A DNA stretch of 64,000 nucleotides from an uncultured virus (IMG/VR IMGVR_UViG_3300020037_002418). Lineage: Duplodnaviria; Heunggongvirae; Uroviricota; Caudoviricetes. The stretch lies in IMG/VR virus record IMGVR_UViG_3300020037_002418. One strand, 5' to 3'. Shown here one piece after another: positions 1 through 64,000 of the stretch (the stretch's first letter is position 1; every line of letters begins with the position of its first letter). The notes beneath the pieces were generated by a model that was not told where the DNA came from, made no database searches, and saw only the letters and a list, made by a program, of their open reading frames with translations. The position numbers and the translations under genes were made by a program.

Positions 1-372
1 CGGCGGATTGCATCGAATCACTGCTTGATCGCTTGTCTTCTCGCGTTGAACTAATTGGAGCGAATCACAATGGTAACTAAGCAAGTTTGGAATGGGGTAT
101 TTGTTCCGCAGGATTACATCCCCGCAGGATACCCCAAAAATCACATGACAATCACGATTGAATTGTCCGAAACAATGCCGGACTCGTTTGTATGGGGCGG
201 ATTGGTCGCAATGGCCCCTTTCCACCAATGGCAATTGGCCGAATGGGTAGAACTGCCAGAATTGGTTCGGTAATCCCTACTCTCCCCCTAGCCTGCGATG
301 GGGGTGAGATTGAATTACCGCACTAGCAATGTTTGCTTGTGCTTTTTTTCTCGTTTCACAAAGGGCAGGACA

Positions 373-819
373 ATGGCTACCAAAATGACGGTTCAAGAGG
401 CTCGTGCTTTCTTCGCTAAGGTCAACGAGGCGGACGGGCTACCCGCCGCGATGGCGGATGCCGGTTCGGTACTCGCCGCGACCCAGGCTTTGCAAACGTC
501 CGGCATCGCTGACGCCTTTGACAAGTTCCTGGAATGGCAGGGAAAGCGGGATGCTGCTCAAAAGTCGCAGGGCAAGGCGATTGGTCGCAAGACTGAATGC
601 CCGCTGACCCATGCGGAACTTGAGTCTTTCGCTGAATCCGGCGAATCGGTGGATATCAACATGTTCGGCACCGTCGTGACTTGCACCGCACGTCGATTCA
701 ACACTGGATCGTATGGGTTCAGCGGAACGGGCAAGGCCAAGCTCAACATCGCTGGCAAGTCGGTCACGCTGCAACTGACGCCGAACTTTGCCATTGTCGG
801 TTCTGGCATGGTAAAGTAA
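373..819 (+). CDS. hypothetical early protein
   Basis: ORF with AGGA RBS before ATG 373 (MATKMT...), followed by an intrinsic terminator; C-terminal beta-rich segment RFNTGSYGFSGTGK...FAIVGS. Confidence 0.7.
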   Translation: MATKMTVQEARAFFAKVNEADGLPAAMADAGSVLAATQALQTSGIADAFDKFLEWQGKRDAAQKSQGKAIGRKTECPLTHAELESFAESGESVDINMFGTVVTCTARRFNTGSYGFSGTGKAKLNIAGKSVTLQLTPNFAIVGSGMVK

Positions 820-853
820 ATCGCAGGGCCAACGATTCAACGATCCTAAACTC

Positions 854-894
854 ACCCCCGTATCTAGCAATTGTGCTAGGTGCGGGGGTTTTTT
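854..894 (+). terminator. intrinsic terminator
   Basis: ACCCCCGTATCTAGCA-loop-TGCTAGGTGCGGGGGT hairpin followed by a T-run. Confidence 0.8.
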
Positions 895-984
895 CGTTGG
901 TGCATCGCACCGCGAAACTGTCTGATTCCCTAGGCCGGTTTTTTTCGGCCTATTAGCGGCTTCAATAGGAAGCCCAAATTCGGG

Positions 985-1095
985 CGATTCGCCGATTCGA
1001 CCGGAAGCACGATTCGCCGATTTGGTCGCAATTGCGGGCTTCCTAGCGGGCTTGCTCGCCGAATTTTCGGCATCGCTCGCGGCGATTCGCCGATT
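985..1095. repeat. three direct copies of CGATTCGCCGATT
   Basis: Exact 13-mer at 985-997, 1010-1022 and 1083-1095 in an intergenic stretch. Confidence 0.8.
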
Positions 1096-1447
1096 TTCGC
1101 CGTCAAACCGGACTGACAGACCATAGGGCAGGTCAGACTGCGGTAGATGCCAGCTAGTCACTAGCGTATAGGAGGACCGTTGCGACAGAAGGAACAACCC
1201 AGCCAACGCTATCACCTGACCTGGAAGGAACAACAACCCAATGGCAAGAGCACCACCCAGTCCATTGTTAGCCAGCACGTAAGGAGCAAGGGCACCGCGT
1301 TGTCTTGGCTCCTCAATATGAAGCCTTATATCAACGTGGAGACCGTCAAGATCAAAGCCTGGGACCGGAACTGCAAGCTATAATGCTTGCCTGTTAACTC
1401 ACCGTGCTGGGGCCTTTGTGCCCTGGCACTCATAAGGAACATGGACC

Positions 1448-1642
1448 ATGAAAGAGCCAACCGTTGCACTGTACCTGCGGATTCCGCTGTGGCTACATCA
1501 AGCCATTGAGGGGGCCGCTGATGAAAGGGGTGAATCCATTACGAGGTATTGCTATGACCTATTGACCCAACACCATCCTAAGGAACCTCAAGTTGGACGC
1601 GATGGACCGAAAGTTAGCACTCCAGACCATGAGCTGGTGTGA
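1448..1642 (+). CDS. ribbon-helix-helix (Arc/HicB-like) DNA-binding protein
   Basis: VALYLRIPLWLHQAIEGAADERGESITRYCYDLL matches the RHH pattern (beta strand, LRIP, helix, GxS helix). Confidence 0.65.
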   Translation: MKEPTVALYLRIPLWLHQAIEGAADERGESITRYCYDLLTQHHPKEPQVGRDGPKVSTPDHELV

Positions 1643-1895
1643 TCAGATCGAGCAGGCCCTGCTGGATAATGACCAGGAGACCATTGACCTGTTCCGGGGC
1701 AAGCTGGTGGCCCACTTCTCGGGTGCCGGTGAGCAGCAGATACGGGTCGCTATTGAGTGTGCTCGGGCACGTTGCCTGCAAATACTCAAGGAGGACGACG
1801 GGTAACCCATTCACCCTGGAGCACAGTGCTCCAGCAGCCCTCACGTTGGTGGGGCCTGCTGAATTACTGTCCCTAATTCACAAAGGAGTATCGAC

Positions 1896-2069
1896 ATGAC
1901 CACGCTGGATTACGTCCGTGAAATGGAGAATGACCAGGAAGATGAGCGGCAGCACGAACGGGAGCTGCAAGAGGCGGCCTGGTATGAGATGGAGGCCGAA
2001 TACGACATGGACGAGGCCGAGGATGTCCTGTGGGCCATCAAGCACGGCCTGATTGACCCTAATGCCTAG
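1896..2069 (+). CDS. small highly acidic protein (57 aa, not in the ORF track)
   Basis: AAAGGAG RBS; MTTLDYVREMENDQEDERQHERELQEAAWYEMEAEYDMDEAEDVLWAIKHGLIDPNA. Confidence 0.7.
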   Translation: MTTLDYVREMENDQEDERQHERELQEAAWYEMEAEYDMDEAEDVLWAIKHGLIDPNA

Positions 2070-2182
2070 TGGGGCCTTTGCTGTCTATCGGGCCTCATCC
2101 GCTTAGTGCGGGTGGGGCCTTTAAGTCGTTAGTGGGCAATCAGTTACGTCAACTGAGAGTCTTTCATTTAAGGAGCATCGTT

Positions 2183-2362
2183 ATGAAGATCGACATTGAA
2201 CAGATCATGGAAGCCGTGGAAGCCGACGACAACATCGGTATCTGCACCGCTTGTGGGGAGGAGCAGTTTGGCTGTGAGCCAGATGCTCGTAACTACGAAT
2301 GTGAGTGCTGTGGGGCCATGAGCGTGTTTGGGGCCGATGAGCTGTTAATCAGCCACGTCTAA
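2183..2362 (+). CDS. small Zn-finger protein
   Basis: AAGGAG RBS; CTAC...CECC motif pairs. Confidence 0.65.
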   Translation: MKIDIEQIMEAVEADDNIGICTACGEEQFGCEPDARNYECECCGAMSVFGADELLISHV

Positions 2363-2433
2363 TGCCGTATTTCATCAACTGGCCTGCCCAGCTATTCGTT
2401 GGGTATGGCACACAATCACAAAGGAGAATTGAA

Positions 2434-2673
2434 GTGGACAACAACTTGCATCACCGCATCATTCGTGGGGTTCAGGCACTAGAGGACATGGGCGATCCGG
2501 ACTCCCTCAAGATCCTCAATCTGATTGATCGGCTCTTGGCCGATGATTGGACAGGGAGCGGCGTCTATGAGGCACTGGATGGGGCCTTAAAGGCCGCAGA
2601 AGGGGACGGGGCAATTCCCCAGAGAAATACTCAGTTCGACTGTGAAATCTGTGGCAAGCCAGGTGGCCACTAA
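2434..2673 (+). CDS. hypothetical protein
   Basis: AAAGGAG RBS before GTG 2434; followed by a terminator. Confidence 0.55.
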   Translation: MDNNLHHRIIRGVQALEDMGDPDSLKILNLIDRLLADDWTGSGVYEALDGALKAAEGDGAIPQRNTQFDCEICGKPGGH

Positions 2674-2687
2674 CCGTTTATTGCTCC

Positions 2688-2726
2688 GGGGCCGTCATTC
2701 CTCACAAGGGAGTGGCGGCCCTTTTT
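2688..2726 (+). terminator. intrinsic terminator
   Basis: GGGCCGTCATTCCT-loop-GGGAGTGGCGGCCC plus TTTTT. Confidence 0.8.
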
Positions 2727-2961
2727 GCATTACTAGTTGGCTCTAAAAGCGCTCAAACCTGCGACTAACTCACAAAGGAGGTGGTCCATGAGACCATAAA
2801 CCACAGTCCACTAGAGAATTCACTTGAGAAGCAAAGCACACAGAGATCCGTAAAAGAACAGCACCTTCACCCCCTTGGCCCCGTCATCCTTCACTGGGTG
2901 TCGGGGCTTATTTTATTGACAGACTGAAGTTTATGATTCTCGTCCACCTAAAGGAGATTTT

Positions 2962-3282
2962 ATGAGTAAACCGGAAACGCTAAAGATAGACGACGTTGAA
3001 TACGTCAGAAAGGATTCGATCCAAGTGCCACCTAGCGGCAACCGTGCCGTAGTGGTCATTGACCGGGGCTGGATCTTCGCTGGTGACGTGACCGAGAAAG
3101 ACGGTCGCATCTACCTGGATCGGGCCGTGTGGCTGTTTCGGTGGGAAGGCGTGGGCTTTGATGGTGCCATCGCTGATCCTAAAAACTCCGCCGTTAAGCT
3201 ACGAAAGATGAAGAACCGCGTCGAACTGCCGGCAGATGCGGAAATCTTCCGTATACCCGTCCAGGCCGATTGGGGCCTGTAA
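2962..3282 (+). CDS. conserved phage protein (DUF6948-like)
   Basis: LKIDDVEYVRKD...VVIDRGWIFAG...LFRW pattern; AAAGGAG RBS; TAATG-coupled to the Gly-rich ORF. Confidence 0.65.
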   Translation: MSKPETLKIDDVEYVRKDSIQVPPSGNRAVVVIDRGWIFAGDVTEKDGRIYLDRAVWLFRWEGVGFDGAIADPKNSAVKLRKMKNRVELPADAEIFRIPVQADWGL

Positions 3283-3512
3283 TGGAAACAAGCACAATCA
3301 CTAAGCCAGTTGGCTTTGGCTATGGCAGTGGCAATGGCTATGGCTATGGCTATGGCTATGGCAGTGGCTATGGCAGTGGCTATGGCGATGGCGATGGCAA
3401 TGGCAATGGCGATGGCTATGGCGATGGCAATGGCTATGGCAATGGCTATGGCTATGGCTATGGCAGTGGCTATGGCACAGTGAATATCCATAGCCGTCGC
3501 AGAAGAAGTTAA
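3282..3512 (+). CDS. Gly/Tyr-rich repeat protein
   Basis: Tandem GGC-NNT hexamers at about 3318-3476 encode GYGYGSGDGNG repeats. Confidence 0.7.
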   Translation: METSTITKPVGFGYGSGNGYGYGYGYGSGYGSGYGDGDGNGNGDGYGDGNGYGNGYGYGYGSGYGTVNIHSRRRRS

Positions 3513-3517
3513 TAACT

Positions 3518-3557
3518 GGCCCGCACTCGCCTTAAATGGCCGGTGCGGGCCTTTTTT
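3518..3557 (+). terminator. intrinsic terminator
   Basis: GGCCCGCAC...GTGCGGGCC plus TTTTTT. Confidence 0.8.
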
Positions 3558-3766
3558 GTTGGTCCATCGTCTATTTCACAAAGGAGCATTACCGTGGGAA
3601 CCCCTAAGACCAAAGCCATTAAGGCCCGAAGGTATCGTGTCACAGCGGACACAGCCAATGGGAACTTCCATCGCGTCTACACACTATCCGCCAGGAACAA
3701 GGCGGAGGCAGCTAAGCTCGTCATGGGCCAGTTGACACCGGCTAAGAAGCCAATGGTCACCTGTCT

Positions 3767-3795
3767 CAAAACGGCCTAGTCAGGCCGATTTCCCC
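3767..3795 (+). repeat. dispersed dyad element copy 1 (CAAAACGGCC-N6-GGCCGATTTCCCC)
   Basis: Same motif at 7404, 21526, 34596(-), 39919(-), 44668 and 57317(-). Confidence 0.8.
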
Positions 3796-3822
3796 TCTAC
3801 TGGGTGGTTATAAGGAGCGAGT

Positions 3823-4047
3823 ATGAGTGATACAGAGCTTTTGGATTGGCTGGAGAAGCAGGACGGGGCCGCTCTTGTCAATGACGATGCTGGCCGTTGG
3901 TCTGTTTCCTTTGACGGGATGCAGAATGTCCCTGGGGAGGAGCCATCTGACATCCAGACAACCTTCTTCATTGAAGCGGCTGCTTGGAAGCCCTCCATTC
4001 GTGAGGCTATCCAGGCTGCTATTGATGACGAAAAGGAGCAATCATGA
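3823..4047 (+). CDS. hypothetical phage protein
   Basis: AAGGAG RBS; MSDTELLDWLE...SIREAIQAAI pattern common in phage small proteins. Confidence 0.65.
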   Translation: MSDTELLDWLEKQDGAALVNDDAGRWSVSFDGMQNVPGEEPSDIQTTFFIEAAAWKPSIREAIQAAIDDEKEQS

Positions 4048-4301
4048 CCTACGAGGAGCTGTATGAGGCGTGCAAGCTGTCCCATTTGCCGCTGCGGGTG
4101 GCTTATGTGCCAGGTCACGCCGAAGGGAACCTGGAGCATCCCGATGTGGACTGGGGCTATATCAGCTCTATGACCAAGGAGGGAAGCCTGGGAGAAATGG
4201 TGTTCGTCAAGTTCGACAAATACCTCAAGCACTTAGGCTGGAGTGGCACGCAGGGCCAATCCTGCTCCCCTCAAAGCCTCGTTATTGGGAGTCCACAATA
4301 A
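4044..4301 (+). CDS. hypothetical protein
   Basis: ATGA overlap with the upstream ORF; followed by a terminator. Confidence 0.6.
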   Translation: MTYEELYEACKLSHLPLRVAYVPGHAEGNLEHPDVDWGYISSMTKEGSLGEMVFVKFDKYLKHLGWSGTQGQSCSPQSLVIGSPQ

Positions 4302-4310
4302 AACCAATCT

Positions 4311-4346
4311 GGCCTCCTTGTCCTTCCTTGGGCAGGGAGGCCTTTT
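4311..4346 (+). terminator. intrinsic terminator
   Basis: GGCCTCCTTGTCC...GGGCAGGGAGGCC plus TTTT. Confidence 0.75.
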
Positions 4347-4380
4347 CTTATTCCCCTCATCCCAATCAGGAGCCATAGAC

Positions 4381-4629
4381 ATGATTGAGCGAGAGATCGA
4401 GCTAGAAGACTTCCAGGAGGCCCTGGAGAGCGTTCGGGTCAATGACCTATTCCGAGTGCGGATGCAGTACCAAAGTGCCGCCAAGGAGCTTAGAGATGCC
4501 CTCTGCACGGTATTTGACCATCTGCACAATAAGCTCAACATCCCAGCGGATGATTGCTGCAAGTTGGTGATCTATAACGCCCTGGTGGCTCTCATGAGCA
4601 CCCCGGAATACGAACCCTCTAATCCTTAA
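4381..4629 (+). CDS. hypothetical protein
   Basis: AGGAG RBS before ATG 4381. Confidence 0.55.
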   Translation: MIEREIELEDFQEALESVRVNDLFRVRMQYQSAAKELRDALCTVFDHLHNKLNIPADDCCKLVIYNALVALMSTPEYEPSNP

Positions 4630-4641
4630 AGGGAGAAGCGG

Positions 4642-4929
4642 ATGAAGAAGCGAGCGTTCACATTGGTCGAGCTGTTGGTGCTGATCTGCATCATCGGCGT
4701 GCTGGTGGCCCTCACATTGCCAGCCATATTTGCTGTGCAGAAGCAGGTACAGGCGGCACCAGCCCCACCAGAACCCTATCGGTATGTCGCCACCATCCGC
4801 TCGGGGCCTCTTGTGTGGGAACTCACCCACGAAGGGAATAGGTACCTGGTCGTCCGGTACGGTGATGGTGTGTCGATCTGTCCTGCCCTACCCCCTAAAG
4901 CCGAGAAGGAGCCAGGTCATGCTGAGTGA
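4642..4929 (+). CDS. prepilin-type N-terminal cleavage/methylation domain protein
   Basis: MKKRAFTLVELLVLICIIGVLVALTLPA is a type IV prepilin N-methylation motif. Confidence 0.8.
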   Translation: MKKRAFTLVELLVLICIIGVLVALTLPAIFAVQKQVQAAPAPPEPYRYVATIRSGPLVWELTHEGNRYLVVRYGDGVSICPALPPKAEKEPGHAE

Positions 4930-5167
4930 ACGAGCGACAGGCAGCTTGGAGTGCTTCGTCAAAATAGTGCAGGAGTCCAAGCTCATGGATAAGGTCCAAG
5001 AATTGGGCCCCGTGAAGGTCTTAGACGTGATCCTGAACCAGAATGCCCGCATCCACCCTGATATCGACCGGGAACTGATCGCTAATCGTGAGGAAGCCGA
5101 GAAGTACCTCGGGGCTCTACTTGGCATGATGTGAACCACTTACCTTTCTTTCAATCAGGAGCAACAC

Positions 5168-5566
5168 ATGAAGCGTATTACCCCCGAAGAGGTCGTTCAG
5201 GCTTACGAGAGAACCGGACTTAAGCCCTGCTTCTCGCAGTGGTCGGATGAGGGCCAGGGGTGCGGACTACATGCCCTAGGAATGGCTCTCGGCAAGGGAT
5301 CGCTTAATGGGTCCTTTCAGGCAGCCGTCGCACTCGATCTCAGTAGCTGGTACGTCCTCGGATTCATTACTGGGTTTGACAATGGATCTAAATGGTGGGG
5401 CACTGAAGCTGAAGGCAGAATAATGATGGACGGATATGTCGATGGCCAGAAGGCCCGCAAGGCTGTACTGGCCTACATGGAGCAAGGAGTGGCTCCGACC
5501 GTTCAACTCGCTGCTGAGGCCCTCTCCGTGGCTCCAGTGCCATCTAATGAGGCCGTAGCGTCGTAA
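5168..5566 (+). CDS. hypothetical protein
   Basis: AGGAG RBS; phage-like codon usage. Confidence 0.6.
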   Translation: MKRITPEEVVQAYERTGLKPCFSQWSDEGQGCGLHALGMALGKGSLNGSFQAAVALDLSSWYVLGFITGFDNGSKWWGTEAEGRIMMDGYVDGQKARKAVLAYMEQGVAPTVQLAAEALSVAPVPSNEAVAS

Positions 5567-5647
5567 GACAGCCCGCAAGGTTACCCAGTCGCAGTTACGC
5601 TCTCTGCTGCTGGGTAGCTTTATGTGCTCTCTACGAAGGAATTAGCC

Positions 5648-5941
5648 ATGACTTTTACCATTCGAGACCTGCTCTTTGGCACCGCTGTGGCCGCCCTCTT
5701 GGTGGCTCGGTGGCTCGATCAGGCCGCTACTCGGGAACGGGAGCTAGTGATCGAGAGGATGGCTCGCTACATCGACGACCGCTTCCGTGACCACGTTCTG
5801 GTGATGGACGGGTGGGCCGCTTATGTGGACAGGCGGCTCGATGAAGACGGGAAGCACGATGCGATGGTCCAGAGTGTGATCTCCACCATGCAGACCGATA
5901 TTGGGGCTTTAGAGGGGAAATGGCCCAAGCGGAAGCCCTAG
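5648..5941 (+). CDS. membrane-anchored protein with a planctomycete-type FxIRDLL N-terminus
   Basis: MTFTIRDLLFGTAVAALLVARW; AAGGA RBS. Confidence 0.6.
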   Translation: MTFTIRDLLFGTAVAALLVARWLDQAATRERELVIERMARYIDDRFRDHVLVMDGWAAYVDRRLDEDGKHDAMVQSVISTMQTDIGALEGKWPKRKP

Positions 5942-6184
5942 AAGCTTCGCACTAAAGATTGGAACTCCCGATCTATCAACGGCTGATCGGGATCACCCCG
6001 ATAGCGTCTCTTGCTCTTCTTTGAAGGTGAAGGGCGGCGGGTCTTTCGATGCTGACGAGGGGCTGGCTGTTTAGCGGCCCTTTTCGCCGCCCGCTTCTTC
6101 AGGAACTCACGAAAGGCGGCATCCGCCTCCTTCTGGGCCCTAATACTGCTATTCCAAGGCATCTCAACGGCTCCTAACCGGTAA

Positions 6185-6700
6185 CTGGGTGAGGGGACTC
6201 CTCAATCGTCCCCACTCTCAATGGGAATGCTTCAACAGGATCGCCTGCTTAAGAGGATGACCTGTTTACGCACCTCCACCTAATGAATTAGGTCAGATCA
6301 TCGTCATCTTCTCGAATCCCAGCCTTTTGAGCTGAGAGAATCTTTGAACAGGCCAACTCTGGGTAGGGGCGGGCCTCCCCGCTTTCCCCAAAGCAGCTTT
6401 ACCTCAGATTCCGGTACTTTGGTGGTCGGCCTGGCTCTTTGAGTCCCATGAATTACCGATCTGCCCGTAAGCAGAACTCCATGAGGCTCTAGGCGGGGCT
6501 TTCATTTCACCGCTGGAGAAGCAACTACCCATCAAGTGGGAACGACCTGTTGGTAAACGACAACACCCTACGAACCTTGCGGCTAATAGGGTGTTGCGTA
6601 AGCCAGGTATCTGAGGCCAGGCCGTCGGAGATCCGCTGTACGGAATGAGTGTCTGGTTATTAGAGGCCACGTCCATGTGGCTTATCTCCGACGAAACTAA
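6185..6700 (+). ncRNA. candidate long structured non-coding RNA
   Basis: No convincing ORF; complementary pairs 6252-61/6303-12, 6402-09/6609-16, 6561-70/6587-96 and 6623-32/6684-93. Confidence 0.4.
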
Positions 6701-6890
6701 TGAACCTCAGATGTAAGAATCTTAAATCCGTCCCCTATCTAGGAGCAAGCCCATGTTGGAAGAAATTATTGGTGCCTTCATCGTGGTCGGCGTGGTGATG
6801 TTCGTTTTGAACCTCGCTTTTGCCGCCCTCTGCCTCGTTTGTAGTGCCTTCACCACCAAAAAGGATTAGTCCTCATAAAGGGTCACACTC

Positions 6891-7130
6891 ATGGCCAATA
6901 AGTACTCCCCAGCATCTAAGGAGGCCCGGGAAGCAGTCAGGCGTCTAAGGGCCTGTGAGTCCAAGGTGGCCTATGAAACCCCCGAGGAGGCCTTCCAGAA
7001 GGGCCAGACCTACTACCAATGCCGGTACTGTGGCCAATACCACCGCTCCGGTAAGTTCGCCACCCTGCTGGCTAAAGCAGGTAACCCCCATCGTCTCAAA
7101 GGAGCGTCCAAATGGACCAAAAGGAGCTGA
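6891..7130 (+). CDS. small basic Zn-binding protein
   Basis: CESK.AY....EA...YYQCRYCGQYH pattern. Confidence 0.55.
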   Translation: MANKYSPASKEAREAVRRLRACESKVAYETPEEAFQKGQTYYQCRYCGQYHRSGKFATLLAKAGNPHRLKGASKWTKRS

Positions 7131-7403
7131 CATGATCACCCAAGAAATGGCCACCATTCGGGCCTTATGGCTCACCTTCCTGGATGTGACGGCCAGTGTC
7201 GCCGCTGTCGTGTGCTGGTTCTACGGCTATTGGGGCCTCGGGTGCTTCCTGTGGCTCCTCTCCGAGATCTGGAACATGAACCGCATCCAATACCTGCTGT
7301 TTGCCTCTAAAGGGCAGGTAGCGTTGTGGGACGGCTCCTGGCCCTGGTGCGAAGCCTGTAAGAGCTATCACCACCCCAAGAACCCTACCTGCAAGGCCTA
7401 ACC

Positions 7404-7432
7404 CAAAACGGCCTACGTTGGCCGATTTCCCC
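7404..7432 (+). repeat. dispersed dyad element copy 2
   Basis: CAAAACGGCCTACGTTGGCCGATTTCCCC. Confidence 0.8.
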
Positions 7433-7472
7433 TTAACCGAGGGGTCTTATTCGTCATTCAGAAGGAGAACGC

Positions 7473-7793
7473 ATGAAGAATCGCATATGGGATAAAGAGA
7501 AGGATGACGACACCATCCGAGAGCAAACCGTTATGGCCGTGAAGGTCAGCCAGCCAATTGGGCAGCTCTTCGTGGGTGAGTGTCCGATTGTCGTAGAGGA
7601 CGAGGAATCTGCTCGGGCTGCCTGTGAATGGGGCTGCAAGAACGTCCTCAGGCAGCTTTTAGAGAAAGGCCTCGACACCGAGGAGGCTATGAAGATCACG
7701 AAGGAGTATGGGGAGCGGCAATTCAAGGAGATGATCAAGGCCCTTATCCATCACACCGATCAGGATGTGAAGAAGCGGGCCAGTTGGAACTGA
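7473..7793 (+). CDS. hypothetical protein
   Basis: AAGGAG RBS; ends KKRASWN. Confidence 0.6.
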   Translation: MKNRIWDKEKDDDTIREQTVMAVKVSQPIGQLFVGECPIVVEDEESARAACEWGCKNVLRQLLEKGLDTEEAMKITKEYGERQFKEMIKALIHHTDQDVKKRASWN

Positions 7794-7801
7794 GTTTGGT
7801 A

Positions 7802-7873
7802 ACAGTCATGGTGTAATTGGATAACATCTGCTCCGAGTGGGTGGAGATGCGGGTTCGAATCCCGCTGGCTGTT
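7802..7873 (+). tRNA. degenerate tRNA-like gene (anticodon uncertain, possibly a pseudo-tRNA)
   Basis: Acceptor ACAGTCA/TGGCTGT, D arm GTGT-AATTGGATA-ACAT, T arm GCGGG-TTCGAAT-CCCGC; anticodon arm weak (G-U rich, no U33); no encoded CCA. Confidence 0.55.
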
Positions 7874-7903
7874 CTTCCGTCACTTAACTAAGGAGTATTC
7901 GTC

Positions 7904-8080
7904 ATGCGATGGAACGCTGAAGAAATCGACTCGTTTCTGTGGTCATTGATTATCACCGTAGCGGTGGTGCTCATTGGCCTGACCTGTTGTGGGTGTGCCT
8001 CGGAGCGGGTCAGCCGTGTCAAAGCCACCTACCAACCTGATTCCCATTCCGTCTCTGTCGAACTGGAGCTCTCCCGATGA
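7904..8080 (+). CDS. small putative lipoprotein or membrane protein (not in the ORF track)
   Basis: AAGGAG RBS; hydrophobic helix followed by LTCCGCAS lipobox-like segment. Confidence 0.5.
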   Translation: MRWNAEEIDSFLWSLIITVAVVLIGLTCCGCASERVSRVKATYQPDSHSVSVELELSR

Positions 8081-8370
8081 TCAATCGCTTACCGCCTGAA
8101 CCGCCCCACGTCCCACCTATCGACTCCTCCTTTAAGGTGATGTTCCAGAACTACCTGGAGCACGCCTACTGTGGGGACGTCGATAAGCTGCCCGATCACA
8201 TGGTGGGCCAGCTCCGAGCCACCTTCATGGCCGGCTGCCTGATGGCCTTAGGCCGCACCCTACACGCCATCACAGACAATCCCTCTCCCCAAGGGGCTGA
8301 GAAGGCCATTAAGGCCATGCGGCATGAGCTGGAGGCTTACTCCAAGCAGGTCGAGAAAGGAGTCCTGTGA
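8077..8370 (+). CDS. hypothetical phage protein
   Basis: ATGA coupling; QLRATFMAGC motif. Confidence 0.55.
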   Translation: MINRLPPEPPHVPPIDSSFKVMFQNYLEHAYCGDVDKLPDHMVGQLRATFMAGCLMALGRTLHAITDNPSPQGAEKAIKAMRHELEAYSKQVEKGVL

Positions 8371-8886
8371 TGCGATACGGAGGCTCTGTCGAGATCCAAG
8401 ACGTCACGGCCATCACCCCGGATATCTATATCGGGGCATATGGCAAATGGAGCGGCCACCGCTTGAGTGACAACGTGCTCATCGAGGTCGAGGGCACCAT
8501 CACGGCTATCCGTGAGGCCCATTGGGCCTTACTAACCATCCAAACTGCGGACGGCATCTCCCGCATCCGAGTTATGTAGGAACCGCGATCAAGCGGCGTA
8601 CATTCACCCAACTAATGATGTTTGTTGGGGCGTTGAACATCGAACGTCTTGTACGCCGCTCCTTCCTGGTCCCTCGTCTCAGGAGCAAGCTGTGGCCAAA
8701 AGGAGACAGCAAAGTTGGTTAATCCTCTACTACCTGCCAGGTATCAAGGAGAAGCAGTACATTCAGACCCCCATGTACCGATTCCCTTGGGAATGCCGCA
8801 TGTGGCTACTCAATCAAAAACCATCGGCTGACATTGTTTCCGTTCAGCCGTACCGTTCCATGGCATTACCTCGTTAAGGAGCAAAC

Positions 8887-9150
8887 ATGAAGCCCAAGCG
8901 TGACGTGACCGCCATGCTTCAAGGGGAGTTAGATAAGCTCACTCTTGATGACCTGACGGTCACCACAGCGATGCACTCTGATATGAAGATCAAGATCCAT
9001 GAGCTCATCATCAACTACGCCAAGGGTGTGGAAAAGCGTGGGGAGCGTTTTGACCTGACTAAGCACGAGTTCGGTCAGCTCGTAGTCCTGGAGGGCCTGA
9101 TCATCATGTCCGCTGCCCGCACGGCTGAAAGCCACCACACTAATAACTAA
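8887..9150 (+). CDS. hypothetical protein
   Basis: AAGGAG RBS. Confidence 0.55.
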   Translation: MKPKRDVTAMLQGELDKLTLDDLTVTTAMHSDMKIKIHELIINYAKGVEKRGERFDLTKHEFGQLVVLEGLIIMSAARTAESHHTNN

Positions 9151-9178
9151 CCCCATTCGTCACACTCAGGAGCCAGAT

Positions 9179-9448
9179 ATGGAAAAGAATCACACCACCA
9201 TCGAATCGGTCTTGTGCCGCCTGGAGGCCAAAGAGGTCCAGGGGGCCGCTGATCGGTTCGAGCAACTCCACGATGCCATGATGGAGGGCCTGAAGATGCA
9301 GATGGACGTCTCCAATGGCCAGTTCTTCCGGGCTAAGAAGCCCATGCTGTCCTTGCGGGACTTCGGCCTGTTGCTCACCCGCATCGGCCTGTCTGCCATC
9401 GCCGCCAGTGAAGACGAGGACGGGGAGGACAGCCATGAAGATGCCTAA
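9179..9448 (+). CDS. hypothetical protein
   Basis: AGGAG RBS; acidic tail. Confidence 0.55.
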   Translation: MEKNHTTIESVLCRLEAKEVQGAADRFEQLHDAMMEGLKMQMDVSNGQFFRAKKPMLSLRDFGLLLTRIGLSAIAASEDEDGEDSHEDA

Positions 9449-9740
9449 CCCCGACGATATCGACCCGGCTGAGTTCAAGCTGGCCGTGGATAAGACCGAG
9501 GAGTTCTTCGAGCAACTCACTTGGAAGTTCCTCAAGGCCCAAACAACCGTCGATACGACTGATAAGGCTTGGAAGCTGGCCGCCGTCATCGCTGAGGTGG
9601 GTGACCAGGTGAAGGAGAAGCTCGGCGTCTCTGAGGATGACTGGGCCAAGATGTTGATCATGGGCGGCTGCTCGATCCTGGCTGCTGGTAAGCACGTCCA
9701 GGAGAAGAGAGAAGCTAAACGCCGGGCTGAGTGGAATTAG
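9435..9740 (+). CDS. hypothetical protein
   Basis: GGAGG RBS; ends KRRAEWN. Confidence 0.6.
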   Translation: MKMPNPDDIDPAEFKLAVDKTEEFFEQLTWKFLKAQTTVDTTDKAWKLAAVIAEVGDQVKEKLGVSEDDWAKMLIMGGCSILAAGKHVQEKREAKRRAEWN

Positions 9741-9852
9741 TCTGGTGCGTTAGTGTTCGTTGGACGTGCCAGAACGGGCACCCCATAGGGAAACCTGTGG
9801 GGTCCCTATTCTGTTTCGTCGAAGCAGAGTGTCACAAACCAGGAAAAAGACA

Positions 9853-11556
9853 ATGGCTAAAGCAGTTGCAGAGCAGCCGGAATTGTGTCTCGACGACAAG
9901 AACCGGGAGTTGATGGGCATGGTCGGGGACCGGAAGATGTCCGCCCGTGACCGAGCCAGCAACGCCGTGTTCAACATCACCGAGTACGGCATGGACTTCA
10001 TCCCCGCCATGACTCAGATGATCATGGACCGCGATGAGTCCGGTGGCATGGACGAGATGATCAAAGAGTTGGGGAAGGAGCCGCTCAATACCGAGCGGTA
10101 CATCGGCCCCGCCAAGATGGATGGTGTCGGTAAGCTGGGCCGGATGCTCTCGGGCACCACCTACGCTTGGGTCACCGCCAAGGATGGCATGGTGGCTCTG
10201 CCAGTGTCCACGGATGTGAAGGGTCTCCAGCAGGGCGACATGGTGCTCATTAGTGGGAAGGTCCAGCGGATCATCGGTAAAGACGCTGAGGCCCAGAACA
10301 TCGGCATCATCGTCACGGTGGAGGCCATCCCCGAGACCACTAAGGGTCAGATTCAGCAGATCATCGTGAAGATCGGTGAGCTGGTGCAGTCGGCCTGGCT
10401 CCATCACAGCCTCTTAGCGAACCCCCCGGCTATCGGCTCCAAGGTCATCTACGACGAGAAGCACCGGTTCGTCGTGGGCATGGCTCACACCGAGACCAAG
10501 GGCGAAGAGCTGCTGTCCAACATCGACAGCCTCCAGACCGTCCGGCGTCACCAAGTTGGCTCTCCGCATCCGGTGGCTGAGCAGGTCGTGAACCACTTCC
10601 GTGATGCCGTGGAGCATCCGGAATGGCTCAAGCAGCTCGGCTCTCGGGACCGCAAGAGCTACCTGTTCGTGGGTGGCACCGGTGGTGGCAAGTCCTATCA
10701 CATCAAGCTCATCTCCACGGAGATCCATGACCTGGTGGAGCAGTACACAGGCCAGCGTCAATCGCGGGTCTTCCTGTGTGATGCCTCGCAGTTCTGGAGT
10801 CCCTACTTCGGAGAGACTGAGCAACGCATCACGGCCTGGGCCAAGAAGATCGAAGCCCTGGGTCAGAAGAAGGTCATCTCCAAGGACGGCAAGGAGATTG
10901 CCATGCCGATCCTGGGTGTGATCGAGGAATGCGAGGCTCTGTTCCGTACCCGTGGTGGTGACCAGAACGCCTCGGGGCATCTCTTTGATCGGGTCCTGTC
11001 GCTGCTCTTGCAGAAGCTGGAGTCGGCGGAGAACGCCATTGGGGTGCCGATTGTGTGGGTCTGCTCCACGAACCGTCCGGACCTGATCGACGCGGCTGCC
11101 ATGCGGCGTATTGGGATGCGGAAGGCGATCTTCGGCAACCTGAAGCGTGACGGTGCTGATCAAGTTCTGGTGGCCAAGACCAGCGACCTGGGTAATGTCG
11201 GCACCAGCGAGGACTTCATCCAGCAGGTCGTGGACTACATCTACGATTCCGAGGACGGCCAGAAGATGGCCGAGGTGACGTTCCAGGACCGCAGTAAGCG
11301 GATACTGCATCGTCGGGATGTGGTCACACCGGCTGTGCTGGAAGAGGCTGTTAGCTCGGCCGTGGATCAGTGCATGACCAAGAGCCGTGAAGCTAAGAAG
11401 CTTCAGCGGGTCTCGGCAGCGGATGTGATCTCCTTCCTGGATAACCACTTCCGGCACTTAGCTCGGACCCTAACCGAGTACAACGTGCCCGAGCATTGCC
11501 CCGAATGGTTCGCGGAGGACGCCATTCCTGTTGGGGCTGTGAAGGTCTTGAAATAG
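9853..11556 (+). CDS. ARC/Mpa-like proteasome-type AAA+ ATPase
   Basis: Walker A GGTGGGKS, pore loop SPYFGETEQRI, Walker B-like VIEECEALFRTRG, SRH STNRPDLIDAAAMRR, ARC-type C-terminal EVTFQDRSKRILHRRDVVTPAVLEEAV, N-terminal tandem OB-like segments. Confidence 0.8.
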   Translation: MAKAVAEQPELCLDDKNRELMGMVGDRKMSARDRASNAVFNITEYGMDFIPAMTQMIMDRDESGGMDEMIKELGKEPLNTERYIGPAKMDGVGKLGRMLSGTTYAWVTAKDGMVALPVSTDVKGLQQGDMVLISGKVQRIIGKDAEAQNIGIIVTVEAIPETTKGQIQQIIVKIGELVQSAWLHHSLLANPPAIGSKVIYDEKHRFVVGMAHTETKGEELLSNIDSLQTVRRHQVGSPHPVAEQVVNHFRDAVEHPEWLKQLGSRDRKSYLFVGGTGGGKSYHIKLISTEIHDLVEQYTGQRQSRVFLCDASQFWSPYFGETEQRITAWAKKIEALGQKKVISKDGKEIAMPILGVIEECEALFRTRGGDQNASGHLFDRVLSLLLQKLESAENAIGVPIVWVCSTNRPDLIDAAAMRRIGMRKAIFGNLKRDGADQVLVAKTSDLGNVGTSEDFIQQVVDYIYDSEDGQKMAEVTFQDRSKRILHRRDVVTPAVLEEAVSSAVDQCMTKSREAKKLQRVSAADVISFLDNHFRHLARTLTEYNVPEHCPEWFAEDAIPVGAVKVLK

Positions 11557-11632
11557 ACGGTTTTTCACGGCTCCCTCTCGTCGCAAGGTGAGAGGGGCCT
11601 ATGAACCATCGTTACTCACTCAGGAGAATCCC

Positions 11633-11992
11633 ATGATTGAAGGCTTGAAGATCCGTATCACCTCCGAAGAGCTCCAAAAGCACTGCCAGGAGCGTTCTAA
11701 GTACCACACAGATCGGGCCGCCCAGAAGCAGGGTGAGCTTCCCGGACTCAAAGAGGCCCTGGACAAGATCAAGGCCAGTGGCATGAAGGCCGCCGAGTCC
11801 ATGGCCAGTATGGGCGGCAAGGGCAGCTACCATCTCGACACGTCCGACCCCATCGAGGACCTGGAGAAAGACATCCGGGACCACCAGAACAAGGCCATCG
11901 TGTTCTCGTTCTTCGCCGGCCATCTCTTTGATGAGGTTTATGTGCTTCAGGAAGCGGATTTGACCCGTCTGGAAATCCTGAAGCGTTGGTAG
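11633..11992 (+). CDS. hypothetical helical protein inside the Ub-like cassette
   Basis: AGGAG RBS; coiled-coil character. Confidence 0.65.
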   Translation: MIEGLKIRITSEELQKHCQERSKYHTDRAAQKQGELPGLKEALDKIKASGMKAAESMASMGGKGSYHLDTSDPIEDLEKDIRDHQNKAIVFSFFAGHLFDEVYVLQEADLTRLEILKRW

Positions 11993-12105
11993 AGACGTGG
12001 TTTCACCGTCTCCCCTCTGCATAGCACAGCACTACTCCGGTAGTGAATCTAGCCAGAGGGGAGCGTCTGAAGTTTCGTCACTTCGAATCACTAAGGAGCA
12101 TGTCT

Positions 12106-12867
12106 ATGGACATAACGATTCACGGCACGAATGTGCACTGTGGGAAGGTCGCGCTGGGTAAGCCTACGACCAGTGTGAGCAAGTTCTGCCAGGCCATCCA
12201 GGAGTCCCGTATCACGGGCATGGACCCCGAGCCCATTCCAGACTGTGTGAAATGGATCTGCCGCAAAGGCCGTTATGAGGTCTACATCTTGGAGATGAAG
12301 CCCGAACTACGGTTGGTTAGCTGGGGAGCAGATGGCTACGAAGATGACGAGGGCGATTGGATCTACGAGCACAATCAAGGCTCCACGCCCTACACCGTGG
12401 CTACGCCGTACGTGGTAATGGCCATAAGAGTCATGGAAGGTCGGGCTTACGGCGTTCCATGCACGTTCTACCGCAACGAACCCCTGAAGAGCCTCGATGA
12501 CACGCTGTTCCAAACCAACCTCATGAACGTCGGGGTACAAGGCTACACCTGCGTGCATCCCGAGTTCACTAGCGACATGAGCTTGGCGGAGCAACTGGGG
12601 GAGATCGTCAACGCCTTCTGGTCGGGGGAGTTCAACGGCCACATGAGTGGCTCCAACTGGCACGAGTATGTGGAAAACGGCAGCGATTACCGGCTCCACA
12701 GTATCGAGGACTGGCAGAAGGCCTCTCTGAAGGACCCGAAGTTCGTGCTGGATGTGAAGTGGATGGGCGGAACCTATTGGACGCCCCGAAAGATCATCGA
12801 AAACAACCTGGGCGTGGCCGTTCCCAAAACCTCCCCTTACCTCGCCAATCAGATGCTGATGTCCTAG
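12106..12867 (+). CDS. prokaryotic E2-like protein (family D / PRTRC-B-like), free copy
   Basis: ATPYVV...FYRNEPLKSLDDTLFQTNLMNV...YTC...FWSGEFN; paralogous to the next gene; AAGGAG RBS. Confidence 0.65.
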   Translation: MDITIHGTNVHCGKVALGKPTTSVSKFCQAIQESRITGMDPEPIPDCVKWICRKGRYEVYILEMKPELRLVSWGADGYEDDEGDWIYEHNQGSTPYTVATPYVVMAIRVMEGRAYGVPCTFYRNEPLKSLDDTLFQTNLMNVGVQGYTCVHPEFTSDMSLAEQLGEIVNAFWSGEFNGHMSGSNWHEYVENGSDYRLHSIEDWQKASLKDPKFVLDVKWMGGTYWTPRKIIENNLGVAVPKTSPYLANQMLMS

Positions 12868-12929
12868 ACGCGACCCAACGAACGCACTTCACGGAGGGAG
12901 TGCTTTCTCTTGGTTTTCGTCACCCTCAC

Positions 12930-12978
12930 AGCGAGTCGAAGGGGTGTACGTCACCCCAGACGCAGCGTTGTGTACTCA
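12930..12978 (+). promoter_or_regulatory. conserved hairpin leader, copy A
   Basis: AGCGAGTCGA-[GGGGTG tacgt CACCCC]-AGACGCAGCG..TGTACTCA; second copy at 17236. Confidence 0.6.
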
Positions 12979-12995
12979 CCAATGGAGTTCCTGTT

Positions 12996-14126
12996 ATGAA
13001 GATGAAGAAGCATGAGCTAAAGCAGAAGCCGGCTGACGACACCGAATCGTCCCCACCGGCTGACAACACCCCCGTGGCCAGTAAGAACGTCACTTGTTCT
13101 TACGGCATCCACCGGGGCAACTTCCCCATTGCCGGCATGAAGGTCAAGGACGCCCGACGGGTGCTCCGCAAGCTCATCAAGGTCGATGATTCAGCAGCGG
13201 CTGTCATCAACGGCTCGGTGGTCGATGAGGATGAGACCATCTCATCTGAGACCACCATGCTGAGCTTCGTGAAGCCCAGTGCCGTGAAGGGGGCCGGTGA
13301 GACCATCACACTCTCGGACAAGACCGTCGAGGGTGTCGGCAAGAAGATGAACGTCGCTAAGTTCTGCGACCTGATCTCTAGCGTGGTGGCTACGGGCCTC
13401 AGTCCGGAGCCGATCCCCGACAATGTGAAGTGGATCGTGCGGGCCGGCAAGCTGGAGGTCCTAATTGTCGAGCTGAAGCCCGAACTCCGGCGTATCCAGT
13501 GGATCGCTGAGAACGGGGTGAAGCCTGATATGACGACCAGCAATGGCCAAGGCTACACGTTCCGCAAGCTGGCCACGCCTTATGTCGTCATGTCGGTGCC
13601 GTTCTGGGACGGGCAGCTTCATCCCGCTTTGGAGCTGTTCTACCGGAACGAGCCGCTCACCAGCCTCGACGACCCGCTCTACACCTGCAACCTGCTCAAT
13701 GTGAGCATGGGTAAACTCCTGGATAAGAATGTCGGACTCAAAACCTGGGTCTGCACGCAGTTCCTGGAGCTCCCCAAAAAGGCATCACGGGCGGATATCC
13801 TGTCCGAGATCATCAGTCACGTCTTTGGGGGTGGGTTTAACCGCTCCAGTGACCACAACGAGGGAGCCAGCGGGTTCTCCACGTACGAGAAGGCCTTCAA
13901 GGGCGGCAATCCCAGTTGCAAGATCGTCAGTGACGTGAATGCCTGGGAGAAGGCGTCGGAGAAGGACCCCTACTTCACGCTGGATGTGGACTGGCTCAAG
14001 GCCGGCTGCACGCCTCGGGACCTGATCGACTTCCGCCTGAAGCAGTTCAAGGTGGACAAAGGCCCAACCACCTCCACGGCCATCGGCAACCTGCTGCTGG
14101 GCGTCAAGGAAGAGGTGCAGTTCTAA
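12996..14126 (+). CDS. ubiquitin-like (beta-grasp) domain fused to a prokaryotic E2-like domain
   Basis: NVTCSYG...FPIAGMKVKDARR...AVINGSVVDEDETISSETTMLSFVKPSAVKG (Ubl ending in KG at 13292), then an E2-like part LATPYVV...FYRNEPL...LYTCNLLNV...WVC...GGFN. Confidence 0.7.
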   Translation: MKMKKHELKQKPADDTESSPPADNTPVASKNVTCSYGIHRGNFPIAGMKVKDARRVLRKLIKVDDSAAAVINGSVVDEDETISSETTMLSFVKPSAVKGAGETITLSDKTVEGVGKKMNVAKFCDLISSVVATGLSPEPIPDNVKWIVRAGKLEVLIVELKPELRRIQWIAENGVKPDMTTSNGQGYTFRKLATPYVVMSVPFWDGQLHPALELFYRNEPLTSLDDPLYTCNLLNVSMGKLLDKNVGLKTWVCTQFLELPKKASRADILSEIISHVFGGGFNRSSDHNEGASGFSTYEKAFKGGNPSCKIVSDVNAWEKASEKDPYFTLDVDWLKAGCTPRDLIDFRLKQFKVDKGPTTSTAIGNLLLGVKEEVQF

Positions 14127-14179
14127 ACCGCCACCATCTCACCACCATCTGCATATCAAACATCCACAAAGGAAACCAC

Positions 14180-14938
14180 ATGATCTATGAAACTACCGGG
14201 GTCTTTAAGACCCAACAACTCGAACCGCTGGAGATGAACCACGCCCGCTACATCATGGCGGCTGACGGTATCTACTACGAACAGAACGACGATCTGTTCC
14301 ACGCCAACACCCTCGTCAAGGAGTTCTACAACCCCCTCAACTTCGGCTCCATGAATATGCTGAAGGGGAAGGAGTTCTTTGAGCCCCGATTCCCCATCCT
14401 CCCCAAGGAGCTCTTGGAGCAGTGCCTGGGGTTCTTCACTCGCATCGAACTCACTCACGATGCCGAGTGCGGCCTGGTCCTGCTGTACGACCCCAACACC
14501 ATGGAATACTCCTGGTGCTGCCCCGAGCAGGAAGGCGGGGGCTGGGACCTGAAGTTCACCGTCCCGGTCCCTGGCAAGGACTACGACGAACGGCTGGTCC
14601 ACTTCGGGGACGTGCATCTCCATCCAGGGATGTCGGCCTACCACAGTGGCACCGACCATAGCGACGAGATGACAGCCAGCGACGGCCTGCATCTGGTCGT
14701 GGGGACGCCTACCGACCACAAGGGTGGCTGGTGGGACGAAGTCGAGAAGAAGTGGCACAAGTCCACCAAGAAGCTGGCCAACGAGTACTGTGCGGTGTTC
14801 GTGTCCGATGGCAACCGCTTCAAGATCGACCCCGCCGTGATCTTCGAGACCACCGACCTCACTCCCAAGCCCTTCCCCAAGGTGTGGCTGGAGAAGTTCA
14901 CGAAAGCCAAGAAAGGACAATGGGCCTATGGAGTCTAA
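14180..14938 (+). CDS. JAB/JAMM (MPN+) metallopeptidase
   Basis: AEC...GDVHLHPGMSAYHSGTD fits E-x(n)-HxH-x7-S-x2-D. Confidence 0.85.
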   Translation: MIYETTGVFKTQQLEPLEMNHARYIMAADGIYYEQNDDLFHANTLVKEFYNPLNFGSMNMLKGKEFFEPRFPILPKELLEQCLGFFTRIELTHDAECGLVLLYDPNTMEYSWCCPEQEGGGWDLKFTVPVPGKDYDERLVHFGDVHLHPGMSAYHSGTDHSDEMTASDGLHLVVGTPTDHKGGWWDEVEKKWHKSTKKLANEYCAVFVSDGNRFKIDPAVIFETTDLTPKPFPKVWLEKFTKAKKGQWAYGV

Positions 14939-15731
14939 ACTCACGGCTATCGAGCAGATCCACGCCCAACTGGATACCAGTGTGGTGACCAGAGGGCGGG
15001 TCGTGTTCATTGGACTGGGGGGCGTTGGTAAGTACGTCTCCCAGACCGCCGCTACCTTCCTGGCGGGCCTCCAAGGGGCCATGCCAGACAAGGAGACCAA
15101 CTTACTCCTGGTCGATGGTGACGCCTTCTCGTTCTCCAACACGTACCGCATGGACGTGCCGGAGTTCGGGAACAAGGCCGAGGCCATCGGCAAGGGGATG
15201 CTCCACAGCTACGACGTGCCCGGCTTCTCGGTTCGCTGGAAGCCCGAGTACGTCACTAAGGACAACATCTCCCAGATCATTCAGTCCGGGGACTGCGTGT
15301 TTCTGTCGGTGGATAACCACGCCACCCGGAAGCTCGTCAGTGAGCACTGCCAGACCTTGCGGGATGTGGTGCTCATCTCCGGTGGTAATGACGGGGTGGA
15401 GGACGGAATGCGGGGTACTTACGGCAACGTCCAGGTGTATATGCGGGAGGAGTGGGACGATCTCACGGCCCCTCTGACGCAGTTCCACCCAGAAATAGCC
15501 GACCCCCAGGACAAGGCTCCCTCGGAAATGGATTGCTTGGAGTTAGCTGCGGCGGGAGTCCCGCAGATCTGCCTCGTGAACCTTCACGTTGCCTCGTGGA
15601 TGCTGAACTCCTTAATGCGTTTGATGCTCCCCGTGGAGGGTGAGCGAATGTGGGATGAGGTCGCATTTGACATCATCGAAGGAGTCTCTAATCCGCAATG
15701 GATTAGCGGACCACGGATGGAAGCTGAGTGA
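14928..15731 (+). CDS. E1-like ThiF/MoeB family adenylyltransferase
   Basis: IGLGGVG, LVDGD...SN..R, NKAE, SVDNHATRK, ISGGN and a putative catalytic Cys in EMDCLE...PQ...N. Confidence 0.9.
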   Translation: MESKLTAIEQIHAQLDTSVVTRGRVVFIGLGGVGKYVSQTAATFLAGLQGAMPDKETNLLLVDGDAFSFSNTYRMDVPEFGNKAEAIGKGMLHSYDVPGFSVRWKPEYVTKDNISQIIQSGDCVFLSVDNHATRKLVSEHCQTLRDVVLISGGNDGVEDGMRGTYGNVQVYMREEWDDLTAPLTQFHPEIADPQDKAPSEMDCLELAAAGVPQICLVNLHVASWMLNSLMRLMLPVEGERMWDEVAFDIIEGVSNPQWISGPRMEAE

Positions 15732-16007
15732 GGATGCTCTAAGGCAGCCCGTAGATACACGTCTATGGGCTGCTCTGTGATCACCCTTAAAGGAGGAGAC
15801 AATGGAAGAAGAACGAAGACCAATTATTTCTCCGCACTCCCATGACGAGCTTTACAGGGAAATAGCCGAACTCAAGGGCCAAAGAGACAACCTGGCCATG
15901 TTCGTGAAGCGGCTGATGCGGCACGTCCCAGATGGCTTGAACGTCAGCGTCAAAGAGCAGGCCGCCAATTACCTCAAAAAGCACGGCTTGGAAGGGAGCA
16001 TTCTCCG

Positions 16008-16439
16008 ATGAAAGACATCTACGACGGGTCCTATCTGACCACAGATCCCGATGGGGGCCTGCGGCGGAAGCGACCTATAGACGACTTGGTTTGCGACTTC
16101 TGCTGCCAGAAACTCGGGGACACGTGCTGGACCTATCCCTGTGCGGAGATGGACCTGCCGCTCACGCTCGATCCCACAGGACTCCCGGCCAAGTCCGACG
16201 ACGCATGGGCCTGCTGCGAGGACTGCCACCCAATGGTGGCTGCCAAGAATTGGAGCAAGCTAGCCGAAAAAAGCCTGAATACCCAGCTTCAGGAGGCAGG
16301 CCTGACGTTCAAAGGGCTTCCGTTCCAACCCCACCTCTTGGACGTCCTCAATGAGATTGTGGCCCATCTCGAGCGGTTCGATGCCCACCGCATTGGCGAG
16401 CCCTACCAAGAACACGCCCCTTACACGGAGCATAAGTAA
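16008..16439 (+). CDS. Zn-binding hypothetical protein
   Basis: CDFC...WACCEDC motifs. Confidence 0.6.
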   Translation: MKDIYDGSYLTTDPDGGLRRKRPIDDLVCDFCCQKLGDTCWTYPCAEMDLPLTLDPTGLPAKSDDAWACCEDCHPMVAAKNWSKLAEKSLNTQLQEAGLTFKGLPFQPHLLDVLNEIVAHLERFDAHRIGEPYQEHAPYTEHK

Positions 16440-16863
16440 TGCACGACCTAGCCATGGACGAGATCGAGGAGCTGAAAAAGACTATCGCCGACCTAGAAGA
16501 GGCCCAGAAGCGGTACTCCACCGCCCTGATGGTCTACGACGTCACGGTAGCCTGTCTGGAGCCCTTTCTGGACGACAATGGCATGATGGGCGGTCAAATT
16601 AAAGCCGCCCGCACGGCCTTCACAGAGGCCACTGGTGAGGTGCCATTCAAGCTCAGGAAGTTCAAGCAAGCGGAGGATTTAACGTGACCGACGAGCAGAC
16701 AGACAAGATGGCGGAGTTGATCGGCAAGATCATCGGAGCCAAAGAGAACCTGGAAGCCGCCCAAAAGGCTTTTGATGCCGTGAAAAGTGAGGTGGAAGAG
16801 TTTCAACGGGCGGTTGCAACCTCTGTCCCAGGAGCCTAGAATCCCTACTCGCAAGGAGACGTT

Positions 16864-17235
16864 ATGGACAACAAATTAGCCCACCGTGATGACCTTCCCA
16901 TGGATGTCGTGGCGGAGTTAGAGAAGCAGATCGGGGAGTTGTATCCCGGCTTTAAGGTCGTGTTCGCTGGGGACGCCCCGGCTAAGGACCAGACCGACAT
17001 GGCCAAGCTCACCGAGGCCCTCGATAAGAAGGCTGCTCGGAGCTTCTCGGATGGTTCCTGCATCGACTGCGGAGCCATCATGCCGCACTACAACCCCGAT
17101 GACAGTGATTGGGTGCCTGAAAAGGGCTGGGGCCAGTTCAACCGAGTGGGCACCGGTGAATTCATGGGGTATCAATGCCCCGCTTGCAACTACGAGGAGA
17201 GTGACGGCATCCCCCGGCCCGTCAACCTCGACTAG
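16864..17235 (+). CDS. Zn-finger hypothetical protein
   Basis: CIDC...CPAC; AAGGAG RBS. Confidence 0.6.
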   Translation: MDNKLAHRDDLPMDVVAELEKQIGELYPGFKVVFAGDAPAKDQTDMAKLTEALDKKAARSFSDGSCIDCGAIMPHYNPDDSDWVPEKGWGQFNRVGTGEFMGYQCPACNYEESDGIPRPVNLD

Positions 17236-17282
17236 AGCGAGTCGAGTGATGTACTCATCCAGACGCAGCGATGTTGTACTCA
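17236..17282 (+). promoter_or_regulatory. conserved hairpin leader, copy B
   Basis: AGCGAGTCGA-gt[GATG tact CATC]c-AGACGCAGCG..TGTACTCA. Confidence 0.6.
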
Positions 17283-17339
17283 ATAAGGATCAACCCGATG
17301 CTGGTTCATCGCAGATTCCAGCTCACAAGGAAACAGAAG

Positions 17340-17546
17340 ATGGTCGCTATCATTCGTGAACCCACGCACACCTTCAGCATCCGCGTCCCGGAGAGCCTGT
17401 ACCGGCTCCTTCGTAAACGCAGTGAAGAGTTGGAAGTTCCCCAAAACCGACTCATACTCGAAGGCCTTCAAACCCGCCTAGGAGATAGCACAGATGCTGC
17501 CACACCTAACACCAGCCGGAGCGGTGAAGCGTCAAGGACTCGATGA
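17340..17546 (+). CDS. ribbon-helix-helix DNA-binding protein
   Basis: TFSIRVPESLYRLLRKRSEELEVPQNRLILEGL. Confidence 0.65.
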   Translation: MVAIIREPTHTFSIRVPESLYRLLRKRSEELEVPQNRLILEGLQTRLGDSTDAATPNTSRSGEASRTR

Positions 17547-17702
17547 TGGTTACCACGGGAGGCCCCGTAACCCTCCCCTTCGCTTAGAAGTTCTCTTAGA
17601 TGCCTATCTGGCCGGCTATCGCCTTGGCCGAGACCAACGCAACATCGAAATCAAAGACGGCACTCACCACACTCTATTTGCAGATAAGAAAGGCAGCGCA
17701 GC

Positions 17703-18389
17703 GTGAACATTGAGTGCGGAAAGGAATTCGGCAGGCTAACCGTACTATCCAGGCACGGAACCGCCATTTTCGGAAAAGACAAGAAGCAGGTGTCAACGTG
17801 GCTCTGTAAGTGTGCTTGCGGGACAGAGCTTGTGGTTAGCCGCAACTCGCTGCGGAAGGGTACAGGGTCGTGCGGATGCCTCCAAAGGGAGCGGGCCAAG
17901 GAGCATCACCTTAAGCACGGGAAGGCTGGAACTAGGATGTACGGCCTGTGGCAGCAGATGGTGCAGAGATGCAATAGCCCTCTGAACGAAGCATACGGAA
18001 AATATGGTGCCGCTGGTGTTTCTGTGTGTGACAGATGGCTTGGCGAGTCTGGCTACGAGAACTTCATGGCAGACGTAGGGAACTCTCGGCCGAGCACTGC
18101 TTACTCGCTGGATAGGTTTCCTAACCCGTTTGGTAATTACGAACCAGGGAACGTCCGATGGGCCACCAAAAAAGACCAGGCCAGAAACCTGAGGGCCACA
18201 TGCTGGATCTTGCTCAATGACGCAAGAATTCACCCAGTAGATGTTGCCAAGGCAGTTGGCATGAAAGACGTCTCTGGACTTCTCAAGCGAATCAAGAAAC
18301 TAGGCCTTCCTAAAGGGCCCACTTCTGCCGAATTAGTCCTTACTAAACAAGAACAGGAGATTGTTAAGTGCAAATTTCAGCCAGCGTAG
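17703..18389 (+). CDS. HNH-type homing endonuclease
   Basis: GKEFGRLTV...WLCKCACG...SCGC...YGAAGVSVCDRW...SLDR...NYEPGNVRWAT. Confidence 0.85.
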   Translation: MNIECGKEFGRLTVLSRHGTAIFGKDKKQVSTWLCKCACGTELVVSRNSLRKGTGSCGCLQRERAKEHHLKHGKAGTRMYGLWQQMVQRCNSPLNEAYGKYGAAGVSVCDRWLGESGYENFMADVGNSRPSTAYSLDRFPNPFGNYEPGNVRWATKKDQARNLRATCWILLNDARIHPVDVAKAVGMKDVSGLLKRIKKLGLPKGPTSAELVLTKQEQEIVKCKFQPA

Positions 18390-19279
18390 CAAATGTTGAT
18401 GACCTAAAGGAAGAGCCATGGAATGGACCTAACGGTCCAATGTGGTTCGTTCAGGGGAAGTTCGAAGATGGCTCGATCTTCTCAAGGGGTGCCAAGAGCC
18501 TCGATAACGCCAGCAAGCTCCACTCCGAGTGGTCTGGACTTGCTGGAAAAGGTCCAGGACCTTGGGAGGTAGAGCAGTCTGGTGAGTTTCAGGGACATAA
18601 AAAATACAAGGTATCCTCGTGGCCGGGGAAGCCGGAGAGATCATTCGGTGGTGGCGGAGGAGGCGGCTTCTCGGGTGGCGGTGCCAAGAAAGAGTACGTG
18701 CCCCGCTATAAGGACACCATCGAAGGTGTACTGGCGGAGCAGGACTCCATCCACCGCTCCGTGGCCCTCACCCAGGCCGTGTCTCTCCTGACTGGTTCCT
18801 CCAAGGACCCAGTCGATGCCATCGCCGCTGCTGAGCGGTTCTACCAATGGCTCTCCAAGGACCGGCCCACGCCCATTCCAGAGCCCACTCAACCGGCTCC
18901 TCTCGCCCCTCCTGGGCCACCCGCCCCCCGAGAGACTATCGGCTCCTTTGATCCCCTGAAGGACCAGAAGGACTTCTTTGGTGGCTCCCTAACCACGGGC
19001 GACAAGATCAAGTCCCAGACCGTCCAGAAGTACTTGGATGAGTTCGAGAAGGCTGTGAAGGGCAAGGACGTGGATCGGGTCGAGAAGCTGGCCCAGATGG
19101 TCACTAAGTCCCTTGAACAGAAGACCGTCACTCACACCGACATTGATTCTTGGCTGGAGCCGGCCATTGTGGATTCCCGCAAGGCCCTTCGCTCCGCTGA
19201 AGAATACGACAAGTGGTACGCCCGTACCCTCAAGAACGCTCAAGAGAAAGAACGGAATAGCGACTCGATTCCATTCTAA
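18368..19279 (+). CDS. putative single-stranded DNA-binding protein
   Basis: Beta-rich N-terminus, Gly-rich linker and acidic C-terminal DSIPF tail typical of SSBs. Confidence 0.5.
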   Translation: MQISASVANVDDLKEEPWNGPNGPMWFVQGKFEDGSIFSRGAKSLDNASKLHSEWSGLAGKGPGPWEVEQSGEFQGHKKYKVSSWPGKPERSFGGGGGGGFSGGGAKKEYVPRYKDTIEGVLAEQDSIHRSVALTQAVSLLTGSSKDPVDAIAAAERFYQWLSKDRPTPIPEPTQPAPLAPPGPPAPRETIGSFDPLKDQKDFFGGSLTTGDKIKSQTVQKYLDEFEKAVKGKDVDRVEKLAQMVTKSLEQKTVTHTDIDSWLEPAIVDSRKALRSAEEYDKWYARTLKNAQEKERNSDSIPF

Positions 19280-19313
19280 TGTTTTGTTTTCGTAACCCAC
19301 AGGAGAATTTGTT

Positions 19314-19979
19314 ATGGCTGTTAAAGCCAAGGCCCCGGCTGCCACGAAGCCGGAATTCGGGACCATGAAGCGGATGGCGATAGCCGACCTTCGTGGTGCC
19401 ACCCACAACCCCAAGAGCCGCACGGCTTCTAACTCTAATCCGCTCAAAAGGCTGATCCGGAGCATCGAAGAGATCGGGTTGATCTACCCGATTGCCATCG
19501 ACAAGGAAGGAACCGTCATCGACGGCCACCGTCGCCTCACAGCCTGTAAGCACATGGGCTGGACCGAGGTGCCGGTGATCGTGGTTCCCAATGAGAACGC
19601 CTCCCTGGTCTACGCTGAGGTGAATGCCAACGCGGAGATGATGTCGGGCCTCCAGATCCTCCAGGTCTACTTGCAACAGCCCGATGCTGTGGCTGCGAAG
19701 ACTCGGAAGACGTTGGAGCGGTACGAGGAGGTGTTCGGTCGAGTGACCATGAAGAAGCTGGTGAAGGCCAAGCTCTCGTTCCACACCTTGGGACTGGCTC
19801 AACGCATCGCCCGGTACGTGGAGGATGAATCGGACGAGTATCTCAACAAGGTGGTGGAGTACCTCATCACCAAACGCAACGGCCGGATCGTGCGGAGCTA
19901 CATCACCCTCAAACAGGCCCCGAGCACGCTCTGGGACGTGATCCGTAAGGGTCGCAACTTAGAACTGGCCTTCACTTAG
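19314..19979 (+). CDS. ParB/Srx N-terminal domain protein
   Basis: NPK...LIRSIEEIGLIYPIAI...VIDGHRRLTAC. Confidence 0.85.
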   Translation: MAVKAKAPAATKPEFGTMKRMAIADLRGATHNPKSRTASNSNPLKRLIRSIEEIGLIYPIAIDKEGTVIDGHRRLTACKHMGWTEVPVIVVPNENASLVYAEVNANAEMMSGLQILQVYLQQPDAVAAKTRKTLERYEEVFGRVTMKKLVKAKLSFHTLGLAQRIARYVEDESDEYLNKVVEYLITKRNGRIVRSYITLKQAPSTLWDVIRKGRNLELAFT

Positions 19980-19985
19980 TTTGCA

Positions 19986-20055
19986 GCCCCTATAGCTCAA
20001 TGGCAGAGTCCGGCATTGTAGGCCGGGGAAACCCGTTCGAATCGGGTTGGGGGCC
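19986..20055 (+). tRNA. tRNA-Thr(UGU)-like, atypical
   Basis: GCCCCTA/TGGGGGC acceptor, GCTC-AATGGCA-GAGT D arm, CCGGC-ATTGTAG-GCCGG anticodon arm, ACCCG-TTCGAAT-CGGGT T arm; no encoded CCA. Confidence 0.7.
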
Positions 20056-20339
20056 CTCTATTGGCCATGGATGGCCATTTTCTACTCTTCCTTTTGGTTG
20101 AGCGTCCGTTCTACAAGGATTACTCCATTGCGTCAGAAACTTGAGGAAGCTATTGTTGCCTGCACCACTCTCATTGAACTCATGCAGTCCACGGACTTAA
20201 TGGTTCAGGAGGAGGCGGTGGATGCGGCGAGAGGCATGTTGTGGCGGTGGGTCGATGAGGGAAACGCTACCGAGTTGCTGAACCTCATCGGAGCCATCCG
20301 CCTGGTTACCAAGATGTCACTCGATCACCTGGAGGATAA

Positions 20340-20675
20340 ATGACCGACAAATACAAACTCGTGGGGCACGAAGTGGTGCCCTGCGAGAGCCTTGAGGAAT
20401 GGGCGGATTGGTATGAGTCCACGTTTAAGAAAGACGGGCCTAGCCGTATCGTCAAAAGGACTGAGATCGGAGAAGCTACAGTTTCCACCGTCTTCCTAAG
20501 CATCGACTACAACTTTTTTAACGAGGGTTCGCCTATCCTGTTTGAGACTATGTGTTTTTGGTCTAATAATCCTGAGCTAAACGGAACACAGGAAAGGTAT
20601 TCAACATGGGAACAGGCGGAAGCAGGCCACAATCGGATGGTGGGACTCATGAAGGCGGCGATGGGGGGAAGCTAA
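20340..20675 (+). CDS. conserved phage hypothetical protein
   Basis: VSTVFLSIDYNF...PILFETMCF...RYSTWEQAEAGH pattern. Confidence 0.7.
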   Translation: MTDKYKLVGHEVVPCESLEEWADWYESTFKKDGPSRIVKRTEIGEATVSTVFLSIDYNFFNEGSPILFETMCFWSNNPELNGTQERYSTWEQAEAGHNRMVGLMKAAMGGS

Positions 20676-21127
20676 GTCTCCTACTAGAGTCTGGTAAAGT
20701 CGTCACATCAACAGATGGGTGCTGGGAGTGGCGTGGCACCATGCATTCGTGCGGATACGGATACAAAAACTCTGGTGGAAAATCGCATCTCGCACATCGA
20801 CTCGCTTACGAGGCAGTCAATGGACCAATACCACGCGGTATGGTCGTAATGCACAAGTGCGACAACCCACCGTGCGTCAGGCCCGATCATCTTGCCGTTG
20901 GCACACAGGCAGAGAACATACGGGACTGCAAGAGAAAGGGCCGAATCTCAAGGATCGCGAAGGCCAGTGGCGAGAAGAACGGGAATTCCATCCTCACCAA
21001 AGATCAGATCGTTGAAATTAGGCAAAAGTATGCCAGCGGTAAGTACACGCTAAAGGACCTTGGGGGCGAGTATAAAACTCACTTCTCAAATATCAGCCTT
21101 ATAGTTCGCAATAAGGTCTGGAAGTAG
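20606..21127 (+). CDS. HNH endonuclease (HNH_3 type)
   Basis: CWEW...GYG...AHRLAY...GPIP...VMHKCDNPPCVRPDHL..GT..EN; start uncertain. Confidence 0.9.
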   Translation: MGTGGSRPQSDGGTHEGGDGGKLSLLLESGKVVTSTDGCWEWRGTMHSCGYGYKNSGGKSHLAHRLAYEAVNGPIPRGMVVMHKCDNPPCVRPDHLAVGTQAENIRDCKRKGRISRIAKASGEKNGNSILTKDQIVEIRQKYASGKYTLKDLGGEYKTHFSNISLIVRNKVWK

Positions 21128-21197
21128 CCGCTTGATGAGTCCGGTTGCAACCGCTACATTCTGGGGCATCACCTCTTCCTCTGCCCCAGGATTCTTT

Positions 21198-21881
21198 ATG
21201 GCAACGGCTCTCTCCACCGACAAAGACGTCAAGCTCGCCGAACTCACGGCCCGCGTGAAGTTCATTCACCGCAACATCCTCGCCAGTGCTAAATCCACCG
21301 TGGAGCTGGCCATGGATGCGGGTAAATGGCTCATCAGCATCAAAGAGATGCTCCCCCACGGTCAATTCGAGAAGTACCTCGAAGAGCACGAGATCATCGG
21401 CACCCGTACCGCCCGTCGGTACATGGAGCTGCATGAGAAGTGGCCGCTGATCGAGAAGGAGCTAGGCCCCGATGCCTACGTCTCCACGATTGATGGCTGC
21501 CTCAAGATCGTAAAGCCACCCAAGCCAAAACGGCCTGTGACGGCCGATTTCCCCCCCACGGAGGTAGTCCATGATGAAGCTGGAGAAGATTCGGACAGTC
21601 TTAGCCTCGATCCAGCAGTTGCGGAGGCTGCCCAGGAAATCCGAGCTCGAAGAGAAGCTAGAGAAGTCGCTGAGAAGGACGGTGGGTCTGCTACTGGAAG
21701 TGGAGTTCGACCTACTAAACCTAGTGCTAAGTCCCTCGAAGCGGCCCTCGAAAAGGAGTTCGGGGTCCTCACGGAGCTCCTCGAAGACTACCACGCCCTA
21801 AAGCCGTCCAACCAACACTTTGACTGCCAACAATCCCTAGATTCTTGTTATGGAGAGTTTCGCAAATGGAAGCGAGAATGA
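21198..21881 (+). CDS. DUF3102-like protein
   Basis: AMDAGKWLISIKEMLPHGQFEKYLEE...RTARRYMEL. Confidence 0.75.
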   Translation: MATALSTDKDVKLAELTARVKFIHRNILASAKSTVELAMDAGKWLISIKEMLPHGQFEKYLEEHEIIGTRTARRYMELHEKWPLIEKELGPDAYVSTIDGCLKIVKPPKPKRPVTADFPPTEVVHDEAGEDSDSLSLDPAVAEAAQEIRARREAREVAEKDGGSATGSGVRPTKPSAKSLEAALEKEFGVLTELLEDYHALKPSNQHFDCQQSLDSCYGEFRKWKRE

Positions 21882-22288
21882 CCATTCAGGAATACATTAA
21901 CTCGGTTCGGCAGTCCCTGAACAGCATCGAGCAAGATGCCGACACGGGAACCGATCCTGGGCCGCCGTGCAACGAAATCAACTTCTCGAACCTGGAAGCG
22001 ATTGCTGGTGCCTTGGCGAGGAGGTATCGCAACTATGCCAAGTTTAGAAAGGATCTGGAACGACATACTGGATCGTAAGGGCTACTCACCAACACACTTT
22101 TTTACAAGGAAATGAGCGATGGCAAATGACTTGCTTGGGGCGATTTTGGAACTAGCGATTACGCGTCTGCTTTGGTGGGCAGTGGCGGTTGCCATCGGCA
22201 TGTTGGCCGTGGGCATCGGTGTTGGCTGGCTGGTCTGGGGCTAGCCGCGTGAGTTGTTTCGTAAGTCCAAAGAAAAAAGGAGAGACCG

Positions 22289-22612
22289 ATGGAAGAGAGA
22301 ATAGAAGCAGAGTTTGCCGGTTTTCGGGAGAGAATCGACAATGCCAAGCGGGTGCTGGAGATGTGCCAGGAGATCGAAGCCGAGATCATGAATGTCGCGG
22401 ATGAGCACGAGCGGCTGGGGGACCGGGGCATGGCGGATCGGGCTGAACGGATGAAGACCGCTGACCACAACCGGTTCTACCAGATGAGTGACGAGTACAC
22501 GGAAGTGGTACAGGAGACCATCCCAGCCATGGTCAGCCTCGTGGAGACCCTCATGGGAGTCTTCGGCGGGGCCGCAGAGTCGGAGCAACGCAAGGCAGCG
22601 ATCAGAAACTAA
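22289..22612 (+). CDS. hypothetical helical protein
   Basis: AAGGAG RBS. Confidence 0.6.
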   Translation: MEERIEAEFAGFRERIDNAKRVLEMCQEIEAEIMNVADEHERLGDRGMADRAERMKTADHNRFYQMSDEYTEVVQETIPAMVSLVETLMGVFGGAAESEQRKAAIRN

Positions 22613-22630
22613 CAGGAAGTCTCGTCACGG

Positions 22631-24175
22631 ATGGCCATCACCCTCAGGATCTATCAAACCAACTCCATCGAGGCCACCTTTCAGGCGTGGCGAGATGGTT
22701 ATCGTTCGGTGGTCCTCGTGTGCCCCACGGGCTCCGGAAAACGCCTAATGTCCCTTTGGATTATGCAGTATGCGGCGGATGCGGGGCGGAAGGTGCTCTT
22801 CGTAGGCAACCGTCGGCTCCTCATCACCCAGGCCCAGGCTGATGCGGAGAAGCACGAGATCCCCTTCGGCGTGATCATGGCCGACAATGAGTGCGGGGAT
22901 GCCGCCGCCAGCAACCAACTCGCGTCCATTCAATCCCTAGAGAGCTGGTACTTTTATGACAAGTTCAGCAGTATCCCTACGGGGACCGGACTGCCTCCAG
23001 CGGACCTCCTCATCATCGACGAGGTGCATCAAGACGGGGCCCGCTACGAGCAGCTCCTCAAGTTCTATCCAGATGCAAAGGTACTTGGCCTCACTGCGAC
23101 TCCAGTTGGGCCCGAGGGGACTGCTATTGTCCCTCGGCTATATGATCGTCTCGTGGAAGGCGTGAAGAACTCGGAGTTGATCCGGGATGGATTCCTCTTA
23201 CCCACTACCGTCTATGCCCCTTCCGAACCCAACATCGAAGGCGTCCGACTCGTCAAAAGAGGCGAATACAATCAATCTCAGTTGGGTCGAGCTGTGCAGG
23301 AATGCACCGTGTTCGCCGACGTTTTCAGTGAGTGGCAAACTAAAGCTAGTGACCGTGCGACAGTTGCTTTCGTGCCCGGCATACCGTTCGGGCGTGATCT
23401 CGTCCGGCAGTTCAATTTCCTACTCGGTCCAGGATCTTTCTACCTCATAGAAGCCAAAACGAAGCACCATGAGCGTGAGGAGATATTCCAGAAGGTTCGG
23501 GATGGCGAAGCCCAGGGGATCGTCAGCGTCGATGTTCTTAAGGAAGGGTTTGATCTGCCGGTATTGTCCGCCGCAATCGACTTACAGCCCAACAGTCAGC
23601 TCAGGAGCTACTGGCAGAAGATAGGACGAATTAAGCGGCCTTTCGGATCACAAACCGAGGCTATCTACCTCGACTTTGCGGGCAACTATTGGAAGTTCCC
23701 CCACCCCAACCAAGACCCTGAGTGGCCCACCGGCGAAGAAACCACCCAAGACACGATCAAGAAAGCCCGCACCAAAGGCGAAGCGTCCCAGCCGATAATG
23801 TGTCCGCAATGCGGTTGCGTAAGAGAAGGTGGGGCCGTCTGCAAGGGCTGCGGGTTCCGTGCCGAAGGAGCCATCCGCCGTATCCGTATGGGCAATGGGA
23901 AGCTCAAAGAGATCCCGGCCCACGCTAAGGAGAAGGTCGAGAAGAGCGAGTCCGAGAAGCTGTTCGCCAAGTGGCAGCAGCGGCTCTTCGGGGCCCTCAA
24001 GAGCGGTATCAGCTACGCTCAGTGTGCCGAGATCTTCCGACGGGAGACCGGGAAGTACCCCTTACCCCATTGGGTGGGCGTCTACCCTAAGGATTCAGTC
24101 CAAGCGAAACAACACCCGAAACGACACTTCACCCCTGGCCAATTGGCCATGGCTTGTCGTAAATCACCCAAGTAA
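22631..24175 (+). CDS. superfamily 2 DNA helicase (DEAD/DEAH, ResIII-like) with Zn ribbon
   Basis: PTGSGK, IIDEVH, GLTATP, EGFDLP, QKIGR and CPQC..CKGC motifs. Confidence 0.9.
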   Translation: MAITLRIYQTNSIEATFQAWRDGYRSVVLVCPTGSGKRLMSLWIMQYAADAGRKVLFVGNRRLLITQAQADAEKHEIPFGVIMADNECGDAAASNQLASIQSLESWYFYDKFSSIPTGTGLPPADLLIIDEVHQDGARYEQLLKFYPDAKVLGLTATPVGPEGTAIVPRLYDRLVEGVKNSELIRDGFLLPTTVYAPSEPNIEGVRLVKRGEYNQSQLGRAVQECTVFADVFSEWQTKASDRATVAFVPGIPFGRDLVRQFNFLLGPGSFYLIEAKTKHHEREEIFQKVRDGEAQGIVSVDVLKEGFDLPVLSAAIDLQPNSQLRSYWQKIGRIKRPFGSQTEAIYLDFAGNYWKFPHPNQDPEWPTGEETTQDTIKKARTKGEASQPIMCPQCGCVREGGAVCKGCGFRAEGAIRRIRMGNGKLKEIPAHAKEKVEKSESEKLFAKWQQRLFGALKSGISYAQCAEIFRRETGKYPLPHWVGVYPKDSVQAKQHPKRHFTPGQLAMACRKSPK

Positions 24176-24547
24176 AATACAGGAGTTATCAGCCTGAGTC
24201 CCAGCCGGAATGACCTTCACAGGATTAGGCCAGGTTAAATGTGGTGGTTGCTCCATGCCACCCCTCCTTACCTGCGTCCTGATGGACTGACGAACCTCTC
24301 CTCCGGCTCGGGCTTTGGCTGCTAAACATCGCAGGATGCGTCAATGGCTTTCTGATCGCCGTGCCTATGCCATCTATCGGCAATGGCTCTCTTCCCCCTA
24401 CCGTCAGTACGGTGGTGGCTACGACCAAATCGAACACTTCCGGGAGTGGGTCTATAAGCACTCCGATAAGTTCTTTGACATCACCCAAGCCTGGCCCGAC
24501 CAGCCGCTGAAGGGGTGCTGTGACTGCCTAATCATGGATGTACCGAA

Positions 24548-24973
24548 GTGAGAAGAGTCAGCAAGAAGCGGGCTAAGACCAACAAGGAAGCCGACGAGTG
24601 GCGGGCTGAGTTCAAGGACTCCGTTGGTAGGTGCGAGTACTGCCTCAAGAAGGCCGCGGGAAGCTCGCTAGACGCCGATGAGATTAGTAGGGGGTGCTGT
24701 CGCAAGATATCCCTGATGGCTCCCTATGCGATCCTGGTGCTGCACAGGCACTGCCACAACCACTGCCAGAATATGAGCCGGGCGAAGCGACTAGCCATCT
24801 TGATGCTGGCCCGTCCAGAGGCGTACGATTTGGAGTTGTTCTGGCAACTGACCAGACGACGCTGGCCCGATCAGGAGGATGTGGATCGGGAGGCGGAAGC
24901 CCTCCTCCGGGAACGTCTCGCTAATGGCATCTCTCTCCAACACAGAAGTTCGCCAGCTCGCCAAGACCAGTAA
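24548..24973 (+). CDS. HNH-like Zn-binding protein
   Basis: GRCEYC...DEI..G...LHRHCH (degenerate). Confidence 0.5.
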   Translation: MRRVSKKRAKTNKEADEWRAEFKDSVGRCEYCLKKAAGSSLDADEISRGCCRKISLMAPYAILVLHRHCHNHCQNMSRAKRLAILMLARPEAYDLELFWQLTRRRWPDQEDVDREAEALLRERLANGISLQHRSSPARQDQ

Positions 24974-25313
24974 GAAGACCGAGCTAGAAGATGCCTTCTA
25001 TCTCCACTGGCAGTTGATGTTCCCCGATCTTCCGGCCCCAACTCGCCAGCACCCTATTCTCAACCCCAAGACCAACCGCCACTGGAAGCTAGACTTCGCC
25101 TGGCCAGAAGATGGGAAAATCTTCGTTGAACTACAAGGTGGTGCCTTCATACGAGGAGGCCATACGACCGCCCTTGGGCAACATGCGGACTACGAGCGAC
25201 AAAACATGCTCACTCGTATGGGATGGAGAGGGCTCTATTTCAATACGGTGGCACTGAAAAACATGGCGGAAGTCGTCGAGTTTGTCGCCGAGACGTTATG
25301 CAACGCTAAATAA
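24924..25313 (+). CDS. DUF559/Vsr-like PD-(D/E)xK endonuclease
   Basis: WKLDFAWP...FVELQGG...H...DYERQN...GWR. Confidence 0.8.
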   Translation: MASLSNTEVRQLAKTSKKTELEDAFYLHWQLMFPDLPAPTRQHPILNPKTNRHWKLDFAWPEDGKIFVELQGGAFIRGGHTTALGQHADYERQNMLTRMGWRGLYFNTVALKNMAEVVEFVAETLCNAK

Positions 25314-25341
25314 GATGCCCTGGACTCATACTCCAGAGCGC

Positions 25342-27195
25342 CTACGGGCGTAAAAGCGTGTTCATTCGGTTGCGTCGGCCGCCGCTAGCCGCCACGTATT
25401 CACCCATCCCAATCGTATAACCCACTCCCTCGTGAGCGGCGTCTTTGAGTTGCAAGCCAGCCGCTCCGGTGACGCTCCACTTTGCCCGCAACCTGGGGAT
25501 GAGGGCTGAGTCACCAGCGGCAATGATGAGCGATGGGTCTTCAAACACGATGTCGAGCGTGTTGTCTAAGACTCCCGTGCCGCCGTTTTCCAGACCCCAA
25601 TCATTCGGCGTATAGGTGCTGTCAACGATTGGGTCGCTGGTCACAACCACGTCGTCATGGCCGACTTGAGAGTTAGGAAATGGGGTATTTGCTGAGATAC
25701 GCACGCGACTGTAACCAGTCACAGTAGCTTGAACCGTTGTCGAATTGTATTTGCAGGTGCAGTTCAGCGTCGGGTTGTAGAATCCATTGAACCCGGCATC
25801 CACAACAGCATTGACCGCACCGTCAACGCCTCCGCCTGAATCGCTGATGGCTTTACAGCCGGTGGTTGTTCCATAACTCACGAGCAGGTTTGATCGGCAC
25901 GACGCAATCTGACCAGCGAACGAGCCGCCTAAATGGTTCTGCCGCATCAGGCCGCACTCGCCACCTGTCGCGACCATCGTATTGTGTTCAGCATATTGAA
26001 TCACAGTCGATCCAGACGACTCAGCGGTGACAAGACATGCACTGGTTTTACCAACGCCATCTGGCAGAACGAGGCATCCGCTAACGACCAAATTGCTAGA
26101 ACCGGCCGGCGGAGCTATACCGTCGCCCTCACCACCGGCATTGTCACCGGCAACCCAAAAGATGAGGCCAGTGAAGGACAAGTCACGCGACGTGTTATCA
26201 ACTGAAATGAAGTGGGGATTGGCAATGTCCCCAGGCTTTATGTATAGGCAGTCCCTTTGTGGCCCTCGCGTCGACGTTTGAAGATCATCGGACGGGTTGA
26301 AAATTACATTCGAGTGAAATCTATCGTCGCTGGCCCAGTCTGACCCAGTGCTTGCAAAGAGGCTAGAGAGGAATACGTTATTCGATACCGTCAAGCGAGT
26401 CGGAAACTTCGGGATCGCCACCTTGCCATCAAAGCTATTTGAATCTATCAGCCACGTTCCGGCTGACCCAGAATCATCGAAGCTGAACAAGGCACAAAAC
26501 GAATTGTCCCCGTAAGTTGTGGCTATCGAGTCATAAAATTTATTACTTTGGAACGTGTAATCCTGACTCCAGGTTCCAGCTTGTGCCAGAAAGTAACTAG
26601 CTCGTGTTAATGTCACGTTCGTTATGGATATGGCTTGCGGGCTAGTACCGGAACTTCTTGCGAGGGAAATCACCCCAAATTTTGTCGATGTTCCAAGGTC
26701 GATAAAATCCGTAAAGGTCGCAGTAGTTATTCCTCCGTTCCGGTTGATGCCACCTTCCTCGAAGTAGGCGGCAAGTCCACCGAGGCTCTTATCAGTGTCA
26801 ATCGTAACGTGCGATCCAGATGTGCCGTTACACGACCAATGCACCGTCTCAGTCATAGCCACTTTGTATTGCTGGCCAGACGGAGGCAGCCAGATCAGCG
26901 ATGCACCCGCACCGATGACGATGCTGTTGGTGAGCAGATAATCCGCCCACGCGTTCAAGTCTCCTTTGAGCGTGAAGGCAACATTGGGATTGATCGTCAG
27001 TGTCCTGCCGCCCACGTAGGCGAATGCCGCTGCCGCAGTGCCACCCGTACTAGGGCTGCTACCAGCTTCGCCATTGGCCGTGACCGTTACGCTGTGCGAG
27101 TACGTTTCGGTATCGCCAGCAACGGGCGCAACACCGCCGGTCCAAGTCGAGCCGGTTTCGCGATTACCGGCCTGCGTCGTGGTTTTCGCGGCCAT
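25342..27195 (-). CDS. beta-helix-like virion or receptor-binding protein
   Basis: Ser/Thr/Gly-rich; N-terminal TWTGGVAPVAGD..T..HSVTV motif; repeated xNx-F beta-helix turns. Confidence 0.55.
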   Translation of the reverse strand: MAAKTTTQAGNRETGSTWTGGVAPVAGDTETYSHSVTVTANGEAGSSPSTGGTAAAAFAYVGGRTLTINPNVAFTLKGDLNAWADYLLTNSIVIGAGASLIWLPPSGQQYKVAMTETVHWSCNGTSGSHVTIDTDKSLGGLAAYFEEGGINRNGGITTATFTDFIDLGTSTKFGVISLARSSGTSPQAISITNVTLTRASYFLAQAGTWSQDYTFQSNKFYDSIATTYGDNSFCALFSFDDSGSAGTWLIDSNSFDGKVAIPKFPTRLTVSNNVFLSSLFASTGSDWASDDRFHSNVIFNPSDDLQTSTRGPQRDCLYIKPGDIANPHFISVDNTSRDLSFTGLIFWVAGDNAGGEGDGIAPPAGSSNLVVSGCLVLPDGVGKTSACLVTAESSGSTVIQYAEHNTMVATGGECGLMRQNHLGGSFAGQIASCRSNLLVSYGTTTGCKAISDSGGGVDGAVNAVVDAGFNGFYNPTLNCTCKYNSTTVQATVTGYSRVRISANTPFPNSQVGHDDVVVTSDPIVDSTYTPNDWGLENGGTGVLDNTLDIVFEDPSLIIAAGDSALIPRLRAKWSVTGAAGLQLKDAAHEGVGYTIGMGEYVAASGGRRNRMNTLLRP

Positions 27196-27629
27196 TAGCA
27201 ATGCTCCAATTCAGGGCGATCAACGATCAGGTTTCCAAGCAACATGGCAACACGTTCGCAGCTTCGCACCTGTTTACTCATCACGGGCGAGTTAAACACG
27301 ACGCAATCCACCAAGTCCCAGCGGTCGCTGGCGGCTTCGAGGTGACACGCCCCCATGAACAGGCAGTCGATATAGAACTTGCCTGTGGTCGGAATGATGG
27401 TGTCGCAGAAGACGGAACCGTAGATGATCTCGCAGTCCGGTGGCGGGCAGTGGCCGTAGCGGGCGATGGTGTAATCAACCACTTGCCAGCGGGTCGGCTG
27501 TGATTCTTTGGGTGTATTGATCGTGCGGGCATTGCGACGATTCGGCGGCAAGTAGTCGCGGCGCAGCAGGGCATCTAGCTCACCTAATTCGAGCGTTTGA
27601 ACGTCGTGCTGTCGTACTTGCTGAATCAT
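27195..27629 (-). CDS. hypothetical protein
   Basis: 144-aa ORF between two co-oriented genes. Confidence 0.45.
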   Translation of the reverse strand: MIQQVRQHDVQTLELGELDALLRRDYLPPNRRNARTINTPKESQPTRWQVVDYTIARYGHCPPPDCEIIYGSVFCDTIIPTTGKFYIDCLFMGACHLEAASDRWDLVDCVVFNSPVMSKQVRSCERVAMLLGNLIVDRPELEHC

Positions 27630-27642
27630 TGGGCGTTCTTAC

Positions 27643-29085
27643 CTACTTAATCACAACAGTAATGGGCGAAGGTTCCAGCCAGACTTGTTGCCCGTGGTTG
27701 CTGCTGATCACGAACGTGCCCGCCACTTTCGACATGAACTTGAAAGTCCCACTGCGGCTTTGCTTAGTTGCAGAATCGGTCAGATTCACAGCGGCGACGT
27801 TAATCTCAGTCTCGCTCTTGCCGTTCGATGCGGGATAGACATTCCCTGAGTAGTTGCGGTCGGTTGGCGGATACTTCGCCACCGTGAACGTCAGCACTTC
27901 ACCCGGATTGCCCGTCGTCGGGCCGTCAATCGTGTAGCAGGGATGTTGTTTGACGACTTCAAAGGCACTAATCGGGATCGTCTGCAAGGCTGCCAGCGAC
28001 TCCGGTTCCCACCGATCATCGGTGATTCCGCCCAGGAACGGCCCGTAAGCCAAGCCGCCTCCGGTAATGTCTGAGTTGATAATCCCGTAGTTCCGCATCG
28101 CTTCGAGGATGACGCGGGCTTGGCCGCTGAACTTTCCTTTGTTGGCGTCGTACCATTCGGACGTGAGGCGAACCCTCGCCCCGAAACAGAGCAAGCCCCA
28201 ACCACTAGCGGCGTGCCGCGCTGGCCACACATACTTGCTTTTGCAGACGCCAGCCGGGAACGTAGCCCGTAAGCAGTGCTTGATTTCACCGCTCGCTACT
28301 TCGTCGTATCGCAGCAGCAAGGGCAGGATGAACAGACCGGCAGCGTCACACGATGTCCAGTCGGCTTGGCGGGGCAACTTCGCACCCTGCCGAAAGTCAA
28401 ACACTGCTCCACTGCCGCCCTTCCATGTTGGGCCGCGTGGGTCGCTTTTATCCAGCCACGTTTTATAGGTTTCACTGAGCTTGACGATTTCTCCTGTCGC
28501 TTCATCCACGCTGAGAATCAGTTGGTGCTGGTCGCCATCGGGCTTCACCGAAACATCTGCTCCGGGCGACAAGCCTTCCCATGATCCATCTATCAGGATT
28601 GGGTATGGCACGTTGTCAGACTCGTCTTTGTAGTACCACTCCGGGGTGACTTCGGGCGTCTTGCTCGACGAGGCAACATTGATGGGAATGCCATAGCGGC
28701 CGTTGCTCGTGGTCCCCTTGCCAGTCGCTGAAAAATCGACGTGTATCTTCGGGTCGCCATAGGCTTTCCAATCGCCGATGATCTTGGCCGAGTCGGCGTC
28801 AATCGGATCGGCGATGATCGGACGGGCAAACTCCGCCAGCCATGCGTTTCCACGGTCGAAGAAATTAACCTTCGACAGGTCGGGGCAGATATTGCCGGCT
28901 GCGGTGCCGTTGCTGGAAGCTGTGCCAGACTTTCCCAGGATGATAGCTGGCGGAGTCGGTATCGGTGGCTCTGGCGTTGGCGGCACGGGCGAATCAAACG
29001 AGGCGATCCAAGCGACGAACGCAGTCAACATCACGCCAAGGCCGGCTGCGATGGCTTTCAGGAATGTTTTGGTAGCGGGATTCAT
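27643..29085 (-). CDS. membrane-anchored or secreted protein of a conserved bacterial family
   Basis: N-terminal TM plus Pro linker; WTSCDAAGL...LRYDEV..GEIKH.LR...YVWPA.H...GARVRL...A.VIL.AM..YG motif set. Confidence 0.6.
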   Translation of the reverse strand: MNPATKTFLKAIAAGLGVMLTAFVAWIASFDSPVPPTPEPPIPTPPAIILGKSGTASSNGTAAGNICPDLSKVNFFDRGNAWLAEFARPIIADPIDADSAKIIGDWKAYGDPKIHVDFSATGKGTTSNGRYGIPINVASSSKTPEVTPEWYYKDESDNVPYPILIDGSWEGLSPGADVSVKPDGDQHQLILSVDEATGEIVKLSETYKTWLDKSDPRGPTWKGGSGAVFDFRQGAKLPRQADWTSCDAAGLFILPLLLRYDEVASGEIKHCLRATFPAGVCKSKYVWPARHAASGWGLLCFGARVRLTSEWYDANKGKFSGQARVILEAMRNYGIINSDITGGGLAYGPFLGGITDDRWEPESLAALQTIPISAFEVVKQHPCYTIDGPTTGNPGEVLTFTVAKYPPTDRNYSGNVYPASNGKSETEINVAAVNLTDSATKQSRSGTFKFMSKVAGTFVISSNHGQQVWLEPSPITVVIK

Positions 29086-29128
29086 TGGGTTCAATGCGGT
29101 TTTTCGCTGGATTTGGGGTCCAGGGCGC

Positions 29129-29488
29129 TTAGCTCTTGCAGACCACGGTGGCGGTGCCGTTGGCTCCAGCACTCACGATCTTCAGGAACGGGAAGGCGAA
29201 GCAAGCGTCCGGGATTGGGACCCATGTATTCTGGGTGACTGCCTGGGTAGCAGCCGCTGACGTGGCTGCATTGTCGTAGATGGCATTGAAGGTGGTGCCG
29301 TCATAGGAGCCGTGCCAAGTGAAGTTAGTCACACTGGCTGGCACTAAGACCGAGCCCCCCGCCCAGCCGGAGAACATCAGGACATCAGCCGACCCAATGG
29401 TAGCGTGGACGGCTAAGGTGCATTGGCCGCACTTGCGGACAATCTTACCGGCCTGAGAGCAGATCACGTCCGGGGACTTAAGAGCCAT
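29129..29488 (-). CDS. small virion protein
   Basis: Beta-rich 119 aa in the late operon. Confidence 0.55.
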   Translation of the reverse strand: MALKSPDVICSQAGKIVRKCGQCTLAVHATIGSADVLMFSGWAGGSVLVPASVTNFTWHGSYDGTTFNAIYDNAATSAAATQAVTQNTWVPIPDACFAFPFLKIVSAGANGTATVVCKS

Positions 29489-29505
29489 TTGTTGCTTCCT
29501 TGCGG

Positions 29506-29856
29506 TTAATCGGCACCCATGTAACGGGCCACGTAGGAGATCCTTCTCCTACCGATGCGGTCCCCTGAGCCAGTGGCCAGCACCTCTAAGATATAAGTTG
29601 TACCAGATGTCAGGCTAACCCCATCCTCCAACGTGCCCCTATAGCAACCCTGGGAGCCGGTAATGTACGAGCAGGTGCCACTGCCTCCCGAGACGGCAGA
29701 AGTGCCGTCGGACTGATACAGCGTGAAGGTGACCGTGGCGGAGTTATCAAAGGAGCCGAGGTTGTTGTCGTACAGGCCCGTTCCCTGCTCATCAACGGAG
29801 CCCCACTCGACAAGATTGTCTTGTCCGATGTACAGATTGCCGCCCCTTATCGCCAT
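29506..29856 (-). CDS. small virion protein (Ig/BppU-like)
   Basis: ATVTFTLY...GTC...G.Y.G...LTSGTTYILEV. Confidence 0.5.
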   Translation of the reverse strand: MAIRGGNLYIGQDNLVEWGSVDEQGTGLYDNNLGSFDNSATVTFTLYQSDGTSAVSGGSGTCSYITGSQGCYRGTLEDGVSLTSGTTYILEVLATGSGDRIGRRRISYVARYMGAD

Positions 29857-29857
29857 C

Positions 29858-30469
29858 CTAGCCTCTCAATCTGGCTTTCCCTGCCATGTATTCCCGAAGC
29901 CCTACTTTACCAGAATAAAGGGGCCGGAGCCCAGCCTTTCCGGAATAGTTGCCGGCCGACCTGGAGGCAGTAGTGTAGTTCACCGACAAGCGAATGGCGT
30001 CGATAAAAGCGGTGACGGTCAAACTGTCAGCGTCATAGAATGTGGTGGCCACGGTGAGCCCCGACGTAGCCGACTGAAGCACAGTCACGGTTGGAAGGGA
30101 TGTTGTCCTAGTGAGCGTCTCGGATGTCAGGGTGTCCGTCCAGTAAGCTGGCACGCTCTCATTGAAGAGCGACGTGATGGTGCCGTTCTCGACGAGGTAG
30201 GCCACCGTCTGGTTCGTAAAGTTGCGGTCAGACTTCCGGTTGAGGATCAAAGAAACGCTATTGATGGTGTCTGAGTCATTGATGGCCGACAGGTCGAATC
30301 CCACAGCCTTAATGGCGTGGCTGGTGATCGTAGTCGAATGCGGAACCACGGCAGCCGAAGTCGTGAACACCCCGTCCAGGGCCAGGGCGTTATTGACGTT
30401 AGTCCAGCCAGAGGTGCCGGCATCCGACAAGACCGTCACGGTGGTTGGATAGGCAGTGATCGTGGGCAT
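29858..30469 (-). CDS. virion structural protein
   Basis: WTNVNNALA.DG...GFDLS.I....TINSV...DAIRLSVNY beta-sandwich pattern. Confidence 0.55.
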   Translation of the reverse strand: MPTITAYPTTVTVLSDAGTSGWTNVNNALALDGVFTTSAAVVPHSTTITSHAIKAVGFDLSAINDSDTINSVSLILNRKSDRNFTNQTVAYLVENGTITSLFNESVPAYWTDTLTSETLTRTTSLPTVTVLQSATSGLTVATTFYDADSLTVTAFIDAIRLSVNYTTASRSAGNYSGKAGLRPLYSGKVGLREYMAGKARLRG

Positions 30470-30800
30470 TACGACTCGATCTTCAGCTCCACCGAGCCGT
30501 TAGGGAGCTTGTTAGTCACCGCACAGAGGGAGCGGCCGTAATCCAGGTCGTTCCGGGTGAAGATCCGTTTCGTGAAGCGGACTTGGCAGCTACCAATCCG
30601 GTCCCGTAGGCAGTCGGCTTCCTCGGATAAGAGGGCGATGACGGCTAGTAGGTCAGCGGACTTCGGGATGGTTTCGACTTCCATGCCTAGAGACTCCTGG
30701 GGGTCATGGTAACAGAAAGGCCCCGGAATGTCGTCACTCACTCCGGGGCCCTATGACGGCCCAATAGTGGCAAGGAGGGACCACTTTAGGGCTAAGGCAT

Positions 30801-31181
30801 TTAGGGGTGGGGCTTCGCTTCTCTCCAGGCACCAGCACGCTGGTCATCCCGGATCTGCTGAAGGATTGTAGTCGTTTGCTTCTGCTGGTCTACGAGGGTC
30901 GTGAGGGTACTGGCTTGGGTGGTTTGTACCGCAGTCATCTGCTGCATGGCTTGGGCGGCAGTGGCGTGGGTGCTGGCGTTCATCTCGTTCGTCTTAATGA
31001 CGCTCTGCATGAAGGCCTTCTGGTCGTCTCTCATAGGCACGATGATCTGCGTGGCTAAGAACCACATCAGACCCAGAGCGATGAACGTCGCGAACCCGAA
31101 CTTCGCAATAAAGGCAATCCACGAGTCCGGGATAGAGAAAGCAGCGGGGCTATACTCGTTTTGGGCGGCTTCCGTTGTCAT
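30801..31181 (-). CDS. single-TM coiled-coil protein (holin- or spanin-like)
   Basis: FIAKFGFATFIALGLMWFL TM followed by a Gln/Thr coiled coil. Confidence 0.55.
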   Translation of the reverse strand: MTTEAAQNEYSPAAFSIPDSWIAFIAKFGFATFIALGLMWFLATQIIVPMRDDQKAFMQSVIKTNEMNASTHATAAQAMQQMTAVQTTQASTLTTLVDQQKQTTTILQQIRDDQRAGAWREAKPHP

Positions 31182-31359
31182 TGAATACTCGCACTTCTAG
31201 CCTCTCGGCATCAGCATCCCTTAAGCAACCACAGAAGAATGATTCGTGTCACCCACCAGAACACTGCACTTGAGTACTGCCCCCAAGTCCTACGGATCGG
31301 CACCACGTCGGGTGGACGTAGCCTGTCTCGTAGCCAGTTGACTAGGGGGCGATCCTTCT

Positions 31360-31809
31360 TCACAACAGCCTCACGAGCGGGTTCAGCCAGAAGTTATTCC
31401 AGCCACTTAGAACGCAGAAGTTCCGGTTGAACTTCCCGTCGTGGTGCAGGTGGTGATTTTCGGGCGAGGCGATAACCCTATAGGCTTGTAGGAATCGCAG
31501 GACGCGGTGTACTGCTGGGCTGCGGCTGCGTCGATGGGCGTAATAGTGCGGTACTTGGGCGAGCATGAGGAAGCTGCCGAAGGCGGCAATGAACGGCGAC
31601 CAGAGCCAGCAGCCGACGCACAGGATCAGGAGTCCTCCAGGCATTGGTTGCCAGTCGAACTCGACCATGTTCAGTGGGTCTTCGTGATGTTCTCGGAACT
31701 TCCGTACCATGTCAGGCGTATTCCACCCGTAGTCAGTGAAGCAGTGGTAAATGCCAACCAAGGCGTCCATGACCACGTAGGCGGCTAGGATTTCCAGGAA
31801 GGCGATCAC
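31360..31809 (-). CDS. CarF/TMEM189 (Kua, FAD4-like) lipid desaturase family protein
   Basis: GIYHCFTD, FREHH.DP, QVPHYYAH, HHLHH and NFCVLSGW.N..L motifs. Confidence 0.8.
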   Translation of the reverse strand: MIAFLEILAAYVVMDALVGIYHCFTDYGWNTPDMVRKFREHHEDPLNMVEFDWQPMPGGLLILCVGCWLWSPFIAAFGSFLMLAQVPHYYAHRRSRSPAVHRVLRFLQAYRVIASPENHHLHHDGKFNRNFCVLSGWNNFWLNPLVRLL

Positions 31810-32156
31810 AGTCTCCCCCTAAAGATCCGGAAGCTACGGGTGGGACCACAGCCGTTGGGCCCACACGAGCTGTATTGCTGGCCGAAGGTGGTGCGAGCCA
31901 CAGGCTGGGCAGGAGGCTTAACGACCGTACTGACGGGATGCTCCACCTTCTTCTCGGGCTCGCATACGCAGTCCACACACTTACAGACTTCGCATTTACA
32001 GTCAGGAGCTACGACTTTGACCACCTCTTGGATGGGAGCCGCCTCAATCACGGGGGCTGGAGTCACTTCCACAACGGGAGCTGGCTTGGGGGGACTCGAT
32101 AGTCCGCAAGCGACCATGCCGAGGGTGATCAGGAGTAGGAAGGGGATCTGTTTCAT
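31806..32156 (-). CDS. Cys-rich lipoprotein
   Basis: Signal peptide with MVAC lipobox; CKCEVCKCVDCVC and SCGPNGC. Confidence 0.6.
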   Translation of the reverse strand: MKQIPFLLLITLGMVACGLSSPPKPAPVVEVTPAPVIEAAPIQEVVKVVAPDCKCEVCKCVDCVCEPEKKVEHPVSTVVKPPAQPVARTTFGQQYSSCGPNGCGPTRSFRIFRGRL

Positions 32157-32159
32157 GGA

Positions 32160-32960
32160 TTATGCCGCCTTAGATGGGGTGACCTGACGGAATGCAAAAC
32201 CGCCACTGGGGGTGCCGCGTCCTTCACGGAAGATGGCGTACCCACCGACACCGTATTCATTCTTGTCGCCGTAGCCTTCGCCCCAGTTGTTGCGGATCTT
32301 AAAGCCGTAGCTGCCCGACTCGATTTCAACGAGGTCTGTGAGCATCACCACATGCGACCACCAGTTGTAGGAAACGGTGCATGGGTAACCGAGAAGCAGA
32401 GCGGTGGCGAATTCATCGAAGCCGTCACACTCGTACGACTCTAGGGACTTATGGAGGAGGCGGTTGGCTTCGATCTCAGGACCACTGTGGCGGCTGGGGT
32501 CGGTGTATCCCCAGAGCTTCACATCCACTCCACCGTATTTTGTGAGGTAGTTAACGGCGTTGCCTTCATAGCCACCTGAACGGCCTCCGCTAATGGGTAC
32601 GGCCAGAGACATCGCTGAGATACGGACATAGTTCTCCATGCCCATCTGCATGACACGGGCTGTGGCATAGGCCTGGCAGGTTCCGGCTGCCCAGCAGGTG
32701 GGGAAGCTGCCCTGGTTGTCGCACTGCCACCGCTGGTGATCGCTGATCCGACGCTTGCGTGCGACCTGCTCCTTAATTCGGGCTGGCCACTCACTGCGGG
32801 GGATCGTGGGGACTTCCGACCCGAATACCTTGGAATACTCTTGGGCGTTGTGGCCTTCTGGCTTGGGTTGGGCCGACAGCAAGAACGTGTCAGTGCCGAT
32901 CTTTACCTGTTGGCCGTCGCCGATCTGATCTTTCCAGTTACTTTCGTCAACGATAAGCAT
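32160..32960 (-). CDS. papain-like (C1) cysteine peptidase
   Basis: NQGSFPTCWA (Gln/Cys), WSHVV (His), IRNNWG (Asn). Confidence 0.85.
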   Translation of the reverse strand: MLIVDESNWKDQIGDGQQVKIGTDTFLLSAQPKPEGHNAQEYSKVFGSEVPTIPRSEWPARIKEQVARKRRISDHQRWQCDNQGSFPTCWAAGTCQAYATARVMQMGMENYVRISAMSLAVPISGGRSGGYEGNAVNYLTKYGGVDVKLWGYTDPSRHSGPEIEANRLLHKSLESYECDGFDEFATALLLGYPCTVSYNWWSHVVMLTDLVEIESGSYGFKIRNNWGEGYGDKNEYGVGGYAIFREGRGTPSGGFAFRQVTPSKAA

Positions 32961-33370
32961 TACAGGCCTCCTACCTTCTTCAAGACTTCGGCTTCGGTGG
33001 CCATCGGGATGCTGAACCCGCTCTTTGTGTTGGCTCCGGCGATCCACGGCGGCGGATTGGCGGAGACCTTGGGAAAGGCTTCTTTCACCCAGTCATCCGC
33101 CTTCTCTAGGGCACTGGCATTGTCCTTGTCGAGGACGAAGAACCGGCCGCCCTTACTCTCAACGGCTACCTTCACGGACTTGGGGTCAGTGGACTGGATG
33201 ATGTTGAGCTGATCGGAAGTGTACTTACCACGCTCCGATGACTCTTCCACGACCAGGACCGAGAGCTTATCAGTCTTGAATGGGGCTGATGGTGACAGGG
33301 GGGAGCCGCCGCCGAGCAGCAACAGCCCGATCCCAAAGACCATCAGCCATAGGAAGTTTCCACCCTTCAC
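32960..33370 (-). CDS. membrane-anchored hypothetical protein
   Basis: N-terminal TM; coupled to the peptidase gene. Confidence 0.55.
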   Translation of the reverse strand: MKGGNFLWLMVFGIGLLLLGGGSPLSPSAPFKTDKLSVLVVEESSERGKYTSDQLNIIQSTDPKSVKVAVESKGGRFFVLDKDNASALEKADDWVKEAFPKVSANPPPWIAGANTKSGFSIPMATEAEVLKKVGGL

Positions 33371-33372
33371 GG

Positions 33373-33627
33373 TTAGGCCTCGTGGTAAAAGTGGGCGAGG
33401 CACACCTGGACCGCTGCCTTACCTTCGGGGCAATTCATGCGGACGTATCGCTTCTGAAGACGGGTCAGGGCCTGGAAGTCGGCCGCATCGTCGTCAGGCG
33501 GTGCCGAGGAGGTCTTGATGGTCGGCACAAACGAGAGCAGTGCCTGACGGTTGGTGTACAAGATGCCGAGGACACCGGCTGCCAGGAGCCCGAAGGCTGC
33601 TAGATGGTTGAGGTCGAATCCGAACAT
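33373..33627 (-). CDS. small membrane protein
   Basis: N-terminal TM helix. Confidence 0.55.
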   Translation of the reverse strand: MFGFDLNHLAAFGLLAAGVLGILYTNRQALLSFVPTIKTSSAPPDDDAADFQALTRLQKRYVRMNCPEGKAAVQVCLAHFYHEA

Positions 33628-33861
33628 TTAATCTAACCCCTTAATAGCTTGCTCCAGCCAGTGTCCCAGCAGGTCAAAGGCCAGGTTCAGACACACGACT
33701 ACAGCAAAGAAGTTGGCGGCTACGTTAGGTGCCAGATGCCATAAGCCAGTGACGTAGAGAGCCACCGCCAGAGCCGAGACGCCGTTCACGTAGAAGGCCG
33801 GCGACGTCAGGGGCAGTTTGCCTGCTAAGAAGCTCAAAAGCCAAGAAAAAAAAGCTGTCAC
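33628..33861 (-). CDS. small multi-TM protein (holin candidate)
   Basis: AAGGAGG RBS before GTG 33861; 2-3 hydrophobic helices. Confidence 0.5.
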   Translation of the reverse strand: MTAFFSWLLSFLAGKLPLTSPAFYVNGVSALAVALYVTGLWHLAPNVAANFFAVVVCLNLAFDLLGHWLEQAIKGLD

Positions 33862-33969
33862 TGACTGGCCTCCTTGCCATGAACAGATGCAGAATAAGTA
33901 CGAAAAGAAGTATGTCAGCTTGCCGATTGTAAAGCAAACACAATTAACGCACACCACCCAGTTGAGGGA

Positions 33970-34350
33970 TTGAAAATGAAACCAGATGCTTACAAAAACC
34001 TCAGCGAATGCCGGGTTCGGACAGGGCCGATGGCCAGTGACGACGACATTGGCAACAACGGGGCGTTTATGATCCCGTCTCCCTATGGAAATATGAAGTC
34101 CATGATGGCAGTGATCGTCAGTGACCAGGAAGGCTGGGACCATGTGTCGGTTTCGCTCCAGAACCGGTGCCCAACCTGGAACGAGATGTGTGTCGTCAAG
34201 GACTTGTTCTTCGAGCCCGAGGAGGCGGTCATGCAGCTCCATCCGCCTAAGTCTGACTACGTGAACTGCCACCCGCACTGTTTACACATGTGGCGTTGTC
34301 ACAACCGCAGCATTCCCCTTCCCCCGAGCCTGATGGTAGGTCCCAAATGA
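33970..34350 (+). CDS. conserved phage protein
   Basis: GWDHVSVS...RCPTWNEMC.VKDLFF...QLHPP...YVN.HP.CLH.W. Confidence 0.8.
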   Translation: MKMKPDAYKNLSECRVRTGPMASDDDIGNNGAFMIPSPYGNMKSMMAVIVSDQEGWDHVSVSLQNRCPTWNEMCVVKDLFFEPEEAVMQLHPPKSDYVNCHPHCLHMWRCHNRSIPLPPSLMVGPK

Positions 34351-34890
34351 AACACGCCAGCTATGACATTGAGTCCGTCACCCCTGACGCCGTACGGATC
34401 AGGGACATGGGTCCGTGGAACGACCACCGGACGATCACCAACGACGTAGAGTGGGTGGTCGAGCAGATCTATGCTGCCGGCTACCTACGTGGGAAGCAGC
34501 GGCTCCTCTATTGGGACTCCCACGACAAGCTGGATGAGATTGAGCACTTGAACGGTAGGTTCATTGGCTTTCACTATATGGATTCCCCCTGATATGGGGG
34601 GTTTCGGCCAAGGATGGCCGTTTTGAATTAGTCGAAATCTATAGAAGGACCGACACATGTTCTGGCAATGCGAGCTAGTTGAGCAGCCCGTTCGTGATGT
34701 GCCGTACTTTAGTGAGACGATCCTGGTGGAATGGGTGCCTGAGAAGTTTGCCCGAGTGGGCCAGCTCGTTTCCATTAAGGGCCGCATCTGGCAGGTACGC
34801 TCCATCCACCAATCCGACCCCGAGCCCCGCAGTGCCCACATGAAGCGACAGCATGAAGGCAGGGGCAAGACCGTCATTGACGAGTGGTGA

Positions 34891-37800
34891 CTACTTCTTC
34901 TTCCGGGTCTTGGAGCGTTCTTCGAGGAGGCGGCGAAGGGCTTGCATCTTCTGGTAGTCGGCTAGCTCCTTAGGAGAGAGCTCGGCTTGAGCGTCTTTCG
35001 GTAGGAACGTATCCGAGAAGGTGCGGGCTCCCATCTGCTTCTCGATCTGACTGATCCGGCTTCGCAGCTCTTTGTCTTGGGCAGCGGGGCTGACGTCCGT
35101 GGCCTTGATACCGGTGAGGAGATTCACTGCCTTGGCACCCGGTCCCTTGCGGGGGTCGGTAATGGTGCGAGCCTTATTCAGGACTCCCGACAGTGGCGAG
35201 TTGCTGAGGATGTGTTCTAGGAACTGCGGGGTCCGCACAGGTGCCTTGCTCTCACGCATCCCCGTGATCTGACCGATGTTGGAAAGGGTCTGACCTAGGG
35301 ACGGGTTTAGGTCTTCGAGCGAACGGCCACCGCCGCCAGGTCCTCGTTGGAAGAAGCTCTGGCCACTCATCATCTCCAAGGGAGCTTTAATCAGGGGATT
35401 CAAGCGGGAGGCGGCTTCCAGCATGGCGTTCTGGGGACCACCCACGAACTGAGCGGGGTCTTCGAAGCCCAGACCGAAGCCCGTGATGTAACGCTTAGCA
35501 CCTTCTTCAAGGGGAGCCATGCCGGGGATCTGCCCGACTGGTATAGCTGCCGTCTCAGCTACGTGCTGTGGCACCAGTTCGTCCTGGCTCTTAGACCGGT
35601 TCATACCCCGTAGAGCCTGGGCCAGTCGGCCACCGGGATAGTCCATCACCTGCTTCAAGGTGAAGGGGAACATGCCCTTGGAGAATGAATAGAACAGGAA
35701 GATCCGCTTCAGGAGCTGCTTCTCAAACTGGGTGTAGTTCCGGCCCCGGTAATCCACCTGGGCTTCCATTACCCGGCGAGCCGCCTCTTGAGGATGCACC
35801 CCGTCCTGGATCAAGGACCACATAGGGGCGATACGATTGAGACCTTCCGTGTACTCGGCGATCTTCTCGCCCGTAGCCGCCAAGGCGTTCTTCGTGGTCG
35901 GGGCACCACCCACTCCACGGATAGCACTCAGCGGGTTATAGGACGTGCCGGCCTTACCCATAGGGCCCTTAGCCAGTTCCCCTACTGCCCCCCACGAGAA
36001 TGGGTTGGCACCAGGGATCTGGTCTTTAATCTCACCGAGCTGGCTGCCGATGTTACCGCTGCCGTGCTGAATCTCATGGGACAGGCCCGAGCTGCCACTG
36101 GTCTCCAAGGCGTATAGCATCTCTCCCAGAATCTGAGTGGCGGTCTTGTCGTCTAGGTTCTGGATGCCACGCTCGGCTGCCATCTGGAGTAGGTGCGGGT
36201 TCTTCGCCGCCCCTTCAATGACCATGCCTTTCATGAGCTGATCGGCGTTGGTAGCCGTGCCATCAAAGATCTTCACGAGGCCGGAGATCCAGTTAGCGAA
36301 GTGGCCGCTCAAGCGGTTGCGAACGTTGTAGCGAACCGGGTCCATGTTGGTGAACACCGACCGCATGATGTTGGCGAAGTTGTCGTAGAGGTCCAGCATG
36401 GGACCGACCTCTTGGGGACCGCCCGTCCAGCCCTTTCCCATCTGGGTCAGGAAGGCGGCGGTATCAGCCGGCAGGTGGGCCTTCTCAGGGTCAGCAACGC
36501 CATGATCCTTCAGCCACTTGATGGCTCCCTTGCTGGTGCCGTCTCCGAACTCCAGGTCTAGGTTCTTAAGAACGACCGGGACTTCCACGGTGCCGGGACC
36601 GGCTGCCGTAGCGTCAGAGGCGATCCTCTCTAGGGCGATCTTGGAGGCATGGAGCTTGTCAGCCGTGCCACTCATGGAAGCTGCGAAGTCGTTCACCGGA
36701 TGGTTGGCGTAGACACCTGCCCCCAAAGCCTCCGGAGACATCTTCAGGATGGAGTCAGCGGCTGCGTGGAACGTGCTACTAGGGGCCAGTGACTTAGCCA
36801 GGGCCGGGTTATTCGCAGCCTGAATCCCGGCCATAGCGACCGTTGGCGGCACGTTCAGCTCTTTCAACTTGGCAATCTGCTCCCCGTCTAGGAACTTCTC
36901 TGGGAGGTTGCTGGAGTAGTTGTTCTTCAGGTAATCCACGAGGGCATCCCGGTCGCCAGCCGCATGGAGCTTGAGAACTTCCGGGTCCTTGTACATCTCC
37001 ATCAGGGCCTTGGTGCCGCCCTTACTGCCAAGCGTCCACGGTTCACGAGCCAGCTCAGCGGTAGTGGCCGGATCGAACAGCTTCCCAAAGCTGCCCCGCT
37101 TCTTGTTCTTACCGACTAGGCCTTCTGCCAAATGGCGGGGCCAGTACTGGGCCTGGCTACCGGCAGCGGACATCTTGTCGCTGACGTCGCCAATCTTGAC
37201 GCCCATCTGCTCCGCCAGCTTGGGGATCTTATCCACGTAGCCCCGCATCTCTTTCACAAGTGGCTGGGCTTCAGCAGGAGCGGTGTTGGGGAACTCGATC
37301 CAGTTGCGGACGGTATCCACTTCCGTCTTGGCGTGGCCCATCCGCTCCAGGTCATTGGTCCACTTAGCGGTGAGGAGGCGGTGCTCGTAGCGGGCACCCT
37401 CTTTAACGTGATGGGTCTGGTAGGCGTCTTGGAGTAGTTCGGCGTTGGTGGTCTTGCCGGCTTTGGCGTTGACGAGGTTGGCCAGATCTCCCACGGGACG
37501 GATGGCGGTGCCGGGGATCTTGGCGTGACGGAGCATATCCCCAGCTACGTCCATGCCACGGGCGATCTTCTGGCCCGTCTTACCCGCTCCGAATACTCCA
37601 GCTTCTCCGGCTGGCCAGAACGTCCCTAAGGCTCCCAGTGGGGTATCCATTTGGCCGGCTAGGTCAAATGCTCCACCCTTCTGGTTCTTGGCTACGGAGG
37701 AGAGCGTATCGAACATCTCCGGAGCGAACTCTTTGATGTGATTCGGGGTGATCCAGTTGGCCTCCCGAGGGCCCACCCAGTTGGTCCCGCTGGGGATGAA

Positions 37801-38286
37801 CTTGTCTATCCAAGACTTGGTTCCGGCCCGAGCCGCATCGGTACCTAGACCCGAGAACTTCCCGGCCTTACCAGCCGCTGTCGCGATACGGGCCGCTGCC
37901 TGTCCGTGGATGCCGGCTTTGGCAGCCAGTCCACCCACAGCCCGCTTAGCTACCCCAATACCCCCCAGGTAAGTGAGCGGATCGAGGGCGATCTCCGTCC
38001 CCAGTCCTCCAAAGAAGTTGCCGTAGGTGTCTTTCCGGCCAGCCAGTCCACCCATGCGGTTGAGGTCCCGGCCGGTGGTGCGGTTGACGTCGGAGTGGGG
38101 AGTCAGGAGCTGATCGAATGGGTTCCGGCCAGCTACCGTGTCCCGGACCATGGAGCCTGGCACGTCTAAGATATTGCCGGCTACGTTCAGGCCACTGAGA
38201 ACGCCTCCGCCTAGGGACTTAAGGAAGCCCGGTTGCTCAGGTGCGGCTCCGGTGAGTTGGTCTTCCGTGTACTTTCGCTTCGCCAT
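34891..38286 (-). CDS. large putative internal virion (ejection) protein
   Basis: About 1130 aa, Gly/Ala-rich N-terminus with LDPLTYL and C-terminal F.FYSF...NPL.K.P.E patterns. Confidence 0.6.
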   Translation of the reverse strand: MAKRKYTEDQLTGAAPEQPGFLKSLGGGVLSGLNVAGNILDVPGSMVRDTVAGRNPFDQLLTPHSDVNRTTGRDLNRMGGLAGRKDTYGNFFGGLGTEIALDPLTYLGGIGVAKRAVGGLAAKAGIHGQAAARIATAAGKAGKFSGLGTDAARAGTKSWIDKFIPSGTNWVGPREANWITPNHIKEFAPEMFDTLSSVAKNQKGGAFDLAGQMDTPLGALGTFWPAGEAGVFGAGKTGQKIARGMDVAGDMLRHAKIPGTAIRPVGDLANLVNAKAGKTTNAELLQDAYQTHHVKEGARYEHRLLTAKWTNDLERMGHAKTEVDTVRNWIEFPNTAPAEAQPLVKEMRGYVDKIPKLAEQMGVKIGDVSDKMSAAGSQAQYWPRHLAEGLVGKNKKRGSFGKLFDPATTAELAREPWTLGSKGGTKALMEMYKDPEVLKLHAAGDRDALVDYLKNNYSSNLPEKFLDGEQIAKLKELNVPPTVAMAGIQAANNPALAKSLAPSSTFHAAADSILKMSPEALGAGVYANHPVNDFAASMSGTADKLHASKIALERIASDATAAGPGTVEVPVVLKNLDLEFGDGTSKGAIKWLKDHGVADPEKAHLPADTAAFLTQMGKGWTGGPQEVGPMLDLYDNFANIMRSVFTNMDPVRYNVRNRLSGHFANWISGLVKIFDGTATNADQLMKGMVIEGAAKNPHLLQMAAERGIQNLDDKTATQILGEMLYALETSGSSGLSHEIQHGSGNIGSQLGEIKDQIPGANPFSWGAVGELAKGPMGKAGTSYNPLSAIRGVGGAPTTKNALAATGEKIAEYTEGLNRIAPMWSLIQDGVHPQEAARRVMEAQVDYRGRNYTQFEKQLLKRIFLFYSFSKGMFPFTLKQVMDYPGGRLAQALRGMNRSKSQDELVPQHVAETAAIPVGQIPGMAPLEEGAKRYITGFGLGFEDPAQFVGGPQNAMLEAASRLNPLIKAPLEMMSGQSFFQRGPGGGGRSLEDLNPSLGQTLSNIGQITGMRESKAPVRTPQFLEHILSNSPLSGVLNKARTITDPRKGPGAKAVNLLTGIKATDVSPAAQDKELRSRISQIEKQMGARTFSDTFLPKDAQAELSPKELADYQKMQALRRLLEERSKTRKKK

Positions 38287-38533
38287 CCTTGGCTCCCTTG
38301 CATGTAGCAATAAGCCGTTCAAGATACCACATGGCTTTTTCCAGGTCCTGGATCTGCTGGCCCTTCTTCCCGTGGCGATACAGGTACTTCATGCAGTTGC
38401 CAGTGAGGTAGGCCTGGAGCGGGGGCAGGCCATCGACTGCGGACTCGATAGCGTCGATGCACTCGACCTTGCCTTGATAATGCGGTGGATTTATCGCCGA
38501 TTTTCCATTTGCAGGTCTTTTACGAGATCCCAT
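38237..38533 (-). CDS. DUF3310 (SaV-like) protein
   Basis: NPPHY..KVECIDAI...GNCMKYLYR..KKG...DLEKAMWYL. Confidence 0.85.
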   Translation of the reverse strand: MGSRKRPANGKSAINPPHYQGKVECIDAIESAVDGLPPLQAYLTGNCMKYLYRHGKKGQQIQDLEKAMWYLERLIATCKGAKDGEAKVHGRPTHRSRT

Positions 38534-38581
38534 AGCTTCTTTCTCATGGCGTAGACTTCCACTTCGGGGAACCGGTTCATT

Positions 38582-38974
38582 TCAGCGTATAGGTACTGCT
38601 GGAGCAAGCGGAGGATGGTGTCGTTCATGGCGTCCTTGCCGGAGTCGGCGTCGTTGTTCGACAGGAAGGGTGGAGCGGTCTTCAACTTCTACATCCACCT
38701 GGGTCCAACTCTCTGAGTGGGAAAGACTCCAAATCTCCCTCTGAATCCCATTGTCGTCAAACGGAAAATAGTAACCCCCGTTAACCCGTTGCACCGACTG
38801 GACTTGCTCCTTCAGCATCCGCCACACGAACACATGCTCCTCATCCCAGGCGATGATCTGAGTGAAGATCAGCCGGCCGTTCTCGTCAAAATACTGGTTA
38901 GTCTCTAAGCGGGTGGCCCGGTCCCGGATCACGGGGTCATAGGGGACGATAGCCAGCAGGAGGAGGGCCCACAT
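38582..38974 (-). CDS. secreted or membrane hypothetical protein
   Basis: MWALLLLAIVP signal-like start. Confidence 0.55.
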   Translation of the reverse strand: MWALLLLAIVPYDPVIRDRATRLETNQYFDENGRLIFTQIIAWDEEHVFVWRMLKEQVQSVQRVNGGYYFPFDDNGIQREIWSLSHSESWTQVDVEVEDRSTLPVEQRRRLRQGRHERHHPPLAPAVPIR

Positions 38975-40074
38975 TAGCCACGCTCCGCCTTCAGAAAGCG
39001 AAGGGCTGGCTCCAGCCGGTGGAAGGCAATCATCTCCCGACGATCTGGATAGACGACTACCGTTGGGCACGTCGGGAAAGTTCGGTTGTAGCCATACATC
39101 CGGGAGTAAGAGCTAGTGATCTGGTAGGACCCAGGACGCAGGGCAATCCGCTCTTTCCCTTGAGAAGTGAAGTATTCGCACGCACCTTCGTGGTGATGTC
39201 CGATACAACCAATATCCCAGTCGTGCTCACCAAACCTCAGGAACTGCTTCACGGCATGAGTCTGGTTCATCGTGGAGTTCATGCGGTACTGATGCCGCAT
39301 GGCCACCTTGTAAGGCTGCTCTCCTACCTTGATGCTGAGCATGGCTTCATCCGGGGCGTAGCAGATGCGATGCTTCTTGTGCAGCATCCCCAGGACGTCC
39401 ACTCCCGCAAACTCATTGGTCCATAAATCATGATTCCCAGCGATCCCGACGAGTACTCGATGGGCAAATATCCCCAGGTAAAACTCAAAGAGGTCGTACT
39501 GCTCGCTCGGCTGGGACCGGGCAGCCAGCACGGCACTGCGGTGCTTAATGTGATTATCCGTGGCATCCCCTCCGAGGATGGCGTAGCACCCATCGCTCTC
39601 GGCAATCAGCTCTGCGTCCTCCCGCATCCGGGCAAGGTCAACGGTATTGCCAAGGCTAATGTGCTGGTCGGAGATGAAGGATATAGCGCACGGGTCGTTT
39701 GGCAGATCCACTGAGAACTCCGCCATCAGCATGGCCTTGCGGATGTGCTCGGCGTTATCAATCTCCGCAGCCTTCCAGCGGGCCTCAGGCGTACTGGTGG
39801 CCAGTGGGACGTAGGCCGGGATCACATGGGGCCGGACCTGCTCCATCTGCTTGAGCTTGGAGCGGAGGGAGGCCAGCTCCATCTGATCCACGTCACCCTT
39901 AGTCGGTCCCTTGGAAGGGGGGATTTCGGCCTGCGTAGGCCGATTTGACTTAGAGTGTTCGGAAAGGAAGCCCTGGACGGTCGAGCGGGGAACGCGAAGT
40001 TGGCGGGCTATCTCGGCTTTCGATACCCCTTGTTCCTGGAGGAGGAGTGCTTCCCGACGCTGGGCATCGTCCAT
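38974..40074 (-). CDS. calcineurin-like metallophosphoesterase with N-terminal HTH
   Basis: SDQH, GGD..D, GNHD, RH, GHHH motifs; GVSKAEIARQLRVPRSTVQ HTH. Confidence 0.85.
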   Translation of the reverse strand: MDDAQRREALLLQEQGVSKAEIARQLRVPRSTVQGFLSEHSKSNRPTQAEIPPSKGPTKGDVDQMELASLRSKLKQMEQVRPHVIPAYVPLATSTPEARWKAAEIDNAEHIRKAMLMAEFSVDLPNDPCAISFISDQHISLGNTVDLARMREDAELIAESDGCYAILGGDATDNHIKHRSAVLAARSQPSEQYDLFEFYLGIFAHRVLVGIAGNHDLWTNEFAGVDVLGMLHKKHRICYAPDEAMLSIKVGEQPYKVAMRHQYRMNSTMNQTHAVKQFLRFGEHDWDIGCIGHHHEGACEYFTSQGKERIALRPGSYQITSSYSRMYGYNRTFPTCPTVVVYPDRREMIAFHRLEPALRFLKAERG

Positions 40075-40343
40075 GTTGGCTTCCTTGCCTAAGGGGTCAG
40101 TCGTAGTCCCACCAGTCATCGCTGGCGGCCTGGTCCTGATCGGGGTCGCAGAAGTCACCGTCATCCATGACAATCGGCCCTCCCAGCGATCCACTCTACA
40201 CCCACAATTCGCGTATTGCACTGAAATTAGTGGTTTGGTAGGATCGACCCCGCTGAGGGTGATCTAGTTATGAGCATTATCTTGAAATACAATTCGCGTA
40301 GTGCATCCGTAGCTGGGTCCCTCAGCAAGACACCAATACACGC

Positions 40344-40376
40344 AAAAGCCATCCTCAGTAATGGGGTTGGCTTTTG
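40344..40376. terminator. bidirectional terminator-like hairpin
   Basis: AAAAGCCATCCTCA-GTAA-TGGGGTTGGCTTTT. Confidence 0.65.
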
Positions 40377-40384
40377 TCGTTTCT

Positions 40385-40750
40385 GGACAGCACGGATGCT
40401 TGCCGATCCCATCCCAAAGGCATTGTTGCCACGGATCGGCTAAGGGGCTGTTCGGGGTGGGCTAATCCTCATCTGACGAATAGCAACAGGGTGCAATTAG
40501 GTGATGCCAGCCAAGCCGGTTTGAACCCGGAGTGGTGCGAGGATTCGCAGGGCTAACCGGGGGCCAAAGACCCTCCTAAACGAGAGACGGGCTGCGTGGT
40601 TATAAGGGCCGATAGAGGGGAAACTCTCAACGCGGTAGCAGCCGGGTAGTTTAGGGCGAGAGTCCCACCGAAAACCGTGGGATCAACTCCGCGTTGACAG
40701 TCCGACAGCTTGACGTGTAAGGGAGCTAGTTTATCTAGCTGCTCTAGGCC
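40385..40750 (+). ncRNA. candidate long structured non-coding RNA or leader
   Basis: Pairs 40402-09/40433-40, 40575-81/40649-55, 40590-95/40638-43, 40663-68/40677-82, 40724-29/40735-40; GAGGG-GAAA-CTCTC tetraloop hairpin. Confidence 0.4.
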
Positions 40751-40777
40751 CGCACTTTCTATGAGGGGTAGCTAGTT

Positions 40778-41146
40778 ATGAGTAACGGGAAGTTTGCTTG
40801 GGAGAAGATGGGTAGGAAGAGGCGTGCCGATGAGGCCGCCCGAGATGGTAGAGCTATCTATATGAAAGATGAGCCGGTTGGTAATGCCCGTAAGAAGAAG
40901 CCCAAACAACCAGTTCGGAATGTCATGCCCTTTGGGAAGTTCAAAGGACAAGCCGTGGCGAAGGTTCCCGTGTGGTATCTGAAGTGGCTGGTTGCGGAAT
41001 GCGATAACGCACCCGAGGCCGTCCTGCATGAAGCCCAGAGAATCCTGGTTGAATTACCAAACAAGCCGCAGGACGACGACAGAGATGGGCCCGGCAGTGA
41101 AGGGCCCATCGAATCACGTCTAAAGGACTCAGACATCCCATACTAG
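40778..41146 (+). CDS. DUF3820-like protein
   Basis: MPFGKFKG..VAKVP.WYLKWL motif; acidic DIPY tail. Confidence 0.75.
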   Translation: MSNGKFAWEKMGRKRRADEAARDGRAIYMKDEPVGNARKKKPKQPVRNVMPFGKFKGQAVAKVPVWYLKWLVAECDNAPEAVLHEAQRILVELPNKPQDDDRDGPGSEGPIESRLKDSDIPY

Positions 41147-41741
41147 GAGACCTCAGTAATGACTGACGATAGATGGAGGGAGTTAATGAACGACCCTAAT
41201 GGACGGATCTCTCCAGAAGAGCTGGCAGAGGGCTGGCACTGGTGCCCTGATTGGGATGACTTGCTGGTGGGGCCCGGCACTGCCATGGAGCTAACGTGCT
41301 GCATGTGTGAAGGAATCGACGCCGGCATCAAGGAGGCAGCCCAATGGAGAATGAACGTGGACTCTGGTTTCTACGACCTGTGATGCAGTGGGAGGACGAA
41401 GAACGTGCCTCTTGGGGTCTAGAGGAGATGCGTGCTGAGTTTAAGAAGCGACTCTACAAGGAGACAAACATGATCACACTCAAGCCAGCGAATAGTGGTG
41501 GGTATCGTGTCATATTCGGCGATATCGCCCACATTGGAGACATCATCTGCACACCTGGCGCCGGCTACTCATGGTTGATATCAGAAAACCCCGGCTACCT
41601 CACCAGCGATATTCTGCGTGGAGTTGCTGCTGAATTGGACAAGCTCAATGAAAGGTACCGCCGAAAGATGTGTGGCCCGTCCACCGAGGTGGTAGGCCGA
41701 GACTACGTTCCACCCACTGACCTTTCACAGGAGCCGTTCTA

Positions 41742-42029
41742 ATGGAAGACAAAGTAATGAGCATGGCCGATGGCCTGGTCCGTATCCGGAAGTTCTCGGA
41801 AGAGTTCTATAAGGACTACCCCAAGACTCCCGATAACAAGCTGGCCCTCTCTAAGACGCTGCTGGTGGAGGCCTCCATCTGCTTCCTGTCTGACGCCTGT
41901 TACGGGGAAGCCACCGAGGAAGACGCTAAGCTCGCATTAGATCTGGCCCACAAATGTGCGATGCTCATGAACGACTTCAAGACCGAGATCCTGAAGAAGA
42001 AGCGGACTAGCACTAACTGGAGCAACTGA
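41742..42029 (+). CDS. hypothetical protein
   Basis: AGGAG RBS; coupled to neighbours. Confidence 0.55.
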   Translation: MEDKVMSMADGLVRIRKFSEEFYKDYPKTPDNKLALSKTLLVEASICFLSDACYGEATEEDAKLALDLAHKCAMLMNDFKTEILKKKRTSTNWSN

Positions 42030-42238
42030 TGATCACCTACGAGGTCCTTGGGGAGACGATCACCGTCATTGGCCACCGCCATTTCCTGGTGAAGTCTCAC
42101 TCCCATGAGGACTCGTGGTACGCCTGCGATGAGGATTCTTGCACATGTAGAGCCGCTGATTGTTACGTCGAGTGTCGTCACCTTAAAGCCATCAGGAGAT
42201 TGTTGGGATGCCTAAGATCCACCGAACCCACCGCATGA
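42029..42238 (+). CDS. SWIM Zn-finger protein
   Basis: CTC...CRH motif. Confidence 0.65.
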   Translation: MITYEVLGETITVIGHRHFLVKSHSHEDSWYACDEDSCTCRAADCYVECRHLKAIRRLLGCLRSTEPTA

Positions 42239-42718
42239 TGTTCTCAGTAGCTGAAGAGCACACCGAGGTCTGTGTCCTCTGTGGACGCATTGACCGGTTC
42301 CCCGAGATCGAGAAGCCGTGCTCCGCCAGCCAAGCCAAGCGGGAGGCCTACGACGAACGCATTAAGACCAAGACGCACACCAAGGCCATCTTCTCGTGTG
42401 TGGGACTGGCCAAAGAAAGGACGGGGAGACGCTAATGTCAGGAGACTATACCCAGGTCACGGAACCCACGACAGCAACACGGGCTACGCTCCGGGACCTT
42501 CTTCAGGCCCAAGTTGCCGCCCTAGAGCTCGCCCCTAAATGGCTCTGGGAGATCGAGTTCGCCCTACATATCTGGCCCATCCTGGAACGGTTCCACCGAG
42601 ACCGAGACCCCACCGCCGAAGTCATCGTGTCGCTGATCCGAGAAACCAACAACGTCAGTGCTGGCGTTCGTGTGATTACCGACTACCTAGGCCCCAACCG
42701 ATCAAAGGACCCACCACC

Positions 42719-42880
42719 ATGGTAAATCCGTACGATAGCTCGATCATCGAAGCCGAGCTGGTAAAGCCAGATAAGCCGAGACTCCCCTGGCATTACGCCC
42801 ATCCCGTCATCTGGATGCTAGGTGCTCCAGCGATCTGGATGCTGATCATCATGGCCTGGGCGATCTGGGCTAGTTCCTAG
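42719..42880 (+). CDS. small membrane protein with NPY N-terminal motif
   Basis: MVNPYDSS...C-terminal TM helix; AAAGGA RBS. Confidence 0.55.
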   Translation: MVNPYDSSIIEAELVKPDKPRLPWHYAHPVIWMLGAPAIWMLIIMAWAIWASS

Positions 42881-44577
42881 AGCCCACGCTTCTTCCGCAT
42901 CTCGGCCTTGGCACGGAGGGTACCGGGGCGATCACCAGGCTGATCTTTGAGCTGATCATTGGTGATCTGGCTGGTCCGTGCATTCACCGTCGGCTTCTGC
43001 TGCACGCCGAGCAGTCCAGCGGCCAATCCGTGTGGGTTCATGTAAGCAGAGATCACGTCTCCAGGGAGTCCGCCAGCAATATCTCCCAGGAATGGAGTGC
43101 TTTCAATCTGCCCGATCAGGCCGGGCTTATTAGCCTCTCGGATGAGTCGCTCCTTTGTGTCTTTTGGGAGACCATCCAACAACACTTCCTGCTCGGCCGG
43201 TGACTTACCCTGGAGGTCCTCCGGCTTAGGTGCTTCTGCGATCTTCTGGGCTGGAGTGCGGTTGTCGATAGGCTTGCCGTTGGCATCGGTACCATTAGCC
43301 TTAGCTAATCCCAGTCCGGCGATCTTCTCCCGGCTGGCATTGTTCGCTGTGGCCATCCGCTCTTGGGCAGCCAGCGTATCCTTCTGGGCAGCAATACGGG
43401 CCGCTCCCTGTTCCCGAGCTAGACCTAGACGTCCATTCGCATCGGCCTTTAGGGCAGCCGACTGTGGGTCCTGCATGGCTAAGCGTTCGTCAAAGGTCAG
43501 GCGACCCTTCTGGATGCGTACCTTCTCAGCACGACCCTCTTTACGGGCCTGTGCGTTCGCTAGGACGCCAGCAGATCGTTCCGACCGCTCGCTGGACTGT
43601 CGGCCTTCATAAGCCGCCTTGCGGGCTTCTAGGCCTCCCCGGCGAGCGTCGAAGGTCTCTCTGGCCTTCTGCTGCTCCGGGGTGTTATTGCCGATGTACT
43701 GCATCCCCATCTTGCCGGTAACGGGGTCGATCTCGCCAGTCTCCTTACCAGTGAAGCGGTAGCTGGCTCCTGAGTCCTTACCGAACTGTGGCTTCTGGCC
43801 CAGGTCCTTCATGGGGCCATCCGCAAAGGCCACTCGGCCATCCGCTCCCCTAACCGGTAGGGTTCCACCGAAGTTACCCAGCGTGTTCTCGGCCTTCATG
43901 CGGGCATCAAAGCCAGCTTGATTGGAAGCATAGCCACCTAATGGTTGAGCGGCTGGAGGTGGTGCCGTCAGTCCGAGGCTACCAATCATGTTGGGAGGAG
44001 ACGGCACACGGCCAATAGGCGACGGGTTAATATCCGGGCCGGTGGGGCTGGTGATCGGATGTTGGCCAGCTAGAAGAGCCTTGCTGAGAGGGCCTAACCC
44101 ATCCTGACCCTGGGGTAAGAACCCACGATCAGGCACGGTCCCCTGCGGAGTGCCACGATATGGATCAGTCGGGAAGAACTGGTTGCCCATCATACGGCCA
44201 CCAAGCTCACCGTTCTGAGCCATCGCAATACGGCGGGCTTTCTCTTCCGGATCGTAGCCCTTGAACTCAGGGCGAACGGGAGTCACCGGCCCTAGTGGAG
44301 ACGGGACGGTTCCCTGTGGCTGGAACGGAGATTGCGGTGCCGACTGAGCTTGCTGTTCTCGCTGGCCAATGTAATAGCCACCAGGAGACGGAGTGGTTGT
44401 TCTCTTTTGGGCGTTAGCATCTTTAGCGAACTGTTGTCCAAGAGGGTGCTCCATGGGAACACGCACTCCACCGTGACCGCCTGGCATTTCCTCGATCTGA
44501 CGAGGCAGCACCCCGCCCCCCGGCTGTAGGCCACCAACGCTCTTCTTTTTAGGGGCGAGTCCCAGTTCAAAAGCCAT
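42877..44577 (-). CDS. Gly/Pro/Gln-rich putative internal virion protein
   Basis: 566 aa, low complexity with helical C-terminal half, late strand. Confidence 0.55.
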   Translation of the reverse strand: MAFELGLAPKKKSVGGLQPGGGVLPRQIEEMPGGHGGVRVPMEHPLGQQFAKDANAQKRTTTPSPGGYYIGQREQQAQSAPQSPFQPQGTVPSPLGPVTPVRPEFKGYDPEEKARRIAMAQNGELGGRMMGNQFFPTDPYRGTPQGTVPDRGFLPQGQDGLGPLSKALLAGQHPITSPTGPDINPSPIGRVPSPPNMIGSLGLTAPPPAAQPLGGYASNQAGFDARMKAENTLGNFGGTLPVRGADGRVAFADGPMKDLGQKPQFGKDSGASYRFTGKETGEIDPVTGKMGMQYIGNNTPEQQKARETFDARRGGLEARKAAYEGRQSSERSERSAGVLANAQARKEGRAEKVRIQKGRLTFDERLAMQDPQSAALKADANGRLGLAREQGAARIAAQKDTLAAQERMATANNASREKIAGLGLAKANGTDANGKPIDNRTPAQKIAEAPKPEDLQGKSPAEQEVLLDGLPKDTKERLIREANKPGLIGQIESTPFLGDIAGGLPGDVISAYMNPHGLAAGLLGVQQKPTVNARTSQITNDQLKDQPGDRPGTLRAKAEMRKKRGL

Positions 44578-44736
44578 CTGTCAGGCCCTCCATGGCCATT
44601 AACTAAAAGTCAAGTGTGAACCAAATCATACCACTTGGGCACATGTAATGCTTATGCAACCTCTACCCAAAACGGCCTGACAGGCCGAATTCCCCCATAC
44701 CGGGTGGTCGTCATCCAATAAGTCAGGAGACTTACG

Positions 44737-44943
44737 ATGCTGTGCCTTAGCCGAAAAGTTAGTGAGCGGATCATTATTGACGGACGGATTGCGATTGAGA
44801 TCCTAGCGATCACATCAGGCGGTCGAGTCCGGGTTGGCATCTCGGCCCCGCTGGATATTCCGATAGAGCGAGAGGAGCTTCTTGACCGGGACCGCGACAC
44901 ATTGTCCGATCCAGACCATCTTGGCTTGCAGACGTGCTCCTAG
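44737..44943 (+). CDS. csrA: carbon storage regulator CsrA/RsmA
   Basis: MLCLSRKVSERIII...I.I.IL...GRVRVGISAP.DIPIEREEL; AGGAG RBS. Confidence 0.85.
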   Translation: MLCLSRKVSERIIIDGRIAIEILAITSGGRVRVGISAPLDIPIEREELLDRDRDTLSDPDHLGLQTCS

Positions 44944-45219
44944 GGTGTTGAGGGATTGCTCGCGTTCGATACAAGATCGGCAGTCCTTTTTACGAAGGAA
45001 CCACGCCCATCGTTCCTTGTTGATGCCAATGACTTGTAGGCAAACATCCACCCAGCATCCGAGTTCCCACCAGCGGGGATAGGCTTTGCATAACCCTGGA
45101 ACAATGCCATTACCCATAGGCACCCACGGGCCTTTATTGAAACACCCCGGACGGACGCAGCAGAAGTGCTGTCGGCCGTCTCGTGGCAATTCAGAAGTTG
45201 GTTGCAGGTCGCATCTCAT
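44815..45219 (-). CDS. Cys-rich hypothetical protein
   Basis: ELGCWV...IGI.K...C.SC.EREQSLN.LG; ATGA-coupled in the late operon. Confidence 0.55.
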   Translation of the reverse strand: MRCDLQPTSELPRDGRQHFCCVRPGCFNKGPWVPMGNGIVPGLCKAYPRWWELGCWVDVCLQVIGINKERWAWFLRKKDCRSCIEREQSLNTLGARLQAKMVWIGQCVAVPVKKLLSLYRNIQRGRDANPDSTA

Positions 45220-45815
45220 AGGGCAGTAACCAGCATGGTTGAGGCGGAGTTGGAGCATCCGGCAGTACCAATGCCACCGCAGTTAGAAGCTGACTTTGTG
45301 GCCAATGACTCGCCGCTATACGCACCGCAGTCTGGCGAAGTGCCGCCTAGGCTGTTGACCCAAAACAGAGTGGCGTTGCTACAGTGCCCAGTTATGGAGC
45401 CTTGAGCGGTATAAGTTCCGCCGTTGCCGTCGATGTAAAACTGAATCGTAAGTGTTCCGCTACTAAACCCCCCGCACGTCACAGCCACCGCAGCGTGGGT
45501 TGTTTGCCAAATGCAACGCTGCTGCCCGCCATCGTCGATGCTGAGAGGGTCAAGAACGTATGTGAGGTCAAGGCTGCTACAGCTAGTGCATGTTCCACCG
45601 TCAGCAATTCCGCTCACATCGAGTTGAAACTGCCGCGTAAAATCCATGTCAGGATCGCAATAAGTGCAGTCACCGCCTCCGCAACAGCCACACCCTGGCC
45701 ACCACCCGAACCCCGACCCCAACAGAATAATCCCGCACTCAGGGTGCAACGTGGACAAACATCCGACAGCTAACCACAGCAAGTAGAATCGAATTACGGG
45801 AACGACGTAGTTCAT
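45216..45815 (-). CDS. Cys-rich virion-associated protein
   Basis: WPGCGCCGGGDCTYC and many further Cys residues. Confidence 0.6.
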   Translation of the reverse strand: MNYVVPVIRFYLLWLAVGCLSTLHPECGIILLGSGFGWWPGCGCCGGGDCTYCDPDMDFTRQFQLDVSGIADGGTCTSCSSLDLTYVLDPLSIDDGGQQRCIWQTTHAAVAVTCGGFSSGTLTIQFYIDGNGGTYTAQGSITGHCSNATLFWVNSLGGTSPDCGAYSGESLATKSASNCGGIGTAGCSNSASTMLVTAL

Positions 45816-46453
45816 TAGCAGGCCACCCACATGAGGATTGGGATACCGTTCCCTTGTGAAACCCCACAGTAGTTGTTGCTTAGTCCGGTAAGGGCTGTGG
45901 CACGATTAACGACTCCCGTGATGTTCATCGTGCTGTTGGTTTGGTAGGTGGTGCCAACATACACACTGACGGTGCAGGTTGATCCGACCGAAACGCTGGC
46001 GTCGTCTATCGTCCCGATCACAATAGGCGATCCGACCCACCGAGCAATCGTGACGCTAGCCCCGGCAGCAGTGGTGTTGCCGCCCAGAATCTCAAAGCCA
46101 TAGTAGTTCTTTGAGAGCGTGTGCTGGTTGTGCTTTGGCCCCCACACCTCTTTGATAGCAGGAGTCCCCGTGTCGTACCGCACGTAGTTAGGTTGGGCCA
46201 AGTCAGTGGCCAGGCCCTCATCCGAGGTGCCCAGGCCAATCGCAAAGGGGCCAGTAACCAGATACCCGTTCCAGTTGAAGTCGGTGTCGGCAGCGTTGGG
46301 CTTCCTGACCGTGTAGAGCATCTCATTGTTGGAGGCCGTCACGGTAGTGATCAGCACCACGGAGAACGGGGGAATCACGGCACCACTGGCGTTCTTCACC
46401 CGCAGCGGCCACCGGTCCCGTACCATTTGCCAGCGTTGGTCTAGTGGATTCAT
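45815..46453 (-). CDS. tail or baseplate-region protein
   Basis: VKNASG..IPPFSVV pattern; position in the tail module. Confidence 0.55.
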   Translation of the reverse strand: MNPLDQRWQMVRDRWPLRVKNASGAVIPPFSVVLITTVTASNNEMLYTVRKPNAADTDFNWNGYLVTGPFAIGLGTSDEGLATDLAQPNYVRYDTGTPAIKEVWGPKHNQHTLSKNYYGFEILGGNTTAAGASVTIARWVGSPIVIGTIDDASVSVGSTCTVSVYVGTTYQTNSTMNITGVVNRATALTGLSNNYCGVSQGNGIPILMWVAC

Positions 46454-47991
46454 TGGGCCTCCAAGAGACGTTCAACGGCTTGCCGGCGACGGCGTTCATT
46501 CAAGCTCAGACTAGACGTGTCCCCTTCGTAGTTCTCATAAACCGATGTGCGGATACCTAGGGTGGGCAGGATGTCCCACCGGGCCTGAGCGATCTTGCCG
46601 TCTAGCGTACCTGCGACCATACCCATGTAGGTGATCTCGGAGGAAGCCGCGTCCTGGTACTTCTGCCGGAAGATGTCCACGTACTTATCGGCCTCGGTGT
46701 TGGCTTGGGCCTCGGTGTTCACCGTCGGGGAGTAGGCCGCATATAGCTCGGGCCGCTTCAGGATCAGGGCCCCTCCCGCTCCACCGATATTCCCCGACCG
46801 CACGATATGCACAGCCTGCCCGCCCTCATCCTTAACCTTGTAGGACGTGTTCAGGTAGAAGGCCGGCTCTGAGTACCTCCCACTGGAGTCCAGCTTGAAG
46901 ACCGGGAAGTCCGTATGCACGATCTTCCGCTCGGGATACCACTCATACCCACCCGTCCAGCGAGCATCTGTGGTGTTGTTGGGGAGGTCCGTGTAGGCGT
47001 AGTAGTCCCCACTCAGATACATCGGTAAAGGCCTAGAGAATCCTTCCAGGTCCTTCTCGCTGTCCAACAGGTAATCGTTCAGGATGTACTGATCCATCTT
47101 TGTAACGTTCACCGGGCAGTTCGGTACCTGCGTGGTGCCGTCAGCCTGGCCTGTCACCCGGAAGTCCCGGAAGTAGCCCTCATAGGCATTACTGCGTCTG
47201 GTTGTAGTAGTGATGCTCGGGAAGGAGAACGGCGACTCGGCCCCCACGGAAGCGTAGGGCAGGGCCTCCCAGTTGGTGATCAGCTTTTGGTCCCCGTTGT
47301 CGTTCCGCATCACCGTCCGGAGTTGGAGCTTTGTCTGATACAGGCTATCGCCGCCATGGACTTCTACCCGTGAGGGGATCTCCTTGCGGTTGTAGAACCG
47401 GTACTTCGGTAGAATCTCCGACAGGCCCGTCGGGCTGCTTTGGCCGGTGCCTAGCGGCCAGATCTCCACCCCATTCGATATCGGATTAAGGACCACCTCA
47501 CATGCCACATAGTCGCAAAGAGCCTGTAGTGCTAAATCTGCTCGCTGATTGCTCCACGCTGCTCTTGGGAACACTCCTGCTGGCATCCTGGATGTATCTA
47601 TTGTTTCAGAGAGAGCCGTACCTAACAGATTTGCCAGTTCTGCTGGCGATTTTTGCGTCGATGTATCGAGCGTCCCGTCTGGCTTACGACGGTTGTAGTC
47701 GCCTGATATGGTCCGAAACTTCCACTGATACCGCCGATCAAACCCCACCACCGCCCACAGGGGGGCCTTCTGATCGTAGTGCTTCCTGATGAAGGACTCA
47801 CTGAGGACGCATCCCGAGAGCGACAGGGTGTTGCCAGTGCTCCCCCAAGTCAGGGTCTGCTGTCCCAGATCCAGATTATTCTGGGGACGGACGTAGAGCG
47901 TGAACGCCGACGGAGAGACTCCTCGGGTAAGCGAGAGCGTAAGTCCTCGGATACCAGACAGACTTCCAAAGATGATCTCGGCTTGGGCCAT
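46450..47991 (-). CDS. putative tail hub or baseplate protein
   Basis: 513 aa, beta-rich, in the tail module; D.R..W...and AL..LCD patterns. Confidence 0.5.
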   Translation of the reverse strand: MAQAEIIFGSLSGIRGLTLSLTRGVSPSAFTLYVRPQNNLDLGQQTLTWGSTGNTLSLSGCVLSESFIRKHYDQKAPLWAVVGFDRRYQWKFRTISGDYNRRKPDGTLDTSTQKSPAELANLLGTALSETIDTSRMPAGVFPRAAWSNQRADLALQALCDYVACEVVLNPISNGVEIWPLGTGQSSPTGLSEILPKYRFYNRKEIPSRVEVHGGDSLYQTKLQLRTVMRNDNGDQKLITNWEALPYASVGAESPFSFPSITTTTRRSNAYEGYFRDFRVTGQADGTTQVPNCPVNVTKMDQYILNDYLLDSEKDLEGFSRPLPMYLSGDYYAYTDLPNNTTDARWTGGYEWYPERKIVHTDFPVFKLDSSGRYSEPAFYLNTSYKVKDEGGQAVHIVRSGNIGGAGGALILKRPELYAAYSPTVNTEAQANTEADKYVDIFRQKYQDAASSEITYMGMVAGTLDGKIAQARWDILPTLGIRTSVYENYEGDTSSLSLNERRRRQAVERLLEAQ

Positions 47992-47995
47992 TGGC

Positions 47996-49336
47996 TCATG
48001 AGACGGTGATCGTCTTATCCTTCGGGATAACGATGGTTACTTCCGATGGGAGGCAGCCATTCAGCTTGAAGACGGGCCCCGAGACCCGCCCTTGAGGGTC
48101 GATGAATTTAGCTCCGGCATACATCTGAATCGTGTTGGTGACGGTGACCGTGCCATTTCCTCTGGAGAGGTCGAATGTCGATCCAAGAAGCTTCAGTGTG
48201 GTGTAAGTCGTTACGCCGTTGGGATAGTGAGTCCCTCCGTAGATATTTGCTGTCGTCACAGTGCCGGACTTGTGGGTCCAGGACCCGCCGTTCTGATTTG
48301 CGGTTGTTATGGCTGAGTTTGTCTCTTGGGTTCCCCCGTTCAAGGTTACTGTCGTCAGAGTGCAGCCACTGCCGCAGATTGTGGACGCGGCGGATTGTGG
48401 CCCGTCACCCGTTATCAGCGTTGCAACTGTCGCAGTTTCTCCGCCGAAGAAACCAATCCCAATATCACCAGCGAGGTTCCTGACGGTATTTGAGGCGTGG
48501 CTCCCCTTGAACAATACACATGGGACTCCCTGCTCAATACGGCTCCCCTTGCCGAAGATGTTCAAGGCCACTTGGCCGGCACCAGCATCCCACTTAAAGC
48601 GACCGCTCCCAGGACCATCGCCCACCTCCAGGTTGGCAGTGGTGGTCACTGAGTTATCGTCAGTCGTGAAGTAGGTGGTGCGGTATTCTTTGTACGGCTT
48701 GGCAGAGTTGTCAGTGTTGTACTCGGCAAGACCGACGTTCCCTGTGTAGGACTTGTACTTCGTGATCGTGGCGAACTGACAGGTGGTGGACCCCGAGGCG
48801 TAGGTGTTCAGCCCCCACCGCACATCAAAGCTGCCGGTGTCGAAGATAAGGACGTCGTTGTCGGCCAACTGGGTATTGCTATCCAGGTTATCCACCTGAT
48901 CGAGGTGGTACTGGCTGGTGGGGACCGTGATGGATGAGATAGCCGCCGTACCCGTACTGGTCGTGCCGTCCCCAGTTACTGTGATCGTGAATGGCTTGCC
49001 GGCCAAAGCACCTGAACCATTGGCCGTCAGGTCCACTTGGCTGGCCGTGCTGTTAGTGGCTGTGAACTCTGAGAACTGTGGAATAAGGGCGGCACCACCA
49101 TCCGCCACAGGGATGGTGCATGATGCCGTGGTGTCCGTGAAAGTCGTTCCCGTCAGAGCCTGGAAGATCGTGGTGGCCACCTGGGCCGTCGTAACCAAGG
49201 TTCCAATCGTCAGGATGAAATCGACGTTGTTGACCGTAAGCGTGTAGGTATCACCAGCCGTCCACGTATTAGCTACGGTGATGCGACTGACCTGTTTGCG
49301 GTTCAAACTGGCCCCGGTGTAACGGGAGGTAGTCAT
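47996..49336 (-). CDS. Thr/Gly-rich tail structural protein
   Basis: QVSRITV...AGDTYTLTVN N-terminus; beta-helix-like C-terminus. Confidence 0.6.
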   Translation of the reverse strand: MTTSRYTGASLNRKQVSRITVANTWTAGDTYTLTVNNVDFILTIGTLVTTAQVATTIFQALTGTTFTDTTASCTIPVADGGAALIPQFSEFTATNSTASQVDLTANGSGALAGKPFTITVTGDGTTSTGTAAISSITVPTSQYHLDQVDNLDSNTQLADNDVLIFDTGSFDVRWGLNTYASGSTTCQFATITKYKSYTGNVGLAEYNTDNSAKPYKEYRTTYFTTDDNSVTTTANLEVGDGPGSGRFKWDAGAGQVALNIFGKGSRIEQGVPCVLFKGSHASNTVRNLAGDIGIGFFGGETATVATLITGDGPQSAASTICGSGCTLTTVTLNGGTQETNSAITTANQNGGSWTHKSGTVTTANIYGGTHYPNGVTTYTTLKLLGSTFDLSRGNGTVTVTNTIQMYAGAKFIDPQGRVSGPVFKLNGCLPSEVTIVIPKDKTITVS

Positions 49337-49358
49337 TGGTGTTTCCTTACACGCTTAG

Positions 49359-50072
49359 TTATTTGCTAGTCGGTAGTTCGTTGTACGAGCCAGGCAGAGC
49401 CGGGAACTCGTAGTGCCAGGTGGTCCGGAAGAACTTAATCCCGGTCCCCTGCTGCGTACCACTGGAACGCCGAATCGACCGTCTATGAGTGTACTCGAAG
49501 GGGCTGAAGATCGGCGGGGATGGTTGGGGGTACGAAGAGAACCCTACCGCACTCCCGGTCTGGGAGTAGGTGAGCAAAGACGCCGAAGAGATCGGTTCGA
49601 TGTAGGCCCCATAGATCGTGTTGGAAGCCACCCAGATCGGGCCACCCGTGCCCCGCACCTCCACTGACTCGTCCCAGGAAACCAGGTCATCCTCAGAGGC
49701 TGAATAAACGCCCTGGAGGGTAACGCTGAAGGTCCGTGTCGTGGCCAGTTGCTCGGGGCCACCGGATGGGAACGACTTGTTAACTACCCGGACCCCAGAC
49801 AGGCACTCTCCCGTATTCCGTAGCTCGTGAGCCAGAACCCCGCCTACCGTATAGGTGAAGTCCTTGCCGTCCGTGTAAGCGTTGAATACTTCATTGGCGT
49901 GCTGGACGATGGTGGACGTGTCTGTGTAGATCAGCTCGCCCGAGATCTGCATGGTGCGGGTCTGGGTCAGGCTACGGTTACGCGGCGAGTACCGAGTGCG
50001 GTAATCGACCATCACGAGGTTGACCTCGTTGTCGGCATGAGCATACCCGCCATAGACCGCCACGGATGCCAT
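49359..50072 (-). CDS. tail-associated protein
   Basis: Beta-rich 237 aa in the tail module. Confidence 0.5.
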   Translation of the reverse strand: MASVAVYGGYAHADNEVNLVMVDYRTRYSPRNRSLTQTRTMQISGELIYTDTSTIVQHANEVFNAYTDGKDFTYTVGGVLAHELRNTGECLSGVRVVNKSFPSGGPEQLATTRTFSVTLQGVYSASEDDLVSWDESVEVRGTGGPIWVASNTIYGAYIEPISSASLLTYSQTGSAVGFSSYPQPSPPIFSPFEYTHRRSIRRSSGTQQGTGIKFFRTTWHYEFPALPGSYNELPTSK

Positions 50073-50749
50073 TAGAGCCTCTCGATTTCTAGGCGACGTT
50101 GCAGGTCACTGAGAGCACGGGCGTGATCCTTCAGGAAGTCGAACTGGGCCGTGTGTAGCTGGGTATTGGCTTCAGCGAATTGGTGCAGGCCATCTTCACC
50201 ACCACCCGCATCAGAGCCACCATCTCCACCACTAAACCCACCATCCGCTCCACCTGCCGCATTAAAGGCCTCGACCTGATTCCCAAAGGCCTCGATTCCA
50301 CCATCGTCCTCACCGAGTCCCTCTAAGTCCGGTGCTGCTTCCTCCGTATGCGTTTCCGTAACGGGAATGTCCTCGGGAGGCACATCCTCGGAGAAGCCAA
50401 CTGAATCGTCAGGACCTGCCTGCTCAGGCTCAAAGGGAATGTCAGGTTGAGAGCCGCCATCAGCCGGGGTCGTAGTATCAAGTTTAGGATCACCTCCCTC
50501 AGACCCAACCGGCTGTGGCGGCTCATCGGAATCGTCTGACTCCTTCGCTAGCTTACCTAGAGTGCTGACTGTGTTATCGAGATCACTAAGATCTTGTCCT
50601 TCATCATCGCCCTCAGGGAGCCCTTCCTCGGCGTCAGGTTGACCCGGGGCTTTCTCTTCAACAGGACCATTCGGACCCCATTCCGCAGCCTTATCGTAAC
50701 CAGCGTCACTGTCTGGCCCCTTTGTCGGAATGTCATCTTCTTGGTCCAT
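50072..50749 (-). CDS. highly acidic disordered protein
   Basis: D/E/G/P-rich with a short C-terminal helix. Confidence 0.6.
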   Translation of the reverse strand: MDQEDDIPTKGPDSDAGYDKAAEWGPNGPVEEKAPGQPDAEEGLPEGDDEGQDLSDLDNTVSTLGKLAKESDDSDEPPQPVGSEGGDPKLDTTTPADGGSQPDIPFEPEQAGPDDSVGFSEDVPPEDIPVTETHTEEAAPDLEGLGEDDGGIEAFGNQVEAFNAAGGADGGFSGGDGGSDAGGGEDGLHQFAEANTQLHTAQFDFLKDHARALSDLQRRLEIERL

Positions 50750-50752
50750 GAT

Positions 50753-51700
50753 TTATGCCGGATTTGAGTCAATCGTGAGCTCAAGCTCCCTCGTGGAGCC
50801 TGTCATGCGGGAGACGTAGTTGCTAACCAGGTCGATCTCTTCCTTGCCGGAGACCACGGGGCTCTGGTTCACTAACTGAAGGACCCCGAACGTCCAGGCA
50901 ATGCTGACATTGCCATTAGTCGCGGTGATCACGTTGTTGCTCGTAGGAGACGAGGACAGGGCCACCGCATCTAGGGCAGCCGTAGCTGAGTCGTACGGAT
51001 GTCGGGTCTGGAGGCTGACCTTGCGGTGCATCGGATACAGGATCGACGGCTCCACGCTGTTCACATACCGAGGACGCACATAGTTGTCGAGCACAATCGT
51101 GAACTGCTTAGTCTCGTACGCAGTATTAGAGATCTTGATAGCAGACGCCGTGTCTTCGAACACCATCGGGTAGAAGCTGCCGTCGGCCAGGGAGATGCTG
51201 GCTGTGGGTCCCGATGGGTTCTTCTGGTAGGCCAGAGCAATGATCGAGAGCTGGAGGATCAAGAAGTTCGGGGGGCCACCGGGGCCATTCTGCGTGCCAC
51301 GGACCACTGCCTTCGTCACATAGCAGGAGCTGAACTCGAACGTCGCCGTTACCTTGTCAATCAGAATTGCGAACGGCAGGAGAGCGTTTCCGTTGGTGGC
51401 GAAGCTGTACGTAGTAGAGACGGCCGTCTTACCCATGAAGTAAGGGGCCCAGGTAGCCATCTCAGCCGGACTGACGCCGAACGTGATGGTGCCTGAGTAG
51501 ACGCTCGGTCCTTTACGGGCCCGCTCACCGTGCTCTGACCGGTCCCCTGTGATGACCATTGGGTGGACGACCGAGCCGATGTACTGCATCGACTCCCGGT
51601 AGAACGGGTACGAGATGATCGTGCCGGTTGTCCAGTTAGGGACGCCAGCCCCATCTTTCAGATACAGCCTAGCTTTGGCTCCTTGAGCTTCCGATGCCAT
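50753..51700 (-). CDS. tail tube-like protein
   Basis: ESM...ITGDRS...YSGTITF...ILIDKV...FEFSSC.V...FTIVLDN pattern; follows the head-tail genes. Confidence 0.6.
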   Translation of the reverse strand: MASEAQGAKARLYLKDGAGVPNWTTGTIISYPFYRESMQYIGSVVHPMVITGDRSEHGERARKGPSVYSGTITFGVSPAEMATWAPYFMGKTAVSTTYSFATNGNALLPFAILIDKVTATFEFSSCYVTKAVVRGTQNGPGGPPNFLILQLSIIALAYQKNPSGPTASISLADGSFYPMVFEDTASAIKISNTAYETKQFTIVLDNYVRPRYVNSVEPSILYPMHRKVSLQTRHPYDSATAALDAVALSSSPTSNNVITATNGNVSIAWTFGVLQLVNQSPVVSGKEEIDLVSNYVSRMTGSTRELELTIDSNPA

Positions 51701-51716
51701 CCATGGCTCCAATCAT

Positions 51717-52190
51717 TTAATAACTCGTGGGTAGCTCGCGAACCCAGCTTACCACAACCAATTGTCGGATGATGTAATTCGGCCACTTGTTGGGGTTGGT
51801 CAGGGTCTTGCCGGGCATCACGATGCAGACGTGCTCCTTGGGAGCCGTGGCGTCTCCAATCGTCACCAGGACCCGCTGGTCAGCGAACCGCCTCCGGATC
51901 AGCTCGTACCACTGCATGACCTTATCGTCTGACAGGATCGAGTCATAGGACCGCATCTTCGCCAGCACGATTCCCACAATGTAACCAATGTCTGAGGTCC
52001 CTACGGTGCCGTCGTCGTACTGCTCTCCCATGTCGATAATGGAGGCCCCACGATACGGATCTCCCGTCGGAGACAGCCAGTCCTCACGGATCGCTACCTC
52101 CGAGTCCACCAGCCCTTCCGGCTGAAGGTCCTTCACGATGGCTTCGATGGCCACCATGATCTGACCTTTATGGGAGATGTAGCTAGCCAT
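51717..52190 (-). CDS. head-tail joining or tail terminator-like protein
   Basis: Size and position between adaptor and tube. Confidence 0.45.
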   Translation of the reverse strand: MASYISHKGQIMVAIEAIVKDLQPEGLVDSEVAIREDWLSPTGDPYRGASIIDMGEQYDDGTVGTSDIGYIVGIVLAKMRSYDSILSDDKVMQWYELIRRRFADQRVLVTIGDATAPKEHVCIVMPGKTLTNPNKWPNYIIRQLVVVSWVRELPTSY

Positions 52191-53386
52191 TAGGGCTGCG
52201 TCCCTCCGGTGGTCAGGTCCGCACTGGCGGCGATACCTGCCAGGTTGTTCGGTTGGTAGGCCCGACCACCACGGTCTTCCGAGCGTTGATCAGCAGCCAT
52301 AGCAAAGATCAGAGCCCGTTCATAACGAGCCTCTCTCTGCTCCTGGCCCTTCCGGTCTTGGGAAGCGAACTTCGCCTCACAGCACCGCAGAAAGGCACTC
52401 CGCATGGCACCCGGCTCAATGTCGATCCGAGAGCTGATACGGTAGCCCGAGCCAGATAGCGTGGTATCCGCGTCCTGCTCTAAGGTCAGAGACGTCGTAG
52501 ATTCCACACTCCGAATCACCCGCTGCATGGTGTAAGGATTCACTCGGTTCTTGTCGATCTCCCCTTGGAGTGAGGTCGGGATGGACGTATCCCCGGTCTT
52601 CGTGAACCGCATCACGGCTCCCACCATATCCGAGGTGAAGCTCGTACTGGTGCCCGTGACGGTCGCAGACCCTGAGGTCGTAGCCACCGTTCCCACCGAG
52701 TACTCCAGCACCTTCAATGGCAGGGGCCAGCAGAGGGCATGGTACTGGTAAGTGCGGGCCGAGCTAGGAGACGGGGCAAAGTGGATAGCCATAGCACCCG
52801 CATACAGGTCACTGCGGTAGGCCGCATACATCAGAGGCTGGGCCGTGTTCCGCATGATCCGCTGCTCATGGAGGATATCCGAGGGCTCCACGCATTGCAG
52901 GAGCCGCCCAGGAGCGTTGAGGTCATGCACGTACAGAACCTCCCGGATGGTATCGGGAAGCTCGTACGTGTCGCGGGTGATGGTGTAGCTGGTACCGGAG
53001 GCGATATCAGCCGTTGGGCAGTCACCATCCCTGAGAATCACGACGGTGCTAGAGGTCCGGCTTTCAATGCTGTACCGGGCACCGGCAATGTATAGGGCGT
53101 ACTTCGTCACATCCGATGGCCACGTCGAGCTAGTCAGCGTGAGCGTACGAGACGACGACGTGTAGGCAATCGTCCCCGATGTCTGGCTGGCTACCGTGGC
53201 AAACGAGAACGTGCGGTAGTAGTACCGCCAGCTTCGGCGTACCGGGATCTCCGAATACGCCTCCAAGACAGCATCCCACGCCAACCTGCGGCTCCGGGGT
53301 GAATAGTCCCCGGCCACAACTTGATCGAGGGTGTAGTCGATGGCGTCCCATACGGTTAGGTATGGGGTATTGCTAGTTAGGCTCAT
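52190..53386 (-). CDS. head-tail adaptor protein with inserted beta domains
   Basis: WRYY...YELPD...FAPSPSSARTYQY adaptor pattern; Thr/Ser-rich insertions. Confidence 0.6.
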   Translation of the reverse strand: MSLTSNTPYLTVWDAIDYTLDQVVAGDYSPRSRRLAWDAVLEAYSEIPVRRSWRYYYRTFSFATVASQTSGTIAYTSSSRTLTLTSSTWPSDVTKYALYIAGARYSIESRTSSTVVILRDGDCPTADIASGTSYTITRDTYELPDTIREVLYVHDLNAPGRLLQCVEPSDILHEQRIMRNTAQPLMYAAYRSDLYAGAMAIHFAPSPSSARTYQYHALCWPLPLKVLEYSVGTVATTSGSATVTGTSTSFTSDMVGAVMRFTKTGDTSIPTSLQGEIDKNRVNPYTMQRVIRSVESTTSLTLEQDADTTLSGSGYRISSRIDIEPGAMRSAFLRCCEAKFASQDRKGQEQREARYERALIFAMAADQRSEDRGGRAYQPNNLAGIAASADLTTGGTQP

Positions 53387-53416
53387 GGAGGCTCCTTCCT
53401 TAGAGCGACTCCATTA

Positions 53417-54085
53417 TTAGGTCAGGACGGGGTGACCATGCAGGCGGAAGATGAACTGGCCAGCCGTGTAAGCCGCAGCCGTGTCACCCGTGCCTGCGGT
53501 GAGGTAGAAGTAGTGATCAGCGGTAAGGCTTTGGACCAAATTCTGGACCACAACACCTGCTACCGCATCGCCATTGTTAACACCGTAAGTCGTGCCACCG
53601 GCACCGTCATAGGCCAGTGACCCCGACGAATTGACCACGATGTTCACGTCATTGTCACCACCGGTCGGGGTCTCTACGCAGATCTGCTCGATCTTGAAGA
53701 TCACACCGTTCGTAGCAACCACGTTGCGACCAATGTAGGCATTGCCGCCCGCCGACAGGCCAATGACGTCATTGGCGGTAGCCACGCTCGCCAAGCCTTG
53801 GAGATCGACTTTAATCTCAGTGATGATAATACCGTTCTCGGTGTAGCGGTACGTGGCTGGGGCCACGCCCGTACCAATCGCACCGGCACCGTGTTCGGCG
53901 GTCACCGCCACGCCAGTTCGGCCAACTACACCGGTCATGAACTTACTAGCGTTCAGGGTCACGGCTTTCGACGCCTCGGCAGTTCCGAGAGTAGCCACGT
54001 TGTAGATGTTGAGGAACTCGGTCGCGGCCCCTTGATTAGCAAGACCTTTAGCGAGGTGGCTGGTGAAATTACGAGAGAACGACAT
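53417..54085 (-). CDS. virion structural protein
   Basis: TLGTAEASKAVTL motif; beta-sandwich C-terminus. Confidence 0.55.
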   Translation of the reverse strand: MSFSRNFTSHLAKGLANQGAATEFLNIYNVATLGTAEASKAVTLNASKFMTGVVGRTGVAVTAEHGAGAIGTGVAPATYRYTENGIIITEIKVDLQGLASVATANDVIGLSAGGNAYIGRNVVATNGVIFKIEQICVETPTGGDNDVNIVVNSSGSLAYDGAGGTTYGVNNGDAVAGVVVQNLVQSLTADHYFYLTAGTGDTAAAYTAGQFIFRLHGHPVLT

Positions 54086-54126
54086 GGGTCGGAATCCTTT
54101 CCGGTGGTGACAGCAGCCCAAGCCGC

Positions 54127-54864
54127 TTAAACAGGCGACTTAACCTTGGCTGGCTTTGTCTTGCTGGGACCGTGCTTCGCCAAAACCATAGCTCGTAGCT
54201 CTGACTTTGACTTAGACTTCAGCTCCGGATTGGATCGTACCATATCCACGGCCTTACGCCTAACCAGATCCGCTCCCATGGGGGTGCAGTTCTCGTCAGC
54301 TAATTCATCCCGTTCAGGCTCTCGGTGGTTGGTACTGACCGCCCCATCGCAGGCCCAGCCCCGCTTCTCACAGAGATTCTTGATATAACTCCGGGCACCA
54401 CCAAATGGCACTACCGCCTCGGGGTCCCCTACGAACCGGGCCAGCTCGGGCATGTACTCGTCATTGGGTTTCAGGTTCACCCCTCGCTTGGCGAGCTGCT
54501 GCTTGACGTTGTTGATGTAGGTGTTGTTCTTTTTGCTACTGGGGTCTCCGAAGACTTCGTGCCAGGGCTTTCTTCCGGCCCAGAAGGTGTCGGTGGTTTG
54601 GAGTCCGGGAGGGGCTTGAAGACATAACATCGTCGCCCATCTATCACCACACTTCTTATCCTCCCTGCGGATTCGCACATAGATCGCCCCTCTCGTGACG
54701 TGGCCACCGCACTCCACGACTAGCTCCCCGCAGCGTGCCAGAACATCCGAGCTGACATTGGGGAACTCCTTGAGGATCTCCTCGGGCATTGGCGGGTACA
54801 CCACCAAGTCCACATAGGGTCGCCAGTCTTCGTTGTCTTTGAGCCAGACATCTATCCGTTTCAT
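54127..54864 (-). CDS. hypothetical protein downstream of portal
   Basis: 245-aa ORF coupled to the portal gene. Confidence 0.6.
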   Translation of the reverse strand: MKRIDVWLKDNEDWRPYVDLVVYPPMPEEILKEFPNVSSDVLARCGELVVECGGHVTRGAIYVRIRREDKKCGDRWATMLCLQAPPGLQTTDTFWAGRKPWHEVFGDPSSKKNNTYINNVKQQLAKRGVNLKPNDEYMPELARFVGDPEAVVPFGGARSYIKNLCEKRGWACDGAVSTNHREPERDELADENCTPMGADLVRRKAVDMVRSNPELKSKSKSELRAMVLAKHGPSKTKPAKVKSPV

Positions 54865-57290
54865 GCGGCTTTTCCTGGTTTGGGTTTCGTAGCAGCCATC
54901 TTCTTAGCCGTATCTACCTTAGCCTTCGACTGCTCTTTGGTGGTGTCGATCTTAGTCTTAGCCTGGGCCTTGGCAACAGCCACCTGAGTGGCACCCTGCT
55001 CCCGCTGCATCGCCATTTGCTGCTGACCCATCTGGATCTTCTGGGCACCCTCAGCAGTCTTCACAGCCATATCCACCTGACCCTGCTCTTGCTGCATCTG
55101 GATGTTCTGCTGATGCTCCTGCTGAGCCATCTGCATTTCCATCTTCTTCTCTTGGATCTTGAGCTGCATCTCCACCATTTTCATCTGGAGTTCAGCCTCC
55201 ATCTTCTTCAGCTCCATCGCCATTTCCTGCTGGCTCTGTTGCTGGTCCATCTGCATCTTCTGTTGGTCCATGGCTCCCTTCATCTGGAGCTCCTGCTGCT
55301 TTAGGGCAGCGGGATTAGCTTGGGCCTCGGATTGGAGTTTGACGGCCTCCGCTTGCACCTTCTGAAGTTCCGCCTGCTGCATCTGCGTTTGAAGCTGTGC
55401 TTCCGGGCTGTTCTCGTCCTTAGGCTGGAAGAAGAGACCATCCAAGTCCATATCATGCAGCTCCCCATACTTCTTGAGGAGACCGTTGATCGGCTCCCAG
55501 TCACCCGTCAGCTCAGCACGCTTGCTGGCCTCGGGCAGGAATCGACCCATGAGTTCGTTGAGATCCGCAATGTCTCGGTCTCGGTTCGGACGGCGGACAG
55601 AGCTGGCGGCCACCTCATAGTGCATCTGCCGCATCACGCTCTCGGCATCGGCGTTCTCGATGTGCTCCTTCCAGAGCATGGCACCGGCCTGACCTAGGAG
55701 CGGCACAACGTCGGGAGCCTTTACAAACAGCCAGGTGAGCATGGCCTCAACACCAGCAACTCGGCTTTGCCAGCCCACAACCTTCTTTTGCATATATTCT
55801 GGGCGAGCACTAACAGCCGATTTTCTAGCTTCCGTCGTTGACGCTGTGCGGTCTTGGGTGCCGTCTTCGTTTTGGCCATAGACGAAAGGGGTCATCCCCA
55901 TCCTTTTATCGAAGTTGTTACTCAGGATATCCAGAACCTGCCAGGAGTCTCGGTTGACCTCTTTGTTCTCAATGATTTGGATCATCTTCTTGACGTCATC
56001 CACCGAGCCGGGAGGCAGGGCGAATACATCCAAGTCGGCCCCGTCATCGAGGACCTTCTTGATGTCGTCATAGTACTGACCCAGGACCGCGTACATCTGG
56101 CGGCTAGACTGCCAGGTACGGTTCACCAGCCATGAGACGATGGCGTTCATGGCCTTCAGCTCACCCAAGGCGGGGGCCAAGGGGGCTATGGGGTAGGCAC
56201 TTTCCGGATCGTCGTAGAAACGAAGGACTTCAACGGGCCAGCGGTCATCGGTCCAGAGCGGGACCGGCCACTCGAAGGACTGCCGCACTTCCTCCGACGT
56301 CGCTCCATTGCGGATCTTGTCTGCTGGGCAGTTGAGTGGGTAAGGGCAGTCTGGGCAGATCGCCAGATATGCATAGTCACCGACGGTCTCCTCTAGTTGA
56401 TTCTTGATAATGCTGGGCATCCCGGTCATACGGGCCCCGGTGCCGAGCTTACTCCAGACCTCATACCACACGATCAGGTCACTGGTCTTACCGGCCTTCC
56501 GGTCGGCACCACCGTCCCCTGAGCTACTAGCCAACTCCGCATAGTGCCACGAGGACTCTAGGGTGGCCTTGTTCTTTAGGGAGCCGGGTGGCAGCTTGAA
56601 CCGCCGCTCGACTTGCCAGTGGGCCTCCGTGTGGCGGAGAGCAATCCACTTGGCTTCCTGCATGGTCTTGAAATCAGGGTCGATGATCAGGTCACCAGGC
56701 GGCTTCCGGAAGCAACCAGTGAGCGTTCTCTCAGAGCCGGGCATCGAGTAGGGGGCCGGCCACATACAGCCCATGCCAGTGAGCATAGCGTCGAGAACAG
56801 CCAGTTCGTTATGACCTTCGAGTCCATTGCCAGGCATTTCCCGAGGCGTGTAATTCAGCCACCCCGTCAGGAGCTGAGCCACTACCTTGTCCTTCGATGC
56901 CTCTTGGGCTGCCATCTGCATGACAACCTGATACATCTGGGGATCTGGGAAGGCGTCCTGAGGAAGCTCTAAGATCTTCTTCGGGGTGACTGTCCGATGC
57001 GGGACATCCCACAAGAGGTTCGGGCCAAAGACAGCCACGAACTCAAAAGCCTTGTTGATGGTGACTCGGAACCGGGGAGCCTTCACGCCCCTCCAGAACT
57101 TCTTGGAGTAGAGCGGGTCCCACATGGCGGCAGCCGACTTCGAGTAGAACATCATGCACTCGTCGGCCACCTCCTTCCACTTCTTGCGGGGCTGAGACGT
57201 CAGGGCCATCTCGATCTTAGAAAGCCAGCCCGAGCACAACGGACGTAGGAATTGGTAGTCCGTGTCTTCGATATCGCCTAGATCGAGCAT
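54861..57290 (-). CDS. portal protein with long Gln/Met coiled-coil C-terminus
   Basis: Follows terminase; DLIIDPD...AKWIA, WYEVW, RTASTTEA patterns; about 170-aa Q/M-rich tail. Confidence 0.75.
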   Translation of the reverse strand: MLDLGDIEDTDYQFLRPLCSGWLSKIEMALTSQPRKKWKEVADECMMFYSKSAAAMWDPLYSKKFWRGVKAPRFRVTINKAFEFVAVFGPNLLWDVPHRTVTPKKILELPQDAFPDPQMYQVVMQMAAQEASKDKVVAQLLTGWLNYTPREMPGNGLEGHNELAVLDAMLTGMGCMWPAPYSMPGSERTLTGCFRKPPGDLIIDPDFKTMQEAKWIALRHTEAHWQVERRFKLPPGSLKNKATLESSWHYAELASSSGDGGADRKAGKTSDLIVWYEVWSKLGTGARMTGMPSIIKNQLEETVGDYAYLAICPDCPYPLNCPADKIRNGATSEEVRQSFEWPVPLWTDDRWPVEVLRFYDDPESAYPIAPLAPALGELKAMNAIVSWLVNRTWQSSRQMYAVLGQYYDDIKKVLDDGADLDVFALPPGSVDDVKKMIQIIENKEVNRDSWQVLDILSNNFDKRMGMTPFVYGQNEDGTQDRTASTTEARKSAVSARPEYMQKKVVGWQSRVAGVEAMLTWLFVKAPDVVPLLGQAGAMLWKEHIENADAESVMRQMHYEVAASSVRRPNRDRDIADLNELMGRFLPEASKRAELTGDWEPINGLLKKYGELHDMDLDGLFFQPKDENSPEAQLQTQMQQAELQKVQAEAVKLQSEAQANPAALKQQELQMKGAMDQQKMQMDQQQSQQEMAMELKKMEAELQMKMVEMQLKIQEKKMEMQMAQQEHQQNIQMQQEQGQVDMAVKTAEGAQKIQMGQQQMAMQREQGATQVAVAKAQAKTKIDTTKEQSKAKVDTAKKMAATKPKPGKAA

Positions 57291-57342
57291 CCTTGCTCAC
57301 CCCCTAAAAGAAGTACATTCGGCCTGCGTAGGCCGTTTTGAC

Positions 57343-57807
57343 CTAGACTTCAACAGTGGCCTTCTTCTTGGCCTTGCCTAGTTTCTCCTCGATGAGGATG
57401 GCTCGCTCTTCCGCCTTCTTAGCAAAGGCCTTAGCGGCATCCTTCGCCTTCTGTTCGGCTTCGATCAGGGCGTTCTCCCGTTTAGCCAACTCCGCTTCAT
57501 GCACTTCATAGGCATCAGCCGGGGCCTCACGGGGAAAGCTCCACGAACCGCTGTTCTTGGTGGTCTCGTTGGGCTTGTCGTGAATCCAGTGGGTAGTGTG
57601 GTGACAGCCCGCCTTGTGCTGGAGCATCCCATTGAACGGGTAGACAGTGACCTTAATGCGGCCAGGTCCTTCTACCTCCGATACGATAGCGGGAGCGGCG
57701 TTCCGCTTGTCCCCATAGGCGTGGTAGATAACGCCATCACTGACTTTCGGGGTCGGCTGGAGCCTCTGTCGCTGTTCCGCTAACTGGTTCCACACTTCGC
57801 TGCTCAT
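57343..57807 (-). CDS. hypothetical protein
   Basis: P.V.D.V.Y...APAIV pattern with coiled-coil tail. Confidence 0.55.
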   Translation of the reverse strand: MSSEVWNQLAEQRQRLQPTPKVSDGVIYHAYGDKRNAAPAIVSEVEGPGRIKVTVYPFNGMLQHKAGCHHTTHWIHDKPNETTKNSGSWSFPREAPADAYEVHEAELAKRENALIEAEQKAKDAAKAFAKKAEERAILIEEKLGKAKKKATVEV

Positions 57808-57900
57808 CGGATTCCTTTCCTGAAACCTCGTATCCTTCACTCATGGCGTAAATGATGAAGGGTGTTAAAAACTGAAAGTCTTCTTCTAGCCAGATTGCAC

Positions 57901-59667
57901 TCATACTGACTGTCCCGGCCCCATGTTCACGTAACCGTCGGTCTCTTTCTCTAGCTCAGCCTTAAGCTGCTTGGCAGCGTGGTAGGCCAGGCTCCCCGTA
58001 CTGCGATAGCTATCCGGTGGAATATAAGCTATCCCGTCACGGAACCGACCATAAATATACTCGCTCAGGTACTCAACAGCCATTACGCAGTCGTACAGCC
58101 GCTCAGCCTGACCGTCATCCGTGGGCACCGGATTCCCTTCCGGGTCCTTCACCACTGCCTTCCGGAAGGCCCGGATCTCTTTCATGGTGGACGGGCAGCG
58201 GTAGGAGAACATCAGCCGGGGCCAGCCATTCTCGGTTGGCTCCATGAGATCCCGAACCGTTCTCCGTCGCAGGGCCTTATCGTTACAGCCCCGCATGAAC
58301 CCACTATTCGTGGTTCTGCTAATGAGCCCCCTAGTCCTAAACTCTCGCTCGTAGGCTGCGAAGACGGTGACGTCCGAGGCTACGGTAGTCTGCCGGCCGA
58401 TCATCTGATCCATGATGAAGGCTTCGAAGCGGAACCCACCTACCCGATCCTTGACGGCATCAGCCAGCATGGCGGGGGTGTACTTCCGGACGATGATCTC
58501 TTCTTCAATGATCAGGCGGTTCCCTAGGTCGAGCTCCTCGGGAGGCGGCACCACCCCAATCAGGCAGGCTGTCCGGGTATGGCTGGGGTCGATGACTAGG
58601 TACCGGGTCCAGTGCGGGGGGAACCGGGTCGGGTCATTGGTCAGCATGTTGCAGAGCGTCTGGTGCGGATTCTCTGGCTTCTCGACTTGCTTAGGCCGGA
58701 CCTCGTGGATCGCTGCCCCGAAGTTGTACATCTGCCGGCCGCTGATGAACGAACTGATATCGCCCTGGTTACGGTGGGCCTCGTCATCGTCATCGTCCAT
58801 ACGGGCCAGCATCTGCTGGATACCCTTACGGTCGGAGTAGGGATTGTCGGAGCCAATGAGCCGGAAGACTTCGATAGGCTTCTCGGGGTTGTCCTTCTCC
58901 CGCTCCGCCCGGTCGAGCGTCTTGATCAGGGCCTCGTTCGCTACCTGGGGCCACACGGACCACAGGAACCAGCCGCACGTTGTCGCGAGACGGTCCTGCC
59001 ATTCCTTTAAGAACGAGCTCTTCTCAATGTCTTCGTCTATCCAGATCCCGTCTACCGCATCACCCTTCTTCGGGGCGTCGCCGGTACTCGGATAGGCACA
59101 AATCGTCACCCCATTCTTGAGACGGACTGACCGGAAGACGTGGCCCGCCGCACTCTCCATGTGCCAGGAGCCGGGCTCGATCATGTGCTCCCCAAAGAGA
59201 GGCGGTGATAGCTCACTGTCGTTGTATCGCTCCCGGTCATAGTTCGGGTTATAGGCCCGCCACTTGTGAGTCTGGAGGTCCTGGATGATCCGGAAGTTGG
59301 CACCGTCCCCGAGGCCAGGAGAGAATAGGCGGTGATAGAGGGTTTGGCCAATGTGATTGACGTCATACCCAATCACCCAATACAGACCAGGGTTGCGTTT
59401 AGATGGGGCACGGAAGCGGAGCGGGATCTTAGTTCCGTCTTGACGGGTAATAGGGATGCCAAGAATGCGGCTTCCCAGCTCTAAAACCACACTCAACGTT
59501 TTTCCTGACCGCTTCCCACCAATTGTGAGGACTTCAGACGCCGGAGATTCGTGTACGGGGAGCTGGAACTCAGTAGGACGGTAGACCTCCAGTGGATGCT
59601 TCTCGTACTGTTCCAGGGCATGGATGCCCTTTTGGATATCAGCGAGTTGGTGCTTAAGGTTGGCCAT
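57901..59667 (-). CDS. terminase large subunit
   Basis: YRPTEFQ, GGKRSGKT (Walker A), IWIDED (Walker B), nuclease VIDPS and DCVMAVEY. Confidence 0.85.
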   Translation of the reverse strand: MANLKHQLADIQKGIHALEQYEKHPLEVYRPTEFQLPVHESPASEVLTIGGKRSGKTLSVVLELGSRILGIPITRQDGTKIPLRFRAPSKRNPGLYWVIGYDVNHIGQTLYHRLFSPGLGDGANFRIIQDLQTHKWRAYNPNYDRERYNDSELSPPLFGEHMIEPGSWHMESAAGHVFRSVRLKNGVTICAYPSTGDAPKKGDAVDGIWIDEDIEKSSFLKEWQDRLATTCGWFLWSVWPQVANEALIKTLDRAEREKDNPEKPIEVFRLIGSDNPYSDRKGIQQMLARMDDDDDEAHRNQGDISSFISGRQMYNFGAAIHEVRPKQVEKPENPHQTLCNMLTNDPTRFPPHWTRYLVIDPSHTRTACLIGVVPPPEELDLGNRLIIEEEIIVRKYTPAMLADAVKDRVGGFRFEAFIMDQMIGRQTTVASDVTVFAAYEREFRTRGLISRTTNSGFMRGCNDKALRRRTVRDLMEPTENGWPRLMFSYRCPSTMKEIRAFRKAVVKDPEGNPVPTDDGQAERLYDCVMAVEYLSEYIYGRFRDGIAYIPPDSYRSTGSLAYHAAKQLKAELEKETDGYVNMGPGQSV

Positions 59668-60209
59668 TACTCTAAGTTCTGGGCCGAGCCCGTGATGGTG
59701 CGGATAGCTTCCTTCTTGGCGTCTGGTGTTTCCATCTTCGCCATGATGGCTGCCATCTTCAGGGTGAGTCGGGCCTCGATCTCCGCCTTCGTGAGGTTGT
59801 TCCAGTCCTGCTCCACCTGAGTGCTCTCCACCTTAGCGTGGATACTCATGAGCTTAGCCACGAATGAGAGGGCCTGGGACTTCTTGCCGGTAGCGGCGAG
59901 GTCCTTCACCCACTGAGAGAGATCCTTGCAGAGCGGCTCCACTCCCCCGTACTCGTCGTAGAACCCATCCACGATCTGAGCCAACGGCTCTAGCGTCTTG
60001 CCGTTGCCGTACTTAGCAATGACTTGGGCTACCTTCTGGCCAGCCATCGCCACCTTCTGGTCGTAGATGGCCATCGACGCTTCGAGGGGCAGGCACTTAT
60101 TGCACCGCAGGTCTAACGGCAGGCTGTTGTAGCAACTAGCCGGGAGCCAGGTCTTGCACTGCGGACAAAAGAGCTGCTTCTCTTCTGGGTTTACTTGGGA
60201 ATCGCCCAT
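59667..60209 (-). CDS. putative terminase small subunit (Zn finger)
   Basis: Immediately upstream of terL; CPQC..CNKC; helical C-terminus. Confidence 0.5.
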   Translation of the reverse strand: MGDSQVNPEEKQLFCPQCKTWLPASCYNSLPLDLRCNKCLPLEASMAIYDQKVAMAGQKVAQVIAKYGNGKTLEPLAQIVDGFYDEYGGVEPLCKDLSQWVKDLAATGKKSQALSFVAKLMSIHAKVESTQVEQDWNNLTKAEIEARLTLKMAAIMAKMETPDAKKEAIRTITGSAQNLE

Positions 60210-61861
60210 ACATCTCCAGATGCTCTGAGTTTGTAACCGTTGTTCTCAGCGAACTCATCGACCATCCGACGGAGCTTAGGAGTCTCATACCCCAGTCCCG
60301 CCAGCAAGCCGCCTTCCGTGATGTGCTTGAACCAGGTCTCCAGCTTCTCTTCCGTCAGAGACCGCTCGATAAACACCAAGTCCAGGTGATGCTGGTCTTC
60401 AGGATAAGGGAACTTTCTGCCAGACAGGTCGGCCATTACCCGTCCTGATTCTAGCTCGTGCTGAAAGCTCTTCGCAAACTGCTCGGCCGGCTCGGTGCTG
60501 AACTGGTAGGTCAGCGTAGAGTCGAGGGCGTACAGGTGCGATCCTTCCGGGAGTCCTTCCAGGATGGCGGCAGCCGATTGACCGGAGCCGGCGTGAGCTA
60601 CGGCCACTTCAATGGGCCCATCGTTCTTCTCAACCAGCCAGTTCGTGAGGGCGGCGATGTTGTCGATGGACTCGTTGCTGATTTCGGTAGGGATAGCAGC
60701 TACCTTATAGCCACCGACAATACGGTGCTTGAGGGCGTGGCCGTTCTGCTTCTCTAGGGCGATAGCCACTGAGTTCTCAACACCAGCCATCTCGGCGTGG
60801 GTATTCACCAAGGGCGGAGTGCCATTAGTCACTATCGGCTCGTTGTCGAGCTTGACGTCGGCATACTGACTGCCGGTTTCCTTTTCTCGTTCCATGAGGA
60901 CGCGAGCTTCTTCCAGATCTTCCGGGGAGAGATAGACCTCATTCTGATCGTGACGCAGGGTCTGGCCCCGCCGACCGATATGGTCAGGTAGATTGCTGGT
61001 GTAGTCCACAATTCGCTTCTCGTCTTGGATTGACGTGTTGCAGTTCAGGGCCTCTCGCATCTCTTCGGCCACAATCTCCAGAGTAGCCACCCGGGGCTTA
61101 CCAACCCGCTTTGGCTTGTTGTGCAGAGCCCAGGAGTTGCAAGCAGCGAAGCAGACGTCGTAACCCTTCTTGATCTTCCAGTACACGCTCAGGTTGCGGG
61201 TGGCGAAGCAGTCTTCTGTTCCCCGCTTCTCACACTTGTCCTTGTCGTGCTCGTAGTCGAAGAACGGCTTAGGGGGGCCATCGAAGATGTTCGTGGTGAA
61301 TAGGCAGCAACCCGTAGGCAGCGACGACATCGGGTGAATGCCAGCCAGCTTCTCAGCCTCACGGCGAGTCAGCATCTCTTGCTTCCAGCCCGAGTCCAGG
61401 CCGTTCGTCTCTACGTTGGTCCACTGGAAGAGATACGGCACCTCACCACCATCACTGATGCCAGGACGGTTGATCGGGTGCGGGGGAGGACCGCAGTAGG
61501 GAGCCGCAATGACAGTCGGGATGCCCTGCTTCAGCCGGTCAAAGGCGAAGGTGAAGGCCTCGTCCAAGAACAGCTTGGCAGAGGGGTCCTTGCCGTAGTA
61601 GGCATCTGGCTCGTTGTCCGAGTCCAGCATCAGCAGCATATCGCAGCCGGCTTCCTTGGCCTCACGTACGGCCAGATTCCTGGTCATATACACCGGGGTA
61701 TCCGAGTAGATTCCCACTACCACCGTCTCGACCCGTGGGTCATTGAGCAGTCGGTTGTAGGCCTTACCCCACCAGACCATGAGTTCAGGGATGACCGAAG
61801 ACACTCCGCCGTTACCACCGTACGCATAGATGGCAACTGCGATCCGTACCGTGCTTTTCAT
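60191..61861 (-). CDS. GT-A glycosyltransferase fused to a degenerate class I methyltransferase-like domain
   Basis: RN.AV..A...DMLLMLDSD (DxD), TED..; C-terminal AGSGQSA...LYALD...DLVFI...GGLLAG. Confidence 0.7.
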   Translation of the reverse strand: MKSTVRIAVAIYAYGGNGGVSSVIPELMVWWGKAYNRLLNDPRVETVVVGIYSDTPVYMTRNLAVREAKEAGCDMLLMLDSDNEPDAYYGKDPSAKLFLDEAFTFAFDRLKQGIPTVIAAPYCGPPPHPINRPGISDGGEVPYLFQWTNVETNGLDSGWKQEMLTRREAEKLAGIHPMSSLPTGCCLFTTNIFDGPPKPFFDYEHDKDKCEKRGTEDCFATRNLSVYWKIKKGYDVCFAACNSWALHNKPKRVGKPRVATLEIVAEEMREALNCNTSIQDEKRIVDYTSNLPDHIGRRGQTLRHDQNEVYLSPEDLEEARVLMEREKETGSQYADVKLDNEPIVTNGTPPLVNTHAEMAGVENSVAIALEKQNGHALKHRIVGGYKVAAIPTEISNESIDNIAALTNWLVEKNDGPIEVAVAHAGSGQSAAAILEGLPEGSHLYALDSTLTYQFSTEPAEQFAKSFQHELESGRVMADLSGRKFPYPEDQHHLDLVFIERSLTEEKLETWFKHITEGGLLAGLGYETPKLRRMVDEFAENNGYKLRASGDVWAIPK

Positions 61862-61870
61862 TGTTTCCTC

Positions 61871-61910
61871 AAAATAAAAGCCCCCTCGGTGTACGGAGCA
61901 CCGAGGGGGC
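61871..61910 (-). terminator. intrinsic terminator after the capsid genes
   Basis: GCCCCCTCGGTG/CACCGAGGGGGC perfect stem plus TTTTATTTT on the - strand. Confidence 0.75.
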
Positions 61911-62011
61911 CGAACCCCAGATGGTTTCCCATCTCACCCGCTGCTCAGGAGAAAACAGCGGGTTTCTTGCTCTGGTTGCGTCTCCGTAAAACGCTCCCAG
62001 TTATTAGCTGA

Positions 62012-62638
62012 TTACCAAGGAAGGTCGAGGTAGACGAGTACGTTCGCTGCCGTGGTGGCAGTCGTGCTCATCGCCACGCCCAGCCGGTTCAAAGCCGCAC
62101 TCATGCAGTAGGTCGCATTGCTCGTCGAGATGATCGACGTGATGCGGCCCGCCGTGGTGGCTTGGCTCGTGGCCGCCGTAATGGCGATCACATAGTCATC
62201 CTTCACCAAGGCATTAGCATCGAGCGACTTCTTCACCAAGCACGGACCCTTCACGACCAACCAGAAGTAGTCGTTAGTGGCCACGCCCGTGGACGGCAGG
62301 AACTCATCGACGATGCCAGCAACTACGCCGGAATCGAGCGACACGTAGCCATCCACTTCTTTACCTTCCATATTCGTCTTCCACACGCACGCCCGGCCCG
62401 GAAGCAGGGAGATTGCACTGGAGTTGCGAACCAGGATGCACTCGACGTTGCCACCCGAGCGGGGGCCGAGGACAGTCGTGTTGCCAGTCAGGGTGCTGGA
62501 ATAATCCAGATCCTTGAAGGCCTTGCGAATGCCACGGATCGCCGTGCTGGTCGTCGAGCTCGTGTCTGCCGTCCGGTTAGGGCCGGTCAGGTAAGTCTTC
62601 CCACGTTGGGGAAGGGAAACAACATTGTCAGCGGCCAT
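62012..62638 (-). CDS. capsid decoration or cement protein
   Basis: Follows MCP; CILVRN...G.A..W...VAGIVDE...V...DYFWLVVKGP. Confidence 0.65.
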   Translation of the reverse strand: MAADNVVSLPQRGKTYLTGPNRTADTSSTTSTAIRGIRKAFKDLDYSSTLTGNTTVLGPRSGGNVECILVRNSSAISLLPGRACVWKTNMEGKEVDGYVSLDSGVVAGIVDEFLPSTGVATNDYFWLVVKGPCLVKKSLDANALVKDDYVIAITAATSQATTAGRITSIISTSNATYCMSAALNRLGVAMSTTATTAANVLVYLDLPW

Positions 62639-62688
62639 ATTTAAGTTCCTCGCCCGGCAGTGGGTTTTTGCCCTTTACCGGCTCTGAG

Positions 62689-63288
62689 TCAAAGTCCTGA
62701 TTGAATGGGGTTCTTAACCAACGGGCCGTTTAATATCCGTGAGGCCCACACCATCATTTCTTCATCGGACATCACACTCTTCATCCAATTAGCTGCCTTA
62801 CAAACCAGCCGCACATTGGACTCCGTGTAACCAATCGCATTGTCTATGCGGTCGATTGTCACGTTCGTGTAAACGCCCTTCCCTTGGCCTTGGATGTGTG
62901 TCATCGGAATCCCGGTTATTGCACACTTACCGTCCTGCTCTCTCCACCTACGCATGAGCAGCTCGTGTGTCACCTCTGATTCCGCAGCCATCAACCTCCG
63001 CCTCACGGTGTTTCTTCGCTGGCCAGACGTGGCTTTATGGGCCCGCCAAAGACATCGAAGATAAGCATCCGTGTTTTCAGTTTTGTAAGTTCTGGTTCTC
63101 TTCGTGTTGCATGAGTTGCATCTAGTTTCTCTGCCATTTGCTGTGTGCCTGGCTGGATAAAAGTTCTCCAGTGGGACCCACAGATGACAGCTAGAGCACT
63201 CTTGCTTTCCGTCGATCACCAGCTTCTTTGGCCTACCGGCTTTTTTGCCGTTAGGCACATACGATAATTCACTACTGCTTGTACCCAT
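62689..63288 (-). CDS. HNH/Zn-finger homing endonuclease
   Basis: CSSC..F...CNSC; QDGKCAITG..M...IDRIDN..GY...NVRLVC...N.MK; AGGAGG RBS. Confidence 0.85.
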   Translation of the reverse strand: MGTSSSELSYVPNGKKAGRPKKLVIDGKQECSSCHLWVPLENFYPARHTANGRETRCNSCNTKRTRTYKTENTDAYLRCLWRAHKATSGQRRNTVRRRLMAAESEVTHELLMRRWREQDGKCAITGIPMTHIQGQGKGVYTNVTIDRIDNAIGYTESNVRLVCKAANWMKSVMSDEEMMVWASRILNGPLVKNPIQSGL

Positions 63289-63351
63289 AAAACCTCCTGA
63301 GGTTGCGACAAGTGTATTCCACAAGTCGTTAGCCAGCAAGAGGATATCGTG

Positions 63352-63999
63352 TCAAGCATAATTTTTGAGTTTGGCCAAAAACTTAGGACTTAAACTGCAC
63401 TGGCCGTAGAATCCCGAGGCCCACAGAGCGGCAAAGCCAGCCCGAGGATCTTCGGTGGGTCCACGCATCCAGAACAGTTCCGGCATCCAGGAGGCGATCT
63501 CCACGGTGCTGGTGTTGACCATGTAGCCGGTGTTGGCCGGGCAATCGAAGTCCGCACTGATCGTGCAACCGTCTTGGTTCAACACGTTGCCGGCGAAGCC
63601 CAGGTCATTGGCCGTCTTGGCGGGAACCGAGATTCGGCGGATGGCCTCTTCGTGGTTCTTGTAGGCCTGGAACAGGTTGGGAGCCAGGGAGCAGATCTCG
63701 GGCATTCCATCGTCGCCACCTTGGATGGTGAGCCAGGTGATGGTCTGACCGATCACACGCCAGCAGTTGTCCTCGAACGTGGTGGAGCCGGTGCCCCAGC
63801 CCGTGCTGGACCAGTTCACCAGTTTCGGTGAGAAGTAATCGTATTCCACATCGCCCTGTCCATCCGGCCAGTCGTTGGCCAGCGTGGCATTGGGGGAAGT
63901 CGTGAGGTTGGCACTCCACGTTCCGCCTTGATTGGCGAGAGCCGTCGAGAGACCCGCATAGGTCGTGCTCGGTTCAGCGATGCGGTCACCAGCAGCAGG
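63352..63999 (-). CDS. major capsid protein, 3' part (runs off the window)
   Basis: Frame open to the window edge; TYAGLS, LGFAG.VL.QDG..I..DFDCPANTGYMVN patterns typical of HK97-fold capsids; upstream of the decoration gene. Confidence 0.7.
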   Translation of the reverse strand, partial: PAAGDRIAEPSTTYAGLSTALANQGGTWSANLTTSPNATLANDWPDGQGDVEYDYFSPKLVNWSSTGWGTGSTTFEDNCWRVIGQTITWLTIQGGDDGMPEICSLAPNLFQAYKNHEEAIRRISVPAKTANDLGFAGNVLNQDGCTISADFDCPANTGYMVNTSTVEIASWMPELFWMRGPTEDPRAGFAALWASGFYGQCSLSPKFLAKLKNYA

Positions 64000-64000
64000 A

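Follow-up and report, generated by a model that had tools for sequence, protein, structure and literature searches.

Is a ubiquitin-like protein (Ubl) that is encoded as one polypeptide with an E2-like enzyme a precursor that has to be cut, and if so, which protease cuts it? A locus from an uncultured virus of the Caudoviricetes (IMG/VR record IMGVR_UViG_3300020037_002418) raises this question. It lies in a 64,000-nucleotide stretch of phage-like DNA (the window), in an operon that encodes, in order, an AAA+ ATPase, a small protein, an E2-like protein, a Ubl-E2 fusion, a JAB peptidase, and an E1 (Table 1). The carrier of the operon is a phage of planctomycete bacteria. We propose that the JAB peptidase cleaves the fusion just after Gly99, at the end of the Ubl. 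From the comparison of sequences, this is the best reading, and we put its probability at about 70%.

Table 1. The operon and related features of the window (positions in nucleotides).
Feature	Position	Strand	Remarks
AAA+ ATPase	9760..11556	+	First gene of the operon; PF00004, E = 1.3e-11
Small protein	11588..11992	+	134 aa; start uncertain
Free E2-like paralog	12106..12867	+	253 aa
Ubl (beta-grasp) domain of the fusion	12996..13292	+	Residues 1–99; N-terminal 28 disordered, fold 29–92, tail KPSAVKG
Predicted processing site, K98-G99 / A100	13287..13295	+	Cut after codon 13290–13292
E2-like domain of the fusion	13293..14126	+	Residues 100–376 (277 aa); Cys253 = 13752–13754, His275 = 13818–13820
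JAB/JAMM peptidase	14180..14938	+	Extra N-terminal domain; PRTRC_A and DUF2016 matches below cut-off
Small ThiF-type E1	14928..15731	+	267 aa, single ThiF domain; PF00899, 46.2 bits (cut-off 28.1)
ParB-like protein	19314..19979	+	3.6 kb downstream; PF02195, 32.4 bits (cut-off 26.3)

The fusion protein and its junction

The fusion is a reading frame of 376 codons on the + strand (ATG at 12996, stop at 14124–14126), with no internal stop and no frameshift. The ATG is preceded by a GGAG sequence, 9 nt upstream; the full-length fusion homologs all share a start at MKxKK. Residues 91–99 are FVKPSAVKG, with Gly99 as the last residue of the Ubl, which confirms the initial annotation's description of a beta-grasp-like domain that ends at this glycine codon and is fused to what follows.

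The AF2 model (pLDDT 86) gives the N-terminal domain the ubiquitin-like beta-grasp fold, with a flexible tail that leads to the glycine. Its elements come in the order beta-beta-alpha-beta-beta over residues 32–92 (strands 32–36, 39–43, 68–71, and 88–92; helix 50–61). A wide VIA-align search with the model of the whole fusion gave ubiquitin, Ubl, or MoaD-type proteins in all of the top 50 rows (best Z 8.6, rmsd 2.0, 68 residues aligned). Foldseek against the PDB found ubiquitin (1yiw; TMt 0.72, rmsd 2.3), with weak E-values and with only the Ubl domain matched. The Ubl part had a weak match to ThiS (0.0047). There is no second Ubl domain in the window or in the nearest virus record (56.9 kb, G001); the fused one is the sole Ubl.

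Because Ubl matches filled the wide search with the whole model, we folded and searched the E2-like domain separately (pLDDT 84). Most of the matches then had UBC, E2, RWD, or UEV folds, but the best Z was 5.4, in the range that the tool calls common. These matches include the E2 enzyme E2S (1zdn_A; Z 5.2, rmsd 4.1, 122 residues aligned) and BubB (9eav_D; Z 4.6). Foldseek with this domain alone found nothing at E ≤ 0.001. Two residues suited to catalysis, Cys253 and His275, are nearly invariant across 52 sequences, and the model places His275 within a helix (265–278).

Family models say little about this domain. Neither Pfam nor NCBIfam matched any of 27 family members (E ≤ 1), Prok-E2_D (PF14460) and PRTRC_B included, and the window's own protein did not match PF14460 at E ≤ 10. 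Just one of 144 further members (P0156) matched PF14460, and this was below the threshold (8e-4, 19.6 bits; the cut-off is 25). In the nearest ESM Atlas clusters, PF14460 is annotated on 19–30% of the members, with a recognition value of 1616 (under the mark of 2300). More broadly, for the fusion, for either half of it, and for the free paralog, Pfam, NCBIfam, PHROGs, and PADLOC gave no family that passed its curated cut-off; the sole rows were the ThiS match of the Ubl part and, in NCBIfam, one for TftA at 0.061 on the E2 part. So the label "E2" in the initial annotation stands on fold and genomic context, which suggest it weakly, and not on membership in any known family.

The boundary between the two domains is clearer. 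The initial annotation had placed it at Gly99 by likeness to the N terminus of the free paralog, and this holds up: the sequence after Gly99 (AGETITLSDK...MNVAKFCDLI) aligns with the paralog's start (MDITIHG...TSVSKFCQAI), the C-terminal part of the fusion and the paralog are 36% identical over 288 columns (BLASTP, E = 3e-46), and two MAFFT alignments (A2 and A4) agree. The true start of the paralog is probably the ATG at 12106. The paralog groups in a separate clade (P0064 at 80%, followed by P0117, P0077, P0132, P0124, P0158, and P0156), whose members keep the conserved cysteine and lack the RSSExHEG loop; the window's copy also lacks the conserved histidine (alignment A4). The large alignment A2 had suggested that the paralog is an inactive, UEV-like copy without the cysteine, but the more focused A4 shows that the cysteine is kept.

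Across fused homologs, the end of the Ubl is nearly fixed. Lys98 and Gly99 are invariant in 26 of 26 (alignment A1), and of a set of 60, 59 have KG at the junction and the remaining one has RG. The residue after the glycine is most often A (32 of the 60), followed by S (9), V (6), and G (4), with other residues in 9. Past the junction, the linker is hypervariable, with about 0 to 80 residues of varied sequence. In the window's fusion, just two residues (A-G) link Gly99 to the E2-like domain's first strand. Free E2 homologs at other loci start with M-A/S/P-E-x-I, 1–2 residues past the position of Gly99. Judged from these alignments, the conservation of the junction is far beyond chance. Shared ancestry or the needs of the fold could also account for a conserved KG.

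Fused, split, and tailed relatives

A word-index search with the Ubl alone returned just 2 proteins, including a fragment, and a length-free profile search filled this gap. With a limit of E ≤ 0.001, this second search matched 1305 representative clusters. Among the best 150 of these 1305, 39 have the fused form and 111 do not, and the fusion is conserved in 26 homologs at 35–69% identity. In the ESM Atlas, most of the nearest clusters come from viruses.

The initial annotation had suggested looking for separate Ubl and E2 genes at homologous loci, and these do occur: in 29 related loci, the two genes are mostly split. We could read 24 Ubl domain ends from 21 of these loci. Nine end exactly at KG, two end at MG or MGG, ten have KG followed by a tail of 1–15 residues, two have a long tail, and one (L010) is fused. 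The short tails past KG have little in common (Y, AA, QRT, GTWR, GTRR, AGAM, ARAW, ACRWPSAS, and others). Beyond these 24 ends, the Ubl of L009 stops at KG, that of L028 has RG and 9 more residues, and the standalone protein P0053 ends at KG. Since Ubl genes so often carry tails, C-terminal processing appears to be a normal need in this family.

Fused and split forms also seem to turn into each other. In L009 and L004, the Ubl and E2 genes share a reading frame, with a stop and 1–8 codons between them. On a tree of E2 domains with 152 labelled rows, there were at least 27 changes between fused and free, as compared to 37–53 in 200 shuffles of the labels. Given these changes and the in-frame neighbours, the two states behave as interchangeable. 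We also considered a simple rule in which phages have the fusion and cells have split genes, but L009 is a viral contig with split genes.

Might the fusion instead stay intact? The Ubl could be a built-in module that is not conjugated, as in parkin or Rad23, and could either dock the E2-like domain on the E1, the JAB peptidase, or the AAA+ ATPase, or control it in cis. Many eukaryotic proteins have such integral Ubl domains, and a good number of the VIA-align rows were of this kind; the very short linker in the window's protein also fits. But then the phage would hold an E1, an E2-like protein, and a JAB peptidase with intact active sites yet no Ubl to conjugate. It would also be hard to explain, without a free C terminus, why a strict KG lies beside a hypervariable linker and why the fusion switches so often with split genes that end at the glycine. 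So we consider an intact fusion to be unlikely.

Candidate enzymes for maturation

The JAB peptidase gave matches to two known families, both below their cut-offs (PRTRC_A at E = 1.2e-8, with 34.8 bits where 101.8 are required; DUF2016 at 8.7e-4, with 19.4 bits against 24.3). Its catalytic set (E96, H146, H148, S156, and D159) is invariant in 19 of 19 aligned homologs. In the E1, all 10 of 10 sequences keep the GLGGxG motif, D129-N-H-x-T-R134, and Cys203 unchanged; its score against PRTRC_ThiF is 21.3 bits (the cut-off is 144.75). The JAB and E1 genes are separate, overlapping reading frames in different frames. Because the JAB and E1 residues are intact and the window has no other Ubl, a JAB cut after Gly99 is the reading that best fits the locus.

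Our proposal is as follows. The fusion would be a pre-protein in which the reactive C-terminal Lys-Gly of the Ubl is locked into a peptide bond with an E2-like enzyme of the cysteine type. The operon's JAB/JAMM metallopeptidase, which is encoded downstream, would cut after Gly99. This would free the carboxylate of Gly99 so that the small ThiF-type E1 (via Cys203) could adenylate the Ubl. The cut would also free the E2-like enzyme (Cys253/His275), with a new N terminus like that of the free E2 homologs. Together, the E1 and the E2 would attach the Ubl to target proteins, possibly on behalf of the AAA+ ATPase in the operon. By comparison of sequences, the invariant KG beside a variable linker, the split relatives, the lone Ubl, and the intact residues in the JAB, E1, and E2-like proteins strongly support the initial annotation's view of a pre-protein with the E2 from which JAB would release the Ubl after KG. 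Its further idea, in which the cut would supply Ubl and E2 in a 1:1 ratio and switch on their activity, is speculative.

Also, JAB peptidases do mature Ubl precursors, as the initial annotation had said: BilC acts on BilA (Chambers et al., 10.1101/2023.09.26.559546), and the JAB domain of BubCD acts on BubAB (Ye et al., 10.1101/2024.11.21.623953).

We predicted the complex of the JAB peptidase, residues 28–135 of the fusion, and a zinc ion. The scores were 0.58, 0.51, and 0.52 (median 0.52), as compared to 0.00 for the best of three controls; at least 86% of the contacts agreed between runs, and the pLDDT of the partner was at least 70. Of 157 solved complexes, 116 reached the mark for this score, as did 2 of 215 mismatched pairs; but at values of 0.60 or less, these numbers were only 18 of the 157 solved complexes and both of those mismatched pairs. 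As we used our own alignments and let a zinc ion ride along, unlike in the calibration, and as solved JAB-Ubl complexes exist, a pass may reflect likeness only. The prediction thus weakly backs the pairing of the JAB peptidase with the junction. With a linker of just A-G behind Gly99, access for the peptidase is not obviously easy.

We also considered that the fusion might be cut at or near KG by another protease, either one from the host or the Cys/His C-terminal domain itself, with JAB merely stripping the Ubl from its targets. JAB could act solely as a deconjugase, and the JAB peptidases of related systems, as reported for Bil, also reverse conjugation (10.1101/2023.09.26.559546). The C-terminal domain has its nearly invariant cysteine and histidine and only a weak match to the E2 fold. 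However, nearly all of its top VIA-align rows are UBC, RWD, or UEV folds and not peptidases. Split Ubls with tails need trimming even though they have no Cys/His domain attached. And in both of the bacterial systems that have been studied, JAB is reported to be the pre-processor (10.1101/2023.09.26.559546 and 10.1101/2024.11.21.623953). So a cut by something other than JAB seems improbable to us. Least likely is an artefact or a decaying gene, in which a stop between two genes was lost and a free E2 is made from an internal start: L009 and L004 do have the two genes in one frame, a stop and a few codons apart, and there is a GTG codon (V97) two codons ahead of the junction, but the GTG has no Shine-Dalgarno-like sequence ahead of it, the reading frame is unbroken, and the fusion is kept in so many divergent homologs and clusters.

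The AAA+ ATPase, which may start at an internal ATG (9853), has a weak full-length likeness to the proteasome ATPase family pup_AAA (1.3e-20, far under the cut-off), and in 13 related loci a homolog of it lies directly 5' of the gene for the Ubl. The small protein has no match in Pfam, NCBIfam, PHROGs, or PADLOC, and tblastn did not find it in 8 genome loci. The ParB-like protein is a possible partner of the cassette. On the locus as a whole, PADLOC reported nothing but an E1-E2 row at 0.0096.

Relation to known conjugation systems

A Ubl-E2 pre-protein that is cut by JAB is of a kind already known, from BubAB of Type I Bub. In Ye et al. (10.1101/2024.11.21.623953), BubCD's JAB domain cuts the fusion BubAB right after G229. 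As in BubAB, the window has a Ubl and an E2-like domain in one reading frame, a conserved glycine at the junction, and a JAB/JAMM protein with an intact active site in the same operon. But JAB and E1 are separate genes here, while they are fused in BubCD. The window's E1 and E2-like proteins have conserved cysteines (C203 and C253), which suggests cysteine-based chemistry, while Bub uses Tyr/Ser oxyester residues. There is one beta-grasp domain here, while BubAB has 1–3 plus additional domains at its N terminus; the locus here also has a linked AAA+ ATPase; and the likeness in fold to BubB is weak. Pfam did not find DUF6527 (the serine protease BubE) in the 8 proteins of the operon region or in 60 further reading frames of the window.

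The antiviral BilABCD systems (Type I/II Bil) share the order Ubl-E2-JAB-E1 and cysteine-based E1 and E2 enzymes, as far as these are described by Chambers et al. (10.1101/2023.09.26.559546). There, BilC cuts BilA after G97, and it also cuts a Ubl-GFP fusion; its pre-processing of a Ubl with extra C-terminal residues is reminiscent of the Ubls with KG and a tail in our family. By the same account, Bil differs in that its E1 has several domains (IAD, AAD, and CYS), while the E1 here has 267 amino acids and one ThiF domain, and in that its Ubl and E2 are separate genes. The copy here is, in addition, phage-borne.

Operon type 6d, as described by Iyer, Burroughs, and Aravind in 2006 (PMC1779556), and the related PRTRC systems have a small Ubl with a C-terminal glycine, a small E1, and a ParB-like gene nearby. 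They also have an E2-like protein with a conserved cysteine and a histidine in a downstream helix, as we see here, and a JAB protein with an extra N-terminal domain. The window's Ubl shares the glycine, and its JAB, E1, and ParB-like genes may correspond to theirs. Both the AAA+ ATPase and the Ubl-E2 fusion lie outside type 6d as described there. Their type 6e, which goes with the Type I Bub operons, is given as a "polyUbl fused to inactive E2-like domain" (PMC1779556).

The initial annotation had called the Ubl PRTRC-C-type, and this label fails. The model for PRTRC_C (TIGR03738) did not match the Ubl at E ≤ 10, and it had no match in any of 151 genomes of Planctomycetota, including one that carries the operon (G002); the control, Bacteroides thetaiotaomicron, was positive. 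NCBIfam's PRTRC_B (TIGR03737) and PRTRC_parB did not match the window's proteins either. Within the literature library that we searched, no AAA-Ubl-E2-JAB-E1 operon is described from Planctomycetota or from phages.

The arrangement also resembles that of ubiquitin precursors in eukaryotes. Polyubiquitin and fusions of ubiquitin to ribosomal proteins are processed by deubiquitinases, which gives equimolar products. In these precursors, as in the window's fusion, the modifier's C-terminal glycine is joined by a peptide bond to another protein and needs to be freed. But the partner is another ubiquitin or a ribosomal protein and not an E2, and the proteases are mostly cysteine enzymes.

What is new is that the family has no Pfam, NCBIfam, or PADLOC model at threshold for either the Ubl or the E2, that it appears from its sequences to use cysteine-based chemistry, that it is linked to an AAA+ ATPase, and that it is borne by a phage. 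That bacterial systems for the conjugation of Ubls (Cap2/Cap3 of CBASS, Bil, and Bub) are functional and take part in defence against phages is a recent finding. The locus adds a large family that databases have left unclassified, in which the modifier switches among three forms: a stand-alone protein that ends at glycine, one that runs on into a short tail, and one fused to its own E2. The window's fusion would be a second, independent pre-protein of the BubAB type, which would suggest that placing the tag within the enzyme and then cutting it out is a recurrent solution.

A further idea, which we rate as a long shot, is that this phage of Planctomycetota carries a complete and self-contained cascade (a Ubl pre-protein, a cysteine E2, JAB, and a small cysteine E1) that is wired to an unfoldase like the proteasome ATPase and that would tag host proteins, such as defence proteins, for unfolding or removal. 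The cellular cassettes, which also encode a second ThiF protein and a regulator of the HTH type, would then be the host's version, and the fusion would keep the tag inert until JAB is made, as a timing switch. In any case, a phage-borne cassette beside a proteasome-ATPase-like AAA+ protein is a tractable place to ask if bacterial viruses use Ubl tagging against their hosts.

The fusion protein and its neighbors

By its gene content the window looks like a phage genome, with PHROGs and Pfam matches to a DNA helicase, a repair exonuclease, two HNH endonucleases, and portal/adaptor-like and tail-fibre-like proteins. The majority of its ORFs have no family in these databases. The closest record found is an IMG/VR virus contig (56.9 kb, 81% complete) with 90% of the window's sampled words in common. 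The genes of interest form a compact row on the + strand, at 9.7–15.8 kb.

Features of the window and of related loci on other contigs (L numbers)
Sequence	Feature	Coordinates	Strand	Remarks
Window	AAA+ ATPase	9760-11556	+	PF00004; weakly like the proteasome ATPase model over its full length
Window	134-aa protein	11588-11992	+	no family
Window	Free E2-like paralog, 253 aa	12106-12867	+	36% identity to E2-like part of fusion
Window	Ubl-E2-like fusion, 376 aa	12996-14126	+	ubiquitin-like fold model; paralog likeness
Window	JAB/JAMM peptidase	14180-14938	+	weak PRTRC_A and DUF2016 matches
Window	ThiF-type E1, 267 aa	14928-15731	+	ThiF-type match
Window	HNH endonuclease	17703-18389	+	early or replication region
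Window	ParB-like gene	19314-19979	+	downstream of E1 gene
Window	HNH endonuclease	20606-21127	+	early or replication region
Window	Lipid desaturase domain in phage ORF	31360-31809	-	PF10520, 4.3e-18; unusual auxiliary gene
L001	Ubl ORF	163-567		48 residues beyond KG, frame overlapping E2 start
L001	E1 match	2246-3010		in-frame stop inside
L002	Tandem Ubl genes	8001-8592
L004	Ubl and E2 in one frame	8001-9032
L007	Tandem Ubl genes	8001-8513
L009	Ubl and E2 in one frame	6016-7227
L009	JAB	7217-8638		C-terminal extension of ~230 residues, low complexity, acidic/lysine-rich; absent from window JAB
L024	Tandem Ubl genes	510-1190

The initial annotation ended the Ubl domain at FVKPSAVKG (residues 91–99), and this is correct to the base: Gly99 is codon 13290-13292. 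The domain boundary also holds, as the start of the free paralog (MDITIHG...) aligns with ETITLSD, just past A100-G101 of the fusion. Beyond the junction, the two proteins align with E = 3e-46. In an AlphaFold2 model built from a 52-row alignment (mean pLDDT 86), residues 32–92 form a beta-grasp, followed by a seven-residue tail. By Foldseek and VIA-align (best Z of the latter 8.6), the Ubl domain matches ubiquitin, Fubi, ISG15, SUMO, MoaD, and a Bil Ubl from bacteria.

That the second domain is an E2 is only weakly shown. Neither the window's protein nor any of 27 relatives matched a family model significantly, and 1 of 144 further relatives (P0156) had a sub-threshold match to Prok-E2_D (8e-4). 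Foldseek with the second domain folded alone (pLDDT 84) gave no match. VIA-align against 48,161 chains returned almost wholly UBC/E2, RWD, and UEV folds, with a best Z of 5.4, a level which is common according to the tool; examples are E2S (Z 5.2), UbcH7, FANCL, the Knl1 RWD, Citrobacter BubB (Z 4.6), and CdnG-E2. The domain's neighbors in the ESM Atlas are mostly viral clusters, with Prok-E2_D in 19–30% of their members. C253 is near-invariant, and so is H275, which lies 22 residues on, in a helix. A Cys with a downstream helical His is the pattern given for the E2-like protein of operon type 6d (Iyer et al. 2006, PMC1779556). Because of this pattern, taken together with the E1/JAB/Ubl context, we use "E2-like" as a working label, short of proven membership.

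Fused, split, and tailed relatives

A profile of the E2-like domain found 1305 representative clusters at E ≤ 0.001 (191 at E ≤ 1e-30), and 39 of the best 150 have an N-terminal Ubl domain. Of 197 family proteins examined, 60 are fused. The junction is KG in 59 of these and RG in the other one; the next residue is Ala (32), Ser (9), Val (6), Gly (4), or another (9). Between junction and E2-like domain lies a spacer that is unconserved in sequence and anywhere between about 0 and 80 residues long. Set beside these proteins, an artefact or an internal start as the source of the window's fusion ORF seems very improbable.

The initial annotation suggested looking for split genes, and across 29 related loci (20 on metagenome contigs, 8 on contigs of Planctomycetota genomes, and 1 on a viral contig), Ubl and E2 are indeed mostly separate. 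The gene order is AAA, one or two Ubl genes, E2, JAB, and E1. Among the 24 Ubl domain ends that we read, 9 are exactly KG-stop, 10 are KG with a tail of 1–15 residues, 2 have longer tails, 2 are MG or MGG stops (extra copies in tandem Ubl pairs), and 1 (L010) is fused. In L028 the Ubl ends in RG plus nine residues, and the stand-alone Ubl P0053 has KG as its C-terminus. In the virus contig (L009), the Ubl ends KG-stop and the E2 starts one codon on, in the same frame. In L009 and L004, a stop plus 1–8 codons divides the two genes, so a single substitution would create a fusion.

We built a FastTree of 168 E2 domains and labelled 152 as fused or free (16 rows were of unclear state). The tree requires at least 27 changes, versus 37–53 in 200 label shuffles. 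Fusion and fission are thus frequent, yet non-random.

Some cellular loci have tandem Ubl genes; one copy ends in KG and the other in MG or MGG, or, in L024, in VMG plus a 26-residue tail. The chromosomal copies L002, L004, L007, and L008 are flanked by housekeeping genes (FolD, PurK-like) and lie alongside a second, longer ThiF-family protein (370–413 aa); a divergent Cro/C1-type HTH protein accompanies L002 and L004. The features of L001 may reflect misassembly or decay of the locus.

Predicted processing by JAB

E1 enzymes of the ThiF/MoeB/Uba type require a modifier with a free C-terminal carboxylate. The sole Ubl domain in the window, and in the related virus record, is the fused one. Yet the catalytic residues of the JAB, the E1, and the E2-like domain are intact: JAB E96, H146, H148, S156, and D159 are kept in 19/19 aligned homologs, and E1 GLGGxG, DNHxTR, and Cys203 in 10/10. 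Hence the simplest reading of the fusion is that JAB cuts it after Gly99, to which we give a probability of about 0.7. Besides the Ubl, the cut would release an E2 with an N-terminus matching that of the free homologs. Many split Ubls carry short tails, which indicates that the family probably already trims at the junction Gly as a matter of routine. We also considered that the Ubl domain might stay uncleaved and act in cis, which we think is unlikely. Cleavage by something other than JAB seems less likely still. A predicted complex between JAB and residues 28–135 of the fusion (median 0.52, best control 0.00) gives weak support to a JAB-fusion pairing, and this score may come from likeness to solved JAB-Ubl complexes alone.

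This mechanism is itself already known, because BubAB and BilC are published precedents. In type I Bub, the Ubl is described as always encoded fused to E2 (BubAB), and the JAB domain of BubCD cuts BubAB right after the conserved G229, as Edman sequencing showed together with active-site mutants (bioRxiv 10.1101/2024.11.21.623953). In Bil operons, the residue that follows G97 is taken off by the JAB BilC, which also cleaves a Ubl fused to GFP (bioRxiv 10.1101/2023.09.26.559546). PolyUbl-E2-like fusions were already listed for type 6e (Iyer et al. 2006, PMC1779556). Comparison gives good support to the initial annotation's interpretation of a Ubl-E2 pre-protein with predicted release by JAB. The 1:1 ratio of products and the activation switch that it proposed are hypothetical. 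Its PRTRC-C label for the Ubl is not supported, as the PRTRC_C model is unmatched.

Placement of the cassette

The window's locus is not a Bub operon, because its JAB and E1 are separate genes, both the E1 and the E2-like protein have a conserved Cys, and we found no DUF6527 protein among the window ORFs scanned. The order Ubl-E2-JAB-E1 is like Bil, but the E1 is small. The Cys/His pattern of the E2-like protein recalls 6d/PRTRC, as do a probable N-terminal domain on the JAB and a possible link to ParB, but the window's proteins fail the PRTRC_B and PRTRC_C models. We therefore file the cassette in an unclassified branch of Ubl-E2-JAB-E1 cassettes, mostly from viruses and planctomycetes, which would have arrived at the same pre-protein design as BubAB. 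We found no description of this cassette in the literature searched, although the supplementary operon lists of both bioRxiv preprints could include relatives.

The free paralog belongs to a clade (with homologs P0064, P0117, P0077, P0132, P0124, P0158, and P0156) that keeps the Cys and is missing the RSSExHEG loop; the window's copy also lacks the conserved His. None of the 29 related loci has two separate E2 matches.

In 13 of the 29 loci (L002-L009, L011, L019, L020, L028, and L029), the gene immediately before the Ubl gene encodes an AAA+ ATPase. The window's ATPase weakly resembles a mycobacterial proteasome ATPase model over its full length (1.3e-20), as well as TRIP13/IetA models. This adjacency and the proteasome likeness hint that Ubl tagging feeds an unfoldase, with the AAA+ ATPase as the candidate. 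Despite the published precedent for the polyprotein, a phage-borne cassette with an AAA+ partner is of interest, as is the free traffic among split, tailed, and fused forms.
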